A stretch of DNA of 63,680 nt, the filler included, from Globobulimina sp. (Eukaryota), in assembly GCA_003354225.1 (NCBI GenBank). It is 50 parts of 50 records of this genome, joined end to end, with 100 filler letters (N's around TTAATTAATTAA, not from the genome) between each part and the next. Parts side by side here need not be neighbours in the genome. Positions count along the whole stretch, not along the records: positions 54,858 to 56,032 come from PIVH01021668.1; 49 more parts are not named here. One strand, given 5' to 3'. Position 1 is the stretch's first letter. Each line of letters opens with the position of its first letter. Position numbers and translations under genes: made by a program. Of this stretch, positions 1 through 63,680 are shown in pieces. The notes under the pieces are model-generated. The model saw nothing but the letters and a program-made list of their open reading frames with translations. It had not been told where the DNA came from and ran no database searches.

Positions 1-19
1 GACGTCGTTATCCCTCCAC

Positions 20-1177
20 GTGTTATTACTACACATCCTATTTTATCTGACAAATAGTGCAAACTTAAAACATGTCCTTAAACATAAATTCCATTACCAT
101 GGTTGGGGCTGGATACCCAACATTCCATTAAATGGAAACCACGGTTATAAAGATCCCAGATTGTTTAGTCTGCATTCATTTACTCCATATACATACACAT
201 ATGACCCACACCAAAACCAAAAGGATAACAAGTGACTGTCAAGTGACAATGAAAAATGCCACGTACAATTTAGGTCCGTTGCATTTAAATCCCAAATCAC
301 AATTGAAATATTACCAAGTGAAAGATGACGGATCTGAAGCAGATCCCAATGATAATTATAAATACGCATTCAATGTTTGTGGCCCTGTATTACAAATCCC
401 AGAAGGATGCGATGACAGCAAGCCTGAGATCAATCAAAGCCATTACTGCGAAGACAACAATTTAGACGCAAATGGCAGCTGCAATGTGCCGTACACTCAC
501 GTGACTGGAGAAGGTATCCTATCTTTGCTGTGCAAGGATGCTTAAACTACAACTCCTGAAATAAAAAACAACGCCAACACAGTGTACGCATATCAGATGA
601 AAATCGATGCCGACGACCAGGTGACGCGATGTTGGCATTTATCAGACACCGTCGGCGGGCCAGGCATATGGTCCTTGCTTAACGAAGACAATCCGTCCGA
701 AGGCGTTACCGTATCGTATTTGGATGGCGACTATGACAGTGGCTGTGGACACAACCGGCAGATAAATATTAGCTTTGTCTGCGACAATGACCACGGAGCG
801 TTTGGCATCCCCGGCCAAGCTCGCTCAGAGATTGACTATTTGCCGGAGATTGACATTACCAACGTCAAAGAGGAAGAGATATGTCAATATAAATTAGAAT
901 TTCATACAGTTTATGGCTGTCCGGCGCAATGTCCACTGGTCGGCAATAAATTGTGTAATGGGGTCGGGCTCTGTGGATACGATGAGACGTTGTTGCAACC
1001 CAGGTTTGATTTTGTTATTTTATTTCCTTTTACATATACTATAATTTTATATTCATTTATAACTATCAGATGTTACTGCCTGACTTATTTTGGTGGCAGC
1101 AGTTGTACACAGATTGATATGTCGAGCATATTCAAACCAAATAAAGATCCGATTACTGCTGATTTATCCTCTCCGTA
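20..1177 (+). CDS. Partial spliced MRH-domain (mannose-6-phosphate receptor/ATG27-like) protein with EGF-like domain
   Basis: YAFNVCG, GVTVSYLDGD..C...RQINISFVCD, EEICQYKLEFHTVYGCP, then CNGVGLCGYD..CYC..FGGSSC; frame-joining GT-AG introns ~163-232, 514-582, 1004-1069. Confidence 0.75.
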
Positions 1178-1277
1178 NNNNNNNNNNNNNNNNNNNNNNN
1201 NNNNNNNNNNNNNNNNNNNNNTTAATTAATTAANNNNNNNNNNNNNNNNNNNNNNNNNNNNNNNNNNNNNNNNNNNN
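1178..1277. other. Artificial contig linker N44-TTAATTAATTAA-N44 (first of 49 copies, one every ~1275 bp)
   Basis: Identical 100-bp spacer recurring to 62407-62506; contig lengths fall monotonically from 1177 to 1174; the core gives stops in all frames. Confidence 0.99.
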
Positions 1278-1498
1278 TTCCCACACAACAAAAAGCAACA
1301 ATATGGGAAATGATTGGGTCACTGAGATCTTTCCTTTGCAGAAACTCCTTTGTCCATATCTAGCATACCTACAACTGTTTAACGTCGGGGCAAATTAACG
1401 ACATGACGTTACATTTAACCACGGTGTTGCCAGTGGTACTTCCCATGGTCAGTTTGTGTGAAATACTGTAGAAAACTTGAAAACCATTATTTGATTTA

Positions 1499-2454
1499 AT
1501 GACTTGCAACCTTTGGACAGGTTATGCAGTGGCGGTCCAATTATGCCTTGGGTTATCAATAATAATTGTGTTAATTGTTGAATATGTTATAGAAAGATGT
1601 CGTAAAGAATTCCCTCGTACATTTGTGCAATTTTGGTTTGATTCTTTTAAATTATGTTGCGGTGCAATGGTAACCCATGGATTTAACGTATTATGTGCAA
1701 CGATTTTAGGTTCAAGTGGTTCCTCAGTGGATGAATGTGCAGTATATATGATCGCATTTTATTACGAAGCTACCGGCATTACCTTAGTACAATTGTTGCA
1801 GTACGGATTAGTAAAATTTTCACGTAGAAAATATTTAGAAATATGCCACAACAACAACCAAACACCGACCCTATGCTCCAATATATTTTATTGGATATCC
1901 TACCCCGGACACTATACATTTATACAACACCCACCAGAATCTACCAGGAAATTGTTATCTGACACGGATAACCCACCACCTTCACTATATGCGGACTATG
2001 GCACCACCACAAATGAACAGGGCTCAATAAACGATATAAATCAGTCGCAAAATCGCAAAAAACATACCCGGTCTGAATAAAATCTCTGTTTTTCTTTTTA
2101 TTGTGATTTCTATTCATATCCTCGCACACCACTGACACAGAGAAAAGACTGCGGATGAAAAGTTACGCGAAGAATTAGGAGATGTCATACATCCGTCTGA
2201 TTATAAATACATAGCCCAATCAGACGTGGATTATAACGGTTTAATGTTCGGAAATATAACGTTTTTACAAACACGTTTATCCTCGACAAGGAATAAGATA
2301 TTATGCCTTTCTTTCAGTATCATCGGGGCCGCTCTCACTGGCATATCGTCCTATTTCTTGTTGGATTATCATTCGCTTTGGATCGATATCTTGCTCTCCG
2401 TCTGCGCCTTGTTAATGTGTGCCACCTTATCCGTGGCCACTGCCCCCGTTATAT
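1499..2454 (+). CDS. Partial multi-pass membrane protein, STIMATE/TMEM110-like
   Basis: PRTFVQFWFDSFKLCCGAMVTHGFNV and DECAVY resemble the family N-terminus; several TM helices; likely intron near 2071-2140. Confidence 0.6.
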
Positions 2455-2554
2455 NNNNNNNNNNNNNNNNNNNNNNNNNNNNNNNNNNNNNNNNNNNNTT
2501 AATTAATTAANNNNNNNNNNNNNNNNNNNNNNNNNNNNNNNNNNNNNNNNNNNN

Positions 2555-3483
2555 AAGGCGATGATGAGGTAAACGCAAAAACAAAATTAAAGCAAAATGT
2601 AATTAAAAAAGCCAGTCATGTTAACGTTCCAAAGAAACAGGCAAAGAAAAAAAAATCTAAAAAAGGAAAAAATAAATCAGTGAAAATACGTGTAACACAA
2701 TTAAATAGCAATACATTTGTGTTACAGAAATGGAAGAACAAAACCACTGTTGTCCATATTCGAGAGGCTGTGTTTCGTAGAAATGAACATTTAAACGTAC
2801 CAAGATCTGCGTTTACATTGTATCATAAAGGGAAGGTATTGGAATTAACTGATAACAACCGTTCGTTGAAGGATTGCTCAATTTGCAATTTGGATATAAT
2901 TATGTGGTCTACATCACTGCGACGGGAGAAAATAAATGCAATATTAGAAAATGACGAAGATAAAATAAGAGCTTGGTTGACAAATTCTGTACAGTTACCT
3001 CAATATTTTCACTTATTTATGAATAATGGATATGATGATATAGAAATTATCAATGATATGGTTGATAATGATTTGGTGGAGATTGGTATTGATAATATTG
3101 CTCATCGAGCAAAAATACTTGAATATCAAAATGAAATATTGACGATTGTAATTAAAGAACCTAAGATTAAGGGTTTAGAAGATATTGCTATGGCTAACAC
3201 AATGACTGATATCAGCAATGAGCACATTGAATATAATTTATGTGCTGACACAATTGCAACTGGCAAACATATTAATATTGAACTACATGAGATGAATTGT
3301 GCAAATATGATGAAGCAAGCGAAGGTATTACACCTTGGATTGGATCATCGATCAGGAATAATCAGTATTAATGTAAAACAATTAAATGAGGATAGAATTG
3401 ATAGTGTAACAATGCCAAAGGATCTGTATTGCAGTGCAGGTCTTGACTTGGACTGTTTGTACTTCCAAACAGGGATTGATTGA
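2555..3483 (+). CDS. Partial protein with ubiquitin-like and SAM domains
   Basis: LYHKGKVLELTDNNRSLKDCSI (Ubl); WLTNSVQLPQYFHLFMNNGYDD...DLVEIGIDNIAHRAKIL (SAM). Confidence 0.7.
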
Positions 3484-3831
3484 AGCTGAGTGACAACACA
3501 CATGACTCACAAGACACACAAGTGACAACATCATGCTAAATAGTCTAGTAAATATCTGGACAAGCTACCAATTATTTATTTACAAACCAGCCCTTGATTT
3601 AAGCTGCTAGATAGACTAGATTAGTCCATGGCATAATCTGGCATAGACTAATGTGCTAATTATTTACATCAAACATACTCAGTAAAACTGACACCATTTT
3701 GATTTACCTTATTTACCAAGGTGATACATGANNNNNNNNNNNNNNNNNNNNNNNNNNNNNNNNNNNNNNNNNNNNTTAATTAATTAANNNNNNNNNNNNN
3801 NNNNNNNNNNNNNNNNNNNNNNNNNNNNNNN

Positions 3832-4338
3832 ACGGATTATGATATGATGAGTAAACCAGGCAGAACATATAAATATTTATCAGAGAAACCATTATTTCCA
3901 TTCGGATTTGGAAGCAGTTATACGGAGTTTGTTTATTCCAATTTAAGTATTATAAATAAGGTTATTTCGCCTTGTGATACAATCCATGTTAATATTCATT
4001 TGAGCAATATTGGCAATTATGTGGGTGATGAGAGTGTTTGGTTATATTTGAGTGTATTTAATAAGACCTATCCCGTCGATAATTTGCGTTTAGTTAATTT
4101 TACACGAATTGAAGGGATCAAAGTAAATGAGAAAATATTTGTTTCTTTAGATATTAAACCAGAATCAATGACAATAATCGAATCATATTATTTTAATCAA
4201 CTGATAGTGCCTGGAACTTATCAAGTTATGGTTGGCAATAATCTGCTTTTTAATCAAAGTATAAAAACATTTCAGACATCTTTGAAACAGAATTTTAGCA
4301 TAATTGGGAATCCCACCAACATCAAACAATGTCAATAA
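3832..4338 (+). CDS. C-terminus of a GH3 beta-glucosidase/xylosidase with Fn3-like domain
   Basis: GRTYKY...PLFPFGFGSSYTEF, LSNIGNYVGDESVWLY, PGTYQVMVG. Confidence 0.9.
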   Translation, partial: TDYDMMSKPGRTYKYLSEKPLFPFGFGSSYTEFVYSNLSIINKVISPCDTIHVNIHLSNIGNYVGDESVWLYLSVFNKTYPVDNLRLVNFTRIEGIKVNEKIFVSLDIKPESMTIIESYYFNQLIVPGTYQVMVGNNLLFNQSIKTFQTSLKQNFSIIGNPTNIKQCQ

Positions 4339-4406
4339 AATAAAATACAATTTTAATTTAAATTAATTAATTTTTAAAAACTTGCACTAAAGTTTCATGG
4401 CTTAAA

Positions 4407-4931
4407 ATGATGCGTTTATCAGTCAAACCAGCAAAAAATAATTATTACGCATTAATTTTCTTGTGTTGCATGATATGGAGTGTGGCAGTCGTTTGTTTTA
4501 GTTATTTTTTTAATGATATCCATATTATGCCATCGCACGTATCATTACAAGAAACAAAAGGAAATATAAAAAGTGAAGAATGCATACCCAGTGCTACACA
4601 ATCAATACAACTGAACAATACAGCATTTATTACCGGAGGAATAGGGAAATATGGCAAATTGCCAGAAATGGCCAAATGTTTTGCATTTGCAGAGAGTTTA
4701 ATACGTATTGGTGGATGGCACGGAAATATCTATATTTTAACAGATACGATTATTAATAATGTAAATAAATCATTGATATTTGATTCTGAATTAGTAAAAT
4801 TAGTCCACATTGAACCAATAAGGGATGGTATTGATTTCCGCCAACATTTGGCTGGAGGACGTGGTGGTTATTTAAAAACAATGATATTTGATTTAGATGA
4901 AATTAAGCAAGACATATTAACTTATTGCTGA
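4407..4931 (+). CDS. Type II membrane protein, possibly glycosyltransferase-like, probably truncated
   Basis: N-terminal signal anchor; SLIRIGGWHGNIYILTD and LKTMIFD. Confidence 0.4.
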   Translation: MMRLSVKPAKNNYYALIFLCCMIWSVAVVCFSYFFNDIHIMPSHVSLQETKGNIKSEECIPSATQSIQLNNTAFITGGIGKYGKLPEMAKCFAFAESLIRIGGWHGNIYILTDTIINNVNKSLIFDSELVKLVHIEPIRDGIDFRQHLAGGRGGYLKTMIFDLDEIKQDILTYC

Positions 4932-5136
4932 AACCAATTGTATTTCAAATACGTTTTCCAAACATGAAAACTTTTTGGATTTTAACGCGAAATCGAATAT
5001 ATATATTGNNNNNNNNNNNNNNNNNNNNNNNNNNNNNNNNNNNNNNNNNNNNTTAATTAATTAANNNNNNNNNNNNNNNNNNNNNNNNNNNNNNNNNNNN
5101 NNNNNNNNTAGTCTTCAACAATTTCATTCGTAAATT

Positions 5137-5415
5137 TTAAAGCAGATTCGACATTTTTATTTGAAACCAGTCTGGGAGATTTGGAACCGGCGGCCGTACA
5201 GTGAGCGCTTCTTTCAGCTTGAGGCGCATCACATCATACGGCAGTTTTTCACCCCGGGTTATCTGGGCCGGTTGTTCAGAATAAAAAAATTCCAGGAGCT
5301 CGCCGACTATTTTTTGACGATTCACATCATCGCTGTCCGTTTTAAGAGGTGCTAAAAACGGTTCATCCAGTTCGATAATCCTACGGTATTTATTCACGCC
5401 AACATATAATGACAT
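5137..5415 (-). CDS. Bacterial gene fragment resembling the N-terminus of protein-ADP-ribose hydrolase (Zn-macrodomain type), truncated
   Basis: IELDEPF and RLKLKEALTVRPP..LPDWF...LL motifs; GGAG/AGG upstream; stops before any macro core. Confidence 0.45.
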   Translation of the reverse strand: MSLYVGVNKYRRIIELDEPFLAPLKTDSDDVNRQKIVGELLEFFYSEQPAQITRGEKLPYDVMRLKLKEALTVRPPVPNLPDWFQIKMSNLL

Positions 5416-5469
5416 CCTGATTTCTCCGGGTTGGTCATTGATTTTTCACCAAAATCAATGACCAACTGT

Positions 5470-6285
5470 TTATTTTACGTGATTATCAATGCTGTACTTC
5501 AATAAAAAATCAGCTTCTTTGTAATTCGGGTAAAGTTCTCTCATCTGTTTATCGGCTTCACCTTTTGAACTTGCTGCCGAAGTAATTCTTTTGAAGTCGT
5601 CTATATAACGAGTCAAGACATCGAATAGCTTCATGCCAATTGGATCGCCATGGCCCGGGTACACGATTGGATCCAGATCGGTGTATTGTGATTTAAACAC
5701 TTCCAATTGCGCCCTCCAATTGTCGATGTGTTGGTCTGTAACTCCGGTTCCCATCCACAGATGTACGCCATTGTACCCGAAATCTGACGTAAAAAATGCA
5801 TTCAAGTCTTTGCTGTAGGCAGTGGTGATATGGTCGGCCTCTGCAGGACTATAGTTTGTGCTTAATTCCAATGTACCACCACCGTCTAACACAAACGTGC
5901 TTTCGGAAAGTACATGGATATTGTTGTCGTAATCAAAACCATCGGGATTTTTCTCTGTTTTGGGCTTTAACGCAGGTTCAGCATCCAGCCATCCTACGCT
6001 CTCCATCCATGTCGAAAAACCCTTAATGTCCTGTTTGATCTCTTGTGAGGCAACGACAATTTTCACTTTAGGAAACTCTTTTTGCAACCAATCCATGCCG
6101 ATGTAGTGATCGGGATGCCCATGACTGATTAATATATGTGTCAATGGCAGTTTTTTTAGCTTTAGAATTTCAGCGAGCTTTTTGGCTTCGCTTGTCGACC
6201 GTTGTACATCCATGAGCATGACTGATTTACCATTGGAAAAAATGTACGTATTAACTGTAGCAACACCACCTTTGTACATTTCTAC
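5470..6285 (-). CDS. Bacterial MBL-fold metallo-hydrolase, 5' partial
   Basis: ISHGHPDHYIG (HxHxDH), FFTSD, YPGHG; no introns. Confidence 0.9.
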   Translation of the reverse strand, partial: VEMYKGGVATVNTYIFSNGKSVMLMDVQRSTSEAKKLAEILKLKKLPLTHILISHGHPDHYIGMDWLQKEFPKVKIVVASQEIKQDIKGFSTWMESVGWLDAEPALKPKTEKNPDGFDYDNNIHVLSESTFVLDGGGTLELSTNYSPAEADHITTAYSKDLNAFFTSDFGYNGVHLWMGTGVTDQHIDNWRAQLEVFKSQYTDLDPIVYPGHGDPIGMKLFDVLTRYIDDFKRITSAASSKGEADKQMRELYPNYKEADFLLKYSIDNHVK

Positions 6286-6385
6286 NNNNNNNNNNNNNNN
6301 NNNNNNNNNNNNNNNNNNNNNNNNNNNNNTTAATTAATTAANNNNNNNNNNNNNNNNNNNNNNNNNNNNNNNNNNNNNNNNNNNN

Positions 6386-6796
6386 CTGAGTATTCCGAAA
6401 TACATTCCGAATGATGACAGAATCGCTGGATTTTAACGACCAACACGCGATATCATAATATCTATGGTCTAAATTGTCGGGGCCTCGGCCGGTTTTATAT
6501 GCTATGACACAGACACCAGACACATATGGCACACTGTCATCTTTCTCCTCATCCTCCTTTTCTTCAATAATATCGTTAATGTCCTTTTCTTCGTCGCCGC
6601 CGCCGGACAGCATATCTTCCAATCCATCGGGCATTATGCTCTCAACTGCTGCATCCATAATGTCTTCCAATTTTGCATTTATTAAGGCAGACACATAAAA
6701 TGTTGTAAAATCCTTGCATAATTCACCTACTTCTGCACCTATCTCCTGCACAACTTCCATTATGTTTTGTAAAGTACAATTAGATTTTAACGACAC
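6386..6796 (-). CDS. Hypothetical eukaryotic exon, acidic
   Basis: Open frame running to the contig edge; no recognised motif. Confidence 0.35.
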
Positions 6797-6832
6797 AGCA
6801 AAACTTGTTTAGTTTAGTTTAGTAGAAATTAA

Positions 6833-7543
<711 letters not shown>

Positions 7544-7661
7544 AATAATTCTATTATTTATNNNNNNNNNNNNNNNNNNNNNNNNNNNNNNNNNNNNNNN
7601 NNNNNTTAATTAATTAANNNNNNNNNNNNNNNNNNNNNNNNNNNNNNNNNNNNNNNNNNNN

Positions 7662-8716
7662 GCAGTTGTGCTGTTTGCGCTGCTATCTCCATGCAAACGT
7701 GGACCACAACAACATTCACACGTAAACCACCAAAACTCACCACATCCATAAATCATACATACACTCTTTGGATATACCATGCAACATCCATCTCGTTTGT
7801 AGATCCATAATATCAATGCCCCACTTAATATAACAACAAACAATGAATGATCAATACAAATAATCAAACTTTTATCAAATGATAAAGCAAAATAATCCTC
7901 CATTACTTCTAAATAATTGAGAGCTGTTACAATACTGATCAAGCACACAATAATTGCAACACATATTGCTCCTTTCAAGGCTCGTTGCGCCGCCTTAAGG
8001 AAGTACAAGAATTAAATAACGGAATTGGAGATATTCCAGCAAGATATTTCAATATTTAATTCATGCACTACCTTAATTTTTAAATCATTAACATTCACAA
8101 CGATGGTGAATGAATCCAAGATTTTAAGGATTTGTTTGAGTGACGATATGACAGTGGTCGCTTGAATACATATTACCACTGACAGAATAATATAAAATAT
8201 CCCAATCCATTGTATGTTGGTGTAGATGTACTGACATACGTAACAAATAAACATCGTCAGCACAACAAATACCTGCAACAATGCATAAAAGAGTCCAATC
8301 CATTTTGGTCGTTTAGCATTAATTGGTTCGTATAATCTATCAATGACTGATAAATTAAATACGCGAAATATATGATACCCAGTGATGATTACAAATGCTT
8401 CAAACAATGAACACACTGTTTTCAAATCGGCATTCATATATAATATAACATTTGGATACATAAATGATACGTAATCCAATGTATTTAGCGTAATAGACAT
8501 TGTGCAGAAAAATAGAATTAATGTTCCTCTCAGTAATCGTCTTTTATCCTCCATTTTTGTTATACATAACTGTTGAACTGATATTATCCAGAAAACAATT
8601 AATATCAAACTAGATAATTCTAACAATATGTAATGTACTTCTAGCTTTGCATTTGTTGCTGAACTAGAAGCCATGATGCAGCAATATAATAGCAAAAGTT
8701 TTTTCTTACCACCCAT
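7662..8716 (-). CDS. Spliced multi-pass (about 7 TM, GPCR-like) membrane protein, 3' partial
   Basis: About seven hydrophobic helices; in-frame GT-AG intron 7994-8071 joins the two ORFs; Cys-rich tail. Confidence 0.6.
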
Positions 8717-8957
8717 CGATTTAGAAGCGACGTACTGCGAAATGCAAGTAGTTAGATTAAAACCAGCTTAAATGAATGATTTTGTCCTTGACTTGCATTA
8801 AAAGCTCCGACGACAAATAAATAAGGGAAGAAACGTTNNNNNNNNNNNNNNNNNNNNNNNNNNNNNNNNNNNNNNNNNNNNTTAATTAATTAANNNNNNN
8901 NNNNNNNNNNNNNNNNNNNNNNNNNNNNNNNNNNNNNAATTATATAAATAGAAATAA

Positions 8958-9880
8958 ATCCGCGGCTGTTTCGTACAGTGTGTGTTGCAAAAGAGCGCCT
9001 TTAACAAGAATGCCATCTTGGGCGCATTGGAGGATTTGTTGGAGAAAATGGGCAACATTTTGTATAAATTGGTGCCTCGTTTACCGGATAATTCGCCGTA
9101 TGCCAAGGTGGGCATCGATAAGATATGGACCATCGGCTTGGATGTGTCGCAAACAAGGCGGCAAGCCGCCGACTGCCTTGATGGTGTTGCAAACTTTGCC
9201 ATTCTACAGCACGCATCGCGGGATGCGCTGTATTGCGCATTTAAATCGGCAGAGGACGGAAGTGATCCCATTCGCAGCGACGGTGGCGATGACGTACGAA
9301 GCGCTGAAAATGAGTAGTTTGGCAAATTGCAGGATGAGCGGAGCCGGCCGGAGGTGCTTATGGTTTTCGGGATGGAGTGCCGGATAATCAGTTGAAGGAG
9401 GTGTACGGTAAGGAGTTATATTAGTTGGTGTGTTGCGCGGTGTGCGCATGATTTGAAAGGAGTTGATCGAATGGAGCGGGAATAAAATGAAATGGAAGCC
9501 CAAGGTGCAGTTCATTGTGGTGTCCAAAGCGCCCATCGAGAAATTTGGTTTGTGGACCGAGACGGCTATGTAGGACCGTTGGAATTCCCTGCCGTGGTGT
9601 TCCGGGGCATTACGAGCAATAAGTTATGGAATTTTTTTATGTGGAATTATCATCCAAACAAACAGCGCAAGATCCATAATAAAACCTTTGCGTTATGTGG
9701 TGTTGAGGGATGAGATGGAATTGGGAGATACAATAGGGGCGAATGGGCCGATTGGATTGTATGTGTTTAGTATACCCTTCAATATGGGCGGAACCTCGCA
9801 ACCGGGGGCCATTGTGTACGCCAAACATTATGCCGAGACATTGGCGCAAATGATATTGAAGGCTGAGTGCAAGGATATAT
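8958..9880 (+). pseudogene. Frameshifted PIWI/Argonaute-family PIWI domain
   Basis: Ordered motifs across frames: VQCVL, TIGLDVS (9141), PEVLMVF/RDGVPDNQL (9368), KVQFIVVSK, PAVVFRGITS..WNFF, PLRYVVLRDE, PGAIVYAKHYA; at least five frameshifts. Confidence 0.8.
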
Positions 9881-10048
9881 GTGGTATTTTTTGTGAATGT
9901 TTATTTGTTTTTTGTAATATATGTTTTTCTAAGTCATCTTAGTCATTCTTGTGTGTGTGTTGTTAAGATTATGTACTATAAAAAAAATAAAAATACTTAT
10001 CGAACAGATTGCATTTTTGAGAAACGTTTGATAAGTTTTTGAAAAAAT

Positions 10049-10070
10049 CAGTACTTATCGGAAAGCCCTA
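10049..10070 (-). mobile_element. Putative hAT-like transposon/MITE terminus, copy 1
   Basis: CAGTACTTATCGGAAAGCCCTA is identical to 58534-58555; reverse complement starts TAGGG; identity stops at that end. Confidence 0.55.
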
Positions 10071-10213
10071 ATGATTACATGTTGAACATGTTGTGATTTT
10101 TGTTCAACATGTTNNNNNNNNNNNNNNNNNNNNNNNNNNNNNNNNNNNNNNNNNNNNTTAATTAATTAANNNNNNNNNNNNNNNNNNNNNNNNNNNNNNN
10201 NNNNNNNNNNNNN

Positions 10214-11065
10214 CGAATTGCCCAACATCTCACTGAATTTTTCTGGTTGCCAATGGCCAATGGTTCCATTGCCTTCGTTTTTAATCTTTGCTAACTTCAT
10301 ACTTTTATCATGTTCGATATTTTTATGTTGTTTCGCAATATTACCGGTTTCTGGTTTCATGATATTAATCTTGTTAACATATCTATTCATTTTTGATTTC
10401 TTATACCACATAAATGTCGAAACTATGCAAATAAAGGTAAGTATCACAATTATTATAATGCACATTGAAGCATTTGTTGTTGATTGGGCCAATTTAGTCT
10501 GTAAATCCTTATACATTGCACGCGAATCTTCCAAATCTTGTTTGCATTTTGACAAATTAGCAGTTATAATATCTGGCGATCTGTCGAAGTCGAAATCTTG
10601 TTTGCTTTTTGTTAAATTATCCATAGATTTTTGATTTAAGGCACGCGCATCGTTAGTTGATATACGAATTATTTCTTGTATTGTTTGAAAATCAGTATCA
10701 TTTATCTCAATGAATTTAGCCATAAAAGCACCGATAACAATGTGCTTTCTCAACCTTAAGTGCGATGAACTAACACTGCCGAGATATGTTTCAGTGTTTC
10801 CAGAATGTGAAAAGATTGACAAATTGTAAGATGATGCGTGGTGTGCTGTTGTTGAGAATGTGAAATGTAAGCGAAGTGTAGGTCGCACATGTGAGAATAT
10901 GTCATGTATAAACACGTCGTCAGGCATCTTGCTAGGGTAAGATTGTATACATCGATAAAAACCGTTAAAACCTGGAAATTCATCACTATGTATCCAGTAA
11001 TATTCACTTCCATGACAGTAAGAAACCATAAACTCAATTATAAATACAAGCAAGGTTGCAGACAT
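10214..11065 (-). CDS. Hypothetical single-pass type I membrane protein, 3' partial
   Basis: Signal peptide, short coiled coil, TM helix followed by YKKSK. Confidence 0.6.
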
Positions 11066-11489
11066 GATGGCTTTTTTGTGATTTTTGAAAGCGGTTTTTA
11101 CTCAAAGTAAGATTATTGAAAATAATTAACCTGCAAAAGAATTACAATATTTACATTATAAATCAGGAGCATTATCATCAGGCTGTGATATTTGAGTTAC
11201 TTGACTTTGCCCACTATCATTTTTCTCCTCTTGTAAGCCACCATCAATTGTAACAAATGTTTCTTTTGATGGATTAAATGCATCCAAATTAGCATAATCA
11301 ATTTGTGTTTTCAAATGTCTTAAATCCTCTAAATTCTCCAATTTAACCATAATTTTTTCATCTTGTTTATTTTTATGTGCTCCAATCATNNNNNNNNNNN
11401 NNNNNNNNNNNNNNNNNNNNNNNNNNNNNNNNNTTAATTAATTAANNNNNNNNNNNNNNNNNNNNNNNNNNNNNNNNNNNNNNNNNNNN

Positions 11490-12665
11490 GCAGCAGAGAC
11501 AAATGGCGATGCGAAGAGGACAGGTTCCAGGCCAAGGTCGGGGCGGTGGCGCTGGCGGCGGCACTCAGAATCCATACTATCGGCAATGGCAGCAATACTA
11601 CCAACGATTGATGCAAAATCCACAGGGACAGTTACAACAAATGATCATGCAACAACAGGTGTGCACTGCCATGATTCTGTCCCGCTGCCATGATTTTTTA
11701 CTTTGAAAATTGCAAAAACTTTTTCAGTAAAAAATTTGCACACTGGATATTGATATTTTGTTCTGATAAGTTTCCAAAAACATTTTTTTTTGAAACTGAG
11801 CATTTTTTTGTTGTTTTATGTAGCAAATGATAGGTAATTTAAAACGCCAATTGCAAGAACGAGATAAAAATTATCACAAAACTATTCAAACCACGATCAA
11901 TTTTAAAGATATGGAGATCAACGAATTGCGAGGCCAGATTGGCAAATTAGAAGAAGAGAATGAAGAAATTGGCGAGTTGCAAGTGCAGAATTTCCAAATG
12001 AAAAAGGAATTGAATGGATTGCGTGGCGACCACCAAGCCAATGTCTTTGACAATTTATTCGCAAATATGACCTCTTCCTCGGTCAACAAAAGCAAAGTAC
12101 AATGGCCCGGAGGCCAACCACCGCCGCCATCGCCGCCAAATTCTTCCACACTGCCCGCGGGGGCTCATGACCCCAAAGCTGCCATTAACGCCATGTTGAA
12201 AGCAAAATCGTCGCCGTCTGAAATGTTATTGACCAAAACTGTCAAAGAAAAAAAATTAGACACCAAAGACGATGGAAAATATGCGAAATACGCGAAAATG
12301 AAAAAAATTGGTATGTAGCTTAAATTTCCCAACCAATCAAAAAATCAATTTACAACCAATCAAAAAAATAATTTACAACCAATCCAAAAAAATAAAAAAT
12401 GATTTTCTACATTTTCAGTTTGAAACTGCCAACACATATAAATAGGTATGCCAATGGTGAGTATTGTGAATAAAATGCGAATGGACGGCATGTCTGCGCA
12501 GGAAATCGAGGAGTACACAGGCGAGAAAGTGCCGGGTAGCGAGCCAAAGAAAGTAAAGACCAAAGGTCCCGCCGTGAACATCGCAGATACCAAATTTGAT
12601 AAATACCGTCGAATGCAAAAATTGCGAATGCCCATGAAAACCGTCACAAATAAAATGAAGTTAGA
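11490..12665 (+). CDS. Partial spliced coiled-coil/poly-Pro protein with repeated CCDC53-type motif (formin/WASH-related)
   Basis: KYAKMKKIG|MPMVSIVNKMRMDG and KYRRMQKLRMPMKTVTNKMKL; PPPPSPP; introns ~11659-11823 and ~12311-12445. Confidence 0.6.
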
Positions 12666-13052
12666 NNNNNNNNNNNNNNNNNNNNNNNNNNNNNNNNNNN
12701 NNNNNNNNNTTAATTAATTAANNNNNNNNNNNNNNNNNNNNNNNNNNNNNNNNNNNNNNNNNNNNTCATGAAACGATCGTTCTTCAAATAGTTTCATTGC
12801 AGCAATAATAATTAAATTTTTCCTTACTTCTCTTTCATCTTGACGCAATTTCATGAATGTGGACCTATCCGCCATCCTAAAAATCCTCCACAGGTTACTT
12901 TGTTAATAAAACAAACATCACACATGATACATGATATTATAAATAAAAAACGAAAATATCAGAATATTATTATAAACTTATCAATTAGAAATTGCATGAT
13001 ATGAAAATGCTAGAAATTTCATAAACGTAAAAACATCAACAAAAAACTTTGA

Positions 13053-13769
13053 TCAGTTCAACAAACGTTTCTCGACATTATGCAAAATATCAGGGAAATC
13101 ATCAATGCCTTTCTTAATATCATAACTCATTAAAATACCTCTGTTTTCATAGAATGCTAACAATGGATCATTTAATTCATAAAATACATTCAATCTCCGT
13201 TCAATTATAGTTTCATTATCATCGTCGCGTACAATCAATTCAGACCCACACTCATCACAAACACCCAATTTGTTTTTAGGTCCCATGGATGGCATTATAA
13301 TGTCTCCTTCATTTATATCACACGCATTGTAGCTTTTCCTGCACGAATGATTGCCACATATCCTTCTGCCCAATGCTTTAGCTTTCAATATATTGTGTGG
13401 TAATTTAAAGTGAATTGCTAAATCCAATGGATATGTTTTGCCCAAACGACTGTCATGAAATTGATGTGCTTGGCTTACAGTCCTGGGAAAGCCATCAAAT
13501 AATACTGATGTGTTTGCATGACTGTAAGCATCTGAACATAACAAATCCGATATCATAGTGAATATTTTGTCATCCGCTACTAAACTGCCTTTCGATAGAA
13601 TAGCATGTATATTGCTATCTGTTTCGGCAGCAATACGGCATAGCTCTCCAGATTCTATTATCGTAGCATTCATCTTCTGTGCCAATAATTTACCATAAGT
13701 TCCTTTGCCTACACCTGGTGCACCAAGTAATAACACATTATAACAACCTTTGGATAAATTAGACAGCAT
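13053..13769 (-). CDS. adk: Adenylate kinase
   Basis: LLGAPGVGKGT, FDGFPRTVSQA, Cys-containing LID, RDDDNETIIERRL. Confidence 0.95.
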   Translation of the reverse strand: MLSNLSKGCYNVLLLGAPGVGKGTYGKLLAQKMNATIIESGELCRIAAETDSNIHAILSKGSLVADDKIFTMISDLLCSDAYSHANTSVLFDGFPRTVSQAHQFHDSRLGKTYPLDLAIHFKLPHNILKAKALGRRICGNHSCRKSYNACDINEGDIIMPSMGPKNKLGVCDECGSELIVRDDDNETIIERRLNVFYELNDPLLAFYENRGILMSYDIKKGIDDFPDILHNVEKRLLN

Positions 13770-14140
13770 TGTAAAGATATTATAAACTAAAAAACTGTAC
13801 TATTATATTTTTTGTCAGTGCTTTGTTAATGCAGTCGTCATAATCGAATTAATGCAAGGACTAGTGTTTGAACCATCTGGTTATTTCAATGATAAACTAA
13901 AAAAGCGGGATAAAAAAAATCCAAATATACATACATCCACANNNNNNNNNNNNNNNNNNNNNNNNNNNNNNNNNNNNNNNNNNNNTTAATTAATTAANNN
14001 NNNNNNNNNNNNNNNNNNNNNNNNNNNNNNNNNNNNNNNNNGGCGTTTTTAATTTCCTTTTTGTTATCATGGTGGAGAGTGAGGTTTAAATTTACAACTT
14101 AAAAATAACTTCTTTACTCACTCTTTATACTTTAATTTCA

Positions 14141-15217
14141 ATGACATATTTATTTCAGAACCTGTTTATTATTATATTTTGTGTAGCATTATTATGCATT
14201 TCACTGAAATTGGCATCACTCTGTTATTATGCATTGCAATTGGCATCACTCTGTTATTATATTAATGTTTTGGTCATTTGCATTATCGCTTCAATCGATT
14301 ACATTCTCAACTTTTCAATTATTACATATCTCTTTAGTGTCAGCATTGTAATCTCGTGTTATATTTATTACAAATTACATCAACAGAAATCGACAAATTA
14401 CTATAATAGCATTAAGGAAAAGAAAGCATTAAGGAAACAACATCAGAGAGAAATTAATCTATTAACAAAGCAAAACTCAGAATATTTGCTAATTATATCT
14501 ACACACAAAGAACAGGTTCAGTCCGAAAAAAATCTAAACAAAAAGTTGCACGAAGAAAAAGTTGAGCTGATCAAAACAGTCACAACTACGCAATTTGAAA
14601 GAGATGAAATGGAAAAGAAAGCATTAATTTTAAGGGAAAGTGCAGAATTTATATTTTTGTGGAAATGGAAGGATGATAAAAATAAATGGATGCGGTATGA
14701 TCATAAAATCAATAAAAAGATAAATAAATTATCATTGAATGAATCATTAATATACAAATCAGAGAAGAATGATTATAATTATTCGATTACGAAAACCAGC
14801 CAAAAATGTGGATTTCAGATGAATTTAAAAACGGAAAAAAAGAGAGAAATTAAACGAGATAAACAAGCCATTGATGCTTTGATTGAAGAAAAAGAAAATT
14901 TACAAACTAAAATGAAAGTTGTATTGCAAAGAGCACGTACACGTCGTCGTCGACAATATAGAAAAGAGATAAACACATTATTGAAAAAAGTAGAACAAAA
15001 AGATAATGACTATGTAGATTTACAGCAAAAAGTTGGCTATGAAGTGTTGTGGGAACGGTATAATGCTTCAACACAAATGTGGATACAATGCGCACCCGAA
15101 ATATACGATGGTTTAGAACAATTATCAGTGAATGAAGAAGCGGCATATCATGGTGATGACAATTATTTGTATAAATTTAAACGTTTAACAAAAGATACAG
15201 CCAAACAATGGATTGTT
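14141..15217 (+). CDS. Membrane-anchored coiled-coil protein with two WWE-like domains, 3' partial
   Basis: Hydrophobic N-terminus; WKWKDDKNKWMRYD...QMNLKTEKKREIKR; second copy LWERYNASTQMWIQC. Confidence 0.65.
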
Positions 15218-15758
15218 NNNNNNNNNNNNNNNNNNNNNNNNNNNNNNNNNNNNNNNNNNNNTTAATTAATTAANNNNNNNNNNNNNNNNNNNNNNNNNNN
15301 NNNNNNNNNNNNNNNNNAGTGATACTTTTGCATCCGTATCAAGGATAATTTTGCAGTGTAACAATGCGATGACAGTAAAAGTGATCGATTGGATCTGTGA
15401 TTTACGGAAAAAGAAAAAAGGGAAAATGGTCAAGTTTACCTCTAAAGATATTCAAGATTTTATTGAGAATGATAATGATTTGTTGGATGACGCGTTGTTT
15501 CATATTTTGAGAGTTTTTACTTTTTTTGGTTGGTTAAGTTTAGAATGTAGATAAATACTATAAATTATACCATTGCAAATTGCTATTTTGTACATGTTTC
15601 ATTTTAACAGCAAATGGACAGAGTCAACATTTTTCAGTTTCTTTTCATAATCTTGTCGTTTTTAGGAATTCCAGGACTTTTAGAACTTTGCGTCTATATA
15701 CAAATGAATATGATGGATCCTAAAACATGAACGACAATGATTATGAAAATAAGTATAA

Positions 15759-16493
15759 TCAATGTACACATATACTTACTATGTCATTATGTGTCTCATA
15801 ATTATAAACCCGCACTTTTCTGCCAGTTTGACGCAAAAACGTTTCCCACTCTTTTGTTTGATTGCGATTGGTTGTAATTTCTGTTAATCCCATTTCATTC
15901 TCAAATTCTAATTGATTTGGCGATGTAATCCCTGAATCAATAATGTTAAGCTTTTGTAATGTTTGGGGTATGTTTACCAGTCTTGTTACATATTTACATC
16001 CTTTCATATCAAAGTATTCTGTCATTGTAAGAGTAGCATTGCATGCCTTGAAATCAATAACTCCTTGGATTGGATTGTTAGAAATATAAACATACTTCAA
16101 AGCGAATGACAGACCAAATGTTTCATCATCTAACCGCGTAAACTTATTATTAGCAATGGATAAATCTTCAATACCATCATCAAATAAAAACTGTTGTAAT
16201 GAATTTAAATTATTGTCTTTTAATCCAACGAGATCGAATGCTGGAATTTCCAAATATTGCAACACCTCTTGATTTAAATACGTTTTATTGTTTAATTTTA
16301 AACAATAATATACACTGAACCTCTGCCATTCTATTATTTCTCTATTAATCATTGAACTGATCATGTTTGAATATGTTGTTTTTATTTGTTTTTTGAAATT
16401 CTGATCAAAATGTAATCTGTTTGCGGAGCATGCAATTGTTCCATTTTCTTTTTCTTTTTCTTGGCTCATAAATGCATTTATTAATCTTCCATA
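15759..16493 (-). CDS. Leucine-rich repeat protein, C-terminal part
   Basis: LKDNNL, LSIANNKFT, LKYVYISNNPIQG, LQKLNI. Confidence 0.7.
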   Translation of the reverse strand, partial: YGRLINAFMSQEKEKENGTIACSANRLHFDQNFKKQIKTTYSNMISSMINREIIEWQRFSVYYCLKLNNKTYLNQEVLQYLEIPAFDLVGLKDNNLNSLQQFLFDDGIEDLSIANNKFTRLDDETFGLSFALKYVYISNNPIQGVIDFKACNATLTMTEYFDMKGCKYVTRLVNIPQTLQKLNIIDSGITSPNQLEFENEMGLTEITTNRNQTKEWETFLRQTGRKVRVYNYETHNDIVSICVH

Positions 16494-16593
16494 NNNNNNN
16501 NNNNNNNNNNNNNNNNNNNNNNNNNNNNNNNNNNNNNTTAATTAATTAANNNNNNNNNNNNNNNNNNNNNNNNNNNNNNNNNNNNNNNNNNNN

Positions 16594-16716
16594 ACCAGCG
16601 GGAATTTTCCCCATGTGCCAGAAGTGAATTTAGACGGCTTTCTTAAGGAGGTAAAGCTGGCCGCGCCCGAGGCCGAACTTGTAGTGCCGTTTCCATTTCG
16701 GGAAATGGAGCTTTAA
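16594..16716 (+). CDS. C-terminal 40 aa of a bacterial protein
   Basis: Open frame ...LAAPEAELVVPFPFREMEL* with TAATG overlap and GGAG RBS for the next gene. Confidence 0.55.
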   Translation, partial: TSGNFPHVPEVNLDGFLKEVKLAAPEAELVVPFPFREMEL

Positions 16717-17045
16717 TGCCAAAGCTTCTTGGCATAAGTGGAAGGTTCGGTTTACGCGCCAAATTGGTTCTGGTGATGGTACTTCTGTCGATTATCCCCC
16801 TTTTAATTTTGTGGTTCAATGTAACAAGACAAATCCGGTCATTTCAGATATCAGTTGTTAACGAAGCAAAAAGGCATGCTCTAAAATCCGGCAATGTGCA
16901 AACCAAAGAACAAAGCAAGGAGCTTGCAAATAAGTATTCTGCCCGGATGGATAAGGATATTGAAAAACAGGTTTTCAGGATGTTTGCGTTCAATCTGACT
17001 TTGATGATCAGTGCATGCATTGCGTTAATTGCCATTTGCTGTCAA
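16716..17045 (+). CDS. N-terminus of a bacterial two-TM sensor protein (histidine kinase/MCP type), cut by a probable chimeric junction
   Basis: GLRAKLVLVMVLLSIIPLLIL TM1, short extracytoplasmic region, TM2; abrupt change to AT-rich sequence near 17045. Confidence 0.6.
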
Positions 17046-17735
17046 CAAATTCTTTTATTCCATATTCAATCCAGTTTACTTTACGTTGTATGATTTGGAG
17101 AATGCCGTCTCTTTCTGGTATGGGATAGATTAAAAAGCCATTTTTTATGAATTGGATCTGAATCAGCGATGTTTCTGTTTGTGGTGATTGCGATTCCTTT
17201 AATTCTTTTTCTTGAATGGCACAATGACAAAATACATTATTTGTGCCGAAAATATCCGAATCCATTTCATTATATTTTAAAATACCGCGTAAATCTGCGT
17301 TATATTTAATAAAATTATTCAGAATTTCGGTTATTTTCCGTGGGGATAAATGGTTTGGTTTTGATTGTTTCATTGTCATTTCATTAAAATCTCCTCCTTT
17401 TTTACCGTCAACAATTTGAAGTGAAACTGAACAAAATCTTTTTAATAAACAATGTATTCCAAACAAATAATTTTCCATTTTTTTATGTGATTGTTTCATA
17501 TTCCCCGCAATTACTATTTTAATGGTTATTTTATTCATTAATGCATTATTTTTATTGTTATTTAATTGAATGGATTGCGTCATTTCTTTCACATTTTGGG
17601 TATTTTCATCAAATGTTAATGTCACTTCTTTGACGCAATTAATATTTGAATTTGTGTAATATGTCATTGCTATTATTTTGCCGCATGATTTTGATGCTGC
17701 ACTCCAGCCGAGAACATTTTTATTAATATCCTCTG
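17045..17735 (-). CDS. Hypothetical eukaryotic exon
   Basis: 219-aa AT-rich, Asn/Lys-rich ORF preceded by an intron-like TTTCATTTCGCAG acceptor. Confidence 0.45.
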
Positions 17736-18337
17736 CGAAATGAAAATGAAAATGTAATATGTCTATAAANNNNNNNNNNNNNNNNNNNNNNNNNNNNNNN
17801 NNNNNNNNNNNNNTTAATTAATTAANNNNNNNNNNNNNNNNNNNNNNNNNNNNNNNNNNNNNNNNNNNNATCATGTCCTCTTTATCGTAGTCGTCGTCGT
17901 GGCGTAGTCAGTCCAAATTAAACAAAAGGCCATGTGTTTGGTGCAGTATGCATTCTAAGGACCCTTCCCCATATGTGCAGCGCGAAGACGGCATCACTTA
18001 GATTAATAAATGTTTAGTGGTCCGAAGGCTCAGAGGATATCATAACAAACCTTAGCGGAGGCTTCCACTCCATTTATGCATAACTCTCAACAGCCAGACA
18101 CACTGTGCCAATGCCATGTATTTTGTGTATAATCTGCGGGTCCCAATGTACTATGTAGTTGTTCAGAAGGTCTCCAATGTTCTGATTAATTATTTGGCCC
18201 TGCTCTCTATTGGTGGGAGTTCAGAAGGCTTCCAAATGTTAATTTGTTTAATATTGGCCCTGCTCTATTTAGTGGCGATCACAGTTTGCATGAATACATA
18301 CTTTAATTGACGGGATGTTCAATAATACACAACCTCC

Positions 18338-18900
18338 TCGCGGTACATCCTGGGCAATGCAATTTAAATATTTTTAATTGTAGCTAATGTGTATATCGTT
18401 TTATTTTATGACTCTATGTCTATGGATCTATTGTTTGGTGCGAGGATAAAAAGAATTGAATATTGGTGCAAGGATAAAATAATTGATGATGTGTCAGAAA
18501 CTCACAATTAAAGCATATTTTAGCAGTGATAATATCAACAAACATCGTGATGGTAATATTCAAAATCGTGATTACTGCCAAAATAAATTCGCGGTACATG
18601 CCTGGCAATGCAATTAAATAATCGCAGCTAATGTATTTATGATAAAAAGATGGGATTTTTGGCGATATTTGGAGCAAATGAGAGGATATATTTTAATGTC
18701 AACACATATCCATTCGGTGAGCAGATGTAAGGCATTTTACTATGAATCTATTGTTTGGTGCAAGGATAAAAATAAAATGATTGCAATTTGCAATGAATAT
18801 CACCACTACAATAACCGTTGTAATTCAAATTAATTCGCGAGTTCTATTTATGCATTAAGGCAATTGTTTATCACTGTATTTTGGGCGCAAGGATAATATT
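18338..18900. repeat. Diverged direct repeats in a non-coding contig
   Basis: TCGCGGTACAT.C.GGCAATGCAATT at ~18338 and ~18589; TATG.ATCTATTGTTTGGTGC.AGGATAAAAA at ~18421 and ~18741. Confidence 0.6.
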
Positions 18901-19372
18901 CAAATTTGAGATTATATGCCAGAATGACATTGATTTTTATATGCATGATATATGAGGAGCTGTACAGGCATTTATTGGTGAAAATATTGTGGTTTTATCA
19001 TGAATCTCAAAGTAACCAAAATTCGGAAATCATTTCCATTCATTCNNNNNNNNNNNNNNNNNNNNNNNNNNNNNNNNNNNNNNNNNNNNTTAATTAATTA
19101 ANNNNNNNNNNNNNNNNNNNNNNNNNNNNNNNNNNNNNNNNNNNNACGATGCGTTTTTGAAAAGTTTTTTCAGTTAAAAACAAACAGTTTAGTTTGCAAT
19201 CGGAATGTGTTTATTTCAATGCGTTGGGATATTGCATTGTTGCGATTTAATGTAAAAATATTGCTAGTGTGTGTTTTGTATTAGACAGTGAGTGTTTCTT
19301 TGTGTTTGAGCAAAAATGAAAAGCATTTAACGGTCGCAACGCAGACCACTGTCAAGATAATTATGTCAAGTT

Positions 19373-20308
19373 TTAGATAAAAGTAACGATTTTATGCATG
19401 GTATATCCAGCAATACATAATACTGTGGATATGATAAAGGATAATTTTGTAGGTTTTATAGCTTGTTTCCATTGACATGTTCCATCATTTATTGTGTCAA
19501 TATTTTTATAATATCTTTGCATGAATGAATGTAATTGGTTTTGTGTCGAATATAAATCATTCGAATTATCAATAATTACATTATTTTTGTTTGATGAAAC
19601 ATATAATTTTTTGGATTCAATATCAATTTGTTTATTTATTTTAAGCATTGCTTGTTTTTTATTGATTTGGTCTCTGTCCATTAATCTTTTTATTTGTTTT
19701 TGTTTATTGCAATAAATTAAAATAATAAAATCACAAAATAAATATTGAATATATTTTGATTCGATTAACAAAGGAATATCTAAGATTTGCGTGCGACAAT
19801 AAAATATATTTAACAATAATTCTAATAAAAAATCCAAAAATATTGGCAAACGTGTAATATTCGTTAATTTTTTTAATTTATTTCGATCTTTCCACACAAT
19901 CTCACCTAAGACAACACATTCAAAACTTGTTCAAAAACGCAAATTTGAACGCAAAATGTTTAATTTCATACCTAATCGTTGACGATTTATTGTCCAATCT
20001 TTATTTAATACACTTTCACCAAATTCATTTTTTATGGCACTCCATGACGGCCGACCTACTGCGTAAATATCATGAGCTATTTCATCAAAATCAATCACAT
20101 AAAATGATGTTGAATCTCTGAAATATTTGCAACAAATTGATTTACCCGTTGCTATGCTTCCGGTTAATCCAATTATGTGCACTCCAATGTATTTACGGAT
20201 GATTGTCGATACAATGCATATCACAAATAATATACTAACACAATTCCATAAAATTAACGCAATATTGCGGAATGTAAATATTTGCAGTAAAACAGATAAC
20301 ACATCCAT
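19373..20308 (-). CDS. Dephospho-CoA kinase with membrane anchors, spliced
   Basis: IIGLTGSIATGKS, VIDFDEIAH, INRQRLG|EIVW, LDIPLLIE, QIKRLMDRD; intron 19906-19971. Confidence 0.92.
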
Positions 20309-20421
20309 TGTTATTCTCTAGNNNNNNNNNNNNNNNNNNNNNNNNNNNNNNNNNNNNNNNNNNNNTTAATTAATTAANNNNNNNNNNNNNNNNNNNNNNN
20401 NNNNNNNNNNNNNNNNNNNNN

Positions 20422-20894
20422 TGAAAGGATGCTAAAATAACAAATAAATCGTCAATGTTTGCGACTGAATGCAATTTTTGTATGCATTCCTCAATTACAA
20501 TATGGATTAAATATTTCTGTGCAGCATACAATACATCGACAACAATGTCATATGTTAATTGTGTTTCTTTCATACAAAATAATTTATGCAAGTAACTGAA
20601 TGCTAATGGTTGAACATCCGGGATTTGTATGGCTTCATTCGTTGCGCGAGCAAGTCCGCCAAACAACATCGCTTCAAACACTTCCGATTGTGCTGTAAAT
20701 ACCAATTTATTGGCATTAAATGTTTGTTGATTGTCTGATTCGCCCACAATAAATTGCACATCATTATGTTTATTCTGTTGCAATAAACTTTCAAATTGCT
20801 CCATAACTTGCAGTGCTATTTTCTGTCGTTTTACAGGTGGCCCATCTGATGCTTCGCTATGGATCGCAGATAGACGACGCTTTCTGTTTGACAT
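20422..20894 (-). CDS. BTB/POZ domain protein, 3' partial
   Basis: DVQFIVG...FNANKLVFTAQSEVFEAMLFG...IPDVQPLAF...AAQKYLI. Confidence 0.9.
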
Positions 20895-20958
20895 GCTTAG
20901 AGTTGAGTAGTATGAAGTTGTCAGAATAAAATAAGTGAAGTAAACTAGTCTTCAAAAA

Positions 20959-21597
20959 ATGTCAATGAATACCAACGCTGTAGTCAACCTAATCAACATT
21001 TTATCGCAATTACCGTCACAAACACACCAGCAATTAATCAATTTGATCTCGCAGACACAATATCAGCCACAGCTAGACCCGCCATCCGTTAATAGAAATG
21101 ATTTCTACACGTTACTACCTATCGTGAACACCAATAACACAAACAATAACACAAATAATTCAAATAAGCCCATTAACAGCAACGTTAACCCTCAGCACAC
21201 ACTCCCTAAGATGCCCCAACTACCCTTAAATAACACCAACACTACGTTTAACATTCCTCATTTCTCGCATTGTGTATCAGTGCACGAATGTGCCAGCATT
21301 CGACGTATCGTCAAATTGGGTGTCTTTTATAACAAATATGGTTTGAACATAGCGTCATTGATCAACAATTGTGCTGAATATAACAATTTAAACCAAGATT
21401 ACCAGCATTCCGTCATATACCATTCAGGCATCCACGACAAGCAAACAATCATTGCAATGAGCAAACAGTATGAAAACATCTATGATTTCATCAACAATTT
21501 CGACAATGAATCCGCGTCGACATTGCAAGCGATTAACCAGAAAATGGAGACGCTTTATAACATTAAAAAAGAGGAAAATAGTCAGAATATTTGCAAA
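20959..21597 (+). CDS. Hypothetical Asn-rich protein, 3' partial
   Basis: 213-codon open frame; CVSVHECASIRRI...DYQH motif resembles the one in 41237-42007. Confidence 0.5.
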
Positions 21598-21697
21598 NNN
21601 NNNNNNNNNNNNNNNNNNNNNNNNNNNNNNNNNNNNNNNNNTTAATTAATTAANNNNNNNNNNNNNNNNNNNNNNNNNNNNNNNNNNNNNNNNNNNN

Positions 21698-22873
21698 GGT
21701 GTGGAAATGGACAGAGGCGCTGCTCGTACGAGGGATCCATACATTCTCGACCCCAAGTCAATGGCTGCCTTTAATTTCACCAAGGATGATAACACAGTAT
21801 CAATTGTATCTTACAACACATTATACAAAGATTGGGTGAGCAAAGAAAGGTATCCATACATTAAAAATGAGGAGTTTCGAACATGGCAATATCGACTACC
21901 ACGAATACGTGACACAATCAGCAAATATAAAGCAGATATTGTATGTTTGCAAGAAATCGATATTGATCCAGACACGTTCAACAAAGATTTTGGTGACTAT
22001 TTTAAAAAAGAATTATCATATTCTCATGTATTGGGTCCATGCGCTGTCATCAAACAAAAAAAGAGAGAATCAGATGGCCATTGGGGCAACGCTGTATTAT
22101 ACAATTCAAAAAGATTTAAATTAGTGCACACAGAATGTCTAAAAAAAAATTCACGCGAAATGTTATTACTATTCACGGACATTAATTCTATTCAAAAATG
22201 CTCGAAATGCTGTGTTAATTCTTCAATTTGCTGTATTTATCATTCATTTTTTGTGATCAATGTGCATTTACCCGGCCATCCAAACAAATGGAGAAGTCGA
22301 TTAAATGCAATGCAGCGAATTTTAAATAAGTTAAAAATGTTTACATACCAATATAAAACAAAAAAGATTGAAAAAAAAGCTGTCAAAATAAACACAAATA
22401 TCCACGGAAACCTGCATAATATTCGCATTATAATTTGCGGAGATTTCAATGCACCAAAAACGGGAAATGTGGACAAATTATTGCTGAATAAATGCATTGA
22501 TATCAATCATTATAACATTACATGGAATATTTATGAAGAACAGCAACCAAAACCAAACACGCAAACCAATGAAACGAAAATTGTGCGCTTGGCAGTAAAT
22601 TCAAACCGTTGTGCAGCCATAATCGGAGAGAAAGGAGCAAGAATTAAAGCGATTAGAGAGGAAAGTGAAGCGGCAATATATATACGTGAAGCATCCAAAG
22701 GACAGTACGGATTAAAAAATATGAAACTTTTAAGCATTAAAGGTACAATAGATATTATTTTGAATGCAATACAGTTAATTATTGATGCAGTAAATGAAGA
22801 AAACATTTTGTTATTTATGGAGAGGCAAAATATTGAGTTGTTTGGTATCACCAAAGGGATTGTTGATGTCTGT
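21698..22873 (+). CDS. EEP-family (CCR4/Angel/PDE12-like) nuclease with a KH domain, partial
   Basis: SIVSYNTL, ADIVCLQE, GNAVLY, NVHL, IICGDFNA; then RLAVNSNRCAAIIGEKGARIKAIREES (KH GxxG). Confidence 0.85.
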
Positions 22874-23469
22874 NNNNNNNNNNNNNNNNNNNNNNNNNNN
22901 NNNNNNNNNNNNNNNNNTTAATTAATTAANNNNNNNNNNNNNNNNNNNNNNNNNNNNNNNNNNNNNNNNNNNNGGGGGTTTTTTCTTTTTCGACTAAACA
23001 TTTAATTTTTTTAAAAACAATGTTTAAGTTACATTTGGTTGTTAATTTTTCATTCTTATGTTGCTTGGTTGAAACAGGAAGTACGGAGTTATTTTGCAAA
23101 GATTTCATCGCGAGAAATACTTGTAATCAATCTGGTTGCCTGGTTTACACCGTTTCAATTTTTACTATTCGCAGATGAATCTGTTGTTGTGTGTGTTTGA
23201 GCAAATTTCAAATCCGATCTCTTTGCAAAATTCAGTTATCTGGCAAAAGTAATAGCTGCAGATATTATTAATCCGGCTGAATGCAGTTATTAACGGTAAT
23301 GGTACTGTTAACTATTAGATTGACACGATTACGGAATAACCTGTTTCAAGGCTGTCCCACGACATGCCCTGAAATAGTATTTTATTCTTGCTATAGTTAA
23401 AAGCACCGTTATTGTTGCTGTTTAAAATGCTTGTAATTTTAGGTATTTTAGGAAAGGAGTGAATAGAAA

Positions 23470-24149
23470 ATGAAGAGGTTATTAACAGCAGAAATTGGAA
23501 AATCAATTTTCAGTCTGCTGGCAGTATTCTGTCTCATGTTATTAGTTTTACCTGCCAGCACTATGGCCGCGTACCATTCGGCGTACGCAAATATGGTGGA
23601 CACGAATCCCAACCCCGCACCGCATTGGGCTACGCCTGAAGATGAGGCGTATATCGAGCTATTACAACAAATGCCTAGGCGTTCAACTGAAGCCGCTCCG
23701 GCAACCGGGGAAATCTGGACGCCCGGCGAGTACGAGAAGAACCAGGGAGTATTAGTACCCTGGGAGTCAGGAAGCTATCTTTCCCTGCAGACGGAATTCG
23801 CAGTCGGGATGACAACTGACTCGAGCGGCACCATAGCATATCTAATCGTTTCAGGTGCAAGCCAGTGCACAAGCGCCCGATCTACGATTGATGGCGCGGG
23901 CGGGAATTCGGCCCGCACTGAGTGCATTGTATACAACCTCGACACCGTATGGATTCGTGATTACGGCCCCCGTTATATATTCGTTGATGGTCTGCCTGCA
24001 ATCATTGATCATGAGTACAATCGTAACCGTCCAAGTGACAATGACTTACCGGGCTTGATCGATACCGAGCAGCTACACAAGAACAACAAAAACCCTAAAA
24101 ACACCGCATCGCTGACAAAGAAGTCGGGGGTAAAGGGTGAGAAGTCGGG
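23470..24149 (+). CDS. Secreted bacterial agmatine/peptidylarginine deiminase family protein, 3' partial
   Basis: AGGAAAGGAG RBS, signal peptide, PGEYE..GVLVPW, DTVWIRDYGP, NRPSDND. Confidence 0.85.
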
Positions 24150-24249
24150 NNNNNNNNNNNNNNNNNNNNNNNNNNNNNNNNNNNNNNNNNNNNTTAATTA
24201 ATTAANNNNNNNNNNNNNNNNNNNNNNNNNNNNNNNNNNNNNNNNNNNN

Positions 24250-24855
24250 ATTGGCGGCGTCGATGTCGATGCAGAATCTGGAATGCAATCTCCGCAAACA
24301 CAATACGTGAAAACCTTTGTATTATTAATAAAAGCGTTGCGGAAATATTTGTCAGCGGATAAGGTGATTAGTTATACGTGTTATACTGAGTCGCAATTTG
24401 ATTGTGATATTATCACACAATGCCGAGCGGATATTGACTATATAAATACCATGGCGTATTGGGGAGGCAAAGAGGCACAGATTGCGTTGTATAAACATTA
24501 TGTAAATGATATTGGTGATGCGGATAAAGTAGGGATTGGGGTGAAAGCAGGCAATGGCGGGGATTCTACCACTTTGGATACGGTTAAACAGTGTGCGGAA
24601 TGGTTTAGGGATAATGAGGAGGTTCGGGTGAAACGGATGATGTTATGGAGTTTGACGAGGGATGTTCGAGATATTACTGGTGTCGATGATGGGTTGTATT
24701 TGGATACAATTTATGGCAATATTTGTCCGAATAAAGATACAATTATTCAACAGATTATGCAGTTGATTGAGAGTGATAGTCAGAAAAATAATGTTTTTGT
24801 TGGAAACGATAATAACGTTAATATTATACAAAATATTACCATTAATATTTTATGA
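24250..24855 (+). CDS. GH18 chitinase-like protein, C-terminal part
   Basis: GGVDVDAES (DxDxE) at the contig start, INTMAY, MMLWSLTRD. Confidence 0.75.
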   Translation: MGGVDVDAESGMQSPQTQYVKTFVLLIKALRKYLSADKVISYTCYTESQFDCDIITQCRADIDYINTMAYWGGKEAQIALYKHYVNDIGDADKVGIGVKAGNGGDSTTLDTVKQCAEWFRDNEEVRVKRMMLWSLTRDVRDITGVDDGLYLDTIYGNICPNKDTIIQQIMQLIESDSQKNNVFVGNDNNVNIIQNITINIL

Positions 24856-25644
24856 GTTATATGCTACGTTTTTAGTTTTTAATTCTATACAGATTGCCGT
24901 TTTTGCATACATAAATATTACCCTCCACTTTTTTTTTATTTATTTGAATACTAATTAATATTTGTTATTCATATTGCATTTTTTTATTTATTTTAATATG
25001 AATTCTATACATATTGCATTTGTTTTTTATATTGTGTGGTTTGCTTATTTTTATTTGTCAATTGATGATTAAAAATAAATGTGACACAATTATTTAAATT
25101 TTGTTTTAAATATTGCTTGTTTCTTTTTCATACATATTGCTTTTAAAGTTTTAATGCCTTTATTTTTGTTTGTTTTTTGTGCTGTATTTTTTTTGTCGCT
25201 AATTTTTAAAGTTTAAGAAACATAAATCAGTGAATGATAAATTAATATTTTAATAGACACAAAACAATCAATCAAGTTCCAAGCCATCGAAATGTGATAC
25301 ATTTGTGAATCATTACTATAACTCGATTCACCAGCAGCAATTATACTCTACTGACAACACTGAAAACAGCTTACCTCATCACATTTGTGTAACATTGCCC
25401 TATCAAAAACGACAATAGTCGGTACNNNNNNNNNNNNNNNNNNNNNNNNNNNNNNNNNNNNNNNNNNNNTTAATTAATTAANNNNNNNNNNNNNNNNNNN
25501 NNNNNNNNNNNNNNNNNNNNNNNNNAAAAAAAAATTCCTAAGGAAATCTTCGCTGGGTAATATATATATGATCAATATATTAGCTATATATTAGCACTAA
25601 TCATATATATTAGTGCGTATCTCTTATCGGGAACACTACTGTAT

Positions 25645-26133
25645 TCATCTTTCTTTCCTCATCATTTTTTTTGTGTCATAGACCAGGGCTTCATAATACT
25701 TGATGTTGACATATTTGCTGAGATTTGCGCGGAATATATTTCCTTTAAACTTATACAATTCTTTGGCGTAAAATGCTTTGATTAATGTTCTATGTCGCTG
25801 TTTAAATTGAACTCTAAGTTGTGATGCTAATTTCTTCGGTATATGTCCTTTTTTCTTGCCTCTGATCACAAAGGTAAATGATGGACGTTGTTCTGTATTG
25901 ATTATTGCATCCATATAAAGGGAAAAGCCTTTATATTGTAAGTCGTATTTTTCAAAGTTCAAGGTCCAATTTGTTAGATTGTGTTTGGTTTCATCTTCTT
26001 TGTTTTTGAATCTCGCGAAGAGGATATATTGAAACGCTCCGTTGTTGTGTGGGAGTTTTGAGGCTAATGTAAATTTTCCGTCAAATAGGTGTGTGTCGTT
26101 TTGTTTTATTATTGGTGTTGTTGTTTCTGCCAC
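25645..26133 (-). CDS. Hypothetical basic protein
   Basis: 162-aa intronless ORF; no recognised motif. Confidence 0.4.
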   Translation of the reverse strand: MAETTTPIIKQNDTHLFDGKFTLASKLPHNNGAFQYILFARFKNKEDETKHNLTNWTLNFEKYDLQYKGFSLYMDAIINTEQRPSFTFVIRGKKKGHIPKKLASQLRVQFKQRHRTLIKAFYAKELYKFKGNIFRANLSKYVNIKYYEALVYDTKKMMRKER

Positions 26134-26271
26134 TTCTTCGGTTTATTTCATCCCTTTCAGCCGGGGAATAATCAATTTCGTCAATTTTAATCTCAAATTC
26201 ATTGATGTTTACTCTTGTGATTGGGTGTGGGATTAATATTGGTAGGATTTCTGTATATATCTCAACAAAAA

Positions 26272-26701
26272 TTAGTTCCGCTGATAATTGATATCTGGGT
26301 CTGATAATACCCTCACTGCGGAAACATATAATTGTGGTATCCTTCCAAGGGTCAGTTGAAGATTTACTTTTTTTGACGTTACTGTTTTATGCCAGTGTTT
26401 TGCATGTACATATTCCATTAGTTTGCCGTTCCAGTTTATCTCATCAAATGTGCTGGGTACAAAGTATCCTGCTGCTAAATAGATGCCTTTCGTGAAGTTC
26501 TCCTCCCCTTGGCATTTCTCTCTGCCCATTTCCAGATCGTGGGCAAAACGCATTGATGATGGAGCCCAGCTGAGATACGGGAGGGGTTCTGCGAACGAGA
26601 TTCTATTTTCTCCCGGGTCCGCTTCAAAGATATTGATTAATTTCACTTCATTATTTGATTCATATTTCAATAACGGGAGTACTTGGAGGGCGTTCACCCT
26701 T
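26272..26701 (-). CDS. Hypothetical protein, 5' partial
   Basis: Open from the contig edge; globular composition. Confidence 0.4.
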
Positions 26702-27467
26702 NNNNNNNNNNNNNNNNNNNNNNNNNNNNNNNNNNNNNNNNNNNNTTAATTAATTAANNNNNNNNNNNNNNNNNNNNNNNNNNNNNNNNNNNNNNNNNNN
26801 NACCGCAGGCGAGGGTATCAGAATTTGGTATACCCGTATCATATTGGTTGAATGCGTCAGTTGGGGCATATGTGGAATACATTATTAATTTTGTTTTTGG
26901 GGTTGCAGTGGATTGTTCAACATACAGTTCAGCTAATGCTGACTATTAGGGTTACTCGAAAGTATTCCCTTATTTGTCTTTTCGCTAACCTGTATCTGTT
27001 GATGATTTTCTCAGTCAACTCCTAAAATTAACAACCATTTGTTGACTTTATAGAACTCATTTACGGTAACCTCAGAGCCCAGGACCTGAAAGTAGTGTCG
27101 ACCCTACCCTCATGCCATTTGCTCCTGTAGCCACCAACACTTTATGTATGTTATGTGCAGTGTGGACCCATGGAAGTGGTGTTGATAACACATCATTGCA
27201 TGTAGACTGTCAGCACTGATCAACAGTGTAACTAAAACTTCGGCACTACATTAATCAGTCCATTTATCTTGTTTTGTGTAAAACACCTATTTCTTTTAAA
27301 CTTTAATTTTAATTTTTTTTTAATCAAAATACAACAACAGAACAAACAACAACAAAAAATTGTTTATGTATTCAACTTTTTCATTTAATAAAAAAAAATC
27401 AAAGAAAAAATATAACATCTAATTAATAACTAAAAAAAAATATAAAATGTCCTAATGGTACTACATA

Positions 27468-27977
27468 TCAATTCTGTGGGTTGGGAGGTCCTCTACGACA
27501 TCCTCGTTCACGCTCAACTTGTTTGTGTCGGTTGTATTGTGGACTATTGTATTTGACTTCACATGGTCTCCCTCGTTTGCATTGATCGCAACATGGTTGT
27601 GAATAATCCATACATGTGGCCTGACGTTGGAATTCTGCAATTGATGTTGTTCCTTGTTCTTGAAGCTGTACATATTCTCTCTCTCTTTCGGCTCTTGTTG
27701 CCATTGCGGCGATGTACTGATCTATTGTGCCGCTTACTCTCTCTCCATTTGCTTTCGACCATGCTGCTGCTCCTTCTGGTGGTACAGCTTCTTCGTCTAA
27801 TCCAAGGGTAGCCAACCACTGTCCTCTGGTTGGTGTTGTCTGTTCTACACCTTCTGGTTCAGCCACCACTGCTAACATGTTGCCCAATGTTTGCAGATAG
27901 TAGTCTCTTGTCTCTGGTGTAAAATGAGGCCACTTACCTGGCAATACTAATGTCAATGCAGTCCCAGATGCTATTGT
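27468..27977 (-). CDS. Hypothetical protein C-terminus with Cys cluster, possibly from a transposable element
   Basis: Higher-GC open frame ending CCDQCKRGRPCE...; followed by a very T-rich tract. Confidence 0.4.
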   Translation of the reverse strand, partial: TIASGTALTLVLPGKWPHFTPETRDYYLQTLGNMLAVVAEPEGVEQTTPTRGQWLATLGLDEEAVPPEGAAAWSKANGERVSGTIDQYIAAMATRAEREREYVQLQEQGTTSIAEFQRQATCMDYSQPCCDQCKRGRPCEVKYNSPQYNRHKQVERERGCRRGPPNPQN

Positions 27978-28077
27978 NNNNNNNNNNNNNNNNNNNNNNN
28001 NNNNNNNNNNNNNNNNNNNNNTTAATTAATTAANNNNNNNNNNNNNNNNNNNNNNNNNNNNNNNNNNNNNNNNNNNN

Positions 28078-28292
28078 TCATCAAAATCAAGTAATTGAGA
28101 CTCCTGCGCATCAACATTCAGTTCCTCTTTCACGTCATCCGCGTCAAAGCCATTGTCATCGCAGTAGTTACTAAACAATGCATCGTAGTCTGCATCTAAC
28201 GAACGGTAATATCTTGCCACCGCCTCACATGTTTGATTGACCTTTTCTGGTGCCACCCCGCACGTTTGTTCGCGTTTTAGTGGTTTAGCCAT
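28078..28292 (-). CDS. Hypothetical protein N-terminus
   Basis: ATG-initiated ORF to the contig edge, LFSNYCDDNGFDADDVKEEL. Confidence 0.45.
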
Positions 28293-28447
28293 GACTAAAA
28301 CGATTTTTCTTCTATAATACTAGATATTTCACTAAAAAAGAACTCTGTTTCCTCTGATTTTACGTAAATCATCGAAACTAATATATCTTATTTTCAATTA
28401 TAAATTTATCATAATATATAACTTGAATTCGTCATCAAAACGAATAA

Positions 28448-29253
28448 TGTCCTCTCAACCCGTACCGTTCTCCCATTCAAATATAATCTATCTCGATTAT
28501 AATGCGACAACTCCCGTCGATAAAGCAGTTGCCAAAGCAATGTGGCCATATTTTACAAGTATGTTATCTGATAACAAACGAAAGACCAAAAATTATATAA
28601 ATTTCTCAACAAAAAATGCAAGATCATTTTGGCAATCCATCCAGCGCACATTTTTTTGGTCACCAACCCAAATTAGCATTATCATTGGCCCGTAAATCCG
28701 TTGCTAAATTAATAAACGTTGACGATGAAAAATCGGTAATCTTCACCTCCGGCAGCACAGAGGCCATCAACCACATTCTCCGCGTAGCTGCCTTCAAGCA
28801 GCGAGAGAAAGGATATGGTAATCATATAATAACCACACAAATTGAGCATCCCGCTGTGTTAGAAACGATGTCCTATCTCATCAAACATAACTTTACTGTG
28901 ACATATTTAAAACCGGACAAATATGGCATGATACAACCACGCGAATTGCAAAAAGCATTGACCACATCCACTATTTTGGTATCTGTGATGCACGCAAATA
29001 ACGAAATTGGTACAATAAATCCGATAAAAACATTATGTAACACGGCAAAAACGTATAATAAAAACATTTTATTTCATAGTGATACATCGCAGTCCATTGG
29101 TAAGATTGCGGTGTATCCAAAAGAATGGAAATTAGATTTTCTAGTCATTGCTGGCCATAAAATATACGCACCAAAAGGCATAGGGGCAATGTATGTGAAT
29201 CCAGAGGTGAGTAAAAAGTGTGGTATTTCTGGCGATAATCAAGACTATAATTT
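28448..29253 (+). CDS. Class V PLP enzyme: NifS-type cysteine desulfurase or selenocysteine lyase, spliced, 3' partial
   Basis: YLDYNATTP, FGNPSS, IFTSGSTEA, EHPAV, HANNEIG, GHKIYAPKG; intron 28559-28622 restores FTNHFGNPSS. Confidence 0.9.
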
Positions 29254-29353
29254 NNNNNNNNNNNNNNNNNNNNNNNNNNNNNNNNNNNNNNNNNNNNTTA
29301 ATTAATTAANNNNNNNNNNNNNNNNNNNNNNNNNNNNNNNNNNNNNNNNNNNN

Positions 29354-29710
29354 TGGGGGTATTTTTGATATTGGGATTGGGATTGGGTATTGGGTCACGA
29401 TAATTGGGTCACCCCAATATGTGTAAATTGGTTGAAAATGGGAAATTTTTGACAATTTACGACATCTTTTGCGTGAGAGTATCCGAATTTCATGACTTGA
29501 AAGTTAAGGAAATGCTCACAATCTGTAAACAATTGGCAAATAACATAAAAATAACGTTTTTGCTTCGCTATTACCATTTTACAGCTTCAAAATTGGCAAA
29601 AAATTGCATATTTTTGCCGAAAAAGAAAATATTGGGATTGGTATTGGGTTATTGGGGTCAAAGATATTGGGATTGGGTTATTGGGTAAATCCGATATTGA
29701 TTACACTCTA
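29354..29710 (-). mobile_element. Putative non-autonomous hAT-like element end with ATTGGG subterminal repeats
   Basis: Two clusters of ATTGGG-type repeats (29370-29410, 29630-29686) ending ...GATTACACTCTA (reverse complement TAGAGTG). Confidence 0.45.
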
Positions 29711-30283
29711 CTATGGCGTTCATGCGTTGTTGAATTTCGGGTAGTATTAGGTACAGTATTTCAACAAAGTTTATAAGCCCAAATTAGTCAAACATATTTA
29801 GGCTTGTACAAAACGGAATAAAAAAAGTTGCGTCAGTGCGCCAACAATTTTCATTGACGCATCAACGCACCAAACACTTACAATACATATTCTGGAATCT
29901 GAATCGGCGTTGACATCGATTTTCTCAAAAAGGAATGGCTGTGTTTTATCGTAACGGAATCCGACTTCGTCCATTGAAGCACAGGAGGCGGAGGGCCAAG
30001 TGCTTCGGAATCTGGAAATCGCAACACCACACTTGTCTCTTTATCGATTGGTTTCAATTCTGGTCTAAAATAGAGAATTAAATTTCCTTTATAGCATTAC
30101 AGTCGACAGCACATTACTAATAGAACTTTCGCTTTTGTTCTTGCCTGCTTTTAATGCAAACGACGCAAGAACGTACCATGGAAAGCACGCAATAAAATAA
30201 TTTTTTTAAATTTATTTGTAGAGCCGAAAGTTAAAGTTCTAAACTGTAGTATTAAAGTACTGTACTGTCATTAAAGCCAAATA

Positions 30284-30500
30284 CGATTCGGGAATCGGCG
30301 GACCAAACCGGACACCTATGTGGGGATCGTCAATGTGTCTAGTAGCCAAAAAAAGTCATAGAAATCCGTCCAATATTCAATGTTTTATACAGATTTAAGT
30401 TTTACTCATAGACCTCGCCGATTCGGGAATCGGTGGAAATCGGCGAACCAAAACCGACAAGTATGTTGACTTTGTCAATGTGTCAAGTCCCCCAAAACAA
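30284..30500. repeat. Diverged ~134-bp direct repeat
   Basis: CGATTCGGGAATCGG...GTCAATGTGTC at ~30285 and ~30419. Confidence 0.65.
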
Positions 30501-30629
30501 ATTTCAGCAAATCCTACCACTATTAGCGANNNNNNNNNNNNNNNNNNNNNNNNNNNNNNNNNNNNNNNNNNNNTTAATTAATTAANNNNNNNNNNNNNNN
30601 NNNNNNNNNNNNNNNNNNNNNNNNNNNNN

Positions 30630-31192
30630 GAAATGTCAAAAAAAGAAGTAAACTGAAAAACATTCCATCGTATCTAGCGCCAACAAGAAATTCAAGGGGA
30701 AGATTAAAAAAATCTCGGTTAACGAAAAAGAGTTTGAACACCAGATCGCGGTCAATATCAATCGACAGTGTTGATGTTAAAATGGAGGAAGAAAATGAGA
30801 ATGAGAATGATAATAATAATATGAATCTGAGCAGCATCAGTATAGATTCTGCGGTATCGACCATTCAAAATCGTAATAAGATTAAATTCAAACAAAAAAT
30901 AAAAACAAAAACTAAAACTAACACTAAAACACAAAATAAAGCAAAGCTGGTAATAAAAACAACTGCACCGTTTACTCCATCATCGGCTATTGAAGCGTTA
31001 CAAAGCAAAAGGGACACAGATGTGATAGCAAATAATAATAAAAAGAGTGGTGAGACCAACACCATTAATGATAATGGCAACAAATGCGGAGATAATAAAG
31101 ATGCGGATCAATCAAAGAGGAAAGCAAAGCATGTACCAATTACTGTCAGTTCGTTGCAATTGCAACGTGTCAAAAATAGTGCGTTTAAATAA
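30630..31192 (+). CDS. Low-complexity C-terminus of a eukaryotic protein
   Basis: Open frame from the contig edge, Lys/Asn/Ser-rich, followed by a T-rich 3' region. Confidence 0.5.
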
Positions 31193-31596
31193 AATGACAG
31201 ATATTTGGAAAACCACAGCAATTTCACATTTTTTTAGATTTAATGATTACTTTTGATTATATTTTTGTTTATTTTTCTTTTCACTTTTTTTGTTTGACTT
31301 TGTTTTGTATTACATTTTTTATTTAAATTGGGCTATTTTCAGAGATTTTTTACAATCGGTTATTATCGGTGTGTAATCCTGTAACTGAACCGCATATTCC
31401 ATACAATTAAAGCCAATGAACAAATGGAATGCATTTGAGAGAAGTTAATGTTTGCTAATGTTTTTTTTGGCGAGTTTTTGCTGCTCTGGTAAATGTGCAT
31501 GCACACTATATTATATATATTTATTGTGGGTGCAACAGCTGCCCCATGATAAATATAACTTGAATAAAAATATCATTAATTACCTGACAAAGAAAT

Positions 31597-31805
31597 ATGC
31601 CGCCAAAAAGAACTAGAAAGAAACCTGTAGTACAGGAAAAACGCAAACGTGGAAGGCCAGGGAAATCCAAAGACAAAATCAAGGGTGAAAAATTTCAAGA
31701 TAAGATGGTGATAAATTTATGGCGAACACGGGAGAAAATACCATTGGAAAAGGCACTGGCCAGAGCGTGTAGGAGCCGAAGGGAGGCGGGGAGGCATGGA
31801 CTATC
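31597..31805 (+). CDS. Basic N-terminus with an AT-hook-like motif, 3' partial
   Basis: MPPKRTRKK...KRKRGRPGK. Confidence 0.45.
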
Positions 31806-31905
31806 NNNNNNNNNNNNNNNNNNNNNNNNNNNNNNNNNNNNNNNNNNNNTTAATTAATTAANNNNNNNNNNNNNNNNNNNNNNNNNNNNNNNNNNNNNNN
31901 NNNNN

Positions 31906-33081
31906 CCATTCAAATCCAAATGAACATCATCACATTCGATGGTAATCCCCGCCCAAAAGCCCATAAAATACGGACCACTCAATTTTCCAATACCTTTATA
32001 ATAATCTGGATCATTACCAAGTCGTTCATCTGGCCACCACGCATTATAATTGTCATTCCCTTCTGTTGGCGCATTGAAATCAAAAATGATATCTTCCATT
32101 AATACATATTTGCCGGCCTCTGTTATGCGATATGTGCCATGCTCGAAATCAGATTGATATAAATAAGTTGGCTCAGTCTCTGCCTCTGCATCAATATCAA
32201 CATCAACATCAATAATATCACTTTCATCATCTTCTGTTTCGACGACAGCCATAACACTCATCTTACTTCCATCAAAATTTGCAGGCTTGACACACATACA
32301 AAAATTACCATTGGTTCCTAATGATGGTTTTCTTTTTGGCAATATCTCGTCCGTTGTGCAGGTGATATGATTCGAGCGTTTACATTCTGAGAATGCATTT
32401 GGTAAAATATGTGCAGCCGACGCTTCACGAATGGTAAAACCACAAAATCCATATCTCCAATCATCACTTTCTGCCACTTCGTCAATTACAGTCGTTTCAT
32501 CAATGTTATTTAGACCATTATATACTGTCTCAGACACCCAATATCCACTGTGTTCCTTCCCATCCGTACTACAGATATTACACTCATACGAATTATATTC
32601 CATATCGCAGGCAATCCGGCCAATTGGTAGTTGCGTGCAGCCATTGGCCACAGGCGTCATATAATAAGCAGACGACAATGGATACAAAGCATTTAATATA
32701 TGGTCTTCGTCACAAACACTACAATCTGGAGACACAACGAATGACTCAATTTCAATGTTCTCCAAACCAACAATCCACTCATTCCAATTAACGTGATCGT
32801 CCCTCTCCGGCCCCAACAAATAATTATGATACATACGTGTCGAGGATAAATATTGTAACCACGTGTCATCTCTGTCAATATCCACAATAAAATAAGAGTT
32901 GGATAAAATTCTGGTTACCGGTTCTAAACCATTGCCAAAATCAACTGTATACTCTGTCGCTGGCTCTGTGTTTGTCTCTGTTTCTGTTTCTAAATACTCG
33001 TTATTTGAGCCATAAATGACTTGCAAATCCGCATATAATTGTTCTTCAAACCCCACCTCTTTATAATTCATAAATGGCCCC
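31906..33081 (-). CDS. Partial large acidic protein entering a probable right-handed beta-helix domain
   Basis: Open across the contig; YLYQSDFEHGTYRITEAGKYVLMEDIIFDFN...GFWAGITIECDDVHLDLN. Confidence 0.6.
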
Positions 33082-33263
33082 NNNNNNNNNNNNNNNNNNN
33101 NNNNNNNNNNNNNNNNNNNNNNNNNTTAATTAATTAANNNNNNNNNNNNNNNNNNNNNNNNNNNNNNNNNNNNNNNNNNNNGCGCCAAAAAAGAATAAGG
33201 ATTGCATTTGTTTGTTTGTTTGTTCCTATTTTTGTTGAATATATATTTCAATAAATTGGTGAC

Positions 33264-33908
33264 TTGAATAACAAACAAAATTTTAAAAATGAGGGCCGGT
33301 ACGTGAAAAACTTCGATGCTGAAAAACTTCGAAGTATACAGCATGACTATGTTATGATGTTGTCATTATTCATTTTCGTATTTACGGATTTACCAAACAG
33401 ACAATATGCAAGAGAGAGTTTATTATTTATAATATTTATATTATTTGAATTGTTTTTGATATATTGGTTTATTGATAACGAATTATTTATACTAATCATA
33501 AAATGTTCAATGATATTATGTCTGTTATTAATACTAAAATTTAACCATTGTCCCTATAATAAATCAATTGCATTTTGCGGTTATTTTACGGATTCACTCG
33601 CTACAAAACACGCAGTGTCGGATCAATATCTGTTTTCAACAAAAACCAAAGCATATAATCATTATAAAAAATATGTAAAGCAGAATGAATGCGCAATATG
33701 TTTAGATGTATTTTATCCAAATAAACAAATATCAAAATTAAAATTATTGCATTGTGGACATTTATTTCATAAAATATGTATTAAAGAAAATGAAGGATAT
33801 ATTTGGAACAATAATAATACGTATTATCCACTCTCAATATGTCCACTTTGTCGAAATACCTATCATTCGAAATTTGAGAAATTTGAATTTAATCACAAAT
33901 ATTTATAA
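33264..33908 (+). CDS. Membrane-associated RING-H2 zinc-finger protein
   Basis: CAICLD...LHCGHLFHKICI...CPLCR after TM helices; start uncertain. Confidence 0.85.
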   Translation: MNNKQNFKNEGRYVKNFDAEKLRSIQHDYVMMLSLFIFVFTDLPNRQYARESLLFIIFILFELFLIYWFIDNELFILIIKCSMILCLLLILKFNHCPYNKSIAFCGYFTDSLATKHAVSDQYLFSTKTKAYNHYKKYVKQNECAICLDVFYPNKQISKLKLLHCGHLFHKICIKENEGYIWNNNNTYYPLSICPLCRNTYHSKFEKFEFNHKYL

Positions 33909-34597
33909 AATTGGTTTGGAGATTAGGTACATAGTACATACATATGTTCGTCAAGTCAAAATTATCAATAATAAAATGGATAAAATAACATTGACAGCTA
34001 CAATTTTTTTGTTTGGAAAAATTGCTTGCTTTTTCTTATTGTTTTCATTACAATGTATTTAAAATTCTAACACACATTATTTTAAACTCATTTGATTAGT
34101 CATCAAAATTGTTTTGATCGTTAACGTTAACTTAACATAGATATATTTTGAGAGTCTTGCAACAAAATTATTTTTGAACGTAAGGCAGTGTTCTGAAGTA
34201 AGCGTTATATATATTGATGGGAGATATTCTTTTAATTTACACAATTAAAAAATTAACAATAAGTACAATTACGACAGTAATCGGTAATACAAGCTCTACA
34301 ATTCCAAAAAGTGTCAAATATGTCTCTTTTAAACCAAATACAATCATAAAAACGAGGNNNNNNNNNNNNNNNNNNNNNNNNNNNNNNNNNNNNNNNNNNN
34401 NTTAATTAATTAANNNNNNNNNNNNNNNNNNNNNNNNNNNNNNNNNNNNNNNNNNNNGTCAAAATACGCGACCGTGAATGCCCAGGGACAATCCATTGTG
34501 TGTACCATTCAAATAGCTGCACGTGACATGGTATGGAAATAAGTTCCTTTCAGCCATTATGGTAATAATTTATCGATAAGAAATGAATTTTTTCAGG

Positions 34598-35583
34598 CTA
34601 TGTATCTGAGATTATCTGATGTGGACATTCATGGCTTGTTATTTGAACGACAAGATGTTGTTGCCCAGAGGATGCAAAATCTCAAAAAGGTTCTTGAAGA
34701 CAGGAAAATATTAAAGGTGTTCAGTAACGCACAATCGGACACTATTCCCCTGTTATGTCAAGCACAAATTGATGTTGTGGGATGGATCGAAATTAATAAG
34801 TTGGCCGAAGCTTTGGGATTTGGTGGTTATTTGGGTAGTAAAAGTAAGTAAATTATTACATTAAAATGTACCTGAGAGTTAATTAAGATCTTTACTGTAC
34901 CTCTCTTCATATTTGTCTCGTTAAGGGAAAATCTGAAAATGAAATTAGGTATAAAATGTATGTAACATACTGTTTGCTAAAAAGAATTTAATTTCAGGTG
35001 GTCAACCACGAGGACTAAAAGAATTGGGATATCGATTTGGAGTTGCAATGAAGAATTTCGATTTTGATGCCAATTTTGCTCATCCAGAGCCTACAGCAGA
35101 AATGGTTTGGTATGCGCTTCTTGACGCTGTCCTGGCATTAAATATTTCGGTTGTGTTGTTATGCAAGTTCACAAAGTAATGCAAGTGCTGTTTTTTGATT
35201 TATTCACAATAATTTCTTGAATTTTAGGTTGATTTGTCAGCGTGAATGGAAAGCAGTTTTGCTTAAGTTGTGCGATTTGGAGGTTGCTGTGCAACCAAAT
35301 AATTTTGAACTCCCATTGGAAGCCATGGATGCTATTCGGACAGAACAATATAGGGATTACAATGACCATAATATACAAAAAGTGATGATGAAAGCTAAAT
35401 TCCCTGTTATGGAAGTGGTGAGTAATAACTGTCTAATGGTCCATAATTGAAGAGTAATATAAATCGCATTTTAGCTGAAGAAAATCAATTTTCTCGCCTT
35501 CAATCATTTGTCCGGCGACTGCAGAACGAAATGGACAGGTCAAGTTCCATTGAATATATGAAATTTGGAAACATTATTCACGG
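34598..35583 (+). CDS. Partial multi-exon DEDDy 3'-5' exonuclease-like protein (WRN/EXD/Mut-7 type)
   Basis: LKKVLEDRKILKV, PRGLKELG, MVWYALLDA; introns GTAAGT..TTTCAG (~34844-34998), ~35167-35227, GTGAGT..TTTTAG. Confidence 0.6.
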
Positions 35584-35811
35584 GTATGTATTTTTTGATA
35601 TATAGTAGTTGGATATTAGTATAAACGCTTATNNNNNNNNNNNNNNNNNNNNNNNNNNNNNNNNNNNNNNNNNNNNTTAATTAATTAANNNNNNNNNNNN
35701 NNNNNNNNNNNNNNNNNNNNNNNNNNNNNNNNTGGAAGCAAGTTGTGTGAATTAAAATAGTTAAATTAAAATATTGTTTTTTTGGACTCAGTGTTTTTTT
35801 TTTAATTGGCC

Positions 35812-36734
35812 ATGGCTTCAAAAGCCAAGAATAAGAATAAGAAGAAAATGATAGTAACTGTTTCACAAGTAAGAAAACTCCACAATTCTGTTCCGCAAAA
35901 AATGTGCCCGCTTTTTATCACAGTAAGTGGTCATGGCACCGCCGCAAGTTTAGTCTGTTCTGATAATTCACAAATTAAATATAATATGATTAGGAAGCTA
36001 GCAATTCTCGAGAGATGAAGAGTTGGAGGCAATACCGAGAATATATTGCATTGACGCATGCCGTGTATTTGACGATGAGGTAAAACCGGGGAGAGGTGCA
36101 CAGAGCGGTGCTTTTAGTGTGACAATAATGGGAAATACAGAAGGTGAGATAGTTCGCGGTGGCAAAGTTTCACAATTTATGATGAAACATTTTCAAAAAG
36201 CAAAATTCGGCAGAAAATTGATGAATTTTCAACAAATATTAGGAAACGCTCAACGAGATATGAAAAGTGATAAATCGACTGATCAAGTTTTAATTTTAAC
36301 AGAATATGATATGGGAATTAATAACGTTGTATTTGAACAGAACTCAGGTGACAGAGGAAGTAATTCAAGTAAATATGACAATGAATATTTAAATGAAACA
36401 TGGACTGTAATGATAACAATAAATGGAAATCAAACCCAATATAAAGACACAAAAATTGTACCAAATTATAAAGAGAAACGAGTGATATTTAAATATAATA
36501 ATAATAGCAAACAATTGAATTTAAGAAGATACATTTCATTTTATTAGAGATGCGAAAACATTAACGGTGTTTATGCGCGATGGGAGTCAGAAGAGAAATA
36601 TCGAGATTAAATGTGGTAATCTTAAAGAGACCTTCACTGATCATCACAAACATGGACCAAATTATTCACATGATGAACATGCAGCAGATTGCGATCATAA
36701 AAACCATAAAAAATGTAACCACGGCCATGAATAG
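35812..36734 (+). pseudogene. Caspase-like (C14, clan CD) protease gene with two frameshifts
   Basis: FITVSGHG (35932) and IPRIYCIDACR (36053) in different frames; second shift near 36527 into a His-rich tail. Confidence 0.75.
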
Positions 36735-36907
36735 TAACATGCGCTAGGATTAACATGCACTAGAAACACGCGCTAGGATTAACATACGTTAGTAATAACA
36801 TGCGCCAGTAATAACATGCGCCAGTAATAACATGCGCCAGTAATAACATGCGCCAGTAATAACATGCGCCAGTAATAACATGCGCCAGTAATAACATGCG
36901 CCAGTAA
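36733..36907. repeat. 16-bp tandem repeat AGTAATAACATGCGCC
   Basis: About 7 perfect copies at 36791-36907 preceded by degenerate copies; runs off the contig end. Confidence 0.95.
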
Positions 36908-38282
36908 NNNNNNNNNNNNNNNNNNNNNNNNNNNNNNNNNNNNNNNNNNNNTTAATTAATTAANNNNNNNNNNNNNNNNNNNNNNNNNNNNNNNNNNNNN
37001 NNNNNNNTTTTAATTCAAATAAATACATCTAGTTGCTAGTTGTCATTACAAAACTCCTTTATAGAAATAAGCACTTCGTTAGCTTATTACCCAGGAGGAT
37101 AAAAATATTGAAAACCTTACTAATTATAAAGCAGTGCAAGATAAAGAATTCGATGACGATCCACTCGCAGATTTCACAATGCTTCCAAACGAGACAGATA
37201 TTATCGACTATCAAGATGACGAAGAAAATAGCATTGTTGATATTGATGAAATGGATATTCCTCCACTTCCCCAGGGGTTTTTTGATGAGCCTGATCCTGC
37301 GCATGTTGCTGATGACAATTATGATGACGATGAAGATGAGTTTTGGTGATGACTTTTTATATTCCTTTTTCTTTATTTCTCTCAAAATTGTATACAAATG
37401 CAGAGTTGCATCACTTTCGTACCAACTCCAGAGTAAAATCAAACATTGTAAAAACTTATATTATTATTGTTTTTTCTGAGAAACTAAAACAAACCAGAAA
37501 TAAAAATCAGATGCTGAAAACGAGAGTACATAAACGAGAGTACCCCCTTTGTATACATTTGATTAAATTATAAATTTGTTCTGACTTTGTTCTGGATTTG
37601 CAAACCAAGACAAAGTTATAACAAACACAGAACAAACCCAAGACAAACCTATAGAAAACTGTTTCTGGATTTGCAAAGCGTTTCTCAGATAATTGAATCA
37701 AATGTATACAACTTATCGACCAGGGGGAGGGGGTATCTTTTGGAATATAACGTTAAAAGAGAGAAAACGAAAAAGTTTTTACATAATTACTTTTAAAATC
37801 CGCAAATTCGCAAGTCGTTTTGTTACTTTTAAAATCTCCATAGGCTTTAATTTTTTTCTAAAACGCAGTGTTTCAAACAGGTCCTATTCTAAAGTAACGC
37901 AAAGTTTGCATCGGAATGTAGAAACAACATATTTTTTATGTATGCACGTTTTATTTTGTGTTTGTTTTATTTGTTGTTGTTTAATAGCAGTCTAAAATGC
38001 ACATTGAATGTGGTGAAATATGGGCGTATTTTAATCAACAATCTGACAATAATTAGCTGAACTTAACCAAGACACAGCAGGATACCACACTTTATTTGTT
38101 GGTAAGTTCAACTGATATATTTGTTCATTCTTTTTAATGAATAATAATTTTGATGCAAATGAATCATATTGCATTTTGACAANNNNNNNNNNNNNNNNNN
38201 NNNNNNNNNNNNNNNNNNNNNNNNNNTTAATTAATTAANNNNNNNNNNNNNNNNNNNNNNNNNNNNNNNNNNNNNNNNNNNN

Positions 38283-38321
38283 TTAGAGAAGGTTGCTAAG
38301 GTATTTGGAGAACAAATATGA
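38283..38321 (+). CDS. mrpE: C-terminus of probable Mrp subunit E
   Basis: LEKVAKVFGEQI* with ATGA overlap onto mrpF; assigned by position. Confidence 0.55.
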   Translation, partial: LEKVAKVFGEQI

Positions 38322-38605
38322 CTACTTTTTTTCTAAGTGTTGCATTGGGATTATTATTTCTGATGCTTTTTGCGATGTATAGAGCATTATTCGGTCCAAC
38401 AATTCTTGATCGCCTGATCGGAGTTAATGCAATCGGTAGTAAAACGGTCGTGCTTTTACTGTTAATTGGGATGTTGTATGAACGTGTGGATATGTTTGTA
38501 GACATTGCATTGGCATATGCATTTTTAAATTTTGTAGCGGTACTTGCTGCATCCCGATATTTTCACAAACGAAAAGGTCTTTACGAAGAATCTTTTATGG
38601 ACTGA
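38318..38605 (+). CDS. mrpF: Mrp/Mnh Na+/H+ antiporter subunit F
   Basis: YRALFGPTILDRLIG, VDIALAYAFLNFV. Confidence 0.93.
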   Translation: MTTFFLSVALGLLFLMLFAMYRALFGPTILDRLIGVNAIGSKTVVLLLLIGMLYERVDMFVDIALAYAFLNFVAVLAASRYFHKRKGLYEESFMD

Positions 38606-38624
38606 TGGTCTGACAGGAGTGTTC

Positions 38625-38948
38625 ATGGATATACTTGTTATCATATTAATGCTTACCGGTTTGTTCTTTTTTTTGGGTGGTGCAGTGGGCATTATCAGAA
38701 TGCCTGATTTTTATAGTCGACTTCATCCAGCCGGGAAATTAGATACTCTGGGGATTTTTGCAATGGTGACAGGACTTGCTATATACAATCTGCATCATTT
38801 TTCTATTGAGTCTCTGCTACTTTCAATAAAGATGTTTTTAATCGTGTTTTTTGTGTTTCTTTCCAGTCCCACAGCAACCCATTCCATTGTTGATGCAGGC
38901 ATGCGTGCGGGATTACGCCACTGGACCAAAAAGAAAGGAAAGGGTTAA
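38625..38948 (+). CDS. mrpG: Mrp/Mnh antiporter subunit G
   Basis: GIIRMPDFYSRLHPAGKLDTLG, SPTATH; AGGAG RBS before ATG at 38625. Confidence 0.93.
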   Translation: MDILVIILMLTGLFFFLGGAVGIIRMPDFYSRLHPAGKLDTLGIFAMVTGLAIYNLHHFSIESLLLSIKMFLIVFFVFLSSPTATHSIVDAGMRAGLRHWTKKKGKG

Positions 38949-38950
38949 TA

Positions 38951-39193
38951 ATGCTTTGGATTGATTTGATTGTGTTAACCTTTGTTATTTTTTGTGCAAT
39001 TGCTGCGATTACTGTCAAAGACCTTTTAGCAACGGCAATTCTTTTTGGGGCATATTCCTTTATGATGTGTCTTCTGTGGGCTGTGATGGGAGCTGTAGAT
39101 GTTGCTTTTACAGAAGCCTCCGTTGGGGCTGGTGTCAGTACAGTATTTTTTGTTGCAGCGGTATTTCGAACCAGCAGGAGGACAAAGGATTGA
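38951..39193 (+). CDS. Mrp subunit B-related DUF4040/MbhD-type protein
   Basis: MGAVDVAFTEASVGAGVSTV. Confidence 0.85.
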   Translation: MLWIDLIVLTFVIFCAIAAITVKDLLATAILFGAYSFMMCLLWAVMGAVDVAFTEASVGAGVSTVFFVAAVFRTSRRTKD

Positions 39194-39457
39194 AATTATT
39201 AGGATTTATTGTCGTATGTATGACAGGCGTTTTATTGCTTTATGGTACCCAGGATTTTCCAGCGTGGGGTGATCCACAATCACCCGCCTCTCTACACCTT
39301 TCCAATGATTATATTGAAAAAGCGGTTGAGCAAACACACGTCCCCAATTTGGTAACAGCTGTGCTGGCCGATTATCGTGGATTTGATACGATGTTTGAAA
39401 CAGCGGTAATCTTTTGTGCCGGTCTCGCATGTTTTCTTTTATTGAGAGACTTTAGCA
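39190..39457 (+). CDS. mrpB: Mrp subunit B / MbhE-like protein, 3' partial
   Basis: TTG start overlapping the upstream TGA; PNLVTAVLADYRGFDTMFE. Confidence 0.85.
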
Positions 39458-39803
39458 NNNNNNNNNNNNNNNNNNNNNNNNNNNNNNNNNNNNNNNNNNN
39501 NTTAATTAATTAANNNNNNNNNNNNNNNNNNNNNNNNNNNNNNNNNNNNNNNNNNNNAATTATATAAATTACTCTAATTGTGTAGATTATTGCTGTACTA
39601 GACATTTGTATAAATTATCTAACACTTAGAGCCTGTTACTAGAGTAAATTTTGAGTTGCGAATATAAATCATATAAATCATATAAATCTCATAAATTACT
39701 ATAATTGTGTAGATTATTGCGTGTTACTTGAGTAAATTTTTAGTGGCAAATACAAATCGCTCTACTGAAATTATCATAGTTACTGAAAAATTTGTTAGTA
39801 GCA

Positions 39804-40732
39804 ATGGATGAGTCAAAGGAGCCAAAAGTAACAAAACGTCGTCTGCCTGCTACACATGCATCAAGGTCAAGATCAAGGTCAAGATCAAGGTCAAGATCAA
39901 GGTCAAGATCCCATCATAGCGAAATGGATGAACAGAAATCCGTTGATATCGATTTAGATCGTGCATATGGTTTAGTCATCGGGGCAGCAATTGGAGATTC
40001 ATGTGGGTCATATCGTGAGTTTTCCAATTATAAACTAAGCAAAAAGTGCTTAGAAAAAGCCATGAAAATGCCAGGTGGTGGCACTTGGGGCGACGAGGTA
40101 ATAGCGGGCCAGGTAACAGACGATACGGAACTGGCCATATCTTTATCGTATGCCATCTGTGCGATCGTATCACAAAAAAATGTATTCGATCAGAAACTGA
40201 TTGCTGTCGAGTATGCCAAATGGAATAAATCTGAGCCATTCGATCAAGGCTTTTGTACTCGGGAAGTTTTGAAACATGCTCCAAATGTAATTGATATGAA
40301 GGCAGCGGCCATCAAATATGACACAGCTATGGCGAAAGAATACAAATCTGATGGAAACTTGGCCAATGGCTCGTTGATGAGATGTATGCCTTTGATATTA
40401 TATGGGAGCCGGTTATGTGAGGAGAAATTATATTTGTTAATGAAATTGGACGCGGAACTGACACATCACAATGAATTTGTTTTTTTAGTGAATACATGTT
40501 ATGCGATTATGGTTAGATATTTATTAAAATGTAAAAAAAATGAAGCTGACAAACACATAAACGCTTATAATAAAATGGTGAAATGGTTAGCAGAGAAAAG
40601 CAAAGAAAGCGATAATGCGAGTGTTATATTGAATGATTGGTTGAAATATGTGGATGGCAATGATTTGGAAAAGTTGCAGACAGCGACAGAGTTCAAAGGT
40701 TTTGTAAAGATCGCATTTCAAAGGGTTTGCTT
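39804..40732 (+). CDS. ADP-ribosylglycohydrolase (ARH/DraG family) with N-terminal RS repeat, 3' partial
   Basis: GAAIGDSCG, GQVTDDTELA, PFDQG, ANGSLMRCMP, LTH; SRSRSR tract at 39860-39911. Confidence 0.92.
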
Positions 40733-41236
40733 NNNNNNNNNNNNNNNNNNNNNNNNNNNNNNNNNNNNNNNNNNNNTTAATTAATTAANNNNNNNNNNNN
40801 NNNNNNNNNNNNNNNNNNNNNNNNNNNNNNNNCAATACTCGCCATTATCAATGCGGCGATATGCGTCTTTCGAGCAGCGGAGACTTGGACAGCCATTGCT
40901 ATGTTTAGTGTTTTTGACTTAAAAAAAAAAAGTGTAAAGAAAGAATGTCATATTATTAATTAATCATCATACAATTTCGCAAATTCTTTCATCATTTCAT
41001 CCCCAAAATATTTATGATAACTGACATTTTCCGCCAAACCTTTTCTTTTCCGCGTTTTGATCATAAAAATCTTGAATTGAGCCTTTGCAGATGATGGCGC
41101 GTTTTGATCATAAAAATCCGCGTTTTGATCATATAGACGAATTTTAGATTAAAAATCTTGAAGTTTTTTGAATTGAGCCTTTGCACAATTGTGCATTGTG
41201 TTTGCCAACTTTGCAGCAAGCTTATTAGAACAACGT

Positions 41237-42007
41237 GATGGAAGATGTCATCATCAAACAAGGTTATCTCGACAAACAATCAAAATATTTAAAGCAATTC
41301 AGAAGAAGCTGGATGGTGTTAAAAGGAGATTATTTATATTCATATTCAGAGAAAGATAGAAAAGAAACGGAAATTATCGATTTGAAAAAGTTTAAAGAAA
41401 TTAAAAAATCAAATACAAAGAAGAGCAAATTAAATGAATTTGAATTAATATCTAAAAATAGCAGACGTCTTTTTATTGCACAATGTGAGGAGGATATGAA
41501 TGAATGGATTGATAATATACAAAATGTATTAAATCAATTTATTATTATTATGTATTCACAGTTAATCAATATGGGATTTGATGAAAATATTTGTATGAAG
41601 GCGGCAAAGAAATATCCAAAGAATTTAAATCAGGCAATTGATTATATCGCAAAATGTGAAAAAGTAAATGATAATGACACAGATATTAAATATGCTGACG
41701 GTAATAACACAAAAGCACCAGTAAATAATATGAAATCCGATGAGAAAACAAGTGAAAATGTAGCAGATCTTAAATATGATAAATATGAGAATGGCTGCAG
41801 TGATATTACAAAATGTGAGGCATTGACTGGAATGGTGAAAGAATTAAAATTGTATTCGAATATTAATTCAAAATGTACTGAGAATATCAAATCTAAATAT
41901 AATTATAAAGAAATAATAAATGATTTCCATCACTTATTAGAATGTCATTTAAATGGCGATATTTTGAGTGTAATTGAAATAAATAAAGCATTTAAATATA
42001 TTTATGA
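41237..42007 (+). CDS. PH plus UBA domain protein, 3' partial
   Basis: IKQGYLDKQSKYLKQFRRSWMVL...EWIDNI; QLINMGFDE...NQAIDYI. Confidence 0.85.
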
Positions 42008-42555
42008 NNNNNNNNNNNNNNNNNNNNNNNNNNNNNNNNNNNNNNNNNNNNTTAATTAATTAANNNNNNNNNNNNNNNNNNNNNNNNNNNNNNNNNNNNN
42101 NNNNNNNCAAAAAAGTGTTTTTCGTTTCTATTTTTTGAAACACTTAAAGTTTGGAGGCTTAGGTTCGTGAAAAATAAAACGTTTTATTGGCGTTTTTTTT
42201 GATAAAATTTATTTAAACTCCATAACAATATGCCTTTCTATTTTCTAATGTTTCAAAATACCATATCCATTCCATAACCATTCAAATTAAACAGCTTCTA
42301 ATAGTTGTGTCTGCTGACTATGATTTCGTTTGTGTTGACTGTGTTTGCTTGTTCGTTCCTTTTTGTTTTACAAAAGGTCACAAAATCGTACCGTTTCTGT
42401 GGAAAGAGCCAAATTTGATAACAAACAAACAAACACGCACAGTCATGGGATCACATTGTTATTAAATCACAAGCACAATCCAACGTATTTAATGTTTATG
42501 GCACAACAAAACAAGTTACTAACAGACCCAAGTTGAATTTTCCGCTTCTCAAATA

Positions 42556-43282
42556 ATGCAAGCTAAAATAATGCAAGCCGATAAGAACAAACTCCAATAT
42601 ATGATTTTTCGTGCAATGGAAGATAATCCATCTTTGACACAACAATTTGATACATATTCAAAAGAGTACACGCCAACGCGATTTCCTGCGCAAGTATGTA
42701 AAAAAGCACCATTACAGAAGCCAACATCATGTTATCATACAATTATATCAAAACAGCAGTCATATATCATAACTAAATCATATATCATCGAGGCACAAAA
42801 ATTATTGACAACACAAATCATTCCATCCCAAATTGTCACAATATGTTTTCAATATTATCATTTTGTTGAGATGCAATTGACAGCTATCACTGAACGAGAC
42901 TTTTACAAAAAATATTGGATTGAAGCGGGTATAATAGGAGGCACATTATCACGAATTCGTAAAATAACACGCAAATCTGATAAAGAACCATTTGCATTAA
43001 AACTTATCAAAAAAAAACAGAGAAGCAAACAAGTTTGCTGTGCTGATATCAATCCATCCGAACAACTTCGCCATGAAGCCTTCATACTGCAAAACTGCAA
43101 TCATCCAAATATCATACGCCTCATTGATTTGGTTGATACTAAAAAACGCGTTTATATGGTAACGGAATATAGCCATAGTGCTGATATAATTGATACAATA
43201 ATCCAATGTAAAAACGTTTTCAGTGAACAGAAAGCAATCAACATAGTTAAACAGATGGTGTCTGCAGTTGAGTGTATACATC
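42556..43282 (+). CDS. CAMK-like Ser/Thr kinase N-lobe with divergent Gly-loop, 3' partial
   Basis: FALKLIKK, HEAFILQNCNHPNIIRL, YMVTEY, FSEQKA. Confidence 0.8.
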
Positions 43283-43382
43283 NNNNNNNNNNNNNNNNNN
43301 NNNNNNNNNNNNNNNNNNNNNNNNNNTTAATTAATTAANNNNNNNNNNNNNNNNNNNNNNNNNNNNNNNNNNNNNNNNNNNN

Positions 43383-43632
43383 AGAATATATCTTGTTGCA
43401 AGGCGTCGCGTTTTTTATTAAACATATAAATATTTAAAATAATTCATTTTTGCTGAAAAATGCTGCATCTTTTTATATATCCTTGCACTTTGTTCTAACT
43501 TTTGCTAATTGCTATCCTTGCACTTCATACATATAACTTCAAAAAGATGCAGCATTTTTCAGCAAAAATGAATTATTTTAAATATTTATATGTTTAATAA
43601 AAAACGCGACGCCTTGCAACAAGATATATTCT
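43383..43632. repeat. Perfect 92-bp inverted repeat (fold-back) at contig start
   Basis: 43383-43474 is the exact reverse complement of 43541-43632; 66-bp spacer. Confidence 0.95.
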
Positions 43633-44781
43633 TTTTTTTCTTCCTTTTCTAAGTTGCAGATATTTCACCTGTTGCGATATTTACAGCATCGAAATATATC
43701 TCGCATGCATATATTGCACCATTTTCCTTTTCCTTTCTTGTTTATTTACACAAAATATCCAATATCGCACTTTTTTATGTGCTAAATATCCTCATTAAAT
43801 TCTTTCTCCATTCAAATTCTCAAATTCATTTCCAATTTAATATTCATATTTTCATTAACAAATAAAGTGATTTCCATCACAGCAAATAACCACCATAAAC
43901 TGTTTATTGTTTGTGTAAATAATAAACAAAGGAAAATAATATAGACACAAACATGTAACTGTCGCCTTTGACTGTAATAGGAAGCCATTACATAAATGTT
44001 TATACAAAAACAAAGCGACAACCTCAAAAACTAGACAATCAAGTAACAATCTCAATGACATTGGCGTAAAGTACTTCTAATGGCATTATATAGATTCAAA
44101 ATAGGAGTGCAGTTCATTTAAAAGGAATATCGAATTTATTATGATTAGGATCGCCGTATGAATTGTTTTATGCCTGAAATGAAATAAAAAATTGCCGAGA
44201 ATAGGCATTGGAATGTGTTATGGACGTAGGATTTTTTTGGGTTCGATCCTTATTTTAGTTTTTCTGTTATTTCGTCCAATCTGAATTCAAATTGTCATTG
44301 AAAAATTGGAATTGCAATGCAAAAACAGATTGTATTTGGTTGCAAACAACATGGAATATATTCATCACCTGTCTATCAAATTCGATTGTTTCAACAAATA
44401 TCTTTATCAATGTACTCAAACAAGCAGTAGCTGTAAGATGGGATGGTATTGGACAGATAAAATTTATCGCTGTAAAATTCGAGCGGTTTGTGCCAGAGTG
44501 AACGTCCGATTGAAGGAGGTGTCCCGGGCTGGTAATATGCTTCAAATCCGTTTTTTTNNNNNNNNNNNNNNNNNNNNNNNNNNNNNNNNNNNNNNNNNNN
44601 NTTAATTAATTAANNNNNNNNNNNNNNNNNNNNNNNNNNNNNNNNNNNNNNNNNNNNATAATATCCCAACAAATTATTATTGTTGAAGAGGAATTTGCAT
44701 ATTTTCATACACTCAAAAAACAAAATAACAAATAATCTCAACATTTATAACAATCAATGCAAAGTCATAATTATCCACCAA

Positions 44782-45832
44782 TCATTTATTTGTGTTTCTT
44801 TTCCGTTTTAACCATGTTCCAGACGGTGTTCTTCTTTTTGTTGTCCGTTGTGATGTATTTCGTTTTCTTTTTAACCCACCACGACGCCCCGATGATTGTG
44901 TCGATACTTGGCTTTTCTCCGTATTTTCTCCTTCCTCTTCCTCTTCACTCTCATTATCTACATCTTTCATATCTGAGTCCTCATCTTCCTCTTCTTCATC
45001 ATCTGAGGCTTTTGCTGGTTTTGATACACTCACTCGATGAGACACTGCATTTTCCACTTCCTCTTCCTTTGCATCACCACGAGGCAAAGACACAGCAACT
45101 CTCGTTTCTCGGACCAATGCTTTTGAAACACTCACTCTCTCCGTCTCGGCGTCTGGTGCTTGATCATCATCATTATTCCCTTTATTTTCATCTGTATGCT
45201 CCTCCCGCTCCATCGCCTCACCATCATCATCAACAATGGAGGCTACTTCAACTCCCATATTAATATCTGAATGAGACTGCGACTGTGGCTGTGACCGTGG
45301 CTGTGGCTGTAGTTGCGATTGATTATTATTTTCCAAATCAAAATTTTCCAATCCATCATCATCAAGATTTAAACTCCTATTCCTTTGCGCTTTTTGTGCT
45401 TCAGTTTTTAATCTAGTTCTAAATAGTTTATATAATTGCCATTTAGCTTTGTTTTCATGTAATTCAGCGGGTAATTTACGACTTAAATTTCGAAAATATG
45501 CCCAAATCTCCAACTTGTCTCTGTTTGTAAACGTTCTAAAAAATGGCGTCAATGCATGCAAATATGAAAAGTATTTTGGAATATTATCAATTTCGCCCAA
45601 GATATAATTTAGAAATAATCTGCCAAAAACTAACCAATATTTTCGATTTTTTTTAGTAAACCCTTCCAACATTGACACTGATTTCGCTATTTTCTCAATT
45701 GTATCTATGCGGAGTAACGGTATTATTTTCTCCTCGTTCATAATCATTACCATTGCTTCAAACAACATTTCCTCGAACTTTGCATGATTATTATGATATA
45801 ATTTATGCGTAATTTTCTTAATTATTTCATCT
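44782..45832 (-). CDS. C-terminal part of a helical protein with acidic/basic disordered tail
   Basis: Long open frame; Glu/Asp tract followed by NLS-like KRKR motifs. Confidence 0.6.
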
Positions 45833-46179
45833 NNNNNNNNNNNNNNNNNNNNNNNNNNNNNNNNNNNNNNNNNNNNTTAATTAATTAANNNNNNNNNNNN
45901 NNNNNNNNNNNNNNNNNNNNNNNNNNNNNNNNGTATATGTGTGTTTATGACTGTTTGTATGCATTGTATACTGTGACAATATTAAAACAAACATGTTCGC
46001 TTGTACAACAAAGTTTATAATTAAAAAACTCTAAGCTATCAAAGTTTATAATATATCATTAGTATATCCAGCAAATGATCCAACATTTAACCCAACGCTA
46101 TCGAACATTTCCAAAACTTCACAACTGTCAGTGTGCGCGTCAGTCAAGAGTACTAGTATTCTTGCGTCAGTAAACTATA

Positions 46180-47107
46180 ATGCTGTTTTCCTCCTTATGT
46201 GTTGCAGTCATAGAAATTATTTTAATTGATCCGTTGATAGGACAGCATGTCCGCATATACCATGAAATAATGGACGATTCAACTGGTTGGACTCTTGGCA
46301 ATAATAATGGGAACGCACCGATTATGCCTCACATTAACGCGAACTGCGTGAATACACCAAGCTGTTGTATGCTACCATTCATGGGAGGCTGGGCTAGCAA
46401 AATCTTTTCAACCGAAGGATATCACAACATATATGTTAAATTGTCGGTGTCTGCAGACGGGACAACATATTCCAATGATATCATTTGGCTCTACGTATAT
46501 CCAGATGCAAATTTTAATGGTAATTTTATGAGTACATATTGGTTGCCCGATACATTTAATGCTGATCATTCTGACCCGCCATTGAATATTACTTTTTATC
46601 CCGTTCCAAACGCAAATTTTATCTACAATAAAGCAAATATAAAACTAGAATGGGGGTTGGGAAGCACTGTATCTTCTATATATTGGGTTTATTTGTCACA
46701 TTTGGAAATCTATGGAATACCAATCGCTGTAAACCCAACTTGTTTGTACATCTGTCACTTATGTCTTGATATAATATAAATGTTTTTGATATATGTCATT
46801 AGTATATCCAACGAGTAATCCAACAAATTATCCAACAACAAATCCAACATATAATCCGACACATATTCCAACAACAGATCCAACATTTAACCCAACGCAT
46901 ATTCCAACACACATTCCAACAAATGATCCAACCCAGATCCCCACAGTAAATCCAATCACTGCAAATCCAACCTATGTTCCAACACTAAATCCAACGCATA
47001 TTCCAACAGAACCACCAACATTTAACCCAACAGTATATCCAACACAAAACCCATCAACTTCACCAACAGATATTGCATCTGGCAATGTATTGGCAACAAA
47101 TATAACA
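46180..47107 (+). CDS. Secreted/surface protein with Pro-Thr (PTxx) repeats, spliced, 3' partial
   Basis: Signal peptide, beta-rich domain, intron 46742-46802, PTxx repeats. Confidence 0.75.
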
Positions 47108-47457
47108 NNNNNNNNNNNNNNNNNNNNNNNNNNNNNNNNNNNNNNNNNNNNTTAATTAATTAANNNNNNNNNNNNNNNNNNNNNNNNNNNNNNNNNNNNN
47201 NNNNNNNAATGATGCTGATTCTGTTGCTTTAGAGTTTTTAATAAATGACCATAGATCTTGTTTCGACGAATTAACGATTTCCCCTGACGAGTCTGACATG
47301 GAGATGGAGTGAAAAAGATTTATTTAAGCTGTTTTTAATGTAAATATTCACAATCACAAAAAGATTGTTCTTTAAATTCATTCCATATTTGCCTCAAGAT
47401 GCATGATATAAACAGACACATATTTATCCTCTATATAGTTATAGCTATAACTGCCAA

Positions 47458-48060
47458 TCATATGATCATGAACTCCTTCAATCGCAATTCCTTCAACAAC
47501 ACCATCTCATTCCTCTCCGCCGCAGTCAACAATGGATGTACCGCCTGCGGATCATAACCCATAATAATATTATAATGTTTCTTCCTATGCCGTGCTAACA
47601 AAATCAACGGCAAATTCACAGTCTCTTCATATGCCCCTTGTTCAAACGCGATATATAACTTCTTCTGATCACTGTCATACTCAAACACCCACACTCTGAC
47701 ATTATACAACTCGCTCAACGCCGTTATATCCACATTATCTCCACATTCATGATCATATTCCTGCTCCTTTTCCTTTTCCTTCATCCGTTGATCAAAAATG
47801 CGATGGCTGAAAAACCTCACATTCTCACGCATATATTTACAACATTCCGCACGGACATCCATGTGCTTCGTAGTATCGTTATAAATCGCAACGGCAAAAC
47901 AACGATATAAAGAATTGCCATCAGCAGCAGCCACTGCAAGCAACTCCCAATTTAATTGTTCCACTTCACGCAAGAAATGTTGCATCTCTTCCGCGCCATC
48001 TTTCTCTTCTTGCGTCTCTTGAAAGCGTTCCTTATATTTATCGATTGCAGCATCATCATA
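47458..48060 (-). CDS. OTU-domain protein with catalytic Cys replaced by Ser
   Basis: ADGNSLYRCFA, DITALSELYN, HRKKHYN. Confidence 0.8.
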   Translation of the reverse strand, partial: YDDAAIDKYKERFQETQEEKDGAEEMQHFLREVEQLNWELLAVAAADGNSLYRCFAVAIYNDTTKHMDVRAECCKYMRENVRFFSHRIFDQRMKEKEKEQEYDHECGDNVDITALSELYNVRVWVFEYDSDQKKLYIAFEQGAYEETVNLPLILLARHRKKHYNIIMGYDPQAVHPLLTAAERNEMVLLKELRLKEFMII

Positions 48061-48113
48061 TTTATTTTCTTTTTCTTCTGGTTTTTGTTTAACACTGTTC
48101 CCTTTGCTTTATT

Positions 48114-48382
48114 TTACAAATATATATAAAAAACTAAACGTAGAATCATATCGGGTTCTAACTCTTCCAATGCAGCTAATTCTGCCTCTAACTCTTCATC
48201 ATGCACTTGACATAAAAATGGTCCATTGATATCTTCCATTACTTCATCGGCTTTATCAAAATCCGATTTTTTTTTACCCTCTATAATTTTCATCAAATCT
48301 TGAACCAAAATGGATTGTTGCTTTAATTCAACGTTTAATTTATTAATTTGCTCGGATTGTTTTTCATTTTTTTGTTGCAATT
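48114..48382 (-). CDS. Fragment with Snf7/ESCRT-III-like C-terminal motifs
   Basis: DFDKADEVMEDI and DEELEAELAALEE. Confidence 0.45.
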
Positions 48383-48482
48383 NNNNNNNNNNNNNNNNNN
48401 NNNNNNNNNNNNNNNNNNNNNNNNNNTTAATTAATTAANNNNNNNNNNNNNNNNNNNNNNNNNNNNNNNNNNNNNNNNNNNN

Positions 48483-49657
48483 GCATATATTGCCGTGGTT
48501 GAATAGTGGCCGCTTGCTATATATTGCACAGCCACTGATAAATAACGATATTGGTTGGTGCGCGTGCATTAATTACAAGAAGATATCGAAGAAAGATCTG
48601 CAATTATTGCAAAATGTGCATCAGAATAAGAAATTGAGTATAAATTATATTGTGGATGTGTTGACGACGGAGAATAAAATCATTTCTGTGCAGTTGCATC
48701 ATATCTTGAAATTGAGCGGAATTCGATTGAATTTGGAGGCGTTCAAAAATCTGAGGAATGAGGAGAATAAAAATAAATTGACAATGATTTTAAATGAGTG
48801 TTTAAAGAGACATGAAAGCGGTGATAATTTGCAAGAATTGCATCCAATTAAACATTTAAATATTAATGACAAGGAATTAATTGATATTTATGAGAAAATC
48901 CAAATATTGAGCGAGAAAATTAAAAATCTCAAGAAGGTGAACCATATTAATGACGATTTGTGCATTAAATATAAGGAAAAAAAAGATTTGGAGGTTGAGA
49001 TTGTGACAATTTCGAATGAAATGACATCGTTGCAAAATAACCAGCATATTCAGTTGAGATTGAATGGAATGAATCGCGTATTACGCAGATTGAAAATGGT
49101 TGACATGGAGAAGAATACGGTTATAACAAAAGGGAAAATTGCCTGTGAGATATCGACCGGCGATGAATTGGTATTAACTGAATTATTATTTTCTAATTTA
49201 TTCAATGAGGAGTCTTCATTGGCGTCGTGTGAATATATCAATGCGTTGCTGTCATGTTTCATATTTGACGAAGGCACAAATGATAAGGACGGCGGTAAAA
49301 AAAGTAATGATGAGTTGAATGATGCGCATTATAAGAAATTGAAGGAGAAAATCTTAATTATCTGCGAGATTCAAAAAGATAGCAAATTAGAAGTGAACTC
49401 TAAGAAATATTTGGAGTCGTTCGGTAAGGGCTTAATGGATGTTGTATTGGCATGGAGTAAAGGTGCGAGTTTCAATGAGATTACAAAAATGACCAAAGTC
49501 TATGAAGGTTCGGTGATTCGCGTTTTAAAACGTTTGGATGAGTTATTGTCGGAATTAGTAACTTGCTCACAATTGATTGGGAATAGAAAATTGACACAAA
49601 CCTTTGTTGAATGCAAAGAAGCAATCAAACGGGACATTGTTTTCAGTTCTTCGCTTT
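48483..49657 (+). CDS. MTR4: Mtr4/Ski2-family RNA helicase, arch and C-terminal DSHCT region
   Basis: WLNSGRL, RVLRRL, KGKIACEISTGDELVLTELLF, WSKGASF, YEGSVIR, IKRDIVFSSSL. Confidence 0.9.
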
Positions 49658-49757
49658 NNNNNNNNNNNNNNNNNNNNNNNNNNNNNNNNNNNNNNNNNNN
49701 NTTAATTAATTAANNNNNNNNNNNNNNNNNNNNNNNNNNNNNNNNNNNNNNNNNNNN

Positions 49758-50258
49758 AAATCTGCGCAAACTGTATACGAATTAGCTGTTGGATTGAAAC
49801 ATTTACATAAAAATGGTATTTGTCACAGAGACCTCAAGCCAGACAATATTTTGTTTACTGCTGATGGTACACTTAAAATTGCGGATTTTGGCGCTGCAGC
49901 ATATTGTTCTAAATCAACATCATTTTCGATGCATACAATGTGTGGTAGTCCGCAATATGTGGCACCAGAAATAATTACAAAGAATAAATATTATAACGAG
50001 AAGTGTGATATTTGGTCATTAGGTGTTATTTTATATATTTTATTGGTCGGATACCAACCATTCAGAGCAAATTCTCTCGTTTTACTTTATAAAGAAATTA
50101 AAAACGGAAACTACAATCTCAGCACAAAAGGATGGATCCATATATCAACGCAGGCAAAGCATTTAGTTTCATGTCTATTGCAAGTTAACCCAAATTACAG
50201 GTATTCTGCAAACGATATTGAATGCCATCCATGGATTGTTAAGCATAACACGCACTAA
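49758..50258 (+). CDS. CAMK-group Ser/Thr kinase, C-lobe
   Basis: [30 protein letters not shown]. Confidence 0.95.
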
Positions 50259-50544
50259 TTCGCTATATTAAATGTATTAATATTGTTTTATTCACTAATC
50301 AGAAATACAAATGATTTACAAATGATATTAAATGAAAGATGTTGGAAATTTGTTGTGGATTTCTAAATGTTTGGATAAACTTAATTAAATATCATGTGTA
50401 TTTTTTGTATTGCTATTGTTTTTTCTGTTTTTGTTTGGGATTAATTGAATTAATATCCGCACCATATTTATTATTTAATTTGGTAGTATTTGTTTTATCG
50501 AAATTGATGTTGAAAAACTCTTTACTGTCCAACTTTGATCGAAG

Positions 50545-50932
50545 ATGAGCGAGAAGGAAAACATGAATCTTTTACAAAAAATACAACACCAAATCGAATT
50601 GGAAAAGATAAAATCCCATTCTAGTGAATGTCAGCCAGTTGCAACTGTAGCGTTTAATGATGAATTTTATGAAATTATAAATTTAGACGGGATGATTGAT
50701 GGTCCATTCAATGTTTCAAAAGTAGCAAATATATTTGTATCCCATTTTCGTAAACACTCATTGGTTGAACATCGATTATGGATCAGACCATGTCAAAAAC
50801 AATCCAAATGGTACAAATTAAATGTATCATATTTGAATGCAGATACCAGTGACATTGAATTGTGTTTAGATCCCTCATTTTATACATTTTGTGGCAATTT
50901 AGTTTGTATTATAGAAAAATTAAAGAAAATTG
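50545..50932 (+). CDS. Hypothetical protein with possible GYF-like motif, 3' partial
   Basis: FYEIINLDGMIDGPF. Confidence 0.4.
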
Positions 50933-51032
50933 NNNNNNNNNNNNNNNNNNNNNNNNNNNNNNNNNNNNNNNNNNNNTTAATTAATTAANNNNNNNNNNNN
51001 NNNNNNNNNNNNNNNNNNNNNNNNNNNNNNNN

Positions 51033-51926
51033 CAAATACAATTCAATTATCTCATTTATAGCAACATCATAACCGATTGCAAATGTATGCAACATCAACA
51101 ATATATTTCTAACATATCCATAAACCAAATACTGTGTTAATTTTTGCATTGGCAATAAAGAGATATATTCATTCAAATCCAACATCCAAAAATCATCGAA
51201 AAATCTTTGATTCTCTGCCATATGATTTGCGTAACAAAAACCGCCAAACATTATTATCGAATTTAATGATTTAATATGAAATATTCCTTGTTCTGACATG
51301 TTTGGATTGAATGTACGAATAATTGTTGATTTGAAGGTATTCAAATCATATAAAATATGCTCGTTATTTTCTGTGCCTCCAATTATATGCAAGTAATCAT
51401 CGTTGTGAGTCAACAATAATTTGCAATTTGCTCCAATGGTATATTGAATATCCAAACGATATATTTCTCCGTGACTGCCACCTGTATTTCTTCTATAAAA
51501 TGACAGTATAATTTGTATCAATTTTGTCGGAATTGATACATTTAATCGTCTGACATAACCATTTACGATCAATCCATTTTGCATTTTATAACATATTATT
51601 GTATTATAGTTGTAATTTTTTTCTTTGACATTGACACCGCCAACAAATATTACTGTTTCTCGTATTGCACTGTATGTCATAATGTTCCATCTTGGAAAAT
51701 ACTCGCAATTGGACCATAATTCAAGTGTTGAATGAGAATCAGTTAATGGATCATATTCAAATATGCCAGATTGGTGTTGGTTATCTTGCTGATATCGGGT
51801 GCTGTAAATGATATTGCGTCTATGGAATATTTGTGGCATTGGTTGTACAAAAGGTGGGAAATCCACTTTGGATGTCCATGGTGTCGTGTGACTCGTGTCA
51901 GCCTTTTTGTCATCCAATGCAATCAT
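51033..51926 (-). CDS. Kelch-type beta-propeller protein, partial
   Basis: VIFVGG, LHIIGG, IIMFGG...DDFWMLD; inserted LIVNGYVR..IPTKLIQIILSFY motif twice. Confidence 0.75.
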
Positions 51927-52307
51927 CTCCGCACAGTTTTTTTTTTAATTTGGTTTTGGAGTCAAAAGTTTTTTTTTTTAATTTGAATTGGAAATTAACA
52001 CCAATAAATTCGAAGTTAGCATCCAATAAATCACCATGCAGTACACAGGGATGACAGAAATGTTCGGTTTTATCGGAGAAATGTTCAGCAAAGCATTCAA
52101 ACCATTGGCAAATAAATTTGAACATAAAGTGCACAGTCGAGGAGATGCAGTGGTTCATTTTTGGACAAAGTCGAACCGTCCTCTTAAAATATTGGGATTT
52201 ATGAGTTNNNNNNNNNNNNNNNNNNNNNNNNNNNNNNNNNNNNNNNNNNNNTTAATTAATTAANNNNNNNNNNNNNNNNNNNNNNNNNNNNNNNNNNNNN
52301 NNNNNNN

Positions 52308-52492
52308 AGCTTTGTTTTGCAATTTATATTCTCAATTTTTAAACCATGAGGGTGATCAATTGGCATATTGCTACAAAGACCACTGTTAATAACCCCAATC
52401 ATATCATCAATTTTATTAGGTGGTAAAATTTCCACAACCCTATCTGTTCTGCCAGTCCTCAAAACACTGTCATTTATATCTTTGGTATCCAC
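52308..52492 (-). CDS. AAA+ ATPase fragment (second region of homology onward)
   Basis: DINDSVLRTGRTDRVVEILPP. Confidence 0.55.
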
Positions 52493-52497
52493 CCTTT

Positions 52498-52983
52498 CTA
52501 ATTACAATCTATAACCTCAACCAAATCTCCTATAAATGGAAATTTGGCTATTTTCTTATTATAATAAGCCTTGTTCTTAACTCCGCTATTTGGATCATAC
52601 AATACTCTGTTTCCACCCCTGGTATCTATCACAACCGCATGCATATAACCATACTTATTTAGAGATGGAACAGTAGCTATATAAACCCTATTGTCAAAAA
52701 CTAGATTGCTCTTTTGTTGTTTTGGATAATACCCCAATTTCACAAGAGCTATATTTTTCTCATCAATAGTTAAGTCGCTTTTCCTCATTACAGAATAGGC
52801 CTCCTCAAAAGACCTTTCTGTAACCATGGCAATACAACATATAAATGAACAATTCTCTTTTTTTGGATTTACCATCTCAATAACACCTATATTACTAGTG
52901 ATCAAATATGAGTTTCCAGTTCCAGTTAAAAACACAAAAATTATCAACAGTGAGACCAATAATATTTTGAAAGAATTTTTCAT
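52498..52983 (-). CDS. Phage-type hypothetical protein with papain/C39-like peptidase motifs
   Basis: CSFICCIAMV, VPSLN...MHAVVID, LYDPN; ATGA overlap with the upstream gene. Confidence 0.55.
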   Translation of the reverse strand: MKNSFKILLVSLLIIFVFLTGTGNSYLITSNIGVIEMVNPKKENCSFICCIAMVTERSFEEAYSVMRKSDLTIDEKNIALVKLGYYPKQQKSNLVFDNRVYIATVPSLNKYGYMHAVVIDTRGGNRVLYDPNSGVKNKAYYNKKIAKFPFIGDLVEVIDCN

Positions 52984-53225
52984 TTAGACCTCGTATCAAA
53001 GTCTTTCATCTTCTTAATAATCTTATTTAAAACACCCTTGGGGTCAAACCCAATTAGTTTCAAAACAAACAATGCCATAACCACAATAGCCACTACTGCT
53101 AGTGTTGGCATTACAATTGACACAACAACTATTGTAGCTATTATTAGGAGTGCAAATTTTAGAAAATAACCTGAGCATATCCCACATATGCTCAATATTG
53201 ATTTTATAATTATATTATTTTTCAT
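52980..53225 (-). CDS. Small membrane protein, phage-like
   Basis: GGAG-type RBS, two hydrophobic segments, basic C-terminus. Confidence 0.55.
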   Translation of the reverse strand: MKNNIIIKSILSICGICSGYFLKFALLIIATIVVVSIVMPTLAVVAIVVMALFVLKLIGFDPKGVLNKIIKKMKDFDTRSK

Positions 53226-53582
53226 CTGTTTCCATCTCTCCCATTATTTTATTAGTTTTGAATTCTGCAAGAGTTTTCCCCCATCCACACAATTGAACCT
53301 GTGTTGGATCAAGGGGCACTTTCCCACATTTAACACCATCTTCTGAAATATAGTGGTCTGAGAGGCACTTTCTATCTTTGCATCTATAAAAATTAGCTTT
53401 AGGAAATTCCCAAAATTCAGACCCCCCACAAACAAAGCAGACCTTTTCTCCATTGGCAGGCTTTAACTCACCCCTTTTGTCTNNNNNNNNNNNNNNNNNN
53501 NNNNNNNNNNNNNNNNNNNNNNNNNNTTAATTAATTAANNNNNNNNNNNNNNNNNNNNNNNNNNNNNNNNNNNNNNNNNNNN

Positions 53583-53915
53583 GCTAAAGATTTCAATAAA
53601 CTGATAAAAATATGTGAAGAAAAAAATGTAGCCGTACAGACGATCAAAACGCTTGCCCGTGGACCATTAAATGGAAAAATGAATTCCCACACAACCTGGT
53701 ATGATCCAATAGTGGAAGATGAAGTTATTGATCATTCTGTGTCATGGGTATTGGGAAATGAGAATGTATTCTTAAACACGATTAGTGATATTCATTTATT
53801 AGAGAAGGTGTTAAAAACGGCGGATAACTTTGATAGCCGACCCAGTACGGAAACAATGCTGGAGGATGTAGAAAAATATGGAATTACTCAATTATTTACA
53901 GGTGATGAAATATAA
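53583..53915 (+). CDS. Bacterial aldo/keto reductase, C-terminal part
   Basis: ICEEKNVAVQTIKTLARGP...TWYDPI...SWVLG in frame from the contig edge. Confidence 0.7.
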   Translation, partial: AKDFNKLIKICEEKNVAVQTIKTLARGPLNGKMNSHTTWYDPIVEDEVIDHSVSWVLGNENVFLNTISDIHLLEKVLKTADNFDSRPSTETMLEDVEKYGITQLFTGDEI

Positions 53916-53999
53916 AAAAGCATGATTAAATTTGCTGAGGTCAGGTCTCGGATGTTCAAAATATGAAACAAACAACCAAATTGGAATGATTTTTAAAAT

Positions 54000-54030
54000 T
54001 GAATGCGTTTTTAAACAAGCGCATTCATTT
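54000..54030. terminator. Possible intrinsic terminator between convergent genes
   Basis: TGAATGCGTTT / AAGCGCATTCA 11-bp stem with one G-U pair and 6-nt loop. Confidence 0.45.
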
Positions 54031-54112
54031 GACCGCAATTACACTTAGTGAGCTAAAGAGGGGGCTTGGTAAATTCATTACTATTCAAGTACAGCGACAG
54101 CATATGCGACTG

Positions 54113-54757
54113 TTATCTTAATGTTGCCGATGGAGACATTCCAAAAAAACGTTTATATTCTCGACTAAACTGTGCCGAACTATTGTAGCCTACCATGAAT
54201 CCTGCTTCACTCACGTTTTTCCCTTCCATAATATAGGTTTGAGCTTTATTCAATTTGATGGACTTTGCAAATTGTAATGGAGATAAATGCATTACTTCTT
54301 TAAATTTTTTGTGAAAACCTGAGCTGCTCATGTTAACTAAATCTGCCAAATCATCGATAGACATATTTTTATCAAGATTCTGTTGGAGATATTCGACCGT
54401 CCTTAAAATTTCATGAATTTGCCCGCGTCTTTGAAGATGATAATTTAACATTCCTCCCTGTTCATCTCTTAAAATACGAAAATAGATTTCATCAATAATC
54501 GATTCCCCTAAAATGATCGCTTCATTTGAATCATCCAAGGTTTTTAATAAGCGAATCATTACATCCAGTAAACTCTGCTTGAGAGGGGCAGAAAAAATTC
54601 CAGAAACCTTATTTGCAGTATCCTTAATATTTTTAGGGGCAGCCTGTTCCATTTTTAAAATCATTTGGGAAATTCTGTTACGGTCAAGTTGAATTATTGC
54701 GGCCAATAGTGGTTTTTCAGGACTTGCTTCAGTTAATTCACACTCAAGGGGCATTGG
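54113..54757 (-). CDS. AraC-family transcriptional regulator (YqhC-like), 5' partial
   Basis: LADLVNMSSSGFHKKFK..SPLQF, VGYNSSAQFSREYKRFFG. Confidence 0.93.
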   Translation of the reverse strand, partial: PMPLECELTEASPEKPLLAAIIQLDRNRISQMILKMEQAAPKNIKDTANKVSGIFSAPLKQSLLDVMIRLLKTLDDSNEAIILGESIIDEIYFRILRDEQGGMLNYHLQRRGQIHEILRTVEYLQQNLDKNMSIDDLADLVNMSSSGFHKKFKEVMHLSPLQFAKSIKLNKAQTYIMEGKNVSEAGFMVGYNSSAQFSREYKRFFGMSPSATLR

Positions 54758-54861
54758 NNNNNNNNNNNNNNNNNNNNNNNNNNNNNNNNNNNNNNNNNNN
54801 NTTAATTAATTAANNNNNNNNNNNNNNNNNNNNNNNNNNNNNNNNNNNNNNNNNNNNAACA

Positions 54862-55895
54862 TTACGTTACAAACGAAGTTCCGTCCAGTGGAATCCAACC
54901 AGTCTTATATCCACCCATGTAAGAAATATTGCCATTAGCATATACATCTACCCGCATAGCACCACCGTCTTGATTTTGACAAAATATTCTGCGCAAAGTA
55001 GGCCTCCATCCTTCTGGTAAAGTTGTGATTGTGGTAGCAGTTCCACTCTTTATTAAACCTTTCAAATACACCACATGTCCAATTTTGAATGCTTTTGCTG
55101 CAGCAAATCGTTGGTCATATCGTTGCCAGTTATTTTGTAAAACTAAATCCATTTCTTCCATTTTTGTTTCTTCACTATTTCTCGCTTCCACATCTTGTAA
55201 TCTCTGGGTTAACCGATCAATTTGCTGTTGTTGAGCCAGTAAACATTGTTGTAGCGATAGATTTTCTTTCTTAACATCATTAAATCGCATTGATAACTTA
55301 TCAAAATCCGATACATCTTTTTCCTTCAAAATGAAGCAATAATTAAAAAAAATGTATGGTGGAGCACTAAAATGCAATACAAATAGCAAACAATTCTCCA
55401 TTTGATTATTTTCATTGTTTTTGTTATTCAATTTTGGTTGGAACCCTGTTGGTATATTTATTGCCTCCGGCACCTTCTTGAAAGCTCTCAATTCATCATA
55501 TTTTGCGGTTGCTATGTTTAATACAAAACAATTGTAAAAATATAACGTGTTATGCACGCAACTTACATAAACGAACCTTGTTTAATATTTGGCAATAAAA
55601 ATACTCGAACGTTCTTCATGGTTAATTCATTGGATGTTAGTGTATCAGTTATCATTTTAGCCCCTAATTCTGGCGTTAAACAAGCCATAGTAATTTTTTG
55701 TACTGCATCTTTATCGAAATTCTGTTTAAAAACATTTTTTGTTGTTTGGTTTGTGAGTTTAAGTGTAAATAATTCTGAATTTGAATCATATTCCACAGTA
55801 ACACTGAATTTATCCTCAACCTTCTCAAATTCAATGTTATTAAACGTTTGCCCAAGATTTTGCTCTTTATTTTCTTCCTTAGTATCGTCAGCCAT
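54862..55895 (-). CDS. Complete two-exon 322-aa protein: globular head, coiled coil, phage tail-fibre-like C-terminal domain
   Basis: ATG 55895, GT-AG intron 55512-55576 joins both ORFs in frame; LQNNW...KIGHVVYLKGLIK...LPEGWRP...RVDVYANG...WIPLDGTSF. Confidence 0.75.
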
Positions 55896-56132
55896 GATTA
55901 ACAAACTTAAGAACTCAGAGCTTCAAAAAATGCTCTAAAACATTATTTGGAATATATAGTCAGATATCATTTATGTGCAAGCATAAATCAAGATTATTAT
56001 TCATTTAACATTTGTTTAACATTTGTTTAAAANNNNNNNNNNNNNNNNNNNNNNNNNNNNNNNNNNNNNNNNNNNNTTAATTAATTAANNNNNNNNNNNN
56101 NNNNNNNNNNNNNNNNNNNNNNNNNNNNNNNN

Positions 56133-57307
56133 TGATAAATTATTAACAATTAGTGTAGCTTCACAAAACCAACATGGTTCAGGTCATATAATGAATATGA
56201 TCACAACTGATTGTAACAAATTACAAGATGCAGCGTCAACTGTTAATTGTGTATTTACATTACCGTTTTTTATATTGGCAATATTATATTTCGTATATCA
56301 AGAGCTTCAGTGGAGTTTATTTGCTGGATTAGGATTTGTAATTCTTATATTAATACCTATACAAAGTTTAGTATCTAATTTCTTATTTCATTTTAATTCT
56401 TTTTTTTCAATATATGTTTCTACAATAAAATAGTCAAAGTTTTAATTAACTTTAATCATGCTAGCAAACAATTGGTTAAACTAAGAGATGACAGATTGTC
56501 GATGGTAAATGAAGTATTTGGCGCAATAAGAGCTATAAAAATGTATGCATGGGAGCTACAATATGCAGAGAAAATCAATGGTATTCGTAAAACTGAATTG
56601 CAAATATTACGTAAATACAATATATATGAATCAATGAATAATATTATATTGTTTTCCATACTTATATTAACGAATATAATCCCATTTGGTATTTATGCAT
56701 TTTCTGGTCACACTCTAACACCAAAAAAAGTATTTGTTACCGTGGCGTTTTTAGATCAACTAAAAACGCCATTAATGATACTTCCACTGTTAAGTAAATT
56801 CTATATTTATTTTTCATTATTAAATAATTTTAATAAAAAATACACATATTCATAATACAGATCTATCGTAAACATAATCGATGCATCGATTTCTTTCAAA
56901 AGAATCAGATTATTTCTTAGTTCTCCAAATGTAACACAAGATCAAATTGAATATGTTACAAATGATAAAAATGAAAAGAAACATGCATTGTCTGTTAGAG
57001 AAGCGACATTTTATTGGGATGATGGATTGCAACACACCGCATTAAATGATATTAATTGTGATTTTAAAGTTGGATCATTGACAATGATAATTGGACAAAC
57101 CGGGTCAGGTAAATCTGCATTGATATCTGCTATTATTGGTTGTTTAAATAAGAGTGAAAAACATGGCACTATCAAATATTATGATAATATATTAATCGGT
57201 TATAGTTCACAGGTTGCATGGATCCAAAACGCAACCATTAAAGAAAATATATTATTTGGTAAAGAATATAATGAAATGTTTTATGATACAGTGATCAATG
57301 CGTGTGG
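56133..57307 (+). CDS. ABCC/MRP-family ABC transporter, TMD1-NBD1 fragment, spliced
   Basis: RDDRL..NEVFGAIRAIKMYAWE, ISFKRIRLFL, IIGQTGSGKS, AWIQNATIKENILFG; two short introns. Confidence 0.92.
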
Positions 57308-57407
57308 NNNNNNNNNNNNNNNNNNNNNNNNNNNNNNNNNNNNNNNNNNNNTTAATTAATTAANNNNNNNNNNNNNNNNNNNNNNNNNNNNNNNNNNNNN
57401 NNNNNNN

Positions 57408-57667
57408 AAAGAATATGTGTGGAGAGTGGATACAAATACGGCTGTGGACCATCGTAAAGACTGCAGCTTTGTCAAGGCATAACTTATATGTGCAGTGCAA
57501 CGACTTTAGAATATACAACAAAAAAAAATGCAGCATTTATGTGCAAATGTGATGATTTCCTAAAGTTTGAATAAAATCCTTGCACATATAAGTTATGCCT
57601 TGACAAAGCTGCAGTCTTTACGATGGTCCACAGCCGTATTTGTATCCACTCTCCACACATATTCTTT
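57408..57667. repeat. Perfect 87-bp inverted repeat (fold-back) at contig start
   Basis: 57408-57494 is the exact reverse complement of 57581-57667; 86-bp spacer. Confidence 0.95.
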
Positions 57668-58338
57668 CCTCTTTTCCTATTTTATAACCAATAATTTCTA
57701 TCCCTTTTTTTCCCTCTTTTTATAACCATAATATTTATCTCTTTTCACACTTTAATATCAGCAGCCAACTTATGTAAAAATACAAATATTTCAACAAAAA
57801 CATATAATAAAATACATAGAAAATATCACTTTTTTCATAACCGGAAACGTCTCGCATTCAACCTATCCTATTGAGGCATACAATTTTTCTTTGTTGAATG
57901 ATACAAACATAAAAATAAACATATCTTTCCAGTCTGTAGTGTTGCCATTTACTCCTTTTGTTTGATTTTTGCTGATTTCCAAGCTGGAAAACTGAATTTA
58001 CTTCAATTCAAGTAGCAGAATCAATGGCGTCATTAGCAAAAAGGCCAAACGCTCTATAACAATGTGAAGGCATGTATCAATACATGATGGACACGAATCA
58101 ATCAACAAACTATCTCAAATGTTAAGACTTTTTCAGTTAATTCATTATTCGTTTCTGTATTAACTTATACACTAAAAACAAAGGGAACTAATGGAGATAT
58201 GAAGAAAATTTCAATTGGAACCCCATCTCAAATTGGTCAAAGAACATGAATAACATATTGATTTGAAGAAATAGTTTTTTATGAATTATTTTATATTTGA
58301 ATATAAACAAACCTGTATTAATGCGCCATGCCGCCAAT

Positions 58339-58406
58339 ATCTCACGCCAGGATTTGAACCTGGATTCCTGCATAAAACAGTGCTCTACTAATTGAGCTAC
58401 GTGAGA
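58339..58406 (-). tRNA. tRNA-like element or tRNA pseudogene with truncated anticodon arm
   Basis: TCTCACG TA GCTC AATTAGTA GAGC A CTG TTTTATG CAG GAAT CCAGG TTCAAAT CCTGG CGTGAGA T; acceptor, D and T stems pair fully. Confidence 0.7.
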
Positions 58407-58533
58407 TTTATGCACCAGCAAATCACCAACAACAAAAATTAATATGTTTTGCTGACACAGGCATAGCGATTTACGACCTGTTCGATAGGATTGTGACTAT
58501 GGTGGAAAAGCGTTTTTGAACTGACCAAAAAAG

Positions 58534-58555
58534 CAGTACTTATCGGAAAGCCCTA
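58534..58555 (-). mobile_element. Putative hAT-like transposon/MITE terminus, copy 2
   Basis: 22-nt identity with 10049-10070 in an unrelated contig. Confidence 0.55.
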
Positions 58556-58682
58556 TTGGAACCATTTCAATTAGATAACATTNNNNNNNNNNNNNNNNNN
58601 NNNNNNNNNNNNNNNNNNNNNNNNNNTTAATTAATTAANNNNNNNNNNNNNNNNNNNNNNNNNNNNNNNNNNNNNNNNNNNN

Positions 58683-59240
58683 ACTGCATCACCAACTACT
58701 GCAACTCCAACGACTGCAACTCCAACGACTGCATCACCAACTACTGCGTCACCAACAACTGCGTCACCAACAACTGCATCACCAACTACTGCATCACCAA
58801 CAACTGCATCACCAACAATTGCATCACCAACTACTGCATCACCAACAACTGCATCACCAACTACTGCATCACCAACAACTGCATCACCAACTACTGCGTC
58901 ACCAACTACTGCATCACCAACTACTGCATCACCAACAACTGCATCACCAACTACTGCGTCACCAACTACTGCAACCCCAACGACTGCAACACCAACTACT
59001 GCGTCACCAACAACTGCGTCACCAACAATTGCATCACCAACAATTGCATCACCTACAACTGCATCACCAACCACTGCTTCAACAATACCTTGTCGAGCAA
59101 TTAGCGGACTAATATCAGTTAATAGTTGGTGTGCTGGCAATTGTTATGTTCCTGGTACAGCTGATTTACAGTATTTACACCCAGCATGTACAGCTGATCC
59201 AAATAGTAGAAGAGATGGAAAGCTGTGCATTTGCCAGTAA
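58683..59240 (+). CDS. C-terminus of a secreted protein: (TASPT)n linker plus 6-Cys module
   Basis: 15-nt tandem repeat varying mainly at third positions in this frame; CRAISG..NSWCAGNC...C...CICQ*; missing from the ORF track. Confidence 0.75.
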   Translation, partial: TASPTTATPTTATPTTASPTTASPTTASPTTASPTTASPTTASPTIASPTTASPTTASPTTASPTTASPTTASPTTASPTTASPTTASPTTASPTTATPTTATPTTASPTTASPTIASPTIASPTTASPTTASTIPCRAISGLISVNSWCAGNCYVPGTADLQYLHPACTADPNSRRDGKLCICQ

Positions 59241-59957
59241 AATAGTTTTATTGTTTTTGTTTTCAGTGAGGATGTATGACAATTGTCCTCTGGTGTTTTT
59301 AATTTTAATTGTCCTTAATAACCTAACTTATTTTTTTAGATGAATAATATCACATGTATGAAAAACATATAAAAATAATAACGGCCTTGACACAAAGGTA
59401 ACTCGCCATAAAATCACTACATGTTTGTCTGTATTGTTTTGTTTATTTATTTACTTATAGTTAAACAAAACCATAAATAATAAATAGTTGGAAATGAATA
59501 TGTAATGATTAAAATGATTTGGATGTGTAATCAAATTCTGAACACACCAAATTCTTAACCACATTAACATTTGATTGCATATCTTTGAGTTATTTAATTT
59601 GTTTTAATGATGCATTTTGTTTTTATTCCGTGTCATATAACTCGTATTTATTCCGTGTCAGATTTGTTTATACGCGGATTCGTACGCAAAATAATCCAAA
59701 CAAACCACACATTCGATTCCTTGTAATGGCAGTGTGTAGATTAGCAAAGTTTACAAAGAGATGAATGGAGGCTGTGCTTATGATGATGAATATTTTGCAT
59801 TAAACCAATATGATAATATGACAGAAATAGAAAATAAATTAAAAATATGTTTTATAANNNNNNNNNNNNNNNNNNNNNNNNNNNNNNNNNNNNNNNNNNN
59901 NTTAATTAATTAANNNNNNNNNNNNNNNNNNNNNNNNNNNNNNNNNNNNNNNNNNNN

Positions 59958-60284
59958 ATCACAATTAAATGCATTTACTTCACCATCTGCTGCACTGTTT
60001 GAATATGAAGTTGAACCAACTGATGTTTTACAGTTTGAAGTACCATAATCTGTAAAAGTAACGCTGCCATCTTGATTACAGGAATATTTTCCATAGTTGT
60101 TGACACCAGTAAATCCATTTAATGTAATTTCATAAATTATACAAACATCAATTGGATATGCTTGAAACGTGTCTTCTTGCAATGGTGATTTGAATGATGA
60201 TATAAAATATCTGGATTCTCCATTAATGATATTAATCAAATGGATTGATGTTAAGGTTAATAATGAGATTGTTTTGAGCATCAT
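59958..60284 (-). CDS. Secreted Cys-containing protein N-terminus
   Basis: Signal peptide, YPIDVC, KYSC, SNC, FNC. Confidence 0.6.
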
Positions 60285-61232
60285 ATTTAATTTTCTATTG
60301 GTGAATGGTGATTTCTCTAAAGTATAATTAGTATAATTAGTTGATAATTAAAGATATAAATAGGAACAATCATAATTTTGTTCTAAATATGTATGTTTAC
60401 ATAAATAGTCATTCATTTCTTGGCCTTTTGTGTATACCATAATTTCAAATAACATACAATTGCAAAGATATCATGCAAAATATGGATTACTGTACTACTA
60501 GAGAGAGAGAAATGTGTTAACTATAACTTATTATCAGTGATGTACCACATCACTAAAACCAGCTTACTAATGAAAATGACAGCTGTCATCTAGACACGCT
60601 TTCACTTTTCGATCAACATATGCAAACTTTAGATACACGTGCATAAATTAATCGAAGATGAACTTCGAGTACTAGGTTGAAAACCACTCTAGCTAACCCA
60701 AAAACTTTGCTAATCGTTGAAATTAAACGAAACGAAACTAAGCCAAAAAAGTTAATTGTGATGACGATACTATAAGTAATGAAGTTAGGAAAATGGTGAA
60801 TTCAAAGTTTTATAATACTGTGCTTTAGTGGGAATACCACATTTACCACCTGCACCATTATGTACCAAAATATAATTTTGTATGATATATTTATAATCGA
60901 AAACGTTCTGACTTGTGCACCGGCACCATCTTCATAACCTCTTCAAAAGTTTTTCGATGGCATCATGTTTTCTCTATTGGTTGTACATCAACCTTTTGCT
61001 TGGTCGTATCTCGTCGATATCATTGGTATGAATGCGTCGATATTAAAAGGAATTATATGAACTGTAAAATGTTCATCATGAATTAATTCAAGTGGCTCCA
61101 TTGTTCATTGTTAAATACAGGATCGATCGATANNNNNNNNNNNNNNNNNNNNNNNNNNNNNNNNNNNNNNNNNNNNTTAATTAATTAANNNNNNNNNNNN
61201 NNNNNNNNNNNNNNNNNNNNNNNNNNNNNNNN

Positions 61233-62406
61233 TGTAATAATATACAAGACTTTCATGCCTTTTTTGAAACAGCTGATGTTAGTAAATCAGACTGTGAACT
61301 TCTAAATTATATTTTAATTAATATTCACGATGAAGTTGAAACATTACTTAATCAATTTGATAATTTAACTAATATATTAGAAGATAATGGAGTCGAAGTA
61401 TTGACAATTAACGATTATCGCGATGATGCTCTTCTATTACAGCATCGACTTGCATCTCTTCAATTCTCTGTCAGACACTATCCTACTATCAAATTAGTTG
61501 AAACTGACAATTTACTTTTGCGAACCAAAATAAATTTACTTGAGCAAAGACTTTTGTTTACAACTGACGACGCTTTTTCAGACAATAAGAGCGATGACTT
61601 TTCGGACAATTCAAAAAACTTTTCCCAAGACTATACTCATATAACCGAACCAATTTCTAAGACAGTTCCAATTTTACTTCCGGGTCCTCCACAAAGGGAG
61701 GCAACCTTACTTACAGAACCTCCAAATGAGATTCAAATAATTACTAAAATTCCTCTCAGTGAGGCAATAATGTCTAAAACTGAGTTGAACTGTCACAAAC
61801 TCGGTGGTTCGTTTGTTGAATATAAATCAACTAACTTTACGATTGTACCATTTAGAGCACCAACTTTTACTCTCGGACTGTGTGACACAGTATCAATCAA
61901 AATTTTGGCTAAGGTGTTGTCTAAATTGGGACAAACTAAAAAACGATTTTGTCGCGAAAAAGTCATTCAACGTTTACTTACTACTGTACCCCAACTAAGA
62001 CTTGTACCTAATTTTTTGCATTCTAATAATCAATTTATAATAGCGTCTGTCATTCAGATAAAAAACTGCTTTTCACTTGACTTTTCAACTAAACTAACTC
62101 CGCTAAAACAAGCTCAAAATTTGACAATTGACTCAAAAATAATTTCAAAAAACTTTATGATGGATTTAGGTCAAATTTTGGAGTCTGTTTTCACTTGGTT
62201 TATGGATCAATTTGCTACGAACTGCACAACAATTGCAACTACTGACAATAATGCCTTCAAAAAGAAGAATACTTCAAATATCAGGTGCAGTTTCACTTTT
62301 CTATTTCTAATTCCCAGGTTTACTGAACTCACTACTGTTTCTGTGTGTTCCCCAGTACTACTTACTTTCTCTCAAAATACTCATGACACCGATTGTTGTG
62401 ATACTT
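61233..62406 (+). CDS. Unknown intronless ORF open across the whole contig
   Basis: No stop in about 391 codons; no recognised motif. Confidence 0.5.
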
Positions 62407-62583
62407 NNNNNNNNNNNNNNNNNNNNNNNNNNNNNNNNNNNNNNNNNNNNTTAATTAATTAANNNNNNNNNNNNNNNNNNNNNNNNNNNNNNNNNNNNNN
62501 NNNNNNTGAACTTTAATGAATCTTTTGTCATTCCATTAAAGGCCGGTGGTGAACATATCGGTGCTATATTGTTGTTTGATCTT

Positions 62584-62695
62584 CTGTCAACAGATGGTGT
62601 AGGAACAAAGCTTTTGATTGCCAATGTGGTTGGAAAACATGATACAGTAGGGATAGATCTTGTAGCGATGAATGTGAATGATATTCTTTGCACGG
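62584..62695 (+). pseudogene. purM: Isolated fragment of AIR synthetase
   Basis: [36 protein letters not shown], then stop at 62707-62709; missing from the ORF track. Confidence 0.85.
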
Positions 62696-62752
62696 AACAA
62701 AAACTATAGCTCACGGCGAGAAAATTTTTTGTTAAATGAAACTTGTTAAAGG

Positions 62753-63508
62753 TTAAACTTTATCATCAATAACCGTATTATATCTTATCCAAACACCATA
62801 TTTTAATTCTTCATCGTCAATACATTTACAGCCCGCTATTATAATTCCAGAGATACAAAAATCTTCAATTTCAATTGAATTTATTTCACATTCACCAAAC
62901 ACCAATACATTATTCTTAGCCTCCTTTGTTTTATATTTTAATTCCATTTCTTTGTCCATTTTACTTAATTTAAATTGTATATTCCTTGATATTTCATGTT
63001 TTCCTGCCAAATTTGTTAAAGTCCATAACAAACAATTTTCATTTTCAATATATTTCAACTTCCCTTTCTGTAACAAACTCGATGACATATTTTTAATTTT
63101 TATATTTCCTTTTTGCAAATTATTAATAAAGACAGGAATGGTTAATAACACATCATTTGCTGCACAATCTGCCGAAAAATGTGAATTTAAAGTCAACCGA
63201 TAATTCTCTCTCCATTCATTCTCATTTTTATTATCTTTCTCACTCTCATTATCTATAACATATTTATTGCATTTTAATGTGATCAAAGACTGTTTCTTAT
63301 TTTGTAATCTTTTAAATTTAAATAACTCAAAAGTACCATACGGCATTGCAAATACATAGAAAAAATAAATATACGCATAACACTTATGTTCATTCTTTGA
63401 AATGGTTGTTTTTTTCAACTTATATTCCACTAAAAATATACAACTATGATACGATGTAATTAATAATAATTCATCTTTCATTTTGATACAAAATTTAAAG
63501 AAGCTCAA
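62753..63508 (-). CDS. Divergent adaptor-complex mu homology domain, C-terminal part
   Basis: ANDVLLTIPV, GKLKY, LLWTLTNLAG, FCISGI, WIRYNT; upstream part probably interrupted by an intron. Confidence 0.7.
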   Translation of the reverse strand: MSFFKFCIKMKDELLLITSYHSCIFLVEYKLKKTTISKNEHKCYAYIYFFYVFAMPYGTFELFKFKRLQNKKQSLITLKCNKYVIDNESEKDNKNENEWRENYRLTLNSHFSADCAANDVLLTIPVFINNLQKGNIKIKNMSSSLLQKGKLKYIENENCLLWTLTNLAGKHEISRNIQFKLSKMDKEMELKYKTKEAKNNVLVFGECEINSIEIEDFCISGIIIAGCKCIDDEELKYGVWIRYNTVIDDKV

Positions 63509-63680
63509 ACCTGAAATATTATTTTTTATATTTACAATTCCACCGCGTTCATTCTCTATGACATCAATATATATTTCAGAGTTGATATATAAAATATTAT
63601 TTTCCTCCTTTTTCCTCCATAAAATATCTCAAAACTTCTTCATTTTTAAAAAAGTTGCTATGCGATATACTGTTATTATC

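Follow-up and report, generated by a model that had tools for sequence, protein, structure and literature searches.

Fibre-head domains serve in virus and phage receptor binding, and the heads of the XRCC4 superfamily belong to DNA repair and centriole scaffolds. A gene of the foraminifer Globobulimina sp. encodes what appear to be versions of both in one short protein, which raises the question of what such a molecule does and from where its phage-like end was acquired. The gene lies in a window of 63,680 nucleotides (the whole stretch of DNA that was analysed) made up of about 50 unlinked contigs of approximately 1175 bp, with N/TTAATTAATTAA spacers between them. It sits alone, on the minus strand, on one 1175-bp contig (positions 54858–56032), and no relatives of it were found on the other contigs of the window. 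The reading that we favor, with a probability of roughly 0.6, is that an XRCC4/CCDC61-type head, a coiled coil and a phage-type tip together form a self-associating, trimeric binder of glycan-like ligands that probably resides in the cytosol.

The locus holds a foraminiferal gene that is nuclear and spliced. It is complete (54862..55895), running from an ATG at 55895 to a TAA stop at 54864–54862, and removal of its intron yields a coding sequence of 969 nt, or 322 amino acids, with no internal stops and with homologs of the same length and the same ends. Exon 1 (55577..55895, 319 nt, covered by contigs of runs X1, X3, X6 and X7) encodes residues 1–106 and the first base of codon 107, and exon 2 (54865..55511, covered by a contig of X3) encodes residues 107–322, followed by the stop. 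The 65-nt intron between them (55512..55576) is of the GT..AG type (GTTCGT..ACATAG), lies in phase 1 and has a GC content of 0.28. Exactly this interval is absent from contigs of X3, X6 and X7, public runs that come from three studies; such contigs are transcript-like, come from runs none of which is listed as RNA, and show neither expression level nor strand. In the X3 contig, positions 54858–55511 are fused directly to 55577–55889, and one X1 contig retains the intron. The Bolivina homologs from transcriptomes read ...KQ-A-[TS]... over the intron junction, and in P0003, a genomic gene call, the reading continues across an insertion at that position. A 5' leader (55896..55918) lies under another transcript-like contig (X7 record 15, 55642–55918), and in-frame stops are present upstream of the ATG, one of them at a distance of nine codons. 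Since contigs of X1, X3 and X6 span the junction of coil and tip (55130–55200), this junction is not a chimera. The complete gene with a 65-nt intron that an earlier note on this DNA had described is thus borne out by the gene model and by the exact skipping, and both the splice and the coil/tip junction, for which that note had called for a check, are seen in independent contigs. The absence of a signal peptide, also claimed there, agrees with the hydropathy profile, in which no signal peptide or membrane segment was seen (mean Kyte-Doolittle value of -1.51 over the first 30 amino acids, maximum of 1.36 in 19-residue windows). We also weighed the possibility that the hydrophobic stretch MENCLLFVLHF...NYCFIL hides a second intron, and discarded it, because the transcript-derived homologs retain this stretch and it builds the last two strands of the head.

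The tip (residues 228–322, 54865..55149, minus strand) adopts, according to an AlphaFold2 model and to homology, an all-β fold of the fibre-head or phage receptor-binding head type, and shares homology with the tips in which tail fibre and minor tail proteins of phages end C-terminally. In PHROG it matches the C-termini of five families (5207, 1798, 13022, 3285 and 3639; E-values from 4.5e-7 to 6.5e-5), two of which are annotated as minor tail protein. A tblastn search of 50,697 phage records matched 82, including 57 with at least 80% query coverage, the best match being a Geobacillus phage tail fibre (35.4% identity, E = 1e-7); in all three tail modules that were inspected, the similarity falls at the very C-terminal end of a large tail protein. 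Similarity to the tips of Geobacillus PK3.6 gp16, Arthrobacter Piccoletto gp21 and Stenotrophomonas CUB19 gp18 covers the whole domain at 30–35% identity, whereas these phage proteins measure 689–1307 amino acids and are encoded in tail modules, unlike the 322-residue foraminiferal protein. Eight tip positions are conserved with the phage tips (W8, G31, G36, L44, P45, R49, P50 and G73), and the motifs by which the domain had first been recognized, LQNNW, KIGHVVYLKGLIK, TLPEGWRP, RVDVYANG and WIPLDGTSF, are all present in the sequence.

Structural comparison leads to the same assignment. The model of the window's own tip (pLDDT 95.1) superimposes on gp15 of Listeria phage PSA with a Z-score of 12.9 and an rmsd of 1.6 Å over 91 residues (VIA-align), on the Pa223 tail needle with a Z-score of 11.9 and on lactophage heads with Z-scores of 7.9–8.6; a Z-score of at least 5 was reached by 11 of 48,161 chains, every one of them a viral fibre head. 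The BFVD database returned 33 matches to the tip at E ≤ 1e-3, with TM-scores of up to 0.90. Foldseek, run with the 95-residue tip against the PDB, gave no hit at E ≤ 0.001 (best 1.2e-3), with phage receptor-binding proteins (RBPs) in all of the top rows. Profile searches of PDB sequences found no RBP for the tip, Pfam searches with exon 1, exon 2 and the tip gave hits at noise level only, and PF08931, the lactophage RBP head family, did not match this tip at any E-value up to 10. A link to this family can be drawn transitively, through two relatives: P0015 matches PF08931 with an E-value of 3.6e-18 (65.9 bits), over residues that are also called by the HMM of the foraminiferal tips, and P0052 passes as well, at 29.3 bits against a cutoff of 26.7. 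The sequence family, the tblastn matches and the structural match of the last 95 residues to PSA gp15 all support the phage tail-fibre C-terminal domain that had been proposed for this protein.

The closest counterparts among solved structures are the RBP heads of siphophages of Gram-positive bacteria (PSA gp15, TP901-1 ORF49, p2 ORF18, bIL170 and the PF08931 family, Caudo_bapla_RBP), which are likewise β-sandwiches of about 95 residues. As in PSA gp15, the foraminiferal tip is C-terminal behind a helical segment, and the neck and head of gp15 align with the coil and tip of the model of P0002, a Bolivina homolog, over 150 residues with a Z-score of 14.3 and an rmsd of 11.4 Å. The siphophage heads form trimers, a state that for the foraminiferal protein is a prediction. 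The differences are considerable: the window's tip shares just 13–20% identity with the solved heads, its gene is eukaryotic and spliced, and an XRCC4-type N-terminus takes the place of the stem and shoulder by which the phage proteins dock onto the baseplate. The published ligand of PSA gp15 is galactosylated wall teichoic acid, and lactophage RBPs are described as binding a saccharide of the host cell wall.

Outside the foraminiferal family the tip domain occurs mostly as tandem triplets, often together with lectin domains. In the collected set, 112 of the 131 proteins with at least two tip domains contain a number of them that is a multiple of three, arranged in tight triplets. In addition to the tip domains, Tectonin, Ricin-B, ConA-like and VWD domains occur in these proteins; one from Saccharimonadales is surrounded by six pilin-like genes, and the domain is also present in Symbiodinium natans (P0050). 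The triplet proteins (P0062, P0084, P0137, P0157 and the Symbiodinium protein among them), which include multi-lectin, pilus-associated and giant repeat proteins from bacteria and protists, belong to the same domain family and imply a three-fold unit, and because each chain carries three copies, a coiled coil is unnecessary. They differ from the foraminiferal protein in that many bear signal peptides or pilin motifs along with their lectin partners, and in that they lie mostly across a strongly supported split in the tree of tips.

That tree bears directly on the origin of the domain. In a maximum-likelihood analysis of 113 tips, which covered single-domain matches of the family-profile search down to rank 150, the foraminiferal tips, 23 in number, are united in a single clade (SH-aLRT 99), and this clade and all nine phage tips fall on the same side of a split with a support of 99; the sister grouping of foraminiferal and phage tips has an SH-aLRT of 82%. 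We therefore favor a phage origin of the tip, which the tree resolves weakly. The suggestion of the earlier note that the domain is phage-derived holds insofar as the foraminiferal tips are on the phage side of the well-supported split, and is weakened by the modest sister support and by the presence of the domain in pilus-associated and lectin-type proteins of bacteria. Most likely the tip, and possibly the helical neck along with it, was gained a single time by an ancestor of these foraminifera, from a phage, a prophage or a bacterium, and diversified afterwards. Alternatively, the tip could have come from a cellular bacterium, for example as part of a pilus-associated or lectin-type adhesin, or could be an old eukaryotic domain, which would leave the architecture of the protein unchanged. 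Individual triplet domains score 60–80 bits against the foraminiferal tip HMM, compared with 31–58 bits for the phage tips, and this difference, along with the limited sister support, keeps a bacterial donor in consideration. The occurrence of the domain in Symbiodinium natans, in the Saccharimonadales pilin cluster and in Tectonin/Ricin lectin proteins points the same way, as does a scan of viral contigs with a single tip, in which none of 98 pattern matches was confirmed by tblastn. Against this source, the Symbiodinium and lectin-type triplets are separated by the 99-supported split from the foraminiferal tips, which join those of phages, and it is in phages (PSA gp15) that one C-terminal copy follows a helical neck, the non-phage proteins that were encountered having triplets. 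On balance we regard a bacterial or old eukaryotic source as rather unlikely and retain the phage as the preferred donor.

The N-terminal part of the protein (approximately residues 1–169, 55327..55895, minus strand, split by the intron) is predicted to have the XRCC4-superfamily fold, in the version found in CCDC61. It was modelled on P0002 (pLDDT 89.3) rather than on the window's own protein; P0002 is 50% and 55% identical to the products of the two exons and can be aligned with them along the whole head. The model consists of four strands, a helix-turn-helix, a fifth strand, an extra helix with a loop, and a hairpin, CLLFVLHF...NYCF. Its best structural match is the CCDC61 head, with a Z-score of 14.6 and an rmsd of 2.4 Å over 115 of 118 residues, followed by SAS-6 (10–12), XRCC4 (9–10.3) and PAXX and XLF (both about 8), so that the impression of a head reminiscent of SAS-6 and XRCC4, formed from the sequence, is substantiated at the level of the fold. 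Foldseek, run with the head, gave an E-value of 1.2e-5, and an Atlas search, the hits of which we treat as leads, placed a viral cluster at the top (0.90) and a SAS-6_N/CCDC61_N cluster at 0.84. Like the known members of the superfamily, the P0002 head contains a helix-turn-helix between strands 4 and 5 and is directly followed by a coiled coil. It further contains a helix (residues 107–118) and a low-confidence loop (120–149) between the strands formed by residues 99–104 and 150–159, and Ochi et al. (2020) describe such an insertion between strands 5 and 6, an extra helix with an unstructured loop, as a feature unique to CCDC61. No sequence similarity accompanies this resemblance: none of 27 family members matches SAS-6_N, XRCC4 or related Pfam families at E ≤ 10, for which reason the kinship to the superfamily is one of fold alone, and a search of PDB sequences with the family profile returned coiled-coil noise (E ≥ 0.1). 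The protein also differs from CCDC61 in having a short coil and in ending in a compact, folded β domain, where CCDC61 has a low-complexity C-terminus.

Head and tip are connected by a coiled coil with an unbroken heptad register (approximately residues 170–227, 55150..55326, minus strand), which corresponds to a helix spanning residues 178–230 in the P0002 model; Pfam and PDB sequence searches with it gave coiled-coil noise only. When three copies of coil and tip were submitted to ESMFold2, the complex scored 0.85, compared with 0.02 for the best of three controls, the runs agreed on at least 92% of contacts, partner pLDDT was at least 87, and contacts spaced by heptads were present in all three chains. 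In calibration, 21 of 30 proteins solved as pairs of one chain attained this mark, and none of 23 solved as single chains; for eukaryotic proteins the figures were 17 of 29, but only one of the seven with no older solved relative, and none of 30 single chains; the calibration was on two copies and the model on three, and alignment was not used. Three copies of coil and tip are the sole multimer that was modelled, and the score may in part reflect memory of solved phage RBP trimers. The solved relatives of the tip are homotrimers, and the neck of PSA gp15 is a triple helix. Taken with the tandem triplets found elsewhere and with the build of PSA gp15, from which a trimer of coil and tip can be inferred, the model makes it fairly probable that three chains are held together, by a coil of three strands and by a tip that is itself a trimer. 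In this respect the predicted stalk departs from the XRCC4 superfamily, whose characterised members are dimeric and all have two-stranded stalks; head-to-head contacts in this superfamily assemble filaments or rings. There is accordingly a clash between a head of a type known with two-stranded stalks only and a tip, a C1q-bearing paralog and a model that point to a trimer, and how a head of the dimer type fits with a tip of the trimer type is a concrete structural question.

Trimeric coiled coils that present β-sandwich recognition domains are familiar from the MATH domains of TRAF proteins and from the heads of C1q and collectins. The foraminiferal protein shares with them the succession of an oligomerising N-terminus, a coiled coil and a β-sandwich recognition head, which is an analogy of layout only; no homology of the tip to either MATH or C1q was found, and C1q and the collectins are secreted, whereas the foraminiferal protein has no signal peptide. 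The window's protein has no match to C1q (PF00386) in the Pfam search, and yet one of its paralogs, P0069 from Bolivina, bears a true C1q domain behind the family head and coil (PF00386, E = 6.3e-10, above the cutoff). Two further paralogs, P0048 and P0121, share the head and coil and end differently again; the C-terminal domain of P0048 looks SPRY-like by eye, yet Pfam gave nothing for it at E-values up to 1. These exchanges suggest a modular family, in which a single kind of stalk bears a choice of recognition heads. The head was present in 25 of 159 collected proteins, so that the foraminiferal paralog family comprises at least 25 sequences, and paralogs occur in number in the transcriptomes of two genera. 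Six close homologs were retrieved (E-values from 7e-82 to 8e-49), the closest with a name being from Globobulimina turgida (76% identity) and the other named ones being Bolivina argentea transcriptome proteins; Rhizaria, the group in which paralogs were to be sought according to the earlier note, is therefore where the named homologs are found. The profile of the family collected 8654 proteins at E ≤ 1e-3 from 1.84 billion, and a word-based search with the P0002 head collected three; with homologs of this kind, the gene is no product of chance.

What would such a molecule bind? The predicted function is taken from that of the relatives. The architecture, a parallel coil of about 55 residues between a CCDC61/VFL3-like head and a 95-residue β-sandwich tip, would allow the head to self-associate or to dock the molecule onto a cellular scaffold, and the molecule would then be a multivalent tether or sensor, cytosolic or facing the phagosome, for bacteria that are prey, endobionts or invaders, much like the cytosolic sensor of bacterial surfaces that the earlier note had suggested as a possibility. 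By analogy with the characterised fibre heads, the trimeric tip may bind a glycan-like ligand of repeating structure, for which a polymer of the bacterial cell wall is the most plausible candidate, a proposal that we advance tentatively and at somewhat less than even odds. An association with glycans is indicated by the lectin domains of the triplet relatives and by the pilin-like genes around the Saccharimonadales relative. The absence of a signal peptide would place extracellular bacteria out of reach, unless the protein is released or its targets are phagosomal or cytosolic bacteria. A broader extrapolation, which we offer as speculative and quite improbable, would have Foraminifera possess intracellular, self-assembling recognition scaffolds, in which the heads form polymers or attach to the cytoskeleton, and three-stranded stalks present phage-type, C1q or other tips; the cell would thereby have an autonomous means to catch, sort or police bacteria, whether prey, endobionts or invaders.

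The protein could instead be a divergent cytoskeletal or basal-body scaffold of the CCDC61/VFL3 type, with the tip serving as an oligomerising module for protein-protein contacts, one whose partner would be foraminiferal (tubulin, fibres or an organic matrix, for instance) and which has no role in recognising bacteria or glycans. The head is nearest to CCDC61 and shares its unique insertion, a signal peptide is absent, and the C-terminal domain is swapped among paralogs as it might be in a family of cargo adaptors. CCDC61 itself, as reported, builds filaments and binds microtubules via its coil and C-terminal region, and Ochi et al. report certain basic residues as required for this binding. 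Yet the foraminiferal coil is short, at about 55 residues, no sequence similarity to CCDC61 was found, and the cellular relatives of the tip accompany lectin domains or pilins; all of the characterised relatives of the tip are adhesins for surface saccharides or virion receptor-binding heads. We consider a scaffold of this kind unlikely, and prefer the trimeric binder of glycan-like ligands.

It is highly improbable that the gene is that of a foraminiferal virus or an endogenous viral element with a virion fibre that binds the host cell as its product. The fold is also used by adenoviruses, reoviruses, Marseilleviridae and virophages, a coil followed by a head is the usual layout of fibres, and with this gene alone on its contig the genomic neighborhood is invisible here; against this stand a spliceosomal intron, the position of which is shared by the genomic homolog and which is removed in the transcript-like contigs, the many paralogs across the transcriptomes of two genera, an N-terminus that is a eukaryotic XRCC4/CCDC61-type head rather than a capsid anchor, and the failure of the viral-contig scan to yield a confirmed relative. 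A chimeric contig or a misread bacterial or phage fragment, which could be imagined in a highly fragmented assembly that includes bacterial contigs (the adjoining one encodes an AraC regulator) and on a contig that ends only 4 nt past the stop codon, can be dismissed, given that the full spliced coding sequence was recovered in a 2041-nt contig of another study, pieces of it are found in eight runs from four studies, full-length homologs share both ends and every junction is bridged by independent contigs.

XRCC4-type heads and fibre-head domains are each known already; what appears to be new is their presence in one protein. The combination of such a head with a coil and a phage-type tip appears to be undescribed: full-text literature searches aimed at the family and the domain found no paper on it, and the background literature on Zamilon and noumeavirus proteins, CCDC61 and PSA gp15 contains no description of it either. 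Foraminifera rank as major bacterivores and also harbor endobionts. Were the tip still to bind polymers of the bacterial surface, the protein would be a clear case of the reuse of a phage or bacterial adhesin by a protist, and an entry point to how foraminifera recognise bacteria. Should the recognition scaffolds considered above exist, they would represent the domestication of a phage adhesin by a eukaryote together with the first member of the XRCC4 superfamily on a trimeric stalk. Separately, the single-chain triplet form of the domain, with its lectins, pilins and giant repeats, appears to constitute an uncurated domain family, its match to Pfam being weak.

The minus-strand gene at 54862..55895 of the window is best described as belonging to a foraminiferal family of cytosolic proteins in which a CCDC61-like head and a coiled coil carry a phage-type receptor-binding head at the C-terminal tip. 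The observation of the gene itself is confirmed. Its first exon opens with an ATG at 55895, nine codons downstream of an in-frame stop, and extends to 55577; a 65-nt GT..AG intron (55576-55512, phase 1, 28% GC) follows, and the second exon starts at 55511 and leads to a TAA stop (54864-54862) just 4 nt short of the contig end. The spliced coding sequence of 969 nt encodes 322 amino acids with no internal stop. Eight public sequencing runs from four studies contain this stretch wholly or partly, and the contigs of four of them (X1, X3, X6 and X7) were aligned to it. The X1 contig keeps the intron and is continuous over 55126-55652 with zero differences, and 55512-55576 is precisely absent from the contigs of X3, X6 and X7, runs of three different studies that carry no stated RNA type (RNA is a guess for X6 and X7); the complete intron-containing gene proposed in the earlier note is thus borne out. 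The 2041-nt X3 contig holds the entire spliced coding sequence with 11 letters different. The spliced junction also matches transcriptome proteins of Bolivina argentea, which have ...KQ-A-T/S... at this point, and the homolog P0003, a genomic gene call, has an insertion read through at the position of the intron. The suspicion that coil and tip were joined as a chimera is settled by the contigs of X1, X3 and X6, all of which bridge the junction. A second intron, in the stretch MENCLLFVLHF...NYCFIL, was ruled out because transcript-derived homologs keep this hydrophobic stretch and because two of the head's core strands are built from it. The X3 contig (record 5) reaches about 1050 nt beyond the 3' end of the gene's contig (54858), as a long 3' UTR or further sequence.

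Every motif that the earlier note had quoted as characteristic of siphovirus tail fibers is present in the protein, and the assignment of the tip (residues 228-322) to this class of domains holds at the levels of both sequence and structure. A Pfam search with the tip gave no match. Among the PHROGs, several families match it at their C-terminal ends, with E 4.5e-7 to 6.5e-5, and two of these are annotated as minor tail protein. A tblastn search of 50,697 phage genomes returned 82 records; in 57 of them the match spans no less than 80% of the domain, and the top record is from Geobacillus phage PK3.6, where the protein is labeled "putative tail fiber protein" (35.4% identity, E 1e-7). In all three phages inspected, the match falls at the very C-terminus of a tail protein of 689-1307 amino acids encoded in the tail module. 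The AlphaFold2 model of the protein's own tip is all-beta (pLDDT 95.1, pTM 0.86); compared with 48,161 PDB representatives, it reaches Z>=5 with just 11 chains, every one a viral fiber head. These are led by gp15 of Listeria phage PSA (Z 12.9, rmsd 1.6 Å over 91 residues), which has the same head fold yet only 20% identity, followed by the tail needle of Pseudomonas phage Pa223 (Z 11.9), the heads of lactococcal phages bIL170, TP901-1 and p2 (Z 7.9-8.6), Zamilon Zav_19 (Z 7.3), and adenovirus and reovirus heads (Z 5-6). Foldseek places the same phage receptor-binding proteins on top in the PDB (best E 1.2e-3) and yields 33 matches at E<=1e-3 among predicted viral structures (TM up to 0.90), mostly minor tail, receptor-binding and tailspike proteins. 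At the sequence level, the tie to the lactophage receptor-binding head family PF08931 is transitive only, via the tip relative P0015, which matches it with E 3.6e-18 over residues also called by the foraminiferal tip HMM.

Since the intron splits the head of the Globobulimina protein, its fold was taken from the Bolivina homolog P0002 (50% identity in exon 1 and 55% in exon 2), modeled with a 27-sequence family alignment. In the model (pLDDT 89.3), a helix-turn-helix separates the first four strands from the fifth, after which come an extra helix, a loop of low confidence and a hairpin of two strands, then a 53-residue helix and the tip. In VIA-align, the human CCDC61 head ranks first (Z 14.6, rmsd 2.4 Å, 115 of 118 residues), ahead of SAS-6 from five species (Z 10-12), XRCC4 (9-10.3), PAXX (8.1-8.6) and XLF (8.1), and Foldseek is concordant (CCDC61, E 1.2e-5), which upholds on this model the SAS-6/XRCC4 resemblance suggested earlier. 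The extra helix and unstructured loop between strands 5 and 6, which the sections consulted of Ochi et al. 2020 describe as unique to CCDC61, are shared by the P0002 head model. SAS-6_N, XRCC4 or similar Pfam families are matched by none of the 27 family members, and PDB profile searches gave coiled-coil noise alone; the predicted kinship with the CCDC61/XRCC4 superfamily is one of fold, without sequence support. As leads only, an Atlas search based on language-model features of P0002 residues 1-180 put nearest an all-viral cluster of 131-aa proteins (score 0.90) and gave a SAS-6_N/CCDC61_N cluster 0.84.

A word-based search with exon 2 recovered six homologs (E 7e-82 to 8e-49), some of them from Globobulimina turgida (76% identity) or Bolivina argentea. 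When 1.84 billion representatives were searched exhaustively with a profile, 8654 proteins passed E<=1e-3, of which 1764 passed E<=1e-10 and 208 passed E<=1e-30. Among the matches listed, the head is present in 25 of the 159 collected proteins, 20 with one tip and five with another C-terminus behind head and coil. In P0069 of B. argentea, the C-terminus is a true C1q domain (PF00386, E 6.3e-10), and P0048, also of B. argentea, and P0121 retain the CCDC61-like head and coil with other C-terminal domains, for which a Pfam search gave zero matches. The head and coil thus appear to be a stalk that serves as a platform for varied C-terminal heads. No family member has a signal peptide, in keeping with the earlier claim for this protein, whose first 30 residues are strongly hydrophilic (maximum 19-residue Kyte-Doolittle window 1.36).

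The relatives of the tip with solved structures form homotrimers, and in PSA gp15 a triple-helix neck precedes the head, according to the literature consulted, which here and for CCDC61 comprises PMC7267773, PMC7301860, PMC7291167 and bioRxiv 10.1101/2023.01.23.525297. Outside the foraminiferal family, the domain occurs, among the matches listed, overwhelmingly in tight tandem triplets: the copy number is a multiple of three in 112 of 131 multi-copy proteins (three in 76, six in 25, nine in four, twelve in three, and 15, 18 or 21 in one or two each) and rises to about 23 in proteins of 3000-6500 amino acids, and single copies are confined to the foraminiferal family (23 proteins). The list is ranked by total score and therefore favors multi-copy proteins, a bias that cannot account for the predominance of threes. 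ESMFold2, with a mark calibrated on two copies and the alignment unused, gave three copies of this protein's own coil plus tip scores of 0.85, 0.84 and 0.85, where the best of three controls reached 0.02, with at least 92% of contacts in common between runs and partner pLDDT of at least 87. Of proteins solved as same-chain pairs, 21 of 30 reach the mark, compared with 0 of 23 single chains; among eukaryotic proteins, the counts are 17 of 29, but only one of the seven for which no older relative had been solved, and 0 of 30 for single chains. The high score may reflect solved trimers of receptor-binding proteins that the model has memorized. The modeled contacts follow an unbroken heptad pattern, with a family-invariant asparagine ("EN" of KKENLSL) at a core position. 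A core asparagine is more typical of three-stranded coils. Against a trimer counts the XRCC4 superfamily, whose characterized members all have two-stranded stalks in the part consulted of Ochi et al. 2020, whereas the stalk of the coil-plus-tip model is three-stranded. On balance, a trimer at the tip is probable. Gp101 of Microbacterium phage A3Wally (486 aa), encoded directly after a minor tail protein, seems to contain three tip-like domains in tandem, at 40.3, 10.8 and 4.2 bits; phages may therefore have single-chain triplets as well.

To approach the origin of the tip, 113 tip domains were placed in a quick maximum-likelihood tree built on 99 columns: 23 are foraminiferal, nine are from phages and the remainder come from 28 triplet-type proteins (26 with three or two copies, plus P0050 and P0016) hand-picked, with others left out, from the best 150 of the 8654 profile matches, lower-ranked single-domain matches being outside the sample. 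The foraminiferal tips form a single clade (SH-aLRT 99), and a split with support 99 groups them with all nine phage tips and seven triplet proteins, opposite the Tectonin/Ricin-type, Symbiodinium and other triplets; closest to the clade are five phage tips and one triplet protein (82%). We read this as a single acquisition from the phage/prophage side, in which neck and head perhaps came together; some PHROG and profile matches reach into the coil. The donor may instead have been a bacterium, as the per-domain scores of the foraminiferal tip HMM, at 60-80 bits for triplets and 31-58 bits for phage tips, point in the opposite direction to the tree; the support-99 split, however, sets the foraminiferal tips with the phage tips and away from the Tectonin/Ricin-type triplets. 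The phage derivation put forward in the earlier note is accordingly favored as to side, and qualified by the nearest-neighbor support of just 82% and by the HMM scores.

Triplet proteins also bear Tectonin, Ricin-B, ConA-like (Laminin_G_3), VWD and beta/gamma-crystallin domains, and in P0119 a pilin-type N-terminal methylation motif is fused to the tip domains; one triplet protein belongs to Symbiodinium natans, and Pfam covers this type of tip with weak PF08931 matches only. P0157, from a metagenome-assembled Candidatus Saccharimonadales genome (locus L011, 8001-9797), lies inside a run (7080-12283) of six genes that share the prokaryotic N-terminal methylation (pilin) motif, and it could be an adhesin associated with the pili of an epibiotic bacterium. 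In the literature consulted, the ligand of PSA gp15 is galactosylated wall teichoic acid, and lactophage heads bind cell-wall saccharides. Given these lectin and pilin partners and saccharide-binding phage heads, binding to a surface glycopolymer would be, through guilt by association, the best-supported guess for the foraminiferal tip. By analogy, the protein may bind a glycan-like ligand, and the proposed role as sensor or tether for bacteria is plausible. The structural and evolutionary reading first offered is, overall, supported. A full-text literature search, judged mostly from titles and the beginnings of abstracts, found no paper on such a protein, and the combination of CCDC61-like head, coil and phage-type tip is without match in the literature searched.

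The window, 63,680 bases in all, consists of about 50 separate contigs of 1174-1177 bp joined by runs of N around TTAATTAATTAA, and adjacent stretches are therefore unlinked; the gene occupies a single contig (54858-56032, 32% GC). Contig GC ranges from 26% to 43%, which suggests a mixture of eukaryotic and bacterial DNA in the assembly. The contig preceding that of the gene (53583-54757) encodes on the minus strand a bacterial AraC-family regulator (ORF 54116-54757; AraC_N E 2e-22, HTH_18 E 4.6e-19), bacterial DNA within the same assembly as the spliced gene. The contig that follows (56133-57307) encodes the nucleotide-binding domain of an ABC-transporter ATPase (ABC_tran E 2.1e-7) in two open frames, between which lies a probable AT-rich GT..AG intron of 63 nt (about 56371-56433), close in size to the 65-nt intron described here.
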